Source of the DNA: Octopus sinensis
Taxonomy: Eukaryota
Direction of reading: 5' to 3'
Assembly: GCF_006345805.1 (NCBI RefSeq)
Contig: NC_043008.1
Span: 21,142,001-21,206,000 of the forward strand
DNA: 64,000 nucleotides
The translations under genes and the position numbers were made by a program. Every line of letters begins with the position of its first letter. The first letter of the stretch is position 1. Below are positions 1 through 64,000 of the stretch, in pieces. The notes under the pieces were generated by a model that searched no databases, had not been told where the DNA came from, and saw only the letters and a program-made list of their open reading frames with translations.

Positions 1-230
1 GGAAGTATAATAAACAGAAGTGGGTTGAGAACTGAACCCTGACGAACACTTACCTGCCTGCTAAATTCTTAATTGAATTCTTTACCAATTCTCAACTTGC
101 TGCCATCATTTAGTACATGAGTTGCGATGGCCCTCACAAGCCATTCATCTACTCCTTGTTTTCTTTGTGAATACCCAACTACGAAATTTGGAACTTTATC
201 AAAGGCCTTCCTCACATTATCAAGTGCTAG
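1..230 (-). mobile_element. Degenerate RTE-type LINE reverse transcriptase fragment
   Basis: Minus strand reads KLRIGKEFN*EFSRQVSVRQGSVLNPLLFII, matching the RT motif (V)GVxQGSxLSPLLF; contains a stop codon. Confidence 0.7.
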
Positions 231-934
231 GAATTGGTTTGGTGGTGCAAACAGGAATATTTAGAACTCAAAAAATGAGTATATATATGTTTGTTATTAA
301 TAACTAGCAGGACCTGTGAATATTTCACAGGATGAACAGTAAACTTATTGGGTTATTTCTGAAAGCTTTATCCGAAAAACCTGAAACCATAGCCTGTGTT
401 GTGCCTGTATCAAAAGATAGTCGTTCATTTGCTAATCATTTAAGAAAAGTAAAGGAAATTGGAATATGATGATTACTTAAAGACATATAATATAAAAGAT
501 CCCTTACTTGCAAAACAAGTAAGGGTTAGTAACAGGAAAGGCATCCAGGTGTAAAGAAATGCCTTAATAATATATTTATCTAACCCATGCCGGCATGTAA
601 AAAATGGACGTGAAAACACAAGAATGAAAGAACAAACTTATTCATTACATTTCGATAATTATTAGTAATCTTTTTACCTGTCATTTCATTTTATGATTAA
701 TTAACTGTTAGCCATAATGACTGTTGTTTCTTTGTTTATTCTTTAGCTAATCAGGCTTGGTTTTCTTACCAGATCATTGCCTATGTACTGTTTGGTGAAA
801 TCAATCAACTAATATTTATTCTATACTAGCAATGAGAGAGTAATTAAATCACATCACTGGCAGCAATTAGAAATAGTTAACTTTTTCTAATTGATAGTCT
901 TCAGTGATTTAATAGATATTTGTTGTTTTTTATT

Positions 935-948
935 GTGTTATATATATA

Positions 949-983
<35 letters not shown>

Positions 984-1025
984 TTATGTCTATCACTGTT
1001 TGAGTTGCATAGTGGTTTTACTCTA

Positions 1026-1064
<39 letters not shown>

Positions 1065-1066
1065 CA

Positions 1067-1102
<36 letters not shown>

Positions 1103-1380
1103 TATATATACATATACATATACATATACATACACATACACACACATATATACATAGACGCATATATATACATACACGTGCACTTACACACACACAAGTA
1201 TATATATATGTATGTTATGTATGTGTACATACTGTACATATGTATGTATATACATACATGCACAGACACAGGCATATATATATACATACACACACAGATA
1301 TTTATTATATATTTATATATATATACAGTACATATTATATAATGTGTATGTGTGTGTGTATGCATATATATACATTTACA
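935..1380. repeat. Compound (TA)n/(TG)n/(TACA)n microsatellite tract
   Basis: Direct inspection; source of the spurious YIYI/HTHT ORFs. Confidence 0.95.
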
Positions 1381-1639
1381 TATCAGTATTTTCCGGTTGA
1401 ATTTACCATTAAGTGTTGGAGTTAAATATTATCTCTCTATCACTAACATCTAGGTGTGATTAGTTGGCACAACTATTTGAGTTGTTGATTTTATACAGAG
1501 ATACAGTTGTTTCTTTTGTGCCATTAGTGTAAATGAAATACTTCTTAAAAGTGTCTGGCATGGCATATGTCATCAAGCAATTATGTGTGAAGCTACTAGC
1601 AAAGAAAATACTGTGTATTATCAATTTACTCTCTCTCTT

Positions 1640-2048
1640 TTCTCTTTTACTCTTTTACTTATTTCAGTCATTTGACTGTGGCCATGCTGGAGCACCGCCT
1701 TTAGTCGAGCAAATCGACCCCGGGACTTATTCTTTGTAAGCCCAGTACTTTTTCTATCGGTCTCTTTTGCCAAACTGCTAAGAGACAGGGACGTAAACAC
1801 ACCAGCATCGGTTGTCAAGCAATGCTAGTGGGGACAAACACATACATACACATACATACATATATATATATATATATACATATATACGACAGGCTTCTTT
1901 CAGTTTCCGTCTACCAAATCCACTCACAAGGCATTAGTCGGCCCGGGGCTATAGCAGAAGACACTTGCCCAAGATGCCACGCAGTGGGACTGAACCCGGA
2001 ACCATGTGGTTGGTTAGCAAGCTACTTACCATACAGCCACTCCTGTGC
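1640..2048 (-). mobile_element. SINE family A (tRNA-derived head, CORE-like centre, internal CA/TA microsatellite, CR1/L2-type tail), full length
   Basis: Sense strand begins GCAGGAGTGGCTGT(G/A)TGGTAAG (A box), GGTTCAGTCCC (B box), (C/T)CTTGGGCAAGT (CORE-like) and ends in a TAAAAGAG-repeat tail; more than 12 copies in the window. Confidence 0.9.
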
Positions 2049-2124
2049 AAAACCTCATATTTTACGAGACATAGTCTGCTTTTTAATCTTTTATCTTTTG
2101 TCTTTTTATTTGTTTGTGTTATTT

Positions 2125-2425
2125 TGTTTGTTTCTTCTCCAGCCATGTCTGGTTCATAAGGGCTGGTTTCCTGGTTTCCTGGGCGTATAGGTTCCCCGCC
2201 TGGACGGGAAGTCGGTCCATCGCAGGTGAGCTGCAAGATGCAGGAGGAAAGAGTGAGAGAATGTTGTGGCGAAAGAGTCAGCAGAAGTTTGCCATTACCC
2301 TCTGCCGGAGCCGCATGAAGATTAGGTGTTTCACTCATAAACACACACATCACCCGGTCTGAGATTCGAACCCGCGGTCTCTTGACCACGAGTCCGCTGC
2401 TCTAACCACTAGGCCATGTGCCTCC
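2125..2425 (-). mobile_element. SINE family D (tRNA-Arg-like head, Nin/Deu-like central domain)
   Basis: Head GGAGGCACATGGCCTAGTGGTTAGAGCAGCGGACTC...GGGTTCGAATC; second copy at 47520-47800. Confidence 0.8.
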
Positions 2426-2974
2426 AAGTTGTGTTATTGAACTGCAGCATGCTGGGGCTCTGCCTTCAAGAGTTTTAGTTGAACAAATTGACTCGGTACG
2501 TTTTTGTTTTTCTATTTGGAACTTTCGCTGCACTGCTATGTTATGGAGATGTAAACAAACCAATACTGGTTGTCAGGCAGTGATGGAGGACAAATAAAAT
2601 CATGAACATAAAGACACACACACACACACATTATATATCATCATCATCATCATCATCATCATCTTCAACATTCAACAACTGTTCTCTATGCTGGCATGGG
2701 TTGGATGGCTTGACAGGAACTAGCAAGGCCAGGGCCCACACCAAGTTCCATTGTCTATTTTGGCTTGGTTCCTACAGCTGGATGCCCTTCTTAATGCCAA
2801 CCACTCCACAATGTACTGGGTACCTTTTACATGACATCATCACCAGCACTTTTTCAAGGCACCAGTACCCACGCTGATGCTTTTTACGTGACACCTTGGT
2901 TTTAGAGTCTCACTATATATTTGTGTGTGTGTGTGTGTGCATATTTACACATATGATGGGCTTCTTTCAATTTA

Positions 2975-3270
2975 TCATCATCATCGTTTAACGTCCGCTT
3001 TCCATGCTAGCAAGGGTTAGACGATTTTGACTGAGGGCTGGCGAACCAGATGGCTGCACCAGGCTCCAATCTTGATTTGGCAGAGTTTCTACAGCTGGAG
3101 GCCCTTCCTAATGCCAACCACTCCGAGAGTGTAGTGGGTGCTTTTTACATGCCACTGGCATGGGGGCCAGTCAGGCGGTACTGGCAATGACCTTGCTTGA
3201 AACTTTTTACACATGCCACCAGCATGGAAGCCAGTTGGCTGCTCTGGCAACGATCATGCTCGGTGGTGCT
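2975..3270 (-). mobile_element. Family C repeat (RTE-LINE 3' UTR-type end with (GAT)n tail)
   Basis: Sense ...GGAAGGGCATCCAGCTGTAGAAAC...GCTAGCATGGAAAGCGGACGTTAAACGATGATG; further copies near 2636, 3720, 4417, 9480, 13640, 26930, 30915, 34148, 45017. Confidence 0.85.
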
Positions 3271-4726
3271 CTAGGCCTGTTTGCCAAATTCACTCACAAG
3301 GCCTTGTTCAGCCCAGGAATATAATAAAAGACACTTGTCCAAGCTGCTAAGTTGTGGGGCTGAACCCAAGACCACATGGTTGGGAAACAAGTTTCTTATC
3401 CAATACATGCACCTATTTTGTTTAACTTTGAAGTATTGACAGGTACATGATCTCCTTGTGTACTGCGCGTATGGCACAATATGAAGGTCCTGAATTTGAT
3501 GTTATTTTCTAGATTTCCAAATGTGAAACCAATATGGGTCTATTCTTCTGTTACATCATTTTTGACTGAGTAGGCTGATGCAACCCGAAATGAAGTGTCT
3601 TGCTCAATGATACAATGTCCCACCTGGTATATGAATTGAACCCGCAGCCTTATGGCGATGTCAATATCTAACCATTAGACTACTACCGTTACTTCAGGTA
3701 ACAAGTACCATTATTATTATGATCATCACAATTTAATGTCCATGCTCCATGCTGGCTTGGGCTGGACAGTTTGACAGGATCCAGTGGACCCAAGGACTTC
3801 ATCATACTCCAGTGGCTGCTTTGACACAGTTTCTATGGTTGGATTCCCTTCCTGACACCTACCACTTTACTGGGTACTGGGTGCTTTTGTCCATTGGCAC
3901 CAACACTGGTTAGACCATCATGCAGTTTGCACGACTACAAACCCTGAAAGCAAGACTGTTGTAAGGCAACCTCATGCTAGGAGGTGAGGGGCAAAAGATG
4001 AGTAAAATTACAACAGAAGGGACCAGAACCAATTCTTGCCAATAAATGTGTTAGAAAAATGAATTGAAGTGGGTACTCAGTTGCTGAAGAAATTCCAACA
4101 TTGGATTGGAAGTTTTTATGTCCACAAAGGTATTGTATACACAGAGGAGTTTATATCTGTCTGTCTGTTTGTATCTCTCTCTTTTCTTTCTCTCTCTATC
4201 TCCCCCTCTCCCTTGATAAACATATTCTTTCTTTTATTCTTTTATTTGTTTCAGTCATTTGACTGTAGCCTTGGTGGAGCACCGCCTTTAGTCGAACAAA
4301 TCGACCCCAGGACTTATTCTTTGTAAGCCTACTACTTATTCTATCAGTCTCTTTTGCCGAACTGCTAAGTTATGGGGACATAAACACACCCGTATATATA
4401 TATATATATATATATATCATCATCATCATCATTTAACGCCCGTTTTCCATGCTAGCATGGGTTGGTCGGTTCAGCCGGGTCTTGTAAGCCATGAATGCTG
4501 CACCAGGCTCCAGTCTGGTTTGGCAGTGTTTCTACAGCTGGATGCCCTTCCTAACGCCAACCACTCCGTGAGTGTAGTGGGTATTTTTTATGTGCCACCG
4601 ACATAGGGCCAGAGGAGGCTGGCAAACAGCCAAGATCGGTTGGTGCTTTTACGTGTCACCGACACGAACACCAGTCAGGCGGCACTGACATCTGCCACAT
4701 TCGGACGGTGCTTTTTACGTGTCTTA

Positions 4727-4772
<46 letters not shown>

Positions 4773-5099
4773 TGTATATATATGGTGTTAGCTAAAATCT
4801 ATAGATATGTTCTGTAGTAGTTTAGCATTGAAAAAAATTACTGTTAACAAACCAGTAATGTATGAAAAAAGGAAAATGTGGAGGAGAAAGAAAAAAATGA
4901 AACTGAGACAATAGTTTTTATTATCATCTGCATAAACAGAGAAAACTGAACACTAATCTGAATTTCCATGGAAATGATTGAGTAATTTTGTTTTGAAATT
5001 ACTATTGGTGTTTCTATCACCAGTCTCAAATATCTGTTGAGTGCTTGCATCAACGATATACAGTAGTACCACAAATTAACTCATTCCTTTTATTTCCTG

Positions 5100-5400
5100 C
5101 AGCTGACACATCACGATTACATGTACAACGGACGCAGAAGTTAAACGACTCACACCTTCTGCTGCTTTATGTCCTGTTCGGTAGGCTTCCCTGTTATTCC
5201 TTTCCTGTCGGCAAATAGAGGATTTATATAATAACAGTATCGGTTGCCATGGAGATCTTTGGATTATTGATGTAATCTTTAACTGTGCACCAAATATTTG
5301 GTTACAATCGTATTCATACGTACACACACACACACACACACTGACAGACACACGGAGAGAGTCTTTGTGCCTGTGTGTGTTGATCACTTGGAGACCGAAT
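5100..5400. promoter_or_regulatory. Candidate promoter: CpG-retaining unique segment with RFX X-box-like site
   Basis: GTTGCCATGGAGAT at 5243-5256 resembles the X-box GTTGCCATGGCAAC; local CpG retention; minus-strand GTGAGT donor at 5148-5153. Confidence 0.35.
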
Positions 5401-6537
5401 AGCTTGATGCTAATAACATTCTGTATTTACTATGTGTAGTTTCCAAAGTAATTTAGAATAACTATTAGTTTATTTATTTATTTATTTATTTTTCTCATAT
5501 AATTTGTTCTTTTACATTGATATATGGCTTAGATATCTGTGGAAATTCTGACATTTGCGAGTATCGGTTGAATATGGTGGTAATTTGTTTTTAATTACTT
5601 AAACGAGATTGACTGAGATTAACAGAATTTCGACGATCCCAATAGACAACAGTTCAAACAAGTTCTACAACACAACAATAGGAACTGCGTAGATTTGTAT
5701 TTGCGTATTCAGTGCACACATACATGTATGCACATGCATACACACGTGCAATGCGCATATGCATATATGTGCATGTGTGTGCATGCATGTGTGTGTTTGT
5801 GCTTCGTAGATTATAAATGTTGTATTGCCCTATAAATTCCAGTACTAAATTGAATGCAGATTTACCAATGCCGTGTGAATTCTGCTTTAGATTTAGAGTT
5901 GCGGCATTATTGTTTATGGAACAAAGATCTTTGGGAAAAAATCTGAACAGCACAGCATCTATTTTTTTCCTGATAATTTCGAGATTCTGTACTTTCATAA
6001 GAAGTAATTTATAATCTCTTTCTGTTGCATCAGAAAGAAAACATGTTAGTTATCCAGCATTATGCTGTTCTCTGACAAAAGTCAGAAGGAAATATTCCTA
6101 TCTCTTTTTTGAACTCCAATTACGAAGTTAATTCTTTCCTTGCCAAGATAGTCATCAACATACTGAAAGAAATAAAATGTTCTTGTTTCATTGAACAAAA
6201 AACCAAACAACACAATGATTTTGGTTAAACAAACAGCTTGGAAGTTTGTTAACCTGCTTAGTATTGATTTGTTGACATCTGGAATTAAAGCAGGGTTAGC
6301 GTAAATAGAGCAACTTCTCAACTGTGATGATGGCTTTACATGTGGTTCAGAGCTTAGTTTGTCTTCATCCACGTCTTGTCTTAGCATTGCATCTATTCTC
6401 CATGTTGATTGTTTTGTTAAGTTGCTAGGTCTGAATGAAGGAAGGTGCAATACTCGTGGCCTTTGCAGGGCCTTCTAAAACTGGTGCAATTGATGCCGTT
6501 AATGTTCGTCTTGAATCTTTGTTGACTAATATGAATA

Positions 6538-6705
6538 TAGGAGTAGACATGGTGGTGGCTGTGTGGTAATAAGTTTGTTTCCCAACCATGTGGTTCCATG
6601 TTCAGTCCCACCATGTGGTACCTTGGGCAAGTGGCTTCTACTATACCCTCAGTCCAACCAAAGGCTTATGAGTGGATTTGGTAGACGGAAACTGAAAGAA
6701 GCCTG

Positions 6706-6767
<62 letters not shown>

Positions 6768-6880
6768 TTTGTGTTTGTTTGTCCCTTCCCCCAACCGCTT
6801 GACAACTGGTGTTGGTTTATTTATGTCCTTGTAACTTAGCTGTTCAGGAAAAAGAGACTGATAGAATAAGTACCTGGCTT
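6538..6880 (+). mobile_element. SINE family A, 3'-truncated
   Basis: Head, CORE-like segment and internal (TG)n present; tail absent. Confidence 0.85.
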
Positions 6881-7181
6881 TAAAAAAATGCTTGTGCATC
6901 ACCTTATAGCTTATATGTAAGCTAATGAAGTTTGTCACATAATTTCCTGTTCCTTTGTCATTTATTTATTTTCATATCATGCTCTGTACTCAACAAATGT
7001 TTTATTCTGAAGCGTTTGTATGTTGAATTCTAAGCCCTGGTTATTAGCATTGCTATGCCAAAGCGAAACATTAAAATATGTATATATGTGTAAATACATG
7101 TGTGTATTTATGTGTATGTATGTATGTGTGTGTGTGTGTATATATATATTTAGATGTATGTTTGTGTGTGTGTGTTTATAT

Positions 7182-7219
<38 letters not shown>

Positions 7220-7225
<6 letters not shown>

Positions 7226-7590
7226 AAAAATTTATAATTACGAGTATAATTATAATTAGGGTTCAGCAAAATTTGCTTCACAACATACCGAAATTTAGAA
7301 ATAGCAGTTAAAAACTACTATGTTATTACTATAAGATATCTCCCAGACCGCAACTACTATTTTACTACTATATATCTTATAGTAGTAAAATAGTAGGTTT
7401 TAACTGCTATTTCTAAATTTCGGTATGTTGTGAAGCAAATTTTGCTGAACCCTAATTATAATTATACTCATAATTATAAAATTTTTGTATAAGTTTACCT
7501 ATAATGGTTCTTTTAATATACCGAACTACTTGGTAAAATTATTAATTATTAATTATTAATCAATTAATTAATTTTACCCTTTATTGTTAT
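7220..7590 (+). mobile_element. Fold-back element in (TA)n, probably Penelope-like non-autonomous
   Basis: ~120-bp inverted arms 7220-7339 / 7372-7491, then a unique ~100-nt tail; (TA)n on both sides. Confidence 0.6.
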
Positions 7591-7612
7591 TATATATATA
7601 CATATATATGTA

Positions 7613-7841
7613 TTAACCCTTTTGTTACCAACCCGGCTGAAACCGGCTCTGGCTCTATTGTACAAATGTCTTGTTTTCTTATGGTTTCAATTAAAATCTT
7701 CCACCAAACCTTAGTCACAATTTATGTTCCTAATACAAGCTGAATGATAACTAAGTTATTTTACTAAATTCTTTGTTATATTTAAAGTAATTGAAAGAAA
7801 CACAGAACATCTCAAAATAAATACAGTAACGAAAGGGTTAA
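7613..7841 (+). mobile_element. piggyBac-type MITE
   Basis: TTAA|CCCTTTTGTTAC ... GTAACGAAAGGG|TTAA; second copy in opposite orientation at about 54163-54379. Confidence 0.9.
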
Positions 7842-7994
7842 GTCTACCATTGGTTTCATGTTAAGAAAAATATCTTACTATCTTAATTTTTCAAGCTGAT
7901 CACATGGAGGAATGGTGGTTGTCTCCATTTTAGATGAAAACACAAAACGCCTCATGAAATGCCTCGGAATTTCACAAAAGGTTCATATATACAG

Positions 7995-8215
7995 ATGAGG
8001 CTGTGCTGAAAAGTTCCTGCCTTTGGATAAAAGTAAATACAGGAGGATCAGTTAATTATGATTTTATTAAACATATTTCCCTCTCAGATTCACATACCTA
8101 TTGCAGCGGTCCTTCAGTTTTTCTAAGGCCTGTAAAAAAACTCGGAAGGTTGGGTCTCCAACTTGGCCTTTTGTAAAAACCTTTAAAGCCAGGAACTTTT
8201 CAGCAACCCCTCGTA
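7995..8215. mobile_element. mariner-type MITE
   Basis: TIRs TGAGGCTGTGCTGAAAAGTTCCTG / CAGGAACTTTTCAGCAACCCCTCG followed by TA. Confidence 0.8.
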
Positions 8216-8319
8216 TATATATATATATATATAATCTTGGCACATTGTAAATCTTTAAGACATTTTTATTTTTCCACCTAAGATGTATTCAGTTTTATAA
8301 AATTCATTGTATTTTTATG

Positions 8320-8663
8320 AGAACTAGGACTAGTGCATGCATATACAGCTGCGTGCATGCACACATACACGCGGGTACTGTCCAAATCTCTGACCAATCA
8401 CATACAGCTAGCTGGCATTCAATTGGTGTATCAAGTTTCAGGCATTTTGATTGGGTTTTGGATAGAAAATTTACAAAAAAGTCACTTCTATTGATTTTTT
8501 AATGGCTTTGCTGGGTGACTGGGGAAATGTAAAGATGTGCACGACCACCCTTGGACGGTTTTGAATGACCATAGAAAGTGCGAGCCCTCTAACTGAAAAA
8601 GTCTAGATTTGTATAAAGGACACACACACAGACAGACATTTTGCCATTTATATATATAGAGAT
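8320..8663 (+). mobile_element. Non-autonomous Helitron/Helentron (DINE/HINE)-like repeat
   Basis: ACTAG start; 3' end with (CA)n-CAGACAGAC microsatellite and TTTATATATATAGAGAT, typical of HINE-like elements. Confidence 0.45.
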
Positions 8664-9237
8664 TCAGTGATGACTATAAAATAAATCCAAGTAGGCTGCA
8701 TGAAGTATTTTCTAGTATTTTACTATGATATGAATAAAATTGTTCAAGTTCCTAAGTAAAGCCATCAGAGAAAGCTGAAATGAAAATATTCTGTAGTCCT
8801 TAATTTGCAAAGTTTGTTGTGTCAATAACTAGTTAGCCTGGAAGAACAACATTCCAAAGTATGTTAGCAAAATTGTAGACGCAAATAGCAAGTATAATAA
8901 TATGATCAAGTGCTGTGAAGTTGCAGACACAAAATATAATGTTTGTTACAGGTTTAGCTTACAAACAAGAAAGAATTACTCAGTTGAGGATAAGATGTGT
9001 GACCTTTTGTTAGGTTCTGCTTTAAGATGTGGTAAAATTATTTCAGGAATATGTTTAGAATAGTTGCATGTATTTTGACTATCACAAGATGAGATCAGCA
9101 ATTAGATTACGAATTTTCAACAAGGTAAAGCTGACACCTGAATTTCATTTGAAATAGTTGCGATTCTGCAGTTGGAATTTTATCTCTAACAGTTGTGATT
9201 TTGCAGCTTTTAAGTCATTAACTTAATATTGCGGAGA

Positions 9238-9296
9238 TCGTCATCATCATCATAATCATCATCATTTTCATCTTCATCATCATTGTCGTTATCGTT

Positions 9297-9327
<31 letters not shown>

Positions 9328-9492
9328 ACATCATCATCATCGTCGTCATCATCATCATCATTATCGTCGTCATCATCATCATCATTGTCGTTATCATCAT
9401 CAACATCGTCGTCGTCATCATCATCATCATTGTCATCATTAACATCGTCATCATCATTGTCATCATCATTGTCATCATCATAATCATCATCA
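9238..9492. repeat. (CAT)n-derived microsatellite, expanded tail of a family C element
   Basis: Directly abuts TTTAATGCCCGACTTCCATGCTGG; gives the spurious poly-D/M/S ORFs. Confidence 0.9.
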
Positions 9493-10199
9493 TTGTTTAA
9501 TGCCCGACTTCCATGCTGGTATGTTTTGGACAGTTTGACAGGAGCCAATGAAATGGAGGACTGTGGTGTGGTCCAATATCCGCTTTGGTATGGTCTCTTT
9601 AGGTGGATGCCCTTCTTAATACCAATCACTTTACAGATTTTAGGTGCTTTTTTTTTTCATGGAACCTGCACCAGTGAGGCTGCTAAGTAACTAGCAAGAC
9701 CAAGAAAATGCTCCCTTGGCTTAGTGGAGAAAGGGTAAACAAGAGAGATAGAGAGGTGGATGAGGCTAAATCATGATAGGACAGGCTCAGGTTTCTTGTT
9801 ATAGAGGAGATATATAGCATCCCTACATCATACATGGGTTCGTGCATGTAACTGGAAAGAAAGTAGTGACAAGGTCTCTGAGCTAACTTTCAAGGTAGAG
9901 TTAGGTGAGGGCAAGAGAAAGTATGGACATAGGATCAGGAAGGGTGTGTGGGTAAGCTTGTGAGAGTTTGAGATGGAAATGACATGGTTGGAAATAAGGG
10001 TAGAAGTAATTGTAGCAAATGGTAAACAAGGGTGGAGGAGTGGTTGATGGTATATGAAGGTGGTGGTGTGAAGATGAAAGAAATATAGGAGTGGCTCAGG
10101 GAGGAAGAGGTGATAAGTAGCAGTAAGGTGGGAGTCATCATCATCATCATCATTATTTAATGTCTTTTTCCATGTTGGCATGGGTTGGATGGTTTGACA

Positions 10200-10427
10200 G
10201 GAGCTGGCAGAAACGTTAGCACGCTGGGCGAAATGCTTAGCAGTATTTCGTCTGCCGCTACGTTCTGAGTTCAAATTCCGCTGAGGTCGACTTTGCCTTT
10301 CATCCTTTCGGGGTCGATTAAATAAGTACCAATTATGCACTGAGGTCGATATAATCGACTTAATCCGTTTGTCTGTCCTTGTTTGTCCCCTCTGTGTTTA
10401 GCCCCTTGTGGGTAGTAAAGAAATAGG
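10200..10427 (+). mobile_element. SINE family B (tRNA-derived, ~230 bp)
   Basis: GAGCTGGCAGAAACGTTAGC...GAGTTCAAATTCC (B box)...GCCTTTCATCCTTTCGGGGTCGAT...AAAGAAATAG; duplication GGTTTGACAGGAGCTGGC at both ends; more than 20 copies in the window. Confidence 0.9.
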
Positions 10428-10796
10428 TTTGACAGGAGCTGGCGAGTGGAAGATCCTGTTTAAGATCTGAAACTGCAAACAAAGCTGCTTCTTTCACTTT
10501 TCACATGATAGTTATGTATCAAATTGTCAAAATTCCAGCAAAAGTTAAGAAAATTACTGGTTGTTCTTTACGATTAGTGATATCCTACATTTTTTTTCTG
10601 TTGAGCTGCAACATGCTGTATAAGATACAAAAAGTGTTGTAGCTAAGCTCACCATGAACTTGAAAACAAAAAAAAAACAAAAAAAAAGAATTATTATATA
10701 AAAAAGAAAACAAGTATTAAAATTATTTTGTAATGATACCGGGGTGGGGGGGTTTAGCCATTGAACTTCATTGCATGGAAATATACAAACATTGGT

Positions 10797-10843
<47 letters not shown>

Positions 10844-11756
10844 AGCCTCAAGCTTTCTAAATATCTTGAGATTTTTCCCAGCTGTAAAGCTGACAGCACA
10901 CAAGGGTGGGGGGCGGTCCCCTAACCACAGTGGATAAAAGTATCTGCTTTAGATATCAGGATTATTTTTATCTATGCCTGTCACTTTTGGGAAAGAAAGC
11001 CTGAATAGCTTATTATAAACTGTTCTGACATACCAGATAAATTTAAATGGATTGAGTATTATAGGGTTTTAGTACAATTTGGATGTCCTTTGCATTTTCT
11101 TCATGATTGATTGTTCAGGTTCTGTAATGTATTCTGAGTGATCAATCACCTAGGTATTGGACAAATAGATACTTATTTTAGCAGCGGTTTTTTTCTTCTT
11201 TTTTTTTAAATACATTGTATTATTGATAATATGGTATTTTGAAATCTTACATGTGCAAGATAATTTTTTTTTTTTTCCATCACAGTCTGAAGAAATGTAG
11301 GATACATCATCAATACACATGGAAGAACACTATTTTTCAAAATCACCTGGCTTTTTGCTAGCAAGAAATAAATGGATACAAAAGCCAATGATGGTGATGA
11401 TGATGTTTCTTTACTTCTAAAACGAATACTTTCTTTTTGACCATTGAAAAAAAGGAAACAAGTAAAAAGTGAAAATAAAAAAAAGCTTCTAGTCGCAATA
11501 AGTAAATCCATTTAAAGTATACGGTGGGCGAATTTTAGTAATATATACCACCACCACGACCACCACCACCAACAGTCATTCAAGAATTTGGACCTGGAGA
11601 TCTCCATTTCCAGCGACTTCGAGGGCCACCTCCAAGTGGTGTCGGGCATCAACGAAGAGCCCTCGACTACAATAAGACGACCACAGTTTTTTTTTTCTTT
11701 CCAAGGTCTGGGGTCTCCCATCCCTAAGCCCTAGACCATCACCTAATCACCCTTAC

Positions 11757-11855
11757 CCGTCATCATCATCATCATCATCAACATCATCATCTTCATCATC
11801 ATCATTGTCATCACCATCATCATCATTGTCATCATCATCATCATCATCATCATCG

Positions 11856-11890
<35 letters not shown>

Positions 11891-11935
11891 TTCATCATCA
11901 TCATTGTCATCACCATCATCATCATCATCATCACC
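11757..11935. repeat. (CAT)n microsatellite
   Basis: Direct inspection. Confidence 0.95.
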
Positions 11936-12195
11936 TTCAAAGTTTGCTTTCCTTATGCTTGCATGGAACTAGTAAGACTCATTGGAGACATTTTCCTACT
12001 GCTAGATGCTTTTCCTGTTGCCAACCCTTACCTGTTTCCAAGCAATATTCTCACCACCTCCTTCTCCTCGCCACATCCTTGCCTGGACAGGTTTACACGG
12101 AAGATTACAAACAAATAGTACCATTTGCATGATGGTGACATTTGTTTACAGTTACCACACAATATGAAAACAGAAACATACATGCACACATATAC

Positions 12196-12228
<33 letters not shown>

Positions 12229-12232
<4 letters not shown>

Positions 12233-12730
12233 GATGAAATTAAACAAACAAACGAAGTTTGCTTTAGAAGCGTTGAGATGTCTTAGAATGTTAAAGAAGT
12301 GATTTTTTAAATTCTCAAATGCAGGATAATGCTAATAATATAACCTGAACAAGATAAACTACCCCTATTTTGCACAAAAAAAGTGTTGGCGGCCAGCTAT
12401 GAAACTCAAATTCACACCCCTGTGATTACGCTTCGCAGTGCTTTGAACTTTAAGCTAAACTGCTCTCACCACAAATTCTTCCACAAATTTAAGATATATA
12501 GCATCTCATAAAGCGAGATTATTATGTATCTTAAATTTGCAGAAGAATTTGTTGTGAGGGCAGTTTAGCTTAAAGGTGAGAGCACCATGATGCATAATCA
12601 CGGGGGTGTGAGTTCGAGTCTCATAGCTGGCCGCCAACACTTTTTTTTGCAAAATAGGGGTAGTTTATCCTGTTCAGGCTATATTATTAGCATTATCCTG
12701 CATTTTAGAATTTAAAAAATCACTTCTTTA
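12229..12730 (-). mobile_element. Fold-back element carrying tRNA-like units, flanked by (TA)n
   Basis: ~210-bp inverted arms 12292-12505 / 12520-12730, plus a ~63-nt unique tail 12229-12291. Confidence 0.75.
12558..12636 (+). pseudogene. tRNA-like sequence (anticodon position CAT here, CGT in the inverted copy at 12387-12465), followed by T8
   Basis: Cloverleaf by eye: GGGCAGTT-TA-GCTT..GAGC (D arm), CATGA-TGCATAA-TCACG (anticodon arm), GTGAG-TTCGAGT-CTCAT (T arm), AGCTGGCC-GCCA, then TTTTTTTT at 12641-12648; mismatches and G33 suggest non-functional. Confidence 0.6.
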
Positions 12731-12743
12731 TATATATGTGTGT

Positions 12744-12803
<60 letters not shown>

Positions 12804-12835
12804 ATGTATCTGTATATATATATATATATATATAG

Positions 12836-13325
12836 TTAATCCAAACATGAAAACACAAAAAGAAAACACAACAACGCGAGGACGTGGAACAAGTATAGTA
12901 TTATTGGATGCTCAGGAAAGAAGGAGGGTTTAACGTTTCGAACGGAGCTCTTCGTCAGAAACATAGGAAAAGGAAAGATCCAAAGAAGGGAACACGGAGG
13001 GAAAAAAATCGCCAACGGTACACACGCGGTCACATTTTGAATGACCAGAAGGGAATGGGGGAAGAAAAAGTTCTTTCAAAGACAGGAGAGTGCAAGAGGA
13101 GGTATGTGTGTGTAAGTGTGGATATGTGCGTGCATGCAGGTCTGCGTGTGTGTATGTGTGTGTGTATGTGTGCAATGATAACACATGTGTGTATGGTTGT
13201 GGCTGTTAATCTATGTGTGTGATAGGGCTTAGTATTGTTTAAGGTCAAGGAAGAATGAATTAGGAGTGGCTCTTGTGTCTATCTAACCATGTGGAAAAAT
13301 GGTCAGTGAATGGTACTGGTAGTTT
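12836..13325 (-). mobile_element. Penelope-like pseudo-LTR fragment in (TA)n
   Basis: Contains a minimal hammerhead; (TA)n on both sides. Confidence 0.7.
12928..12962 (-). ncRNA. Minimal type I hammerhead ribozyme
   Basis: GTTT-CTGACGA-A-GAGC-TCC-GTTC-GAAA-CG-TT^AAAC: intact core, stem I GTTT/AAAC, palindromic AACGTT in place of stem III. Confidence 0.85.
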
Positions 13326-14393
13326 ATATATATATAGCTTTGCTAGCTGTTGCTACTCCATGATACTATGAAATCATGTGACACAGTAGTGCCATCTGAT
13401 GGTGAACTGATGGAATTTCGTCAAATGATAATTGAATTTCAATGCTTTTTAGAATTTGTTGTTTTCCTGAAATTATTTTTTCAGAACGTTTACATCAGCC
13501 TAAGACATTGTAAACAACACATCCAAGTTAGGTTGGATGCGCTGACTAATATGTATATATACTTTCTTCCTTTTCCCTTCTTCTCTTTCTTTTTTCTGTT
13601 TTGCAAGTTTCTTGGCAGCTTCACTAGTGCCAGCGGCAGTGGCATACAACCAGCACCTGGAAGGTCATCAGGTGATACAAAACCATGCCAAAGCTGATGC
13701 CAGAGCTTGGCACAGTCATGCGACTTGCCAGTATATGTTAAACTGTCCAATCTATGCTAGCATGGAAAACTGAACAAAACAGATATTAAATGATGACGAC
13801 GATGACGATGATGATGACAATGATTATGACAACACAGCATTACTTATGTTTATGCATATGAGCACTTCTTTTCAGTTATAGTCTGCTCTGAACTATACTT
13901 GGAAACTCTTGCTAAGATTCTGTACCATGGGACAGATTTTCATTAGAAATTTAACATTATCTCATTCAAGAAAATTAAATTTATGTTTTTTATTTTGTTA
14001 TATTTAGTTTTTCATTTTTATTTTATTGGTAAAATAACTAATGACAGTATCAGATAAAAATTGAATGAATTGAAATTTGGAAAATCTTGTTAAAACCAAG
14101 TGAAAAAAATATATATATTTCATTCTCAAATGATTGATATTTTAATAAAAACGGAATTCAAAGGAAACTAAGATCTAATAATTCAGTTAGTACATGTTTA
14201 ATCAACATATTTTTCCTGGGCTATTTCGCTAACTAGAATGATACAGAACATTTCCTATTCTAATATTCATCCAGTACTCATAAAAATCAATTGAAGAATA
14301 TCAATGACTGTACTTGAATTCTTTTGAGATAAAATTTCAAAATAGCGTCATTAATCAAAAACATCCATTCCTTATTAGATGTAGAAATTAATT

Positions 14394-14434
<41 letters not shown>

Positions 14435-14449
14435 GATGATGATGATGAT

Positions 14450-14905
14450 AATGGTTTCAAATTTTGCCACAGGGGTAGCAGTTTTCGAGGAAGGGATGAG
14501 TCGATTACATCGACCCCAGTATGCAACTGGTACTTATTTTATCAACACTGAAAGGATAAAGGGCAGGCGACCTCGGCAGAATTTGAACTTGGAACGTAGC
14601 GGCAGATAAAATACCGCTAAGCATTTTGCCTGGCATGCTAACAATTCTGCCAGCTCACTGCCTTAATAATAATAATAATTATTTCATATTTTTGCCACAA
14701 AGGCAGCTTGGGGGAGGGGGAGATGAGTCGATTACATCAACCCCCGTCTTCAACTGGTACTTATTTTATCAAACCCCTGAAAAGATGAATGGCAAAGTTG
14801 ACCGTGGCAGAATTTGAACTTGGAACATAGTAGCAGATGAAATACCGCTAACGATTCTGCCAGCTCACTGCTTTAATAATAATGATAATAATAATAATAA
14901 TAATA

Positions 14906-14949
<44 letters not shown>

Positions 14950-15720
14950 TATGATAATGATAATAATGATAATAATAATAATAATAATAATAATGATAAT
15001 CATTTTGCCCTAGGAGTCAGGAAGACACTTGGCAAGAAATGGAAACAAATTAAAACAAGAAAACTCATCATAATAACAACAACAACAACTATAACAATAA
15101 TAATTCTTTCTACTAGAGACAAACAAGACCTGAAATTTTGAGGGAAGGTGCTAATCAATTACATCAACCTCAGTACATAACTGGTACTTATTTTATCGAC
15201 TTCAAAAGTATAAAAGGCAAAGTTGACCTTGGTAGAATTTGAACTCAGAACATAAAGCTGAATGGTAATGATTCTACCAGGTTGCCATCTGAAATTTGGA
15301 GAGAAGACTAGTCGATTACATCGACCCCAGTGCATAACTGGTACTTTATTTATCAACCCTGAAAGGATGAAAGGTAAAGTCGACCTCAGCAGAATTTGAA
15401 CTCAGAACGTAGCAACAGATGAAATGCTGTTAAGCATTTTGCTCAGTGTGCTAACAATTCTGGCAGCTTGCCACCTTAATAATAACAATAATAGTGATTA
15501 TGGCTTCAAAATTTGGCACAAAGCCAGCAATTTCAGGGGTGGGGTAAGTCAATTACATCGACACACACCCTCATGCTTGACTAGTATTTATTTTATCAAC
15601 CCCAAAAGGATGAAAACCAAAGTTGACCATGGTGGAATTTGAACTCAAAACATGATCATGAATGAAATACTGTGAAGCATTTTGCCTGGCATGCTATCAA
15701 TTCTGCCGGCTGACCCCACC
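14450..15720 (-). mobile_element. Tandem cluster of five family B-related SINE copies separated by (TAA)n
   Basis: Repeated GAATTTGAACT...AAATACCGCTAAGCATTTTGCC blocks at about 14450, 14690, 15105, 15290 and 15505. Confidence 0.85.
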
Positions 15721-15724
15721 AATA

Positions 15725-16057
15725 ATGACCATCATCATTTAGTGTTCCTTGTCCATGCTGGCATGGGCTGGATGGTTTGGCCTGGGCTGGTAAGCTAGAA
15801 GGCTGCATCAGACTCCAGTCTGATTTGGCATGGTTTCTACAGTCACATGACACCAGCATTGGCCACGACTACGATTTCACTTGGTTTGGTGGGTTTTCTC
15901 AAGCACAGTCATTGCCTCTGTGAGGCCCAACGTTTGAAGATCATGCTTCACCACCTCATCCCATATCTTCCTGGGTCTATCTCTACTACAGCTTCCCTCC
16001 TCAGTTAGGGATCAGCACTTCTTTACACATCTGTCCTTGCCCATATGCATCACATAC
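15725..16057 (-). mobile_element. RTE LINE 3' end (RT C-terminus plus family C tail)
   Basis: Minus strand YVMHMGKDRCVKKC*SLTEEGSCSRDRPRKIWDEVVKHDLQTLGLTEAM joined to the family C tail. Confidence 0.8.
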
Positions 16058-16058
16058 G

Positions 16059-16109
<51 letters not shown>

Positions 16110-16111
<2 letters not shown>

Positions 16112-16778
16112 TGCTGCAAAATATGTGGTGATGAGGTAGAAACAATAAATATATTGTCCCTGGCTGCCCAGTCTGAACTAAGAAGGAATATATCCACAGA
16201 CATGATGACAAAGTTGCGGCCTATATACACTGGAAGCTATGCCGGCTCTATGATATGACAACAGAAAAAAGATTGTTTAGGCATACCTCAGAAAAGGTCT
16301 CAGAACATGATAAAGCAACCATACTCAAGGATGTGTCAATACACACAGTTAGTGAGATCAAGGCTAATAGACTGGATATAGTTGTCTGAGACCACAAAGA
16401 AAAAAAAAGCCCTCTAATCAACGTATCAATCCCAACAGATTACAATGTATCTCTAAAAGAAATGGAGAAACTCTCAAAATACAAGGCTCTGGAAAATAAA
16501 GATAATGTGGGGCTTAAAAGTAGGATCAATCCCTGTAATAATAGCTTCGTTATGTATGATTAAAAAGCATACAGACAAATGTATAACAAAACACCAGGAC
16601 TTACGAATATATGTATATTACATACAGAAAATTGCACTACAAGGCATCACACGCATCCTACATAAAGCACTTTCAATACAGTGAAAATAACAACAGCAAA
16701 ACAAACTACAGCACATATCCAATGCACACAGAACAGTGCTCGGTAGTGCAATGAAAGCACATGATCAAAATGAGACTA

Positions 16779-16783
<5 letters not shown>
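16110..16783 (+). mobile_element. R4/Dong-type (RLE) non-LTR element, 5'-truncated and degenerate
   Basis: CKICGDEVETIN CCHC region plus PD..D nuclease remnants; (AAT)n on both sides; paralogous to 17378-18393. Confidence 0.85.
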
Positions 16784-16835
<52 letters not shown>

Positions 16836-16836
<1 letters not shown>

Positions 16837-17357
16837 TTGTGATCTTAACTGATTGGAAGTGTTATCATGTACATTGTTTTGTCTTGGTATAAAAGATGGG
16901 CTACAGCAAATATTCTGTTCAATACCACAGATTTGCTTGTCAGTTGTTTGACCTTAACCAGTTGAGCATGTCCCTTAGTGGCTGACGATATGTGCATCTC
17001 TGATCACGAGCAGAAGTAGTGGGGGAGCATCATAGCCATGTGTTGAGAGGGATTCTTTGGGGTTTGAATAATTCACCTCTGGAAACATGGGTGGTTCTTT
17101 CAACATCCTTAAACAACCCTTATACAGAGACCTTTTGAGTGGGATGGGCTACTCAACTTGAAGAAAATTCTAACTGGGCTCCACCTGCAAGGTCATGTGC
17201 TGTTTATTTTGATATGAGATCACCATGTCGCGTACATATGGTTGTGATGCATGTGCCTGGTGTACCCTTATCAGATGGGTAGTCATGATGGGTATATTGG
17301 GCTTCGTATATTTTACTCCAGTGTCACTTTGATGGCATGAACTGCTCTCTCACTCAA
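16836..17357 (+). mobile_element. Non-LTR element 3' end or unclassified repeat bounded by (TAA)n
   Basis: Discrete, higher-GC block with (TAA)n on both sides; no clear ORF. Confidence 0.5.
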
Positions 17358-17377
17358 TAATAATAATAATAATAATA

Positions 17378-18393
17378 CTTCAGAAGCAAGGAAAACTAAT
17401 ACAAATAGCCACAAAACACAGGCAAAACAAAAAACTTTTCAGTATTTTAGAAAGCTGACAAATAAAAACTACCTAACAAATATGAAGAAGAGACAACAAA
17501 AGGTATAAAACAAATGAAATCCAAACTAAAACTAGAACAGCAACAGACCATGATCAAATGATGGCAAGAAAAGCCCCTTCATGGCAAATATTGGGCTACA
17601 CTAAATGCAAAAGAAATAGACAGAGAAAAATCCCAGCAATGGTTGAGAAGCTCAAGACTCAAAGCAGAGACTGAAGGATTTTTAATTGCAGCACAAGACC
17701 AAAGCCTCCCCACCAGAAATTACCAAAAACATATAATGAAAAGAAACATAACAAGTAACTGCAGAATATGTGGAGATGGACAAGAAACAATAAATCATAT
17801 TATCTCTGGCTGCCCACTCCTGGCTAAGAAGGAATATATTCACAGACACGACAGACCTACATACACTGGAAGCTATGCCAACACTATGGAATAACAACAG
17901 AAAAAAGATGGTATAAGCACAGGCCAGAAAAGGTCACAGAAAACAAGAAAGCAACCATAATATGGGATATGCCAATACACACATATCGAGAAATTACGGC
18001 CAACAGACCAGATATAGTTGTCAGAGATCATGAAGAAAAAAAATGCTTTCTAATTGATGTATCAATACCAGCAGATGACAACATGTCTCTAAAAGAAATG
18101 GAGAAACTTTCAAAATACAAAGACCTGGAAATAGAGGTAACTCGAATGTGGAATCTAAAAGCAGAGATAATTCCTATCATAGTGGTGCGTGAGGTATGAT
18201 AAAAAATATTCAGACAAACACATAACAAAAGCACCAGAACCTACAAATATATATAACATACAGAAAATTGCACTACTGGGCACTGCACACATCCTATGCA
18301 AAACACTTTCAATACAGTAACCATAAGAGCATCACAACAAACCACAGCACTCGGTAGTGAAGTGAAATCACGCTATAAAAATAAAACTACTGA
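17378..18393 (+). mobile_element. R4/Dong-type LINE 3' part (CCHC finger and restriction-like endonuclease)
   Basis: ETEGFLIAAQDQSLPTRNY...CRICGDGQETINHIISGC...RHD and RPDIVV...LIDVSIP...EKLSKYKDL; frameshifted; (TAA)n flanks. Confidence 0.92.
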
Positions 18394-19217
18394 ATAATAA
18401 TAACAACAACAACAAGAATAGAAATAATAGAATTAACTGAAAAGAAAACCAGTTGCTAGAAAGTGACAGAACTGTGAGAAACGACTTTAATTAAAGAAGT
18501 GTTTGTTGTTTGATTTTTAAATTTTGATTAAATTCCAACAGCTATCAACTGCGTGTGCTCTGTTGTTTGGAGAATAGCAGCTACAGGGAATAGATTTTGG
18601 AATTTATTACTATGAAGCACTTTATTTAAGTACTGAAGTTTCTTTTATAAGAAACTAAAAGAAGAATTATTCTCATTTGGGATTATTATTACAAAGGTGT
18701 TGAAACAGGTTTTAAAAAAATTATTTTGTTAGCAATAAAATATACATTTTTTTTTTTCCGAGATGCAGTCAAACTATTTATATTTCATTTTGTTGTATTG
18801 CATATATTGATTATTGAGTGTTATTCCGCTATAAATATATGAACATTATGTAAGGTCATTGTGGTTACATGCTTAAAATGGAAAAAAAGAATATTGAAGT
18901 TTGTGAAATTGTAATCCTTAGAGTAAATAAGTTTAGAAAGTGAAGAAGTATCAGTGTTGCTGATTAAAATGTACAGAAAAGGTGATGAGTTGGTTTAAAT
19001 ATGTAACTGCATGAAGCATATAAAACCTATCGTTTATAGTTGTTGAACTTTGGGTGGTTCATTTTACCAATAAAAATACGCACACTGGTTATATTGTGCT
19101 TCTTTTATTATCATCTGTAAAATAGCTGGTTACAAATTCACTAATTGATTGCTTGACCAACTGTTTGGTCCATGAACCCTTTGGTTTGTCAGAGTCCTTT
19201 TTTGTCATTGTTTGTTT

Positions 19218-19448
19218 TTTCTCTACTGCCCACAAGGGGCTACACACAGAGGCGACAAGCAAGGACAGACAAATGGATTAAGTCGATTATATCGACCTCA
19301 GTGCATAACTGGTACTTATTTAATCGACCCTGAAAAGATGAAAAGCAAAGTCGACCTCGGTGGAATTTGAACTCAGAACGTAAAGATAGATGAAATACCG
19401 CTAAGCATTTTGCCCAGCATACTAACATTTCTGCCAGCTCGGCACCTT
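19218..19448 (-). mobile_element. SINE family B
   Basis: Full-length match to 10200-10427. Confidence 0.9.
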
Positions 19449-20892
19449 TTTTTAATTGTGACCTTATAAATCACAGTTACAAACTGAATGATTGATAGAA
19501 CAGTTGATTAGTTAACTAGTCAAGTAGTAATAATAAAAGAAGTGGAATACAATCAGCACGTTATTTTAATTGGCAAGATGACCCTCCCAAGGTATAACAA
19601 TATTTGCCTCAGCACATTGTTATTTAACCCAAGATCAACTTTGACTGAGCAGATCCATGACACTACACAGGTCTTTAGACAAACCACATCCTTGCATTGT
19701 TCTAGATATATCAACATGCACTGTTGTACTTCCTCCACTGTCCAATTTATTTCTGCACCTTTGTTGTCATTGTTATTGTTATTGTTGTTGCTCTTTGGCT
19801 GCTGAGCAGACCTGTGATCAAAGCTATGTGAGCTGTAACCATTTTGTGCCCTTATATTTTATTTCTCAGACTGTGTGCACTCTGGACCACATTGCCTAAA
19901 GTGTTTTTCCCTTTTGAAGATAGTAGTATCTGATCTGTGGTAGATTTTACTGCTATTTCTAGCAGGTTCCTTGACCATGTAGATGCTCTTTTCTGTATTC
20001 TCGAGTTGGCCATAGCAGTGGTGGACAATTTGAAATTGGTTAGAGTATGACAACTGCACATATGCATGCGCACACACATGTGCACATACACACACACATG
20101 TTCATGTACTCACACACACATGCTCACACATACACTCAAACACACACACATACACTTACACACACCACATCATTTGTGCTGTAGTTTAATCATTTCTTTG
20201 AGGCAAGGTGACTGATTTTGTTGGGAACCCTCTGCCTGCAGTGCTTTTGGTGGCAGCATGGAACATTCTTTTCTATTCTAGGTACAAGGCCTGAAATTTT
20301 AGGGGAGGGGGCCAGTCGATTACGTTGACCCCAGTACGCAACTGGTACTTAAATTATCAACCCCGAAAGGATAAAAGGCAAAGTCGACCTTGGCGGAATT
20401 TGAACTCTGAATGTAAAGGCATATGGTACATATGGTTTGTTGAGTAGAAGCGAAATGGCTAAATGGATGAACACATTTTTATTACTGACTTAATATTCAT
20501 GAATGCACACTTGTTTCAGACATTTCAACACATTTCTTCAAATCACCTAACTATTGGATACGCAGGTCCCTGATTTTATGATCAAAAACCAGCAAGGTGA
20601 TCACTCTCTGGTGTAGAGTTTTGATTACCATAAATCAATATCTTGAAGAGTGTAGATTACTTATTGTCTTGATCTAATATATTTTATTTCACCTGTGTTT
20701 CTGTAGAATTTAGCAGGTTTTTTTTTGCATGAAGAGAACATATTTGGAAGTTTAGCATAAGATAACAGTTTACAAATATTACATGTCCACTCTTGAAATA
20801 ATAATTATAGCAGATTAGTTGCCTTAATGAAGTATATTGCGATGCTTTTACTCCTGTATATTTTCTAAGTATTTTCCATAGATTAATCACTA

Positions 20893-21440
20893 AATTTCTG
20901 GGTTCTGACTCGTCATCAGTGTGTGACAATTACAAGTTGTCGATGAAAAGTAGGCCTCCCTTTGCAGATACATAACCTTTTTCCAGTGACGAAAAGTCAC
21001 TGATATTGAAAACGTGTAAACAAGCAATAATAAATCTCTGAGCGAGGTATAAACAGTAGCTGATAGGACACAGAAAATGTGTCAATAGCCAGCTGGAGGA
21101 GGTGTCCTCCTGGGGCTACAAGCTACAGTAACATTCACCCTTAGGGGTTAGCCACATTTAAGTGACAAATATACTTCACGATGTGTTGCAGCTACTGTTT
21201 ATATCTCGATCAGGGATTTATTATTGCTTGTTTACACTTTTTCGATATCAGTGACTTTTCGTCACTGGAAAAAGGATATATATTTGCAAAGGGAGGCCTA
21301 ATTTTTATTGACAACTCATGATTGTCACACGCTGATGACGGGTCAATACCCAGAAACTCGAGTCCGTGTATATCATAGATTGAAGACAGAATAACTAAAT
21401 TAGTTTACTCCTAATCTCTCGCTAATATCCTATTTTTTTC
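20893..21440 (+). mobile_element. Fold-back Penelope-like element with hammerhead and structured loop
   Basis: ~170-bp inverted arms 20893-21062 / 21189-21358; hammerhead at the end of the right arm; unique tail. Confidence 0.8.
21327..21369 (+). ncRNA. Type I hammerhead ribozyme
   Basis: ACACG-CTGATGA-C-GGGT-CAAT-ACCC-A-GAAA-CTCGAG-TC^CGTGT: 5-bp stem I, 4-bp stem II, palindromic ACTCGAGT stem III, GUC cleavage triplet. Confidence 0.9.
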
Positions 21441-21458
21441 TACATATGTTTATGTATA

Positions 21459-21848
21459 CTCTTTTACTTGTTTCAGTCATTTGACTGCGCCCATACTGGA
21501 GCACCGCCTTTAATCGTGTAACTCGACCCCGGGACTTATTCTTTTGTAAGCCCAGTACTTATTCTATCGGTCTCTTTTGCCGAACCACTAAGTAATGGGG
21601 ACATAAACACACCAGCATCAGTTGTTGAGCGATGTTGGGGGGACAAACACAGACACAGAAACATACACACACACACACACATATATATACGATGGGCTTC
21701 TTTCAGTTTCCGTCTACCAAATCCACTCACAAGGCTTTGGTCGGCCCGAGGCTATAGTAGAAGACACTTGCCCAAGGTTCCACGCAGTGGGACTGAAGCC
21801 GGAACCATGTGGTTGGTTAGCAAGCTACTTACCACACAGCCACTCCTG
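21459..21848 (-). mobile_element. SINE family A, full length
   Basis: Match to 1640-2048. Confidence 0.9.
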
Positions 21849-22576
21849 TGTATGTTAGTTAAATCTTAATACTTTCTTAATACTTTTCTTCACACCTTTA
21901 ACTCACATCCAGTCACTAAGCAATTTAAATTTGTTCTGTTTTCAAAGAATCTTTTGTCTTCGTCACATAAGCTAAGTAAATTCAATTTGATTGCTTGTTG
22001 AAATATTCTATTTCTAGTTTCAATCTCGGTATTCTTTCTGTCTTTGGGTATTTCACAGACACTAGCAGCACAATTTACTTTCATGTTATTAAAAACTGCA
22101 GAATTAATAACACTGAACTCACCACCACCACCACCAACATCTGTAACAACTACAATAACATCATTGAGCAAACTGAATTTACAATGGGTCTCATTTGTGA
22201 GTGATTTAATTTAACTATTTAGCTGCCAAATTTCTCCACATCTCAGCATATCTTTGATATTGTATGTCAACTTTGCAAGACCTAAATCCTTGAGCCCCGA
22301 AGGAAAATGTCTACAGAAATGTGTAAGATTTCATGGCAGACAGATTTATTTTATATCTGCTATATCTAAAGATTTCAGTCAAGCATTTTGAAAGAGTGTT
22401 AAGATATTGGATAGTGTGTTGTTGATTTCTTTCCTGCTGTTACTAAGTCTGTCTTGTATTTGAAGCTTACTTTTAACTCTAAAGTTTAGTGATTAAAACT
22501 TGAAACTTAACATACACTCTCTCTCTCTCTTAGTTCATCTAGCTGTAAATAGCTAACATAAGCAGGTACAAGCATC

Positions 22577-22809
22577 TGTGTCTCTATTATCCACAAGGGG
22601 CTACACACAGAGGGGACAAACAAGGACAGACAAATGTATTAAGTCGATTACATCGATCCCACTGCGTAACTGGTACTTGATTTATCGATCCCGAAAGGAT
22701 GAAAGGCAAAGTCAACCTCGGCCGAATTTGAACCCATAACGTAACGGCAGACGAAATACGGCTGCGCATTTCGCCTAGCGTGCTAACGGTTCTGCCAGCT
22801 CGCCTCCTT
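22577..22809 (-). mobile_element. SINE family B with 18-bp TSD
   Basis: TSD TAAGCAGGTACAAGCATC at 22559-22576 and 22810-22827. Confidence 0.92.
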
Positions 22810-23439
22810 TAAGCAGGTACAAGCATCATTGTAGGCAATGTATTTCAATATTTCAGTATTGGAGCCAATATTTAGCTAAGCAGAAGTGTTGTGTCCAAGT
22901 CCTCTTCTTTGAACCTAAATCTCAATAGAAGTGCTTATACTATAACTATATTTAACAAATTTTGTCACAACTAATCCAGTCTGTTTTTATTGGTTTAATA
23001 CGGTGGGTGGGGCTGTGCTCATGACTTTTTCAAACCCTCCTGAAATCTTGAAACTTAGTGAGATTAACTCAATTAATGTTCCTCGTGCACAGTTGCAATT
23101 TGATAGCCGTAGGGAAAATGTGCTGGGAGAAAATACCAGAGGACTGTGGTTCCAGTGGGGGAAGGATTAAAGTTACTGGTTAATACAAAGTTTAGGGGTG
23201 GACGTGGACACAATATGGATGACAGAACATAGAAAAAATCTTTGATGAATCATCATAAAACATTGGATTGCTTACTTAGGTTCCATAATATGCTTAAGAA
23301 TTTTAAGAAATTTTCAGCTAAATTCAAGGACAACAGTAGCTAAATTTTCTTTGCTAAAAGCTACAGCACATAAATATCCCTGGAAACTGGTTTGACTGTT
23401 AAAAATAGAGATGATTATTGTATTCTGTTTTGTTTTGAA

Positions 23440-23560
23440 TGAGGAATTATATACATTATTTACAATGGATGGATAGGTTTTCTCATCTTGTTTGTTGTTA
23501 TCACAACATTTTGGCTGATGTACTCTCCAGCCTTCATCAGAGTGTGCTACTAATCCTCGG
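23440..23560 (-). mobile_element. Penelope-like pLTR remnant with CpG-decayed hammerhead
   Basis: CTGATGA-A-GGCTG-(10 nt)-CAGCC-AAAA-TGTTG; GAAA->AAAA and CG->TG are both CpG transitions. Confidence 0.6.
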
Positions 23561-23744
23561 ATTCTAGATTCAATTGTAGGTAGGGACTTGAAGAATAATA
23601 TTAACAGAAAAAATAACATCAGCAACACACCTTAGGAATGAGACTGATGCTATAGAGAAGATACTTGCCCAAGGTGCCAGTTCAAATTCTGTCAAGGTTG
23701 GTTTTGCTTTTCATTCTTTCAGAGTCGATAAAAAAAGTACCAGT

Positions 23745-24155
23745 TACTCTTTTACTCTTTTACTTGTTTCAGTCATTTGACTGTGGCCATGCTGGAGCAC
23801 CGCCTTTTTTAGTTGAGCAAGTCGACCCCGGGACTTATTCTTTGTAAGCCCAGTACTTATTCTATCGGTCTCTTTTTGCCGAACCGCTAAGTGACGGGGA
23901 CGTAAACACACCAGCATCGGTTGTCAAGCAATGCTAGGGAGACAAACAGACGCAAACATATACATACACATACATATATATACATATATACGACAGGCTT
24001 CTTTCAGTTTCCGTCTACCAAATCCACTCACAAGGCATTGGTCGGCCCGGGGCTATAGCAGAAGACACTTGCCCAAGATGCCACGCAGTGGGACTGAACC
24101 CAGAACCATGTGGTTGGTTAGCAAGCTACTTACCACACAGCCACTCCTGTGCCTA
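23745..24155 (-). mobile_element. SINE family A, full length
   Basis: Match to 1640-2048. Confidence 0.9.
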
Positions 24156-25124
24156 TATTGTACACTGAGGTCAATGTAATCAATCTACCACTCCCCCCAA
24201 AACTGCTTGCCTTGTGCCAAAATTTGAAACTAACTTTTGGTTGACACAACTTGCACGAAATTTTAAAATCATATTGAGTGCACAAACTTTGATTTTTATA
24301 TCGAATGAATTGTTGATGGTTCAAAAGCTGAAGTTATCAACTTCTAAATGGCTCAAAAACTTGGTGGTTTTTTCTTCTATGACTAATCAGGTTGTTGGCC
24401 AATACACTAGGAAAAGATATTATAGTTTTTCCCCGTTCTGTTTTTATGTTGACTCACAAAAATCTGTCTTTGAGTTGTCAGGTTGTCTATTGGAAAAATT
24501 TCTATTTGCATGACAAATATGATATCTTTCATGTGATATTTTTTTTATCAACTCTGTTATCATGACAGTGGAACAAAGCAAAAACTTCTTCATAGAAGGA
24601 AATGAGATAACAAGCTGGACACAGCAGACATTTTTATGTTTGGCAAGCTGTCAATATCTTATATATCTTAATATGGTTAATGAGATTATAATTTTCCAGA
24701 GAATGAACCTCATCTTTGGCAAATAAGAGTTTTAAAAATATTTTCACCAAACACTACATTTCATTTGGTTTGTTCTCTGCTGTTTTATTCCTGGATGTGA
24801 ACATTCTGTATTCTCTGGCAAACAAGTCGATGAAGTATATAGTATAAACATACATACAGTGTAAATATTCAAACATTGTCATTATCTTTCCAAATTCTGT
24901 TGTGTATGTGGAATGTTTGGTCCTACAAAGCAGTCTTTTTGTATGAGGTGACTTATACTCTTTTGGCTGTAAATTTTTTTCTGAAAGATTTGTGTGCTGA
25001 AAAATTGTTGAGTACAAGACAAGGTTGAAAGTAGCAACCATTATTTCTAAACCAAAGTAATAATACCTCTTACCTGTGAGGCCATTGACACGTTTGTCTT
25101 TCATCTTTTAGTTTTTAATTGTTT

Positions 25125-25545
25125 CCTATTTCTTTACTGCCCACAAGGGGCTACACAGAGAGGGGACAAACAAGGACAGACAAACGGATTAAGTCGATTA
25201 TATCGACACCAGTGCATAACTGGTACTGATTTAATCGACCTTGAAAGGATGAAAGGCAAAGTGGACCTTGGCGGAATTTGAACTCAGAACGTAGTGGCAG
25301 ATGAAATACCTATTTCTTTATTACCCACAAGGGGCTAAACACAGAGGGGACAAACAAGGACAGACATAGGTATTAAGTCAATTATATCGATCCCAGTGCG
25401 TAACTGGTACTTATTTAATCGACTCCGAAAGGATGAAAGGCAAAGTGGACCCCGGCAGAATTTGAACTCAGAACGTAGCGGCAGACGAAATACCGCTAAG
25501 CATTTTGCCCGGCGTGCTAACGTTTCTGCCAGGTCACCACCATTT
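25125..25545 (-). mobile_element. SINE family B tandem dimer
   Basis: Two head-to-tail units joined at GAAATAC|CTATTTC (about 25310). Confidence 0.9.
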
Positions 25546-25957
25546 TTAATTGTTTCTGTCATTGGACTGAGGTCATACTGGAGCACTGCCTTGAAGGGAT
25601 TTTTGTCAAACAAATCAACGCAATACTTTTTCTTTTTTAAAAGTCAGGTACTTTTTCCATTGGTGTATTCTGCTGAACCAGTAAATTACAGGGATGTAAA
25701 CAAACCAACATCAGTTGTCAAACGCTGGTCGAGGACAAACACAAACACAGAGTTATGGCTTTTTAGTTTCTCATCTGAAGTCTTGCCATGGACCAATAAA
25801 ACAAAGAAACAGTAAAGCACTGGACTTGACTTGTCAATTTTCTATTCTAAATTATGTTTTTGTTAAGACAAAAATAATTAGTATTATATTAGAAAATATT
25901 ACAAAGTTTTAGAAACTTTTATTTAAAACTCATAAACTTTTACTGTCTTAATTTCAG

Positions 25958-26084
25958 ATTTCACAAGAGATATAGAGTTGACTAATTTGTCTGTGAAAAG
26001 ATTACAAGAGTCAGTTTCCCAAATTGATGAAGATACGAAGCGAGTTCACAAACAGTACACACTGAACAGAGACAACTGTGCCAG
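25958..26084 (+). CDS. SIX6OS1: Internal coding exon of SIX6OS1/C14orf39-like gene (127 nt, phase 1 to phase 2)
   Basis: TTTCAG| ... |GTAATG; encodes xFTRDIELTNLSVKRLQESVSQIDEDTKRVHKQYTLNRDNCA, aligning without gaps to recalled human KCCEDIKENKVTICRIHETINATDEEIDHYCKHSEEIKDNCR. Confidence 0.85.
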
Positions 26085-27817
26085 GTAATGTCTGAAACAC
26101 AACTTTGGCACTTTCCCCTCCTTAGCCATTCTCCGTATTACATTAGAACTGCTCTGTTCAGTCCGCGAAAACTTTCTGGAGCTAAACAATTAAAGGTAAT
26201 GAAACTGACCTTTATGAATTGCTTTTAAATGGTCAGTTAATTAACTGGGAATAAAAATAATTCTGTTTATTGATTTGTTTAATTCAAAATCTCATTAGCA
26301 GTTTAAAATGCCAGTCAGACATTCAGTTGATATATTATAACCTTTTAAAATAATTAGATGGAAGTGAAAAGGAAAGAAGACGAATGAGAGTATCAATCAA
26401 GTTGGTTGTAAGATAAATCTGATTAAAACTGACCTAATCAAGAGTTTATAATTAGCATTATATAATGCCCGTTTAATTTATTTTATGCTGAAGTACTTGC
26501 TGTTTGGATTGCTTGCAGTTAGGGGAAAGAGACTTGAATTATTTACATATTCAGCTTTTTCGTTTGTTTATCTTTCAGTGAAAACATGCTTTTAGAACTT
26601 AGAACTGTATTTCTTGCAGGAAGCAGGGCAGCCCCTCGAAGGTGGAAGGCTCTGTGAGGATTGAAAAGGAAGGGGATGATAAATTGCCGTGTTTAATTAA
26701 AATGAGATGGCTTTAAGCTTTCAAACTTACCCCGTGCCTTTATGAAGAATTATATGGATGTGACACTATTTTGCCTTCTCTTTTGTAACAGTTGCCATGT
26801 CAGTAGTAATGGGCAGTTGCTTCTAATGTTTGGACGGGGGTTAGTATTTGTCACTTTAAGAACCACTCTGGAATACAGAAAATAACAAAGAGAAAATTAA
26901 ATATGGGAAGTTCATCGTCGTTGTCGTCATCGTCGTCGTCATCATCATCATCATCGTTCAACATCCATTTTCCATGCTAGCATGGGTGGGATGGTTCCAT
27001 GAGCCAGCCAGGCTGAAACCTGCACTGGACTTCTGTGACTCTTTTGGCAGGATTTTTACAGCTGGATGTCCTTCCTAACACCAACCACTCAGCAGAATGG
27101 ACTTAGTGCTTTTTACGTGGCACAAGCACAGGTGAGGTCAGTTTTGACAAGGTTTTTACAGATGGATGCCCTTCCAAACACCAACCACTTTACAGTGTAG
27201 ACTGGATACTTTTAAGTGGCACCTGCACTGACAGGGTCACCAAGTACTTGCAAAACAAAACAGAACTTTTAAGAAATTATATATCACTATTATGAGAATG
27301 AATAAGGGGGTGAGCTGGCAGAATTGTTAGCACACGAGGCAAAGTGCTTAGCAGCATTTCGTCTTGTCTCTACATTCTGAGTTCAAATACCATCAAGGGT
27401 GACTTTGCTTTTATCCTTTTGGTCGATAAAATATATTCTGGTTGAGCACTAAGGTCAATGTAGTTGACCTACCTCCTCCGCTGAAATTGGCGGCCTTGTG
27501 CCAAAATACGAAACCAGTGTTATGAGAATAAATCAGTTGTAAATACTAAGATGAGAAATTTTAGAAAATGAATTGAGGTTAATGATAAAATTGAGCAGAA
27601 AATTAATCAATAGATTTGATGTAGGAAAATAAGAGAGAACAGTCTTGTATATTCTAGACATTACTAGCATATCCATGTCATCAAAAATGTCAAGAGTTCT
27701 GTTAATGATAGACACAGTACATCAAAACAATAGGAGATGTCAGAAACATTGGTAGGTGTCAGCAGTTGAGTAAATGTATGCATAGACACAGAATTGAAGC
27801 ACTTGACCAGATACGGT

Positions 27818-28240
27818 TACTCTTTACTCTTTTACTCTTTTACTTGTTTCAGTCATTTGACTGCGGCCATGCTGGAGCACTGCCTTTAGTCGGGCAAATC
27901 GACCCCGGGACTTATTCTTTGTAAGCCCAGTACTTATTATATCGGTCTCTTTTTGCTGAACCGCTAAGTGACGGGGACGTAAACACACCAGCATCGGTTG
28001 TCAAGCAATGCTAGGGGGACAAACACAGACACACAAACACACACACACATAGATATATATATATATACATATATACGACGGGCTTCTTTCAGTTTCCGTC
28101 TACCAAATCCACTCACAAGGCATTGGTCGGCCTGGGGCTATAGCAGAAGACACTTGCCCAAGATGCCACGCAGTGGGACTGAATCCGGAACCATGTGGTT
28201 GGTTAGCAAGCTACTTACCACACAGCCACTCCTGCGCCTA
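27818..28240 (-). mobile_element. SINE family A, full length
   Basis: Match to 1640-2048. Confidence 0.9.
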
Positions 28241-28686
28241 TTGTAATGTTGTAATGTTGTAACGTTTTGGTTGAAAATTTTATCATCCATCTCTCACTGT
28301 CAATCACTCCCACTCTGTTTGTTGTTGTTTTAGTTTCCTGTGTTTCAAATGCAAAAGACGAACAGGACAACTAAGTAGAGACGTTACAGCAGCAGAGTGG
28401 AAATGCTTATGAGACAAATGCAAAAACTAAACAAAACTACTCCAGCGTTTGTAAAATGATTTATAGAAAGTATAAATCTTATAAACTGGACCCAATTCAA
28501 CAGCTTCAAATGCTAAGAATTTTTAGTTGAATGTATCGATCCCAGCACTTATTTCTTAAAAGCCTGGTACTTATTCTATTAGTCGCCTTTGCTGAACTGC
28601 CAAGTTACAGGGACATAAACACACTAACTCTGGTTGTCAAGTAGTGGTGAGGGGAACAAACACAGACACAAAGACACACACACACA

Positions 28687-28729
<43 letters not shown>

Positions 28730-28730
<1 letters not shown>

Positions 28731-29085
28731 ATGGCTGCCCCCTCGTTATTGAGTATGGCCATTGCACGAAGCTTAACTGCTACTGGTGCTGTGATCGAAT
28801 GTGACTTTTTAGCCCAGCTAAAGATCTACAATGTCTTGTACAGAATTGACAGCTAAAACCTTTACTGGTAATAGCTGGCTATAGTTGTGACTGGGCTTCA
28901 TGTACTTTTGCATGTCGCTTAAGTCCTCCTGCCGAATTACACTCTCTTCCACATGCCTAACAGATATGATTAGTATGGTGTGTTACACCACCACCAGTGG
29001 CCAGGTTGTCACTTATCTGTCTCGTTTTATGACTACGAAGATGACGCTTGATGCACAGACATTGCATGTCAGCATCAAAGGAAGT
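28730..29085 (-). mobile_element. RTE-clade LINE 3' end with two C2H2 zinc fingers, nested in the microsatellite of a family A SINE (28520-29272)
   Basis: Minus strand HIC*ACGRECNSAGGLKRHAKVH...FSCQFCTRHCRSLAGLKSHIRSQH*; (TA)n on both sides. Confidence 0.8.
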
Positions 29086-31145
29086 ATATATATATATATA
29101 TATACATACGACGGGCTTCTTTCAGTTTCTATCTACAAAATCCACTCACAAGGCTTTGGTCAGCCCAACGCTATAGTAGAAGACATTGTCCAAGTTGCCA
29201 CGCACTGAGACTGAACCTGGGACCATGTGGTTGGGAAGCAAGCTTCTTACCACACAGCCATGCCTGCACCTATACATGCATATATTGATATTTCATGGAA
29301 ATTATGGCGCACATTGTAAATTTCTTGTTTCAGTATTATACATTTCTCTCTCAGGTCCATGAATATCTATTCCCGTCTCAGGTCCTATCTCCATCATATT
29401 CTCTCTCTTCTCTCTATCTCTCTCCTGTATCTATTTGTGATATATATCATTCTTCTTCCATATCTGTTGTAGTCTCTTATATGAGGAATATGATGTACCT
29501 TATGCAAATTTTGAATCGATTCTTCCTTCCCCATTACAAATCCTGATATCTTCTTGTTGGAACTAGTATTTATCAGTTGAACGCGTTTATTATTAGCAAC
29601 TTCAATGGAATACAGTGATGTCCATATCCATTTGACAGTTAATGCGCTTTGTCCAATCCCGTGCTGTGCAAATAACTGTATTGCATTGGTAACTTAATAG
29701 AATCTAGTCCGTTGCTTCAGTTCCTTTCCAATGGCTTAATAAATTATATTCCTTCTCCAGAGTAATCAATTAATAATGAGTATCTTCACTATCTTCTTTC
29801 TTTGATTTGACTTGATGCTGATAGAACTGGTTGAATCAGAGACATGCTTGAAGGTTCCTAATCAGCACTGCGAGATAATAAAACATTAAATTTCTTTTGG
29901 TTCTTGCTGTTTACAGTTGGAAACCTTACTATCACCCATGGTGCATATTTACAGCTTTGTGTACTGAGCCAATGAAAGATGATTTGATTTTTTTTTTGTT
30001 TTTTGTCACAGACATGGTGCAACACTTATAAAAAAGAATGTTCAGCTAATATTCAGGATTAGCAGACTATAGTCTGTGGGCCAAATCCAACACACAGCTT
30101 TATTTCGCTTCATTGAGCTTGTGATGTTGCATACAGAATTTTTTGTGTTCAATATAAATGTTTAGTCGGTGAGCAATAAAATTTAGTATCAGTAAAAGGT
30201 CTAATTTTCTCACTGGCATCAAATTACGTGTTTCATATTCATCCTTACTGTGTACGAACTGAGTGTATTCAGTTCCATGCATGTGCACTTGGGACAGGGG
30301 AACCATACTCTCTTTTACTTGTTTCAGTCATTTGACTGTGGCCACTAAAATAAATACCAGTTAAGTACTGGGGTCGATATAATTGACTTACTTTCTCCCT
30401 CTGAACTTGCTGGCCTTGTGCCAAATTTTGAAGCCAATATCATAATGGCCAACAAAACAATATAAGCCAATAAAAGTCTGTACATTTCATTAGAATAAGA
30501 CATTTATCTGCACATAAAATTACTTTCCTTTTTTATTGCTTATAATAACACTGATTTTCCCATCAAGTTTGCATAAAGAACAAAGTTAAAAGGATTACAA
30601 ATTGTTCTAAAGTGAATACTTTAAAAGATTTATGGAAACAATATTGATTTGGTAAAAAGAGGTGACTTATTGCTCTTTTATTTTTGATATGATTCATCTG
30701 AATAATTTGTTAGGGGAATTAAATTTGCATGGCTGTGTAGTTAACAAAAAATAAGCTTTGCAGTTACGTGGTCTTAATTTCAGTCTTGCTCTCTGGAACT
30801 TGGAACAAATATTTTGTATTATTGCTTTGAGCTGACCAAACCCTTGGGAGCAGAATTATTAGAAGCAAACTGCATTGAGACCCATTGTATATTTATGTAT
30901 TATATATATATATAGGATTCGAGCGAGGTTGTTGCCAGTACCGCCTGACTGGACCCCATGCCGGTGGCACGTAAAAAGCACCCACTACACTCTCGGAGTG
31001 GTTGGCATTAGGAAGGGCATCCAACTGTAGAAACTCTGCCAAATCAAGATTGGAGACTGGTGCAACCATCTGGTTCGCCAGCCCTCAGTCAAAATCGTCC
31101 AACCCATGCTAGCATGGAAAGCAGACATTAAACGATGATGATGAT

Positions 31146-31787
31146 GATATATATATATTGAGGTTATGAGAGGTAATGGTGTCAAGAAGACCCAAAGGTG
31201 TCAGGTAATACTGAGTAAGTGCTATGGACAGACTATAGTTAAGATCCAGGTTCGGTGATTATGCGAATGAGGAGTCCAACATAGGTCATACATCAGCATG
31301 CGTTTATATAAAAATATTTTAACAGAGTGAGATAAAAATCCAAGGCAGTGAAAGATTTTAGAACATTTAAAAAGAGGTCTTACAGCTGTTTCCGGGATAT
31401 TTTATAGATCCCTTCATCGGAGATGGTGTGAGAAAATGGTTAAGCAATAGTTATTCTAGAAAAGATATGAAATAGAGAGGGTAGTGGAGGAATGAAAATA
31501 GATGTGAGATATGCAGGGATATTGTATCTGCAGTTCCATAATTTAAGCAGAATTGTATACATATAAGTTTCCTGTACCTTGTGTGAATGACCAATTTTAA
31601 ATACTATTGGAACTTACACACAAGGTACAGGAATCTTATATGTATACTATTCTATCTAAATAATGGAACTGAAGATACAATATCCCTGCATATCTCACAT
31701 TCTATTTTCATTCCTCCACTTCACTCTCTATTTCATATTTTCTCTAGAATAACTATTGCTTAACCATTTTCTCACACTCTCTCCAAT
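31146..31787 (-). mobile_element. Fold-back Penelope-like element with hammerhead
   Basis: ~175-bp inverted arms spanning 31416-31787; hammerhead at 31378-31423; ~230-nt tail ending in (TA)n. Confidence 0.8.
31378..31423 (-). ncRNA. Type I hammerhead ribozyme (U4C core variant)
   Basis: TCT-CCGATGA-A-GGGAT-(9 nt)-ATCCC-G-GAAA-CAGCTG-TA^AGA; palindromic ACAGCTGT stem III. Confidence 0.8.
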
Positions 31788-31799
31788 TTGACCTCTTTG

Positions 31800-32011
31800 A
31801 AAGTTCAATAGATCTGTCATTCAAATGAATTTTAATTTCCTTTTTCTGATGATATCTGAAAAGAAACAGCAATTTTAGCAAAACATATTAAGCAACACTA
31901 ATAATAAATCAAAAAACATAAAAGTAAACAGGCTTTTGACGGTTTTATAAATATTTCAAAATTATGATACTGTGATGCTAGATGTTTCCATTATTTTGTT
32001 CAGCCCCTGTA
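31800..32011. mobile_element. Tc1-like MITE remnant (one TIR)
   Basis: Minus strand TA|CAGGGGCTGAACAAAATAATGGAAACA resembles a Tc1 terminus; partner TIR not found. Confidence 0.5.
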
Positions 32012-32337
32012 TATGTGTATACATGAAAGTTGTTGCTTCTGTTTCTTGCATGTGTTCATCTGAGCACCAAATTGTGTTGTGTTTATTTTCCACTTGAACA
32101 GTATGATCTTTAGCTCTGTGCTCTTGAAGTAGGGAAACGAATAATCCTTTACTTGTAAAACTGCAAAGAGCCAATGCCAGAAAGAACATCCAGTAATGAA
32201 AATATTGCCTGAAATAATTTTACGTTCAACCTATGCTAGCATAAAAAAAATACAAATGGGTATAAAACAAATGAATGGGTCCGCTCATACAAGTTTTATT
32301 TTATGAAACTTTCAGGTTTTCTCTAATTTTATTTCAG

Positions 32338-32427
32338 CCTGAAGAAAACAACCAAACTTCTTGCTGATCATGAAGATTCACTTCAGAAAAAACTTGAAGC
32401 CAATAACGAAAAATACAGCGATGAGAT
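32338..32427 (+). CDS. SIX6OS1: Internal coding exon of SIX6OS1-like gene (90 nt, phase 2 to phase 2)
   Basis: TTTCAG| ... |GTTAGT; in frame with the previous exon: SLKKTTKLLADHEDSLQKKLEANNEKYSDEM vs recalled human NWKPTCDVFRKHEDYMQDQF. Confidence 0.85.
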
Positions 32428-32533
32428 GTTAGTATTTAATTTTAATTATTTTTATTAGACATCGATATTCCGATACATGTTGGTTTGAGTTTCATTTTAT
32501 TCTTGTTTGATTTCTGAAGTTGTTCCTTCTTCT

Positions 32534-34140
32534 TTAACCCTTTAGTGCTCAAACTGGTCAAAACCAGCCGAGAATAATTTCCCTTTGTTTCTTTGAGCCA
32601 GCCAAATCTAGCCCTGTCTGATTTCTCAACAAAATTGCTAAAAAGAAATATAAACAAATCACATTGTTGAATTCTTGTAGCTTTGAGATAATGTAATTTA
32701 AAGCATTCCCTGCCTTTATTCAAATAAAAATATCATGAAATTTTTGAGACTTCTTGGTTTTTTCAACTTTTGAAAAGAGGTGTATATCTTAGTTTTTAAC
32801 GATATGGCATCAACAAGTAGCAATTCTGACTTTGAAGGTTTTTCTCTTGGTGCTGTACAAAATATAAATGGAAACAGCAATGATTTGTCTTTGGATGAAT
32901 CTGATATTGATATTTATGAATCTTCGTCAGATGAGGAAGATTTTGATAATGAAAGTGATAAAAATGAAAGTAATGTAAATGATATTGAAAACATTACGGC
33001 AACATAGATGAAGATTACTACATCAACCAGAATTCCTGATTTCACAGAAAAGACTAGTTCACAACACAGTCTACCTTCCGATGCTCAACCATTGGACTAT
33101 TTGTTTTTATTTTTACCGAAATGTTCTTTTGGAACTGTTGCAGAGGAGACAAATAAATATGCTCAACTGATAATTTCTATTCATGGAAGACCTGATCCAT
33201 TATGGCAGCCAACTGATACCTCAGAAATGTCAGCGTTTTTTACTATAAATATTATGTTTGGTATGAAGCAGCTTCCTCAACTGTGGAACTAATGGAGTCC
33301 TGGTATAAGGTATGGAGATCCATATATCTCCGGCATTATGTCTATCTATAGTTAATTCATATATTGTTTATGTAAAAAGCCACAAGATACCTCTGCCACC
33401 AAAAGATTACAACCATTTGAAATTTCGGGTTGATATCGCACCTCAGTTATGTGAAGGCTTTTCTTCCAGAAAGCACAGAACTGGGAGAAAAGCAAGATTA
33501 ACTGAGGTGGATGTCAACAGTGAAAATATTAATTTCCATAAAGTGGAAAAAATAAATGGAAGGAAAAAAGTTTGCAGACTATGTTCGCTGCAAAAAAAAA
33601 AACAAAACTTGCAAATGGATATCAGGTCGAGACTTCATATATGTGTTCGTTTTGTAAAGTGCATAACTGTATTTTGTTATTTGATAGTAATACTATCATA
33701 TATTCCTTTCATTTTATTACAAATAATATGTGAAAGTGAGAAAAACTCATTAATTTTCAGTATGTTACACACCTGTATTCATCTTTATCTCACCTGTTAA
33801 TTAGATTTTTTATTAGATACATTGTTATGCAAATATATTCATTAAATTAAGTATAAGAGTACCTAGCCAATGGTTTCATACTTTATTTTCAATGAAAATA
33901 TTTGAATGAAATATAGAAAAAGAATAAAATCTTGTACCGATTACACCTGTATTTTAATTAATTCAAATTAATGTACCTCATCTTAAAAAGTGCTAAAATT
34001 GTTGGTAGTTGACATCTGGGATAATTTTAGTTACAAATCAAACAGGTAAGATGCTTTAAGAATTTCAATTTTAGTATTTGTCCATAATGTTATTGCTTTT
34101 ACACCTGTTAATTAAATTTACCTGCCCATAAAAGTCAAAT
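32534..34140 (+). mobile_element. Internally deleted piggyBac (PGBD4-like) transposon
   Basis: TTAA|CCCTTTAG left end; ATG 32804, acidic N-terminus, PLDYLFLFLP...AEETNKYA...W.PTD..EM.AF; fused at about 33342 to IVNSYIVY...HLKFRVDIA..L and a Cys-rich tail; stops present; DDD core missing; repeated ACACCTGT subterminal motifs; right TIR not seen. Confidence 0.9.
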
Positions 34141-34333
34141 TTAATCAAAAAGCACCCACTACACTCTCGGAGTGGTTGGCATTAGGAGAGGCAACCAGCT
34201 GTAGAAACTCTGCCAGATCAAAATTGAAGCCTGGTGCAGCCATCTGGTTCGCCAGCCCTCAGTCAAATCGTCCAACCCATGCTAGCATGGAAAGCGGACA
34301 TTAAATGATGATGATGATGATGATGATGATGAT

Positions 34334-34630
34334 TAATAAGCCTGCTGGTTATTTGTGATACCAGTGTCTAAAAAGATGCTGGTATTCTACATATCATAGC
34401 AGCGAGATTTGACTTGTATGCAGTGACTGGTGCTTCCCACTGATGAGGTCCAGTAGACTGAAATCACATGATATTGGAATTCTGATACTCATGATAGACG
34501 ATTCTTGTGTGCTACAATCTGTGTGTGTGCTTTTATGCACCAAGCACCTATATGAGAGAATCTCTCAAGGCTAACAATGCAGTATTCAGTGTTCTAGTAA
34601 GGCATCTGTGTCAAGTTGGATATAAAGATT
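34334..34630 (+). mobile_element. Penelope-like pLTR fragment with hammerhead (34434-34479)
   Basis: TTCCCA-CTGATGA-GGTC-CAGTA-GACT-GAAA-TCACATGA-TA^TTGGAA; 3' part recurs at about 57075-57190. Confidence 0.65.
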
Positions 34631-34689
34631 TTGGTAGTAATACTACTTCTGTTGCTAATAATTATTATTATTGAGTTAAAACAATAAAG

Positions 34690-35400
34690 TAGTGAGCTGG
34701 CAGAATTGTTAGCACACCAAGCAGAATGCTTAGCACCATTTTGTCCATCTTCACATTCTGACTTCAAATTGCACCACGGTCGACTTTGCCTGTCATTCCT
34801 CTCAGGGTCGATAAATTAAATGCCAATGAAACATTGGGGTCAATAAATTAAGCACCAGTGAAACACTGGGGTCGATGTAATTGACTAGTCCCTTTCCTGC
34901 AAATTTCAGGCCTTGTGCCTTCTGTAGAAAGGGTTATTAAATGGCAGAAACGAGCTGGCAGAAACATTAGCACACCAGGCGAAATGCTTAGCCGTATTTC
35001 GTCTGCCATTACGTTCTAAGTTCAAATTCCGCTGAGGTCGACCTTGCCTTTCATCTTTTTGGGGTCGATAAATTAAGTACCATTTGTGCACTGGGGTTGA
35101 TGTAATCGACTTAATCCCTTTGTCTGTCTGTCCTTGTTTGTCCCCTCTATGTTTAGCCACTTGTGGGAAATAAAGAAATAAGAAAGGATTATTAAATTAA
35201 AGCAATAAATTAGCACCTTGCGTTGTTTGTTCTGTTTGTTTTCTTTCCTGAGTTCAAATTCCACCAAGTTCAAATCTGTCTTTCATTCCTCAGGGGCTGA
35301 TAAAGCAAAGTACCCATCGACTACTGAGATGAGGATATTAGCTAACCCTTTCTCCTCAAAAGCACTGATCATGAGCTTAAGTTATAAAAACAACTATCAT
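34690..35400 (+). mobile_element. Three tandem family B-related SINE copies
   Basis: Repeated GAGCTGGCAGAA...TTCAAATT...TTTCAT blocks. Confidence 0.8.
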
Positions 35401-36899
35401 TAACAGTAGCAGAGACTGAGACAAATAATTTTCATGCTTTGATGGAAAAAATCTAGAAAAGTAGTCTTGATATGAATGCTGTCTATCCTTATAGTATGCT
35501 TCACAAGTCCATCTTACTATCTACTTTTGAACAGCATTTCATTTCATTTTATGCTTCCATGCATCCTCTTAGAAAGTATTAACTTAAACTTCTTTATTGA
35601 CTTTTAAAATGCTTTTAAAACATTAGTTGCAGGACTGCAATCACTGACCTATGTTTCTGCATGTGGCTGATTCACTTCCACCCTTCAGAGATGCTTTGTT
35701 TTATATCAAGACCATCTGGTGTTTGGCAACCACTCTATTTGCCTTCACCGGTAATTAGAATGTTCTGCTCATGATCATAAGGTCACAAGTTCAATTCCTG
35801 AATTGGACAGCGTACTATATCCTTGAGTTCGGCATTTCATTTCATTTCATTTCACATTGCTCCTATCTACTCAGTTGTAATGTGTACCAGCTGCATGCTG
35901 GGGAAACCCTCTTTTACACCAGTTCTCACATTCTGGATGTTTTGCTGGGTCAAGGGTGAGCGAGCTGAAAAGGTAACTAGGTTTGTACATGACTACATAA
36001 AACAATAAGTGAAGTCACGGTACATGTTTCCAAACCATATTTGCTTGCATGTGACAGCTAGCTGTATTGTTTTCACATATCAGTGAACTTTGTAGAGACT
36101 AAAGAATCATATTTGGAACTTAGTTCTTTACATGAAAACCGAGACACTATTCTCTCTTGAACTTCAATCATCCTCATGGGAACATCCACAATTCCTTTTG
36201 ATATTTTACTCTCATTTTTGCTATAGAATGTTGAAGATTCTGCATAATTTTGGCAAGTCAAGCCACCAAGGATCTTGCATGGCTCCAGTTACAAAAAAAC
36301 TGTCTGGTGTTCTTTTTTTTTAAATAAAGATTCTTTTAATATTTAGTTTCTAGCATCAATTATTTATAAAGGATTGCTTTTCTCTGGAAGTATTCAACAA
36401 TGGAAATGTTTTTTAAATTATCAAGTTTTCCATGTAATTATCTGTCTCTCTGGGTATATTCTTCCTTTCCTTATTCTTTTTACCATTTATATATATATAA
36501 AAAAGGAAATATATTGTACAACCTAACAAAGTAAATATTCTATCATATTTATGCATTCGCACACAAACACACACCATTTGTTCCTTATAAAACCAATCAG
36601 TTTTTGCATATAAAATGCATCTAAATGTAAGTTTGCTTGATATATGTATTTTAGAAATAAAAGTGGTTTGATTATTGATGCTGAAAGTATTCATACCATA
36701 AAATATTTTGCAAAAACTCATCTAGAATTCTTTCCGATTCCTTCTCATCCTACTATACTTTCAAAACTCAATTTTCTTTCGAAGAACATTTCTCACAGAG
36801 TTAGATTCCAGGAAGTTTCCTTGTCATTTATTTTGAGGAATTCTGAAGGGTATTTCATTGGTTTGCACGAGCGGGGTTGGGTGGGGGTGGGGGTACCAA

Positions 36900-37580
36900 A
36901 ATTATTCGCTGTCTTTTTGTGGATGACTTGAAGTTGTACGCTTCACCTCATATGCATGAAGTGAAAAAGAGCCTTGACCTGGTTACAACATTCTCAAAGG
37001 GCTGGAGTTTGGTCCCGATAAATGTTCCCATAATGGTTGTGAAAGAAGGAAAAACTGTGAATCAGACTAGCAGCATCTTCATCAATGAACTGAACTATTT
37101 CTCTGTATCTGATTAGGTATGTTACAGGTACTTAAGGATGGACAGAAAGATATTTTACAATGGCACCTGTAATAAGGAACATGTCACTAAAGAATATGAA
37201 CCTCGGAACACTACATAGAATATATTGTTAATGGACATTTGGGATACTTGATTGAATGCTTGATGAGATCTGAGCCATTGATGTGAAAACCTACAAGGTA
37301 TTGGCCAGCATGGGTAATGTTGGGGTGGAGTCTAAACATTGATTCAGGCAGTTTTTGAATGTCACATCATATCCCTTCAGCAATATCTTTTGACTACCAA
37401 GTGTCAAAGTGCAGTCTGCCTACATGAGGCATGCTACTGCATGTGACTTCAAAAGCAGCTCCTTGAGAAACACTCCCTCGAAAACATGCTCAACGAAGTT
37501 GCATGTCTCTACAGCATTATATCATCAGGTGAAAGGATGAGTCCATGGTAGAAAGCCATGCATGGATATAATAGTGGAAG
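36900..37580 (+). mobile_element. Degenerate R4/Dong RT fragment
   Basis: LFVDDLKLYA...LVTTFSK (YxDD motif region). Confidence 0.75.
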
Positions 37581-38309
37581 GTGTATATTTTTAGCTTTTA
37601 TTTTAGCATTTCCATACACCTTGTATTCTTTTGAAAAAATCATGAATTTAAGATTTCCCAGCAGATAGGATGTCTCTTAGTGAACGACTTTCAGTTTCTT
37701 AATTCTCATTAATCATTGATTGTTCTGTTTTTGGTGGATGGTGGACTCCTTCTTTTATTTATTCTCCTTAATGATTCCTCAGTTTTTCCTGCATCCATCT
37801 CATTGCCACAAGGTGACATGTTAGAACAGCCGTTTGGGGCCTCTGGCTGGCTCTGTGCTGCAAGGGGATGAGACTGTTGTGTTTCTTGTTGTCCTATCTT
37901 GTTAGTCTCTGATGTTGATGAGGATGAAGCATATCTGTTCCACTCTAGCCATTCTTGAAATTGTGCTCAGTAGTGCTGTTGAAGTAATAGTAGTAGTAGT
38001 GGTAGTAGTAGTAGCAGCAGCAGCCATAGTCTCCTTGTCCCTTGCATTTAAAAGGCCTTCTGTCATCAGTGCATCTGCTGTTGTCTGTTGTTTCTGACCT
38101 CTTTTTTGCTTCTCTTTCTTTCTCTGAGGAGAAAGAAAGCTGTCAAGTGGTCTTTCCTGTATCTGAGCTTACCTACTTCCATGCACCTCTAGTCTGATCA
38201 TCTCTCCACTCCCACAATGGGCTACATCTCCAGAATAGTCTTTTAGTCTTTGCAAGGGAAGGGAGTCATCAGTATACAAGTGTTGATGCAAATCAGACCT
38301 GTATCATTC

Positions 38310-38725
38310 TTATTTCTTTATTGCCCACAACAGGCTAAACAGAGAGAGGAAAAACAAGGACAGACAAAGGGATTAAGTTGATTACAACGACCCCAGTGCA
38401 TAACTGGTACTTAATTTATCGACCCTGAAAGGATGAAAGGCAAAGTTGACCTTGGCGGAATTTGAACTCAGAACATAACGGCAGACGAAATACCTATTTC
38501 TATACTGCCCACAAGGGGCTAAACACAGAAGGAAGAAACAAGGACAGACAAATGGATTAAGTCAATTATATCGACTCCAGTGCATAACTGGTACTTAATT
38601 TATCGACCCCGAAAGGATGAAAGGCAAAGTCAACCTCGGCGGAATTTGAACTCAGAACGTAACGACAGACGAAATACCGCTAAGCATTTTGTCCAGCGTG
38701 CTAATGTTTCTGCCAGCTCACCACC
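38310..38725 (-). mobile_element. SINE family B tandem dimer
   Basis: Same junction GAAATAC|CTATTTC as at 25310. Confidence 0.9.
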
Positions 38726-39122
38726 TTTTGTGTCATTCTGTCGATGCTCACCATCTGCCTATACTGTCACACAAAAATAAAGCAAGGCTCCATGTCTGCA
38801 CCAATATCTCTGGCTATGATCCTTGTCTATCTTCTGCCTATGTACTGTGGCACCATCCTCTATATCACACAACCTCTGCCTGCCTTCTCTCGTCATTTTC
38901 AGTTTTAAATAACTGGTACAAATGTCTATATACCTTGTTCTGCTCAAGGGAGCACACATAAATGAGAGATTTGTTCCAGTCCTCTTTTGAGAGCATACAG
39001 AAATCCTCTCCTTTTTTTACGTAGAGAAATACTTGACAATTAAAGATGCCACCTCAGTTGGTGTTGTAAGCATCAACAACAAATCCTGTGCGACCAGTGG
39101 TATAGTAATAATAATAATAATA

Positions 39123-39153
<31 letters not shown>

Positions 39154-39154
39154 T

Positions 39155-39388
39155 TATTTCTTTACTACCCACAAGGGGCTAAACATAGAGGGGACAAACA
39201 AGGACAGACAAAGGGATCAAAGTCGATTACTTCGACCCAGTGCGAAACTGGTACTTTATTCATTGACCCCAAGAGGATGAAAGGCAAAGTTGACCTCGGC
39301 AGAACTTGAACTCAGAACGTAACGACAGACGAAATATGGCTAAGCATTTCGCCCGGCGCACTACCGTTTCTGCCAGCTCGCTGCCTTT
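39155..39388 (-). mobile_element. SINE family B
   Basis: Full-length match; follows a Dong 3' end (39020-39105) and (TAA)n. Confidence 0.9.
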
Positions 39389-39954
39389 TCAAATTATGCT
39401 CTTCTTTGGATAGTGCACTTTACTTCTTGATATATCTTTCCTACACTCAGTTATGTCCATCAATTCCTTTTGATCTCCAATACTAGCAAACATTGAGCTA
39501 CTGCTGTTGTTCTTGATGCTCTTGTTATTGTCATTTTAGTTGATGTCCTTGCTACCTTTTCTCTTTTTTTTCCCTGTACTTTAAATGTTCTGTCTGAAAA
39601 CTGTCTAATTGTCATGTTTTGTTTTGTAAAGTCTGTATTTGCCAAAACTGAGTGGATACATTCAATATTGAGATTGTTTCTAACATTATGGTTAACATCT
39701 TCTGCTACCAGAGGGAGGTGATCAATGTGAAAGACGAATAAATAATTCAAATAACCACATTGTGAAAAGATATACATGGCTAAAAACAATGTGTAGATGA
39801 ATGGGACACTTTCAAACATTCTGAAAGTCCCTCTACTCTTGGCAAACTACCCTTTTTTCTTTGGCCATCCTCCAACAAATAGTAGTAGTAGTAGTAGAGG
39901 AAATGCTGTGCAACAAGATAATACTAAAACTTAGAGAAGAGGACAATGACTACA

Positions 39955-40510
39955 TCTGTAATCTAAGGAATCTAATCTCCTTAGAGCATAGGCGAGAAAG
40001 ATATGCCATAATATACAAAAGGCAAAGTTGACCTTGGCGGAATTTGAACTCAGAACATAATGGCGGATGAAATACCGCTAAGCATCCTGGAAGGACTTGT
40101 CCCAAACTTTGGCATCGAGAGTTACACAAATACTAGAACTGGGCGCCGCTGCATAGTGCCAAGGACTCCAAATTTGCCATCAAGATGTAGGACAAGATAC
40201 TGCAATAGCCTGGGCTTCAGAGGTCCACAGCTCTTCAATATCCTTCCGAAGGACCTGAGAGACCTGCATAGGGTGGATGTAGGTGTCTTCAAAATAAAGC
40301 TGGACCTCTTCCTATCAAGTGTCCCAGATGAACCAACTTTGCAGCAGGAGTTGCAGATGAGGGCAACTGCATCAAACTCTCTCATGCACCAAATGTGAAT
40401 TGCTAAAAAGCATTCGTGAAGTAAAATTATGTAGCAACACTAAATGGCGGTGCCCCAGCATGGCCACAGTTCGTGAGCTGAAACTAGATGAAATAAGAAT
40501 AAAATAAAAA
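39955..40510 (+). mobile_element. CR1/L2-superfamily LINE 3' end
   Basis: SLEHRRERYAIIY..ILEGLVPN...NSLGFRGPQLFNILPKDLR...FKIKLDLFLSSVPDEP, then tail GGCGGTGCCCCAGCATGGCCACAG..TGAAACTAG and (AATAA)n-like repeats. Confidence 0.85.
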
Positions 40511-40514
40511 TGAA

Positions 40515-42240
40515 ATAAAAGTGGAACCTAAACCAAGAAGGAGTGAAAGTGAATGAAGTTTTCTGAAGTACATCCATGCAACCAACATTACTGAGAACAA
40601 TAATTTGCTCAGAATGGCAAATATCATAGTAGCAGAGAATGTGGACATGGCCACAAAGAAATTGACCACAAATACCAGAGAAAAGCACACTGAGCTGTGG
40701 TGGGAAAGATGAATGCTGCAAACTGTTGAAACACTTGTGAAAGACGTTTCAGTGTTGGACAGAAAACATCAAAGACAAACTTAGGAATGAGCAGAAGTAT
40801 GATAGATTGAAGAGAGAGGCTCTTGGTTGTATCAAGGAAGCAACTTTTGAGTGGATTTGAAGAATTTGAACAATGTGATTCTTTTATTCTTGTATTTGTT
40901 TCAGTCATTTGACTGCAGCCATGCTGGATACCACCTTTAGTCGAGCAAATCGATCCAAGGACTTATTCTTTGTAAGCCTAATACTTATTCTATCGGTTCT
41001 CTTTTTGCCGAACCGTTAAGGACACAAACATACCAGCATCGGTTGTAAAGCAATGTTGGGGGGACAAATACAGACACACAAACATATACATACACACACA
41101 CATATATATACGACGGGCTTCTTTCAATTTCCGTCTACCAAATCCACTCACAAGGCTTTGGTTGGCCCAAGGCTATAGTAGAAGATACTTGCCCAAGGTG
41201 CCACACAGTGGGGGCTGAACCTGGAACCATGTGGTTAGTAAGCAAGGTACTTATCACACAGCTACTCCTGCGCCTGGATTGCAAAGAAAGCAAAGGTATC
41301 CAGGTATTAATATCAAATTAAACAATTCCTGCAAATGAATCTCTTCAGGATAGACCAAAAGGAGTTCCACCAGGAAATTAATGGAGGGTTAGCGCTAGCG
41401 AAAGAAGTGTTTGTCCTAAATAAACAGGAATGTGAAATGTTTTGGAGAAACATTTGGAGTAAAAGAAGAGAAGAGCACAATAAAAAAGCTGAATGATTAA
41501 AAGATCTAAAGAGAGCCACTGTATATCTGATGCAAAAATTTTAATTACATTTTAATTAAATTTTAATTTAATGATTTTAATTATTCTGATAATTTTAATT
41601 ATCAGAAATTTTAATTACAGAGAGGACTATTTGAAAAAGAAGTCGATATATGAATAACTAGAAGTTACCAGGCCCTGACAGAGTGCAGGGCTGTTGGATG
41701 AAAATGGTTTAACAGGTGCTACACAAAGATTGCAGAACAGCTTAACATTCTAATAGGGAAATGGATAGGAAATATTAAACTGGTTGGCTAAAGGCAGAAC
41801 AATTCTGTGCATGAAGGACTTGATGAAAGGAAACACTGTTGAGAACTATAAACCAGTATCTTGTTTACCTCACCTGTGAAAGTTATTGACAGGGATAATT
41901 GAAGACAAGATGTACTAACACTTGGATGAGAAGAGCATTCTTCAAGAAGAACTGAGAAAGTTTGAGATATATGAACTACTATCATGGGAGATAAAACATT
42001 TGTGGACGATGGGAAAGGTTAAGGTGGTCCCATTTGTTGGTGTTGGGGTGATTGGGCACTGTGAGCACCAGAATTGTAAACTGTTTTTTAAGAAGTGGAG
42101 ACAACATCAGGGTGGGCCACTTGCAGAAAGCAACACTCCTTGGAACTGCTACAATACTTAGAGAAATATTTGACAATTAAAGGCGCCACCTCAGTCGGTA
42201 TTATAAGCATCAACAACAAATGCTGTGCGACCAGCGGTAT
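40515..42240 (+). mobile_element. Degenerate, internally deleted R4/Dong LINE interrupted by a family A SINE (40880-41275)
   Basis: TNITENNNLL..WWER, AKKAKVSRY..IKQF..NLFRIDQKEF, EIKHLWTMGKVKVVPFV.V..IG; ends in (TAA)n; same 3' end at 39020-39105. Confidence 0.75.
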
Positions 42241-42255
42241 AATAATAGTAATAAT

Positions 42256-42357
<102 letters not shown>

Positions 42358-42545
42358 TTCTATGTAATCTCAAGTTTTAAAACAAACATAATTTTCTTAT
42401 AGTTTCTTAAACATTCTCTAGAACAATACTATGTGCAAAACCAAATATATGACACCCTAGGCATAACACTTCTAACTTGTCTCTTGAGGTCTCTGGGTGA
42501 GACTTGGAGCCAGCTTGTACAAATGCAAAGCAAAAGTCAAACATA
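42358..42545 (+). mobile_element. 3' end of the Dong family also at 51745-53432
   Basis: Near-identical to the reverse complement of 51745-51940; (TAA)n on both sides. Confidence 0.85.
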
Positions 42546-42555
42546 TAATGATAAT

Positions 42556-42595
<40 letters not shown>

Positions 42596-44283
42596 GTTTC
42601 AAATTTTGCCACAAGGGCAGCCATTTTGGAGGAAGGGATAATTCAATTACATCGACCTCAGTGTTCCACTGGTACTTAATTTATCAACCCCAAAAGGATG
42701 AAAGGCAAAGTTGGCCTCAGTGGAATTTGAACTCAGAATGCAGCAGCAGACGAAATAGGAATAAAAGGCAGAGTTAAACTCAGCAGGTTTTGGACACCAA
42801 GCAAAAGAATTTGGAACAAGTACCACAAAGTATTTTGTCCAATGCTTTAACAGTTCTACCAATCCACCATCAGTAATAGTTTTTGTTATAGTCAGGGATG
42901 AGAATTTGCTAAGTAGGGGTTTGAAGGGAGGAGGAATTAGATGAATAATTTAACCCCAGTACTTGACTGGTACTTTATTCTATCAGTCCTATGAGGATGA
43001 TGAAAGGCAGAGTTGGCTTCGATTGGATTTGAACTCAGAATTTAAAGAGCTGAAACACTATTGATATGATAGATGTAAACTTTTGGTATTGATGATATAC
43101 ATAGAAATCTATCAATATGATAAAAAAATCTTACATGCCCACCCATCCACTGTATAACTCTCAGTTATACAGTGAAAATGTTCAGTAAATAATAGAATCT
43201 AGAAATAGCGATAGTAATAATCTTGGGTCCTTTCTTAGACATGGGGTTATATGTTGTACTTTAGCTAATGTCGAGAAGAAAATTGATGTCATTCTCTTTC
43301 TGGTAAATATTTTATTATTGTAAGTATTTTTTTCTTTAACTGAGTGAATTAATAAGTGTGAACAAATTCCCTTAAGGGCAAAAACTTATTTTGGTAAGAA
43401 ACAGGACAGAAATAGCTTCCCAATAGTTTGAATGATGTGGTCTCTCCACCTTGCAAACATTTACTGTACGAGAGTGTTAGACTATTAATACATTCATTGT
43501 TGGAAAATTATAGAAAATATATCATATTCTGATGGATATACATTCTCCAACATTGTGATGGAGACAATGTATTGAATTTATTCATGTAATACTATTAGTG
43601 CATTTTCTTTTATCTTGTTTGAAAATGCATTATTTTAAGACTTGTTTGGAATGATCACTTGGCAAATCAGCTCCTCTGTTGAATCTGCTTCCTTCATGTT
43701 TTTCTGCTTTTGTCCACAGTTGACATTTATATTCAAAGTGTGAATAAATTGCCAAAGAAATATTTTATCATTACATATCCTTCCTAACATCAGTCACTGT
43801 GTCGCTGTATAAGTTCATTGTCAGTCGAAAATTCTGCATTAGTTTCCTTGCATTGTGTTGTAATAAATTGGTTTGCTTAAGAGTACAACAGAAATGTTTT
43901 AGCAGAAAAAAAGATTATATAATTTTATCCAGATGTCTACCTCATCTTCAGAGATAAACATTTTTTTTTTTAGATATTTATTTTTGTACTGGTTCTAATT
44001 CACTTTTTATTATTCACTTATTATTATTATTATTATTATTATTTATCAACTAAGGCAGCTAGCATACAGAATCATTAGCCAACCAGATAAAAATGCTTAG
44101 TGGCATTTTTTCCAGCTCTTTATGTTTCGAGTTCGTATTACCCTGAAGTCAACTTTGCCTTTCTCCCTTTCAAGGTTAATTAAAATAAGTACCAGTTGAG
44201 CACAGGGGATGATGACATTGATTTACCCCCTTTTCTAAAGTCGATGGCCTTGTGCTAAAATTTAAAACCATTTTTATTTGTCA

Positions 44284-44672
44284 ACTCTTTTACTCTTTTA
44301 CTTGTTTCAGTCATTTGACTGTGGCCATGCTGGAGCACCGACTTTAGTCGAGCAAATAGACCCCAGGACTTATTCTTTGTAAGCCTAGTACTTATTCTAT
44401 CGGTCTCTTTTGCTGAACTGCTAAGTTACGGGCACATAAACACACCAGCATCGGTTGTCAAGCGATGTTGGGGGGACAAACACAGACACACACATACACA
44501 CACACACATATACGACGGGCTTCTTTCAGTTTCCATCTACCAAATCCACTCACAAGGCTTTGGTTGGCCCGAGGCTATATTAGAAGACACTTGCCGAAGG
44601 TGCCAGTGGCACTGAGCCCGGAACCATGTGGCTGGTAAGCAAGCCACTTACCACACAGCCACTCCTGCGCCT
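44284..44672 (-). mobile_element. SINE family A, full length
   Basis: Match to 1640-2048. Confidence 0.9.
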
Positions 44673-45319
44673 AATTAAGTAATTGATTGCTTGATTAATC
44701 ATTCAGTCAGCCAACTGTTTTGTCAGTGTCCTATCATTTCCATTAATGACCTCATGAACAACCTGTCCTTCTTGGAGATGACAATGGAACAGAAGTGGAG
44801 CAATAAGGGACTGTCTTGATGAAGTTGGTAATAGTGATTGAAAGGCTCTAACAAACAAAACTGTTTGATTGACCAAGCTATTATTCAATAAATCAATTAG
44901 TTTATTCATTAAATTTGTTAACGAGTTTAATAATAAGAGATAGAAATGAAATAGTACCAGTGTGTGTGTGTTTTTTATTCACCCTCCTAAGATGCCACAA
45001 AATTTGTTACAACAAACACTCTCGGAGTGGTTGGTGTTAGGAAGGGCATCCAGCTGTAGAAACTCTGCCAGATCAAGATTGGAGCCTGGTGCAGCCATCT
45101 GGTTCGCCAGCCCTCAGTCAAAATCGTCCAACCTGTGCTAGCATGGAAAGTGGACGTTAAACGATGATGATGATGATGAAACAATTTCACAGCAAATGAC
45201 TTGTAAACTAAACCCAGAAAAATAATATTTCTCTACTTCGGCTTATTCCTAGATGTCCACGGAGAACCAAACTGGTTTTGAAATGGGACCCTTCATTAAG
45301 GGTAACTGGGCTACTAACA

Positions 45320-46263
45320 CATCTGAAATCAGAAAATATAGAAGTGAAGATATTTACCCATCCAGCAGAGCATATTGAAAAGAATGAAGCCAGTATGCTC
45401 TGCTGCATGGGTAATGTCAGTGTGCATAGACATCAGAGTGCAAGTGATTTGAGAGAATAACTGGGTATACGCCGCATCAGATGCAGGGTGCAAAAGGGAT
45501 GACTGTACTGGTATGGACATGTAATGTGCATGGATGAAGACAGCAGCATCAAGAACTGCTGATTTCTAATTGTGGAGGGAACATGTGGAAAGGGTAGACC
45601 CCGGAAGACATTGGACAAAATTGTGAGAAAGGATCTTTAGCTGTTGGGCCTTACAGAGGGGATGACAAGGGATCATGACTCCTGGTGGTCTGCTGTGCAT
45701 GAGTAGACATATCAAACTAAGTAAAATCGTGGTTGTCCTTGCATATAGGCATGTCCCCTGCATCCCTCTTCAGCTGAGTGATCCTAATCTTATTTCTTTA
45801 CTACCCACAAGGGGCTACACACAGAGGGGACAAACAAGGACAAAGAGATTAAGTCGATTATATCAACCCCAGTGCGTAACTGGTACTTATTTAATCGACC
45901 GCGAAAGGATAAAAGGCAAAGTTGACCTCGGTGGAATTTGAACTCAGAACGTAGTGGCAGACGAAATACTGCTAAGCATTTTGCCCGGTGTGCTAACATT
46001 TCTGCCAGCTCACTGCCTTTGTGATCCTAATCTTGTAGGCTCGTGGATGCTGTGCCACATAGAGAGCACCCATACTTGTGCTGTGTGAAAGCACCCAGTA
46101 CATTCTGTTATGTCATTGGTGTTAGGAAGGGCATCCAGCCATAGAAACCTTGACGAAACAGACGTAGAACACAGGCAGCTCTTCAGCTGACCAGCTCCTG
46201 TCAAACCGTCTAACGAATGCCAGCATGGAAAATAGACATTACATGATGATGATGATGATGATG
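45320..46263 (+). mobile_element. RTE LINE 3' end (RT C-terminus, 3' UTR, (GAT)n) interrupted by a family B SINE
   Basis: EKNEASML...LYWYGHVMCMDEDS...VEGTCGKGRPRKTLDKIVRKDL; SINE 45792-46020 with TSD GTGATCCTAATCTT (45778-45791 / 46021-46034). Confidence 0.88.
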
Positions 46264-46770
46264 AAGATCTGCAATTGGGGATATTAGTACTTTCTGGTTT
46301 GTCAAGAAATGAAGGAAGGATCAGAACGAAAAGTATATGCGTTTGGTAGTTCCATGATCAAAGAGATGATAATGTTATAGGTAAGGTCCATTAGTGGTTT
46401 CATATCAGAATACTTGATGATAATCCATGACAAGGAATATTAGAAGTTACCAGTTCCGTTATCATTTGCCTTGGATTATCATTGAATTTTCCCCTACGGA
46501 ACTGCTAATGGACTTTATCTTTTTACCTATAACTTTATGAATTCTTTGATCATGGAACCACCAAACACTAATACTTTCCATTCTGATACTTCCTTCATTT
46601 CTTGGCAAACTGGAAAGTACTGATATTCTTGAATGACGATATTCTTCATTTCTATATTTTCTGGCTTCTCTCTCTCTCTCTCCAGTGATGAAATACCTAG
46701 CTTATGTAATCCTTACTCAATATCATGATCCACATGCTTGGCTATTCAAGAAACTGGTGTAAGAGTCTCT
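46262..46770 (+). mobile_element. Old fold-back element with possible decayed hammerhead
   Basis: Diverged ~175-bp inverted arms spanning 46262-46650; downstream CTCT..GTGATGAA...GAAACTGGTGTA-AGAG. Confidence 0.55.
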
Positions 46771-46799
46771 ATCCTTTTATCATAACTACCCTGCACAAC

Positions 46800-47316
46800 T
46801 CTCTTTTACTCTCTTTTACTATTTTACTTGTTTCAGTCATTTGACTGTGGCCATGCTGGAGCACCGCCTTTAGTCAAGCAAATCGACTCCGGGACTTATT
46901 CTTTGTAAGCCCAGTACTTATTCTATCGGTCTCTTTTGCCGAACCGCTAAGTGACAGGGATGTAAACACACCAGCATTGGTTGTCAAGCAATGCTAGAGG
47001 GACAAACACAGACACACAAACATACATATATATGACAGGCTTCTTTCAGTTTTCGTCTACCAAATCCACTCACAAGGCTTTGGTCGGCCTGAGGCTATAG
47101 TAGAAGACACTCGCCCAAGGTGCCACGCAGTGGGACTGAACCCGGAACCATGTGGTTGGTAAGCAAGCTACTTACCACCCTGCCACTCGAGTTCAAATTC
47201 TGCTAGGGTCAACTATACCTTTCATCCTTTTGGAGTTGATAAAATAAGTACCAGTTGGACGCTGGGGAACCATGTGGCTGGTTAGTAAGCTACTTACCAC
47301 ACAGCCACTCCTGCGC
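46800..47316 (-). mobile_element. SINE family A with family B fragment and duplicated 5' end
   Basis: Full A copy 46800-47190, B fragment 47190-47265, second A head 47265-47316. Confidence 0.85.
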
Positions 47317-47497
47317 CGTTTACATCCTCTATATAAAATATTTTTCAAGTGATGGCAAATGTTTTGCTTTTTCGTTTTCTATTTTAATCTGTATCCACCT
47401 TTGATGGGCAGTTTTAGTTTTCAGTTGCAGTTCAAACTGGAGTTCCAATGATAAACCAAACTGAGCAGTCTTAGTACATACCTATTACATTAAGTCA

Positions 47498-48205
47498 GAT
47501 GTGGTAAGTAGCTTGCTGGGTGGAGACACATGGCCTAGTGGTTAGAGCAGCGGACTCGCGGTCGAGGGATCGTGGGTTCGAATCTCAGACCGGACGATGT
47601 GTGCGTTTATGAGCAGAACACCGGCGGAAGGTAATGGCGAAACTTCTGCTGACTCTTTCGCCATGACTTTCTCTCACTCTTTCCTCCTGCATCTTGCAGA
47701 TGGACCGGCTTCCCATCCAGGTGGGGAACCTATACACCAAGAAACCGGGAAACCGGCCCTTATGAGCCAGGCATGGCTCGAGAAGGAAGAAACAGCAACA
47801 AAGTAGCTCGCTTATGAACCACATAGTTCTGAGTTCAGTCCCACTGCGTGACACCTTGGGCAAGTGTCTTCTACTATAGCCTTGGGATGACCAAAGCCTT
47901 GTGAGTGGATTTGGTAGACGGAAACTGAAAGAAGCCCATCATATATATGTATATATATGTGCATATGTGTGTATGTATATGTTTGTGTGTTTGTGTTTGT
48001 TCCCCCCCCCCAACATCGCTTGACAACTGATGCTGGTGTGTTTACGTCCCTGTAACTTAGCGGTTCAGCAAAAGAGGCCGATAGAATAAGTACTAGGCTT
48101 ACAAAGAATAAGTGCTGGGATCGATTTGCTCGACTAAAGGCGGTGCTCCAGCATGGCCATAGTCAAATGACTGAAACAAGTAAAAGAGAGTAAAAGAGTA
48201 AAATA
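47498..48205 (+). mobile_element. SINE family A with nested family D SINE (47518-47800)
   Basis: TSD AAGTAGCTTGCT (47506-47517) / AAGTAGCTCGCT (47801-47812). Confidence 0.9.
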
Positions 48206-49319
48206 GAAGTCTTGCTAGCAAAGAAAGTAGTTTCAAAAATTCAGCAAGAATTACAATGCATAGACTATAGTTATTCCATTGAAAAGAATTATGAATTATA
48301 TTTCTCATGGTGCCTGTATTTTATTTTTTGCCTTTTCATACAGTTCTATTTTGCTTTTTTTCATTGGAACCATTTTGTAAAAATAAATTTTAGATCAGTT
48401 TGTTGAAGCCGTTTAGAAAAGATGAGATAAAAAAAAAACACTGATTAGTCTTAGGGAGAGATTTGTATGAAAGCAGATTTTTTTGTTCTCCTCATAACCA
48501 ATCAAGCATCATAATTTTGTGATCATATTCTGTTATTGTTTCTAAGTATCCTGAAATAGTTCTTATATAGCTTTTGCATGCTATACTTTTATTGGAATGT
48601 TATATGAATGGTTATTGTAATAGCTCTCTTTTTAAATGAAAATTGCATCTTCCTACGCGAATTTATGCTATATCAGAATATCTGATTCAAAAGACTAAAT
48701 AGAATTTTCACTAATTCTTAAATATCTATTTAAAAAATTGTCTGTAATGTAAAATGCTTCATAAATATTTGTAAAAGACACATAATGTTTCTGATTAGTT
48801 TGGAAGTTTTAAAAATATTTTAATTTTCTGAAGAACAATATTAAAAAAAAAAAAGGGAATGATAAAAAAATTTTTAATCAAAATATTATTGTTGAGTGTG
48901 TTTAAGCCTGTTTTATATTTTGGAGTGCAGGATATGAAGTCTATTGAATAGCAGACATAACTGATAAACCAATACAAATGGGAGACAGTTTAATAGTGGA
49001 AGAGAGAGAGAACTTTTAAAAATTCACATTGCAACATATTCTTTATCAAAGATATGAAAGACAGGGAAAGCAAAACAAAACAACAACAACAACAAAAAAT
49101 ATAAAAAGAGCAATAAATTTCATTATCTGTGTCTCATTAACTTTTCAGCAACTAATTTGTTGTAATGTCTTTAAAAACTTCCGAATTAGACTAAAAGCAT
49201 TTTCTTTCCAGCAGTGTGTGGTGTTTATGTTTCTTTTGAACAAATTTGAGCAGTACAAAAGTATCATTCTCTGAGGAAAAGGAAAACATTGATATTAAAC
49301 TAAAACAATTTTATTTAAA

Positions 49320-49850
49320 GCAGTTGTATACTGTCAATTTAATGTGACAGTCCCATAAAGGGAATCACACCACCACTATTTAGCCCTAGGAAGCATCAAC
49401 ACTTCCTGTCGGCCTTGACACATTCCCTGTGTCCTTATGTTTACAAATGGGGAGACAGGCACCCCCATCCAGCTAAGCCTGCATCCAGAGACATCAGTCT
49501 GGAGTAGCATGGCCTGCTCGCTGAAGATACCTGTCTAGACTTTGTAAAGATATGTATATATAATTTCAGTGAAGTAAATTCACTGATCACAAAAAATAGA
49601 AATATTAAATTTCTAAATATCTCAGAGAGATATAAGCAATGGTGGAACGATAGAGCAGTTGTATACTGCCAACTTAACGTGACAGTCCCATAAAGCTAAT
49701 CACACCACCACTATTTAGCCCTAGGAAGCATCAATGCTTCCTGTCAGCCTCGACACATTTCCTGTCTCCTTATGTTTACAAAGGGGAGACAAGCACCCCC
49801 CCCCCCATCCAGCTAAGCCTGCATCCAGATATTTAGAAATTTAATATTTC
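49320..49850 (-). repeat. Two direct copies (~170 bp) of a structured motif; second copy enclosed by a 24-bp perfect inverted repeat
   Basis: Copies 49320-49489 and 49655-49829; IR GAAATATTAAATTTCTAAATATCT at 49599-49622 / 49827-49850. Confidence 0.8.
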
Positions 49851-50015
49851 AATTTTATTTAGAGTAGGATCAAACTGTTTTTTGAGTTTGTATTGAATTT
49901 AAATATTTGGTACTGCATTCACCTTCATACGCGCACTCCGCGCTAGCTAGTCGTGACTAGTCGATCCTACAACGACTACCTAGCAATGAAAATAAAACAC
50001 AAAATAAATAATTTT

Positions 50016-50090
50016 GTTTTATTTATTTATTTTATTTTATTTTATCTAGTTTCAGCTCACGAGCTGTGGCCATGCTGGGGCACCGCCATT
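50016..50090 (-). mobile_element. Extremely 5'-truncated copy of the CR1/L2 LINE tail
   Basis: AATGGCGGTGCCCCAGCATGGCCACAGCTCGTGAGCTGAAACTAGAT(AAAAT)n, nearly identical to 40443-40500. Confidence 0.85.
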
Positions 50091-50319
50091 CGTATAATTT
50101 TTGTATAATTTAGTATAATTTTTGTGTTTCTTTATTGGCGTGTGAACATAGCTGTCATAGGAACATGTTAATATGGGTTGAATAGATCTATGCAGTCATC
50201 ATTCTATTTTTCTCATTAATTCTTCATGACCCCTAATACATTCTAGCTACATTAATTTATGACACTCTTTGAACAAATGAATATGCCTGTTTTATTTTAT
50301 TTAAATAAAAAAATTTTTT

Positions 50320-50537
50320 TATTGCCCACAAGGAGCTAAACATAGAGGGGACAAACAAGGACAGACAAAGAGATTAAGTTGATTACATCGACTCCAGTGT
50401 GTAACTGGTACTTAATTTATTGACCCCGAAAAGATGAATGGCAAAGTCAATCTCGGCGGAATTTGAACTCAGTATGTAATGGCAGACAAAATACCAATAA
50501 GCATTTCGCCCAGTGTGCTAACGTTTCTGCCAGCTTC
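50320..50537 (-). mobile_element. SINE family B
   Basis: Full-length match. Confidence 0.88.
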
Positions 50538-51744
50538 CTGTGTTCATGGCTGTGGGTTGGGTACCTCAAATACTACTACCCACTACCACCATTCCTCACC
50601 ATACACAGCAGTTTCTTGATGTGAATGTGCAATGTGCCAGTGTCCTTCCCACCTACGCTTTGATGTCATTCTCCATCATTGCCATTGTCACCCTCAAGCC
50701 CATTTTCCATCTGCAGTCTTGTGGCTGAAACAAGCAAAATACCAAAATTAAAGATATTCATAGTGACATTGAACACGTTACCAGCCTACTGTTGTTACCA
50801 CAACTTGAATCAAACTACTTTTAGAAAATAAACAAATCAAAGATGAAGTTATTTTTATTTTACATTTAAAGATTTCAAAATAACTATCTTTGAGAATATT
50901 ATACTATTCTGAAATTCATAATTTATCCCAAAGTTATATAGTTTTGCAAATAAAAATATTTTTGAAAATTTTGAGTTCCAGCAGAGAATATTTTTGCCTT
51001 TTAAAATGTGAAAAGATATTTTTAGATAAAACATTGAAAATGAAGTAAAACTTTGATATGATAAATTTTCAAACATTTTTGTCTGATATTTAATTTTCAA
51101 ATGTGGATTTGGTGGTTATTAAAATTTATATGTTTATAAGAATTCTTAAAGTGAGATATGCCTAAGTACCAGATATATCATCGTCTACTTACTTCATTTA
51201 AGCCCTTCACTGTTTATGTAGCATAAGCCATTGTTAACTTTTCTTCATTTTTCTCAATTCTGGTCTGTCTTTTATGCTTCTCCCCAGTTGGAGCACCTTT
51301 TTTTTTTTTTTACAGTCCTGCCTCAGTATTGCACTTCATATGTTTCCATGATGGAAGGCTTCCTTCTCCAAGGTTTTCTTGGTTTTGGAATTGTTATCAA
51401 TGCTCCAGCATTTTTCTGGGTTTTTCTAGGTTGTCGCGTCGACCCTACTCAAACCCATTTTTACCCTTGGATAGATGTGTTCCATATTAGTCTGGCCTTT
51501 CTTCTTTGATCTGTCTAGACTAGGAGGCCCTGCCAACATAATCTCAGGAACAGGGAGTACAGGGTGTGCAAGCACAGCCCTTAAAATTTTGTGAGGACAA
51601 TGAAAACACTTTGAACATCCTCCTGAAAAACTTCACTGCCAAAATAAACAAGTGTTGAAATGTTTTTGGGTTGACTTGAAACATTACTTTTCCTTTATTA
51701 GATTTATCTGATTTGATTGATGTACAAATATAATAATATTATTA

Positions 51745-53432
51745 TCATAAAATGTTTGACTATTGCTTTGTATTTGTACAAGTTGACTCCAAGTCTCACC
51801 CAGAGACCTCAAGACACAACAAGTTAGAAGTGTTATACCTAGGGTGTCATATATTTGGTTTTGCACATAGTATTGTTCTAGAGAATGTTTAAGAAAACTT
51901 AAGAAAATTATAAGTTTGTTTTAAAATTTGAAATTACATAGACAATGTTTTACGTAGGATATAGGCAGTTCCCATGGACACTATCTTTTGAAATTCTGCC
52001 ATTTTGGGGTTTCCTGGTATCTGAGCTAGGTAGCAATCAGCCCCTTTTGCTATTATTCCTAGGGCACCTATGACAACAAGTATTGTTTTAGTCTTGAGGT
52101 TCCACATTTTACCAATTTCTATTTCAAAATCTTTATACTTGCTCAGTTTTTGGTAGGTCTTGACAGATACGTTTATATCGATTGGGACAGTCATATCAAT
52201 GAGGAGGCATAATTTTTGTCTGAAGTCTTTCATTATAATGTCTGGCCTATTCGTATCTATCTTTCTGTCAGTTTGAATGGTGACTTTCCAGAGGAGTGAG
52301 ATGTGATCATTTTCAAGCACTGGAGCTGGTTTGTGTTCCCATTAGTTTTTATCATGGGGCAGGTCCAGATTTTTGCAAATTACCCAGTGAATATATTGTG
52401 CTGCTCTATCATGCCTGTTGAGATACTATGGAAGGTGCAAGAAGACTGCACTTGGAGACATCATGATTAATGGATTAATTTTGTTGTTTACATACATGAC
52501 ACGTTGGGCTATGGACATTCATTAATAATGAATTGACCTGGTAGTTCCTTGTAGGTAGGCATTGATCTTGGGCAGCTACGATAAACCCTTCTCTTTCTGA
52601 TTTTAAGCCAGAAGAAACTAACCATTGATGGGTAAGCGCTTTGTCAACATTGACACTATTATCTCTCTCTGAGTATTTGCCATTGAGAGGTTTTCCTTGT
52701 CATTTATCAGTAAGAATATCTAAGGCAGCAGTTTTAGTACGGGTTTTCATACGCTTAGCTTTTTCTGTGCTTGTTTCCAGTATGTCTAATCCTGGAATTT
52801 ATTGCATTTAGAATTCACTTAGATATTCCTTTGCCTGTTTTATGTTATTTAGTATGATACTTTCTTGTTTTCATGCTTTAAGACAAGTCTTAACATCTAG
52901 TCATCAAAGTTTTTCACGTAGGTGTTTAGACCAGTTGTGGCAATCTCCATTCTTAATTCCAGTTCTAAAAGTCCATGGCCACCCTCTTTTCTTGGTAGGT
53001 AAAGTCATTCTATATCTGCCTTAGGGTGGTGCATTCTATGTATTGTCAACAATTTTCGTATTTTCCTGTCATGATTACATATTTCAATAATTGACCAGTT
53101 AATGATATTTAAACTGTAAGTCATGACCAGTATGGCTAAAGTATTGATTGCTTTGATCCTGTTTCTTGCATTCAGCTCTGTCTTGAGTATTGCCCTTACC
53201 CTGCAATAACATTCTCTTCTGATCTTTTCCCTCATTATTGAATATTTGATTCCATCACCTTTAAATAACCTTGGGTATTTGTAGCTCTCCGCTAGTTGTA
53301 ACTCCTTTATGACATTCTGCTGGTCAAGATTAACATTGGATGTTTCTGTCATTTTTCCATTGATAAAAGTAGTTTTTGCACATTTATCAAGGCCAAATTG
53401 CCAAACTGTTAATATCATTATTGAAGGCTTTT
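51745..53432 (-). mobile_element. R4/Dong-type LINE, 5'-truncated (RT thumb, CCHC, RLE)
   Basis: FGLDKCAK...ESYKY...LKTELNARNRIKAINTLA...RKIRKLLTIHRMHHPKAD and RPDIIMKD...LLIDMTVP...KLSKYKD..IEI.KMW. Confidence 0.92.
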
Positions 53433-53959
53433 GGTTGGTGTTCGGTTAGTGTTTACAGAGAGAGAAAGAGAAAGAGGTGCAGAAGGAGGGAAGATAATTT
53501 GTGGGTGTGCACATATGTATCTATGTCTCAGATATTTCTCCACCTAGATATGATGTGACCAGGTCACTAACAAGGATCTGATTCAAAATGTTTTGGTAGA
53601 ATATATTTGTCACCATTACTATTATTATTATGTGCTAAAATAACTTTGATTTTTCCGTAAATCTGTGTTATTAGAGATGATATTATTCAATATTTAATGA
53701 TAGAGCGTGTAGGCTAAGCTGATTATTATTTTTCAGTTAAGTTGATGTCCTTTAGTGTGCGACATTAATCAGCTGAACTCTGATGGTTATTAATCAAGTG
53801 TGTTTGCTCTGCCAACTCCATGCTTTAATCTTATAAAAGCTAAACAAGTGACTCACTCTGAACAGTTTGTTTGCCAAATTTCCTGAACAGAAAACTGTAG
53901 TTGACTGCTTTAAAAAATGATTATCGCAAATTGTGATTCCTGTATGTTACAGAGGAGAT

Positions 53960-54490
53960 GTCAAGGCACATGGCTTAGTGGTTAGGGTATTCAGCTAATG
54001 ATTATAAGGTCACGAGTTCAGTCTCTGGTGACATGTTCTGTCCTTGAGCAAGATGCTTTATTTCATGTTGTTCCAGTCCACTGAATTGGCAAAAATGTGT
54101 AGTACCTGTATTTCAAAGGGCCTGCTTGTCATGTTCTGTGTCATGCTGAATCCTCCTGAGAAGTTACCATATTTTTGTTGAGATGCTCTGTTTCTTTCAA
54201 TTGATTTTAAATATAACAAAGAATTTAGTAAAATAACTTAGTTATCCTTAAGCTAGTGTTAGGAACATAAATTACGACTAAGGTTTGGTGGAAGACTTTA
54301 ATTCAGAACTTTTGAAAACAGGACATTTGTACTACAGAGCCCGATGCAGTTTCAGGTGGGTTGGTACCAATACAGTTAAGGGTACGCATATGTGTGGATT
54401 GCTCAGCCATTTACACATTAATTTCAGAAGTGGGCTGTTCCATTGATTAGATCAACTTGAATCCTCATCATAACTGACAGAGTGTGCCAG
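53960..54490 (+). mobile_element. tRNA-derived SINE (family D-like head) interrupted by the piggyBac MITE at 54163-54379
   Basis: GGCACATGGCTTAGTGGTTAGGG...GAGTTCAGTC...CCTTGAGCAAG; MITE ends in TTAA. Confidence 0.7.
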
Positions 54491-54724
54491 TAAAATATAT
54501 AACATGGTCAGATCTAGAAATTCTGCTTAAACAGTTTTTTTTTTATCTGTAACCTCCATAATGGTGTCCTGCTGAAAAGAAATCTGACCTTGGATATTGC
54601 AAATCAGCAACAGTATTATAGCAATCAAAATATAAAGGCTAATAATTAATTTGTGTAGATAAATGTGCTTCCATAAACTCTGTCTGATGAATAGAAGTAT
54701 GGGAAATTGGATGTTAAAATGGTG

Positions 54725-54778
54725 GTGACGAGTAGGAGGATGAGGATGATGAGGAGGAGGAGGCGGAAGAGAATGACC

Positions 54779-54809
<31 letters not shown>

Positions 54810-54985
54810 GGAGGAGGAGGAGGAAGAGAACGACCATGATGATAATGGTAATGATGATGATGAGGCAGAGGAAGAGAATGACCATGATGATGATGGTGAT
54901 GATGATGAGGAAGGGGTGACCATGATGATGATAGTGATGATGATGAGGAGGAGGAGGAGGAGAAGGATCATGATGATGATGATTA
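54725..54985. repeat. Compound (GAT)n/(GAG)n repeat with higher-order GAAGAGAATGACCATGATGATG unit
   Basis: Direct inspection. Confidence 0.9.
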
Positions 54986-55038
54986 TGTTGACGGTCTGCC
55001 TGTGTAATTTGATAGGATGTCTTTTTTCTCACATCTAG

Positions 55039-55217
55039 GAAAGAAAGATACAAACTGCTTGAACATTACCAGTCTGTTTGGGAAGATTTTGAAAAGAAAT
55101 ACAAAAGCCTAAAACCAGCTCAGATACTGGAAAAAGAGATGAAGAACCTAACTCTGGCTGAAAAATTTCTCTCTAATATACAGGATGAGAAACAACATGT
55201 AACAAAGAATATGAAAG
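55039..55217 (+). CDS. SIX6OS1: Internal coding exon of SIX6OS1-like gene (179 nt, phase 2 to phase 1)
   Basis: CTTTTTTCTCACATCTAG| ... |GTAAGA; in frame: KERYKLLEHYQSVWEDFEKKYKSLKPAQILEKEMKNLTLAEKFLSNIQDEKQHVTKNMK vs recalled human KEMYHDYICQYKEVLKQYQLKYSETPFS. Confidence 0.82.
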
Positions 55218-55333
55218 GTAAGACCAATTTATAAATGTCTTTTGACAATTTCTGGCCAAATAATTTCTTTTGTTTCATGAAACTGGTTAAGGACTTCACA
55301 AAGATGAGCAGGGCTGAGACTTCACAAAGATGA

Positions 55334-55726
55334 GCAGGAGTGGCTGTGTGGTAAGTAGCTTGCTAACCAACCACATGGTTCTGGGTTCAGTCCCACTGCG
55401 TGGCACCTTGGGCAAGTGTCTTCTACTATAGCCTCGGGCCGACCAAAGCCTTGTGAGTGGATTTGGTAGACGGAAAACTGAAAGAAACCCGTCGTGTATA
55501 TGTATATATATATATATATGCGTTTGTGTGTCTGTGTTTGTCCCCCTAGCATTGCTTGACAACCGATGCTGGTGTGTTTATGTCCCTGTTGCTTAGCGGT
55601 TCGGCAAAAGAGTCCGATAGAATAAGTACTGGGCTTACAAAAGAATAAGCCCCGGGGTTGAGTTGCTCGATTAAAGGCGGTGCTCCAGCATGGCCGCAGT
55701 CAAATGACTGAAACAAGTAAAAGAGT
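55334..55726 (+). mobile_element. SINE family A with 33-bp target duplication
   Basis: TAAGGACTTCACAAAGATGAGCAGGGCTGAGAC at 55288-55320 and 55726-55758. Confidence 0.92.
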
Positions 55727-56029
55727 AAGGACTTCACAAAGATGAGCAGGGCTGAGACATAATGGTAAATTCCAGGTGAACTGAGTCAATCACTAAGTGT
55801 CAGTTTTCATTTATATCTCTTTAGAAGAATCTTATCTCTTTTGTAATTCTGAGGTTCCATGCTTCTTTATTTACACAAGAAGCATTATTCAATAAATACT
55901 ACCTCTGAAAAGGTTCTACTGAAACCGATTTTCCGGATAATGGCATATAAAGGATTTTAATGAGCATTATTCTATTTCTTCTCTATGTCTTTCGTTCCAT
56001 CTTTGATTTCAAAGGAAAATAAACTGTTC

Positions 56030-56044
56030 CATGTGTGTATGTGG

Positions 56045-56078
<34 letters not shown>

Positions 56079-57000
56079 TTGCATGCATGTGTGTTTGTGT
56101 GTGTGTGCTTTTGTGTGAATGTTTGTGTGTGCATGCATGTGTGTCTGTGTGTGCACATGCATATATGTGTGTGTGTTTGTGCTTGCATGTGTGTGTGTGT
56201 GTGCGTGCGTGCATGTGTGTGTATTTGTATGCATGTGTGTTTGTGTGTGTGCTTGTGTGAATGTTTGTGTGTGCATGCATGTGTGTGTGTGCACGTGCAT
56301 ATATGTGTGTTTGTGCTTGCATGTGTGTGTGTGCATGTGTGTGAATTTGCATGCATGTGTTTGTGTGTGTGTGTGCACGTGCATATATGTGTGTGTTTGT
56401 GCTTGCATGTGTGTGTGTGTGTGTGTGTGTGCGTGCATGCATGTGTGTGTATTTGTATGCATGTGTGTTTATGTGTGTGTGTGCTTTTGTGTGAATGTTT
56501 GTGTGTGCATGCATGTGTGTCTGTGTGTGCACATGCATATATGTGTGTGTGTTTGTGCTTGCATGTGTGTGTGTGTGTGCGTGCGTGCATGCATGTGTGT
56601 GTATTTGTATGCATGTGTGCTTGTGTGTGTGTGCTTGTGTGAATGTTTGTGTGTGCATGCATGTGTGTGTGTGCACGTGCATATATGTGTGTTTGTGCTT
56701 GCATGTGTGTGTGCATGTGTGTTTGTGTGTGTGTGTGCATGTGCATATATGTGTGTTTGTGCTTGCATGTGTGTGTGCATGTGTGTGTGTGTGTGTGCAT
56801 GTGCATATATGTGTGTGTTTGTGCTTGCATGTGTGTGTGTTGTGCTTGCATGTGTGGTGTGTGTGTGTGTGCATGTGCATATATGTGTGTGTTTGTGCTT
56901 GCATGTGTGTGTGCATGTGTGTGTGTGTGTGTGTGTGCATGTGCATATATGTGTGTGTTTGTGCTTGCATGTGTGTGTGTGTGTGTGTATGTGTGTATCA
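56030..57000. repeat. (TG)n-derived complex minisatellite with higher-order repeats
   Basis: Recurring GTGCTTGCATGTGTGTG / GTGCATATATGTGTG / GTGAATGTTTGTG blocks. Confidence 0.95.
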
Positions 57001-58354
57001 TTAGGTTCTGATTGCTTTCTCTCTTCAAACACAAAGCTGAAGATTTTAAGGTGGAGTTGAAAATAAGAATGGTAATTGTGTGCAATCTATAGGTGTGCTT
57101 TTATGCAGCAAGCACCTAAATGAGACAATCTCTCAGGGTAGTATTCAGTGTTCGAACAAGGCATCCATGTTAAGTTGGATCTAAAGATTATCTTTAAGAA
57201 CTGTAATGCTTGTGTTTTCACACAACTGTAGTGGCAGGCTAGGGGAAATACCTACAATATGATATCAGAGCTGTGGCAGCAACCTGGCAGAATTGGTACC
57301 ATGCCAAGCAAAATGCTTCGCAGCATTTCGTTTGTTTTTATGTTCTGAATTCAAATTCCACTGAGGTCAATTTTACCTTTCATCTTTTTGGGGGTCAACA
57401 ACAGTAAATGTCTTAAAGTTGGTCAAACCCAGGCCAGCTCTGATTAATTTAACCTATGACCAAAACGAATCAGTCATGATGACCATCCAGTCTTTTGCTT
57501 GGGCAGTGTTTATGTCAGTATCAGCATTGGTGTCGATGTAATAGACTAGCCCCTTTCGCCCTAAAATTGCTGGCCTTGTATCAAAAATTTAAACCAGTAT
57601 TATATCAGAGCTAGATTGTTTTATTCTTTTTTTTAAAATTTTGTTAACGTTTCAGTCATTTGACTGCAGCCATGCTGGAGCACTGCCTTTAGTCAAAGAA
57701 ATCAACTGGTTGTGAGTTGTATTCTTGAGCAAAACGCTGTATTTCACGTTGCTCTAGTTCACTCAGCTGTGGAAATGAGTTGCAAGGTCACTGGTGCCAA
57801 ACTGTATTGGTCTTTGCCTTTCCCTTGGATAACACTGGTGTCGTACTTTATTTATCAACCCAGGAAAGGTCGAAAGTAAAGTTGAAATTTAGTAAGACAT
57901 GAACTCAGAATATAAAAGAGTCAGCACAAATACCACAAAGCACTTTTCTTGCCAATTAAATGACACTGGCAGGAACCCCTATTTGGTCACTTGACATGCA
58001 AGAAAGAACAACCAAATCTTCACAATGGAAAAATGGAAGGCCACATTGAATAGCACAGCTATATATACACTGTACCTAAAAGAAAAAAGATGGTATGGTC
58101 ACAACTTGAATGCTTTTAGGAAAGCGGTTTTTAAAATAAATTACGATCTTATCTATAGTTTTGGTGTTGTCACAATGTTAGGAAACCTCATAATTAGTAT
58201 AATTGCATTGCCAATTTGGATTTGCTTCTTTCACTTATCTGCTATTGTCCCCTGTTTCTTATGACCTTCTTTTAACGGCAGTTAGGCTTTCCAATATTAT
58301 TTGTATATAAACATTTGAAGAAAACATTGCAAACGAGAAAAGTCAACCCCTGTA

Positions 58355-58846
58355 TACCGTAAATCCTCGAGTATAGTCCACCCTTGAGTATAATACGCAG
58401 GGGATTTTTAGAGGGCTGTACCTCTGAAAAACCTAAACCTTGTGTATAATACGCATACCTTCTCTAACTTGAGTCAAGGAGGTCTATATAATATCCTTGG
58501 TTTGTAAAACAGTATACAGTAATGTCCTTTATTATTATTGTATATATAACACAATGCAAACATGTAGCTTTTTTGTGCATTTTGTTTGCAGAAAATAAAG
58601 AAATAACAGTAATAACGTTTAATAAATGTTGCTTACTACATGTTATGGATGATTCTTTTATGACTTCATTGCTTTCAGGATTAGCTTAAGGATGCATCTG
58701 AATAAACATTGCCGGACAGCAAATAGAAACTCGGACATTGCTTCGAAAATAATTTTCATTTTTAACCTCGCATATAGTATGCACTAGGGATATTGACCTT
58801 TAAATTTTGGCAAAAAAATGTGGATTATACTCGAGGATTTACGGTA
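58355..58846. mobile_element. pogo/Tigger-type MITE
   Basis: TA|CCGTAAATCCTCGAGTATA ... TATACTCGAGGATTTACGG|TA. Confidence 0.9.
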
Positions 58847-59529
58847 TGTCTTACAGCTGAGCTCTGATTAATTTAACCTGATTTAACAGGTGAGCTCTGG
58901 TTAATTTAACCTATGGTCAAAGCAAATCATTGATGACCATCTTGTCTTTTGTTCAGGCAGTGTTCATCCAGAACAGTATCAGTCCTTTCCCTTTTAAAAA
59001 AAGTAGTTATTTGGTGGAGACTTGGCTACTCTCTTTAGGCAAGTTGAATGACAACATAATGACTCCCCTCATTGCATGACACTAATCAATTTTGTTGAAT
59101 TTGTTTACAGTATACAAATGTTGAATACTGTGATATTAATTATAGATAAGTCTAGTGGTACTCATTTCATAAAGACTCATATCATGTAGAGGAGTGGAGA
59201 TACTTCATTCTTTTTCATTAATAGTAATCACCCTGTTCTCATACTACAATCTATTACAACTTGCTGTTTTCAAATCTAGCCATATTGCTATTGCACACAC
59301 TACACTTTTCAAATCCAATTTCTGTGATAGAATGGCTATTGGTTCCTAATTTTGTTTTTACTGTTTCGCTTAGAAAGGATATTCTTTTAGACAAGTCCAA
59401 ACTGTTCGGGACAGCTACAGCCTGATGACAAAACCAGGGGGCATATTCTAGTTGAATTGAGACTGATTGATTTTCTTTGGAAAACTTGGTCAAAATATTT
59501 AAAATGTTAATATATTTGAGTGGGGAAAG

Positions 59530-59995
59530 TGCAAGCATAGCTGTGTTACAAGAAGCTTGCTTTACAACCACAGGCTCTTGTGTTCAGTCCCACTTCATGC
59601 TATTATGTACAAGTGTCTTCTACTATAGCCTTCAGGCTGACCATAAGCCTTGTGAGTTGACTTGGTTGGTGAAAACTGAAAGAAGCCTGTTGTGTACATA
59701 TGTATATGTATATGTATGTATGTGTGTGTGATCATGCATGTGTGTGTTACTGTCTGTTTGCCTTGGCATTATGTGATAGTTGTAAATGAATATCACCATC
59801 ATGCAAGCAGTGTCCTTTGTTTCTCATCTGCCATGAAAGCCTGTCTGATCATGGGAGAAATATTACCTTGGTTGGAAACAGATGAGGGTTGGTGACGGGA
59901 AGGACATCCAGCTGTAGAAAATTCTACCTCAGTACATTCCATCCAATCCATGCAAGCATGGAAAAGCAAACATTAAAAGCATGACAATGATGATC
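59530..59995 (+). mobile_element. Chimeric SINE: family A head/CORE with family C (RTE-type) tail
   Basis: GCTGTGTT..TTCAGTCCCAC..CAAGTGTCTTCTACTATAGCC head; GGAAGGACATCCAGCTGTAGAAA..CATGCAAGCATGGAAAAG..ATGATG tail. Confidence 0.7.
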
Positions 59996-60196
59996 ATGAT
60001 CTGAGGCTGTTAGTCATCAGTAGGCATTCTTTCCCTGGACCACGGAACAAGAAAAGTTAAAAACATTTGATTGAGTTCAAATTCAGTAGGTGTTTTGTGA
60101 AAAAATATTTTGGCAGTACACTTAATTCTAAAGCCTCAGTTCACCTAGCTTTCAGGAATAGGTGTCAGATCCCGTGAGACTGTTACCTGAACAAAC

Positions 60197-60610
60197 GGGA
60201 TCTTTTCGGTTTGAAAGGCAGTTTTTTTCTAGCGGTGTCATATGAAATTGTCACCCATAATTATGACCCTAGTATCGATCTATTGCATTTCAATCTGTTT
60301 TAGGGTTAGGGTTAGGGGTGGGGGAAAGGTATCTTTTTTACTTCATAAATGTAAATAAACCCAATCTGTTTCTTAAACGAGGGACATATTCGTACGGTAC
60401 AGAATGTTTTTTTTACCTCAATGGATGTCACTGATTGATTGAAATTGCAGAAACTGAAGAAAAAAAAAACAACAAATATCTTACAAACTATAGAATTTTC
60501 TCAATAAAGCCAAGAGAAAAAGATGTTTTATAAACACATTATACCAGTTTAAAATTTTTTAGTTACTTAGAAATTATGTTAAAAACTGCCGTTCAAACTG
60601 AAAAGATCCC
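60197..60610. mobile_element. MITE with ~30-bp TIRs, 4-bp TSD (AAAC) and internal (TTAGGG)3
   Basis: AAAC|GGGATCTTTTCGGTTTGAAAGGCAGTTTTT ... AAAAACTGCCGTTCAAACTGAAAAGATCCC|AAAC. Confidence 0.85.
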
Positions 60611-61489
60611 AAACAGGTGTTCTGATTTGCATACAATTGATCCTTTATTCACTTAGCTACAACACAGCAGCTAAACACAGACCCTTAAAAACTGCTTATA
60701 CTTAGTGATGTTTACTAATAAAACTCATAGTACTAGCTATTCAAAATTACTATTATTTGCGCATAGCTCTATTTTCTCCACTTTTACGCAAAACCTAATA
60801 GTTACTTGTTCATTGTCGGCTAATCTACATTTGATACAGAAATATATGATTTAGTGGTTAAGTGCACTGCTATGACAGCAAATAAGATACAATTTAGAAA
60901 ATTATTATTCACAAGTTTAATGCAATTCATGTGTGTGTGTGTGTGTGTGTGAGATGATATGAATTTAGTTTTTAAAAGATGACCTGTCATTTCTCTAAGA
61001 ACTTTTAATGAAATGAAAAGTTTCTTCCCCCAACAAATAATTGATAGATGTCAATTGGTTTAAAATGTGACATGTGTATTTGAGATTAGGTGTCATAAGA
61101 TATCAAGAACATGAGTTTATAATAAGGATAAATAATAGTGATATAAAATGAAATGATATAATAATTATATATATTAGTGATAGAGCAGTTGGTGGGCTAC
61201 TGAATAGGCTGATATAAGTTTGGATAATTGTATAGTTATCATATGGTATCTCTGACCGAACATGTCACTCCACCAACTTCAACATATTTAGCAGTAATCT
61301 CTGAGTTTTTTTACTTCTTTCTTTTGCGGTTGGAAACATTAAGGACTACCATCAGCTGTTAACTTAGTAGCTACAGCCAAATTTATCCCACTCATGTTAT
61401 ATGTGGAAATAAATGGAACATAGTATGTGTGTATGCAAGTGCTTGTGTGTGACAAAGATAGAAAAAAACTATTCAATACACTTACATAT

Positions 61490-61890
61490 ATGCGCAGGAG
61501 TGGCTGTGTGGTAAGTAGCTTGCTAACCAACCACATGGTTCCGGGTTCAGTCCCACTGCGTGGCATCTTGGGCAAGTGCCTTCTGCTATAGCCTCGGGCC
61601 GACCAATGCCTTGTGAGTGGATTTGGTAGACGGAAACTGAAAGAAGCCTGTCGCATATATGTATATATTTATGTTTGTGTGTCTGTGTTTGTCCCCCTAG
61701 CATTGCTTGACAACCGATGCTGGTGTGTTTACGTCCCCGTCACTTAGCGGTTCGGCAAAAAGAGACCGATAGAATAAGTACTGGGCTTACAAAAGAATAA
61801 GTCCCGGGGTCGATTTGCTCGACTAAAGGCGGTGCTCCAGCATGGCCGCAGTCAAATGGCTGAAACAAGTACAAAAAAAAAAAAAAAAAA
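61490..61890 (+). mobile_element. SINE family A, full length with A-run tail
   Basis: CpG-rich, apparently young copy. Confidence 0.92.
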
Positions 61891-62114
61891 TGTATTGTAT
61901 AGGTTTTATCATAATTATTCTAAGCTGAGTTTCACGTTTCTGATCTTCAGCTTATAATGAATGCATGTGTGTTTATTCCCACCACCCATCATCTCTCTAA
62001 CTACAGTATTCTGCTTGTATTGATACTAAATGGGTGCAGAACCGCATTTTCTCTAGCATTACTGTAATACTTCTTATCCTTCTCACTATCCAGAACCATT
62101 TCATTTCATAACCA

Positions 62115-62320
62115 TCCTTCATTCGGGTTGCTGATCCGTGGAATAAGCTGCCGGACGAGATAGTGAAGATGTCGATGACCGCTCGGTTCAAAGTCTCTCT
62201 TGACTAGAAATGGCCTGAACTCTTTGCATGAACACCCTCCCTGTACATAACTCCATATCCCCCTACATGGCCTTGCTTTTTGCTTTTTGAGCCAAAAAAT
62301 TAACTTAACTTAACTTAACT
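62115..62320 (+). mobile_element. CR1 LINE 3' end with (TAACT)n tail
   Basis: IRVADPWNKLPDEIVKMSMTARFKVSLD*KWPELFA* (RV...WN.LP....FK..LD motif). Confidence 0.85.
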
Positions 62321-62781
62321 TCATTCTTAATACTGTCTGCCCACATTTTGCATTTATCATTATCCCGTGCCAGCAAATAATCTATCCTTCTCTACTGCCA
62401 TACATCTCTCAATCTCCTCGTGCACTACATCTGTATTTGTACCCTACACTCTTGAAGCCTCCATAATTCTAAGATTGCCTATATTACACTGAGTGACCCT
62501 GGTGGATCCTGTGAAATCCTGGGTCTGGCATTTCTGTAGATTTTTTTCAGATTGAGATGATTGTGCACATATGTTCTCTGATGCAAATGTTCAATTTTTC
62601 TGGTGGTGCTTCCAATCTAGAATGCTCTGCATTTACTCCAGACTACCTCATATATCACACAAACCCTTGAGTACATTTTGAACTTCTCAGACGTGGGCCC
62701 CTGTGACTAACTTTACCCTCTACCTGGGCTCCTGAGTGAAATAATAAATAATTGCATATACAGCTCAAGAGTAACAATTGC

Positions 62782-63160
62782 AGGTAAACTAATGGACTGA
62801 ATCACAAAACAATTCACAGGAGAATGACAAAAATAGCCTTTCTCTCAGCTACCATATTTATTAGGTAAATTAATGGACAGAATCATATAAAAAAATTCAG
62901 GAAAATAACGATAATAGGCTTTTCTCTCAGCCACCATATTTGTTAGGTACACTAATGGACATATTTATTCACCTGAATCACTACTTTCCTCATCACTTTC
63001 ACCAATTTGATTGTCTGGATCACTCTCATTGCCAGCATAAGTGTAAATTCTTCATCGGAAGAATAAACATCAATAATTTCCTCAACTGCAATGAGTCTAG
63101 GCCTTGCTTGTTTACAAGATGAAGTACTGGGTTCATTACATGCTCGTTTCATCACAGTGG
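62782..63160 (-). mobile_element. Decayed DNA-transposon remnant with ~80-bp tandem repeat (62782-62960)
   Basis: About 2.3 copies of GGTAAA(C/T)TAATGGAC...CTTTCTCTCAGC(T/C)ACCATATTT; acidic piggyBac-like N-terminus (EEIIDVYSSDEEF) on the minus strand. Confidence 0.4.
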
Positions 63161-63544
63161 GTTTTTTTTTTCTTTTAATTAAAAACCACAGTAAACAACA
63201 GCTATGGCGAGAATACCATTAAGTATGAGTCACAGACACACTTGACTACAAAGCTGTAAAGTGATCAGTTGTCTGTTTTAATATTTCATCTCTCTTTTTC
63301 TATGCGTGTTGTTCATTATCACTTCTGTGAGAATCCAGCAAAGATGACATAAATGTTATTTCTGCTTTAGTGGGAACATGACATGGCAGGGTGAAGATGT
63401 TGGTGGGTAAATAAATAGTGTGCATCCCTCAATACTATTTATGGTATGATTTCTAGACAGAAATTTCATTAGGGATGGAGAAAGCTGAAACCAACTGTAA
63501 ACAATAGAAAGGAGTCACACAAAGCAGATTGTTTGTTATAACAT

Positions 63545-63906
63545 CACAAGCCTGTGCATGTTACCAGTCAGCACATGTCACCAGTCTGTGCATGCCACTG
63601 GCCTGTGCATGACACCAGTCTGCTCATGTCACCTGTCTGTGCATGTCACCAGCCTGCACATGTCACCTGTCTGTGCATGTTACCAGTCAGCACATGTCAC
63701 CAGTCTGTGCATGCCACTGGCCTGTGCATGTCACCAGCCTGCACATGTCACCTGTCTGTGCATGTTACCAGCCTGCACATGTCACCTGTCTGTGCATGTT
63801 ACCAGCCTGCACATGTCACCAGTCTGTGCATGTTACCAGCCTGTGCATGTCACCAGTCTGCTCATGTCACCTGTCTGTGCAAGTCACCACTTTGCGCATG
63901 CCACCA
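63545..63906. repeat. 17-bp minisatellite (CATGTCACCAGCCTGTG consensus), about 21 copies
   Basis: Direct inspection; contiguous units with no unique spacers. Confidence 0.95.
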
Positions 63907-64000
63907 TCTACCCCCAAAGCATCTGAGGAGTGGCTTATTCCACCCCTCATTTTTCCACCTGTCCTGAAGATGGGGCCATAACCTTGAAATATTGAAATAT

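What the first reader, a model, noticed from the sequence alone, without database searches (positions are those of the whole stretch)
21063..21210. Unassigned four-hairpin RNA motif conserved with covariation between two different elements
Seen: the loop of this fold-back and the minus strand of 49320-49440 / 49655-49775 share order and anchors despite divergent stems. Hairpin A: GACACA-GAAAA-TGTGTC vs GACACA-GGGAA-TGTGTC. Hairpin B: TAGCC[GGAGGA-GGTG-TCCTCC]GGGCTA vs GGCC[AGGAAGC..GCTTCCT]GGGCTA. Hairpin C: ..CCC-TTA-GGG..CAC vs GTGA..CCC-TTTAT-GGG..TCAC. Then a TTAAGT linker, hairpin D with TATAC (GTGA..TCAC vs GCAGT..ACTGC), and TG(T/C)TTATATCTC 15-20 nt later. I cannot match it to tRNA, snRNA, SRP, SECIS, HDV, twister or pistol. 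Inference: a functional, possibly undescribed structured RNA (new ribozyme, RT-recognition signal, or IRES-like element for uncapped ribozyme-cleaved RNA).
Basis: partly seen in the sequence, partly recalled or inferred. Interest (0 to 1): 0.85.

Follow-up and report, generated by a model that had tools for sequence, protein, structure and literature searches.

The report
Retrozyme fold framing two priming sites
The motif is a conserved multi-hairpin part of a ~350-base, ribozyme-carrying jumping repeat with over ten thousand copies in this animal genome; it sits exactly where most copies end, so it likely serves as the landing and start site for a borrowed Penelope-type reverse transcriptase.

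Summary
The letters and the homology are real, but the two 'different elements' are two families (62% identical along the whole unit) of one ~350-365 nt non-coding repeat with a type I hammerhead ribozyme: a non-LTR retrozyme, i.e. a non-autonomous Penelope-like element (PLE). At least nine families share the domain; one anchor pattern has 11,756 genome hits against 3 in the control. Hairpins A and B hold. Hairpins C and D do not. Instead there is a hairpin with the TTAAG 'linker' as its loop (T), a long-range stem (L) and a terminal hairpin (E). A+B+L+T beat a tree-aware null (p=0.002), though no single pair is significant. Copies end at two fixed places, inside and just after stem L (42 and 36 of 86; 1 between). 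In 22 of 25 head-to-head insertions one arm uses each place: the PLE 'tail' signature. Best reading: a docking/priming platform for a PLE reverse transcriptase supplied in trans. Against it: no coding PLE among 78 loci examined carries the domain as its own end, and there are no RNA or protein-binding data. No Rfam match.

The parts
21060..21392 (+). Family F1 retrozyme, main arm (unit positions 47-377): motif, tail, spacer, hammerhead. Its 3' end is atypical (neither of the two usual ends).
   Evidence: BLAST of the natural tandem unit from L008 on the window, 91%
20895..21062 (-).
21067..21083 (+). Hairpin A (conserved)
21086..21118 (+). Hairpin B with internal loop (conserved; inner stem covaries)
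21125..21132 (+). 5' arm of long-range stem L
21137..21148 (+).
21151..21166 (+). Hairpin T (TTAAG in the loop); one mismatch in this copy
21179..21183 (+). End class 1 (where about half of the other F1 copies stop); inferred RT start site 1, inside the loop closed by stem L
21191..21198 (+). 3' arm of stem L
21203..21217 (+).
21223..21230 (+). End class 2 (end of the 'tail'); inferred RT start site 2
21249..21267 (+). Spacer hairpin, followed by a TA-rich box and the 5' arm of the long stem that closes the hammerhead region
21327..21369 (+). Type I hammerhead ribozyme motif, palindromic helix III; predicted cut after 21364
   Evidence: pattern match; cleavage not tested
49316..49829 (-). Family F2 retrozyme, partial tandem: motif copy 1 (A 49768-49752, B 49749-49717, L 49712-49703 with 49644-49635, T 49685-49666, E 49633-49617), spacer, hammerhead with its core deleted (49502-49485), motif copy 2 (A 49433-49417, B 49414-49382, T 49350-49331), ending at end class 1
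49827..49856 (+). Short inverted arm of the F2 insertion, ending at end class 2, so this insertion shows the one-short-one-tail pattern
   Evidence: unit 203-233

Best explanation
The motif is the conserved 3' domain of a hammerhead-bearing, non-coding ~350-365 nt repeat (a non-LTR retrozyme) whose copies mostly end at two fixed places in this domain, and it likely acts as the binding and priming platform for a Penelope-like reverse transcriptase-endonuclease supplied in trans, probably of the Neptune clade. Shown: the unit, its hammerhead motif, tandem copies, lack of a long reading frame, the helices A, B, L, T (E conserved without covariation), two sharp 3' end classes with scattered 5' ends, AT-rich targets, and one end of each class in head-to-head insertions. 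Inferred: a tandem transcript (or its hammerhead-released monomer or circle) folds the domain; the enzyme docks on it, nicks both strands of an AT-rich target, and primes once just past hairpin E (site 2) and once in the loop closed by stem L (site 1), copying towards the 5' end; the two copies join at their truncated 5' ends and give the fold-back. The helper's identity, protein binding and the RNA form are not shown.
For: Unit and hammerhead: (periods 349, 355, 357, 362, 365 nt). Nine by-eye family groups keep the domain at 54-62% unit identity for the four units compared. Each copy folded alone gives A and the inner stem of B in 14 of 15, T in 13 of 15 and L in at least 13 of 15 (read by eye). 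Sequence-only alignment of 21 copies, tree-aware null: A+B+L+T 88% paired against 73%, 21 double-changed pair types against 10.4, p=0.002; the 14 copies outside the training families give p=0.002 too. G-U cells 45 against A-C cells 23 on the hammerhead strand. Ends: 42 of 86 copies stop 10-22 nt after T, 36 at 55-80 nt, 1 between, 5 read through, 2 elsewhere; F3 and F4 show the same (17 of 18 and 13 of 17 in the two classes); F1 5' ends scatter from -348 to +180. Head-to-head pairs: 22 of 25 mixed, 50% expected, p=7.6e-5. An anole Poseidon PLE starts reverse transcription inside its RNA at two sites that bound the genomic tail, cuts AT-rich DNA on both strands and needs the RNA region around those sites (PMC11167929). 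Coding RT+GIY-YIG elements with the CxxC linker are abundant here (2,373 pattern hits; Pfam); their ends are followed by TA runs in 12 of 13 loci read, Poseidon-type ends in 0 of 5.
Against: No coding PLE carries the domain as its own end: 78 coding loci searched with model R2 (28, 30, 20; 26 of them showed a hammerhead-bearing end) gave hits in 8 loci, all reading as separate insertions (opposite strand, after a TA tract or intervening DNA, or inside an RT remnant; L264 judged by strand only). Coding Neptune-like elements show two end classes without this domain, so it is not a universal PLE signal. Their tail resembles the retrozyme tail in only 1 of 3 comparisons (p 0.29, 0.49, 0.02). No single base pair reaches E<0.05 (best 0.5-0.6); T, outer B and E alone are not above the null. 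Folding z-scores are modest (+0.3 to -6.3). The distance from the hammerhead is also constant (154-163 nt), so a ruler from the ribozyme cannot be told from a local signal. F6 ends are less sharp. The window's own F1 copy ends at neither site. Most loci were best BLAST hits, not a random sample.
Confidence: 0.55

Rival explanations
1. The fold serves the RNA's own life (correct folding for hammerhead cleavage, circularisation, stability or binding a host protein or ribosome that helps capture the enzyme), and the start sites are set by the enzyme through short sequences or distance, not by the helices.
For: The whole unit is structured and conserved, including a long stem that joins both sides of the hammerhead in 5 families folded as circles. 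Coding PLEs here have two end classes without the domain. Retrozyme circles of mussel, coral and axolotl are abundant and self-paired (PMC7229834 passages).
Against: The two end classes bracket the 3' arm of stem L and hairpin E in F1-F5 and F9, and site 2 moves about 12-15 nt downstream in F2 and F4, which have an extra hairpin after E. No data show a monomer or circle here.
Confidence: 0.25
2. The conserved stretch works as DNA: an internal promoter for the next unit in a tandem, or an endonuclease recognition site, and the hairpins are secondary.
For: A TA-rich box lies in the spacer of the families read. The Drosophila virilis Penelope endonuclease needed the tail sequence in plasmid DNA (as summarised in PMC11167929).
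Against: Compensatory changes in stems L and inner B and more G-U than A-C cells on one strand (45 against 23) point to a folded single strand.
Confidence: 0.07
3. The domain is a second, new self-cleaving ribozyme whose cuts make the two RNA ends that the enzyme then copies.
For: Sharp ends, a branched fold and a conserved internal loop in B; no Rfam match.
Against: The unit already has a hammerhead; two end classes also occur in coding PLEs that lack the domain; internal starts without cleavage are shown for an anole PLE; 5 of 86 copies read through both sites.
Confidence: 0.05
4. The likeness is mostly inherited sequence from one ancestral repeat, with little selection on the fold.
For: The families are homologous throughout; no single pair is significant; the pairs were chosen after seeing F1-F3.
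Against: Tree-aware aggregate test p=0.002 also for the 14 held-out copies; hairpin A keeps its pairing with different letters in F6, F5 and F4 when each is folded alone.
Confidence: 0.05
5. The domain is an IRES-like element for translation of uncapped, ribozyme-cut RNA.
For: It lies downstream of a hammerhead on an RNA predicted to be uncapped after cleavage.
Against: No long frame follows: longest sense ATG frame 34, 66, 8 and 30 aa in four units, not shared; no coding PLE was found with the domain ahead of its frame.
Confidence: 0.03

Closest known systems
Animal non-LTR retrozymes (Cervera & de la Pena 2020, PMC7229834; Li, Clavereau & Pollet 2026, bioRxiv 10.64898/2026.07.22.740005)
   Same: Non-coding tandem units of 150-400 nt (mussel 350-390 nt) with one type I hammerhead each, low GC, thousands of copies, proposed to be moved by PLEs.
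   Different: In the text I read, neither paper describes a fold shared across families, two fixed 3' end classes or mixed-end inverted pairs; the proposed route there is reverse transcription of circles. No cephalopod passage was found in PMC7229834. Its supplement (mussel sequences and folds) could not be read and may show a similar domain.
PLE pseudo-LTR with 'tail' (Poseidon of Anolis, Frangieh et al. 2024, PMC11167929; Craig et al. 2021, PMC8557442)
   Same: Hammerhead upstream, two internal start sites bounding a tail, AT-rich targets, partial tandems, inverted 5'-truncated arm, tail at one end only.
   Different: No reading frame; tail about 42-57 nt against 30-40; start region is a multi-helix domain rather than the 'AC-rich stem loop' inside the frame; the domain is missing from the coding PLE ends examined in this genome.
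PLE-type minimal hammerheads, including the U3-A8 core variant (Cervera & de la Pena 2014, PMC4209133)
   Same: Type I core with short palindromic helix III; F3, F4 and F5 carry the U3-A8 variant, as do the coding Neptune-like elements here.
   Different: The hammerhead is a neighbour of the motif, not the motif.
SINE 3' ends recognised by LINE reverse transcriptases (recalled, no call)
   Same: A non-coding passenger RNA that borrows an enzyme through a structured end.
   Different: No tRNA/7SL/5S head found by Rfam, internal rather than 3'-terminal priming, and no sequence shared with a candidate helper.

Membership tests
Non-LTR retrozyme | Type I hammerhead motif in each unit | tested here: met
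   F9 has a variant core
Non-LTR retrozyme | Tandem units of about 150-400 nt | tested here: met
   349, 355, 357, 362 nt and 365 nt
Non-LTR retrozyme | No protein coding | tested here: met
   longest sense ATG frame 8-66 aa in 4 units
Non-LTR retrozyme | Self-cleavage of the transcript | not testable with these tools
   motif only
Non-LTR retrozyme | Expression as monomer and circular RNA | tested here: inconclusive
   only contigs, RNA status guessed
Penelope-like element insertion signature | Two 3' end classes with an optional tail, usually at one end | tested here: met
Penelope-like element insertion signature | 5' truncation, inverted 5' arm, partial tandems | tested here: met
Penelope-like element insertion signature | AT-rich or (TA)n targets | tested here: met
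   82-87% AT in the 20 nt after the ends, TATA in 22 of 42 and 19 of 36; background 63% AT and 20% per 25-mer
Pseudo-LTR of an autonomous PLE | Flanks an RT plus GIY-YIG reading frame | tested here: not met
   0 of 78 coding loci; 105 motif-side loci also showed no joined frame for the query proteins used
Known Rfam RNA families (tRNA, snRNA, SRP, HDV-like, twister, pistol, hatchet, IRES) | Score at the family's gathering threshold, or a clear E-value, over the motif | tested here: not met
New self-cleaving ribozyme | Protein-free site-specific cleavage | not testable with these tools
   no assay possible
IRES | Lies ahead of a translated frame | tested here: not met

The most novel reading that the evidence does not exclude
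A dedicated, previously undescribed RNA domain, absent from the helper's own RNA, by which a whole superfamily of non-coding retrozymes captures a Penelope-type reverse transcriptase in trans and programs twin priming at two sites (one per nicked strand); a portable ~170-nt handle that could make any upstream RNA a template for insertion.
Probability: 0.3. Interest if true: 0.8.

Novelty: new variant of a known kind. Interest (0 to 1): 0.5.

Why it matters
How animal retrozymes are copied back into the genome, and what a Penelope-type enzyme recognises on its template, are open in the papers read. This genome offers nine diverged families that keep one fold around two fixed ends, a strong one-short-one-tail rule (22 of 25), and intact candidate helper frames (775-781 aa). 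That is direct genomic evidence that these retrozymes move by the PLE two-start-site route, and it hands over a defined RNA, defined mutations and defined enzymes for the existing in vitro assay. The class of element itself is known, which caps the surprise.

Tried and rejected
Rfam at gathering threshold on the window and by E-value on 20800-21500 and three tandem loci: nothing over the motif. Protein-coding homology: rejected. Single-pair covariation test of my own (G-test with correction, tree null): no pair under E 0.05. Pair counts on model-fitted alignments A6 and A8 look strong but lean towards the model and were not relied on. One search's end counts used some truncated references and are replaced. 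Six of 27 copies with 5' junctions inside hairpin A were dropped. Idea that family F9 is a hammerhead-free minimal element: rejected, it has a 365-nt unit. Sequencing runs: searched with an F5 stretch; no RNA holder listed; contigs of four runs under three species labels lie on the F1 unit but cannot show strand, ends, circles or level. Metagenome contigs: 0 matches to the anchor pattern. Earlier scan findings: none. Literature searches that found no description of this domain. Supplements: that of PMC7229834 was unreadable, those of PMC11167929 gave no text hits (figures not held), those of the 2026 preprint are closed.

Full report
Observation. Both stretches are high-copy repeats (2,431 and 2,890 first-look candidates). 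Rfam has nothing over them. A covariance model built from F1 (the 21-kb family) and a third family F3, without the 49-kb family F2, finds both F2 copies in the window at E 6.7e-6 and 3.8e-4 (rough E-values), so the likeness is real.

What the elements are. Both families carry a type I hammerhead motif on the motif's strand (in the window 21327-21369, and a core-deleted one at 49502-49485). Tandem copies give units of 349, 355, 357, 362 and 365 nt. F1 and F2 units align end to end at 62%; the four units compared are 54-62% identical and have no long or shared reading frame. These are the marks of non-LTR retrozymes as described in PMC7229834 (passages read) and in the 2026 preprint that derives them from PLE pseudo-LTRs (parts 1-3 of 5 read). 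The 'two different elements' are therefore cousins. Hammerhead and anchor patterns and the models turned up further groups F4-F9 (grouped by eye). One anchor pattern, which misses F2 and F4, has 11,756 hits against 3 for the reversed control.

The fold, revised. On a sequence-only alignment of 21 copies (27 kept at under 93% identity, 6 dropped for 5' junctions) with a tree-aware null, A+B+L+T are 88% paired against 73% and show 21 double-changed pair types against 10.4 (p=0.002); the 14 copies outside the training families give the same p; L and inner B pass alone, A passes on pairing only, while T, outer B, E and D do not. No single pair is significant, and folding z-scores are modest. The whole unit is structured: in five families a long stem joins both sides of the hammerhead.

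Where copies end. Of 86 distinct F1, F2 and F5 copies, 42 stop 10-22 nt after hairpin T, 36 stop 55-80 nt after it, 1 between, 5 read through and 2 elsewhere. F3 (17 of 18) and F4 (13 of 17) fall in the same two classes; F6 is blurrier. F1 5' ends scatter over 500 nt. Flanks are 82-87% AT against 63%. In 25 head-to-head insertions, 22 have one short and one tailed arm (50% expected, p=7.6e-5). The window's F2 insertion follows this rule; its F1 insertion is an exception, ending near the hammerhead on both arms. Most loci were best BLAST hits; 30 came in genome order. This is the PLE signature: a tail often at one end only, inverted 5' arms and partial tandems (PMC8557442 passages), which Frangieh et al. 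traced to two internal start sites, AT-rich nicks on both strands and a required RNA region around those sites (PMC11167929, parts 1-2 of 4 read).

The helper. G000 holds many coding PLEs: RT plus C-terminal GIY-YIG with a CxxC linker (Neptune-like by that linker, per PMC8557442), 2,373 hits of their active-site pattern, and 220 hits of a second pattern whose sampled copies are mostly degraded and Poseidon-like by recalled motifs. Neptune-like ends are followed by TA runs in 12 of 13 loci and share the U3-A8 hammerhead variant (described in PMC4209133, passages) with F3-F5; Poseidon-like ends are followed by TA runs in 0 of 5. But none of 78 coding loci carries the domain as its own end, and the Neptune-like elements have two end classes with only a short AT-rich leader. 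So the domain is not the general PLE signal; either it is special to the passengers or its helper was not sampled.

Mechanism. Most likely (0.55) the domain docks a borrowed PLE enzyme and presents two start sites, one in the loop closed by stem L and one just past hairpin E, each used once per insertion on opposite target strands. The ends, pairs, targets and helices are shown; docking, helper and RNA form are inferred. The main rival (0.25) is that the fold serves cleavage, circularisation, stability or a host partner, with starts set by short sequence or by distance from the hammerhead, which is also constant (154-163 nt). DNA-level signal (0.07), second ribozyme (0.05), inherited likeness (0.05) and IRES (0.03) fit worse.

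Novelty. The element class is known. I found no description of this domain, of these families, or of the one-short-one-tail count in retrozymes in searches; the library lacks most subscription papers and repeat databases, and unread supplements may bear on this. Verdict: new variant of a known kind, interest 0.5.

Noticed in passing
L090:1174-2610 and 2532-4874 (+); L104; L089: The young Neptune-like elements have two overlapping open frames (479 aa with no Pfam match, then 781 aa RT+GIY-YIG) rather than the single frame described for canonical PLEs; frameshift, intron or second gene not resolved.
   Followed up: partly
L250-L269, L088-L107: Retrozyme copies sit within 4.5 kb windows at 5 of 20 Neptune-like RT loci and at 2 of 20 GIY-YIG loci; at L256 one lies in the TA tract right after the coding element's end. 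Looks enriched, perhaps through shared targets; not tested formally.
   Followed up: partly
L008, L039, L112, L180, L273 tandem units; window 21249-21300: The rest of the unit is also conserved in shape: a spacer hairpin, a TA-rich box and a long stem pairing both sides of the hammerhead, which would hold the ends of a cut monomer together.
   Followed up: partly
L073, L109, L128 (U3-A8); L273, L256, L091 (CCGA core): Hammerhead core variants: U3-A8 in F3-F5 and coding elements; a C at position 4 in F9 and in one coding family.
   Followed up: no
L256, L270, L272: Three independent F9 insertions invert at the same palindromic TA-rich stretch just 5' of hairpin A, and L271 does so in a TA tract there: a possible inversion hotspot.
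   Followed up: partly
window 12936-12958 (-) and 34440-34463 (+): Two other hammerhead-like cores without the motif downstream; the first resembles the end of another repeat family.
   Followed up: partly
window 12559-12632 (+): Weak tRNA match (35 bits), probably a tRNA-derived repeat head.
   Followed up: no
window, families D9, D15, D18, D20: Several abundant ~200-nt interspersed repeats, SINE-like, one directly right of the F1 insertion (21452-21856).
   Followed up: no
just 3' of hairpin T in all families (window 21176-21180): A short conserved pyrimidine-rich word ending in A-C/T precedes end class 1 in most families and could pair weakly with the 3' arm of T; possible sequence part of the start signal.
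   Followed up: no
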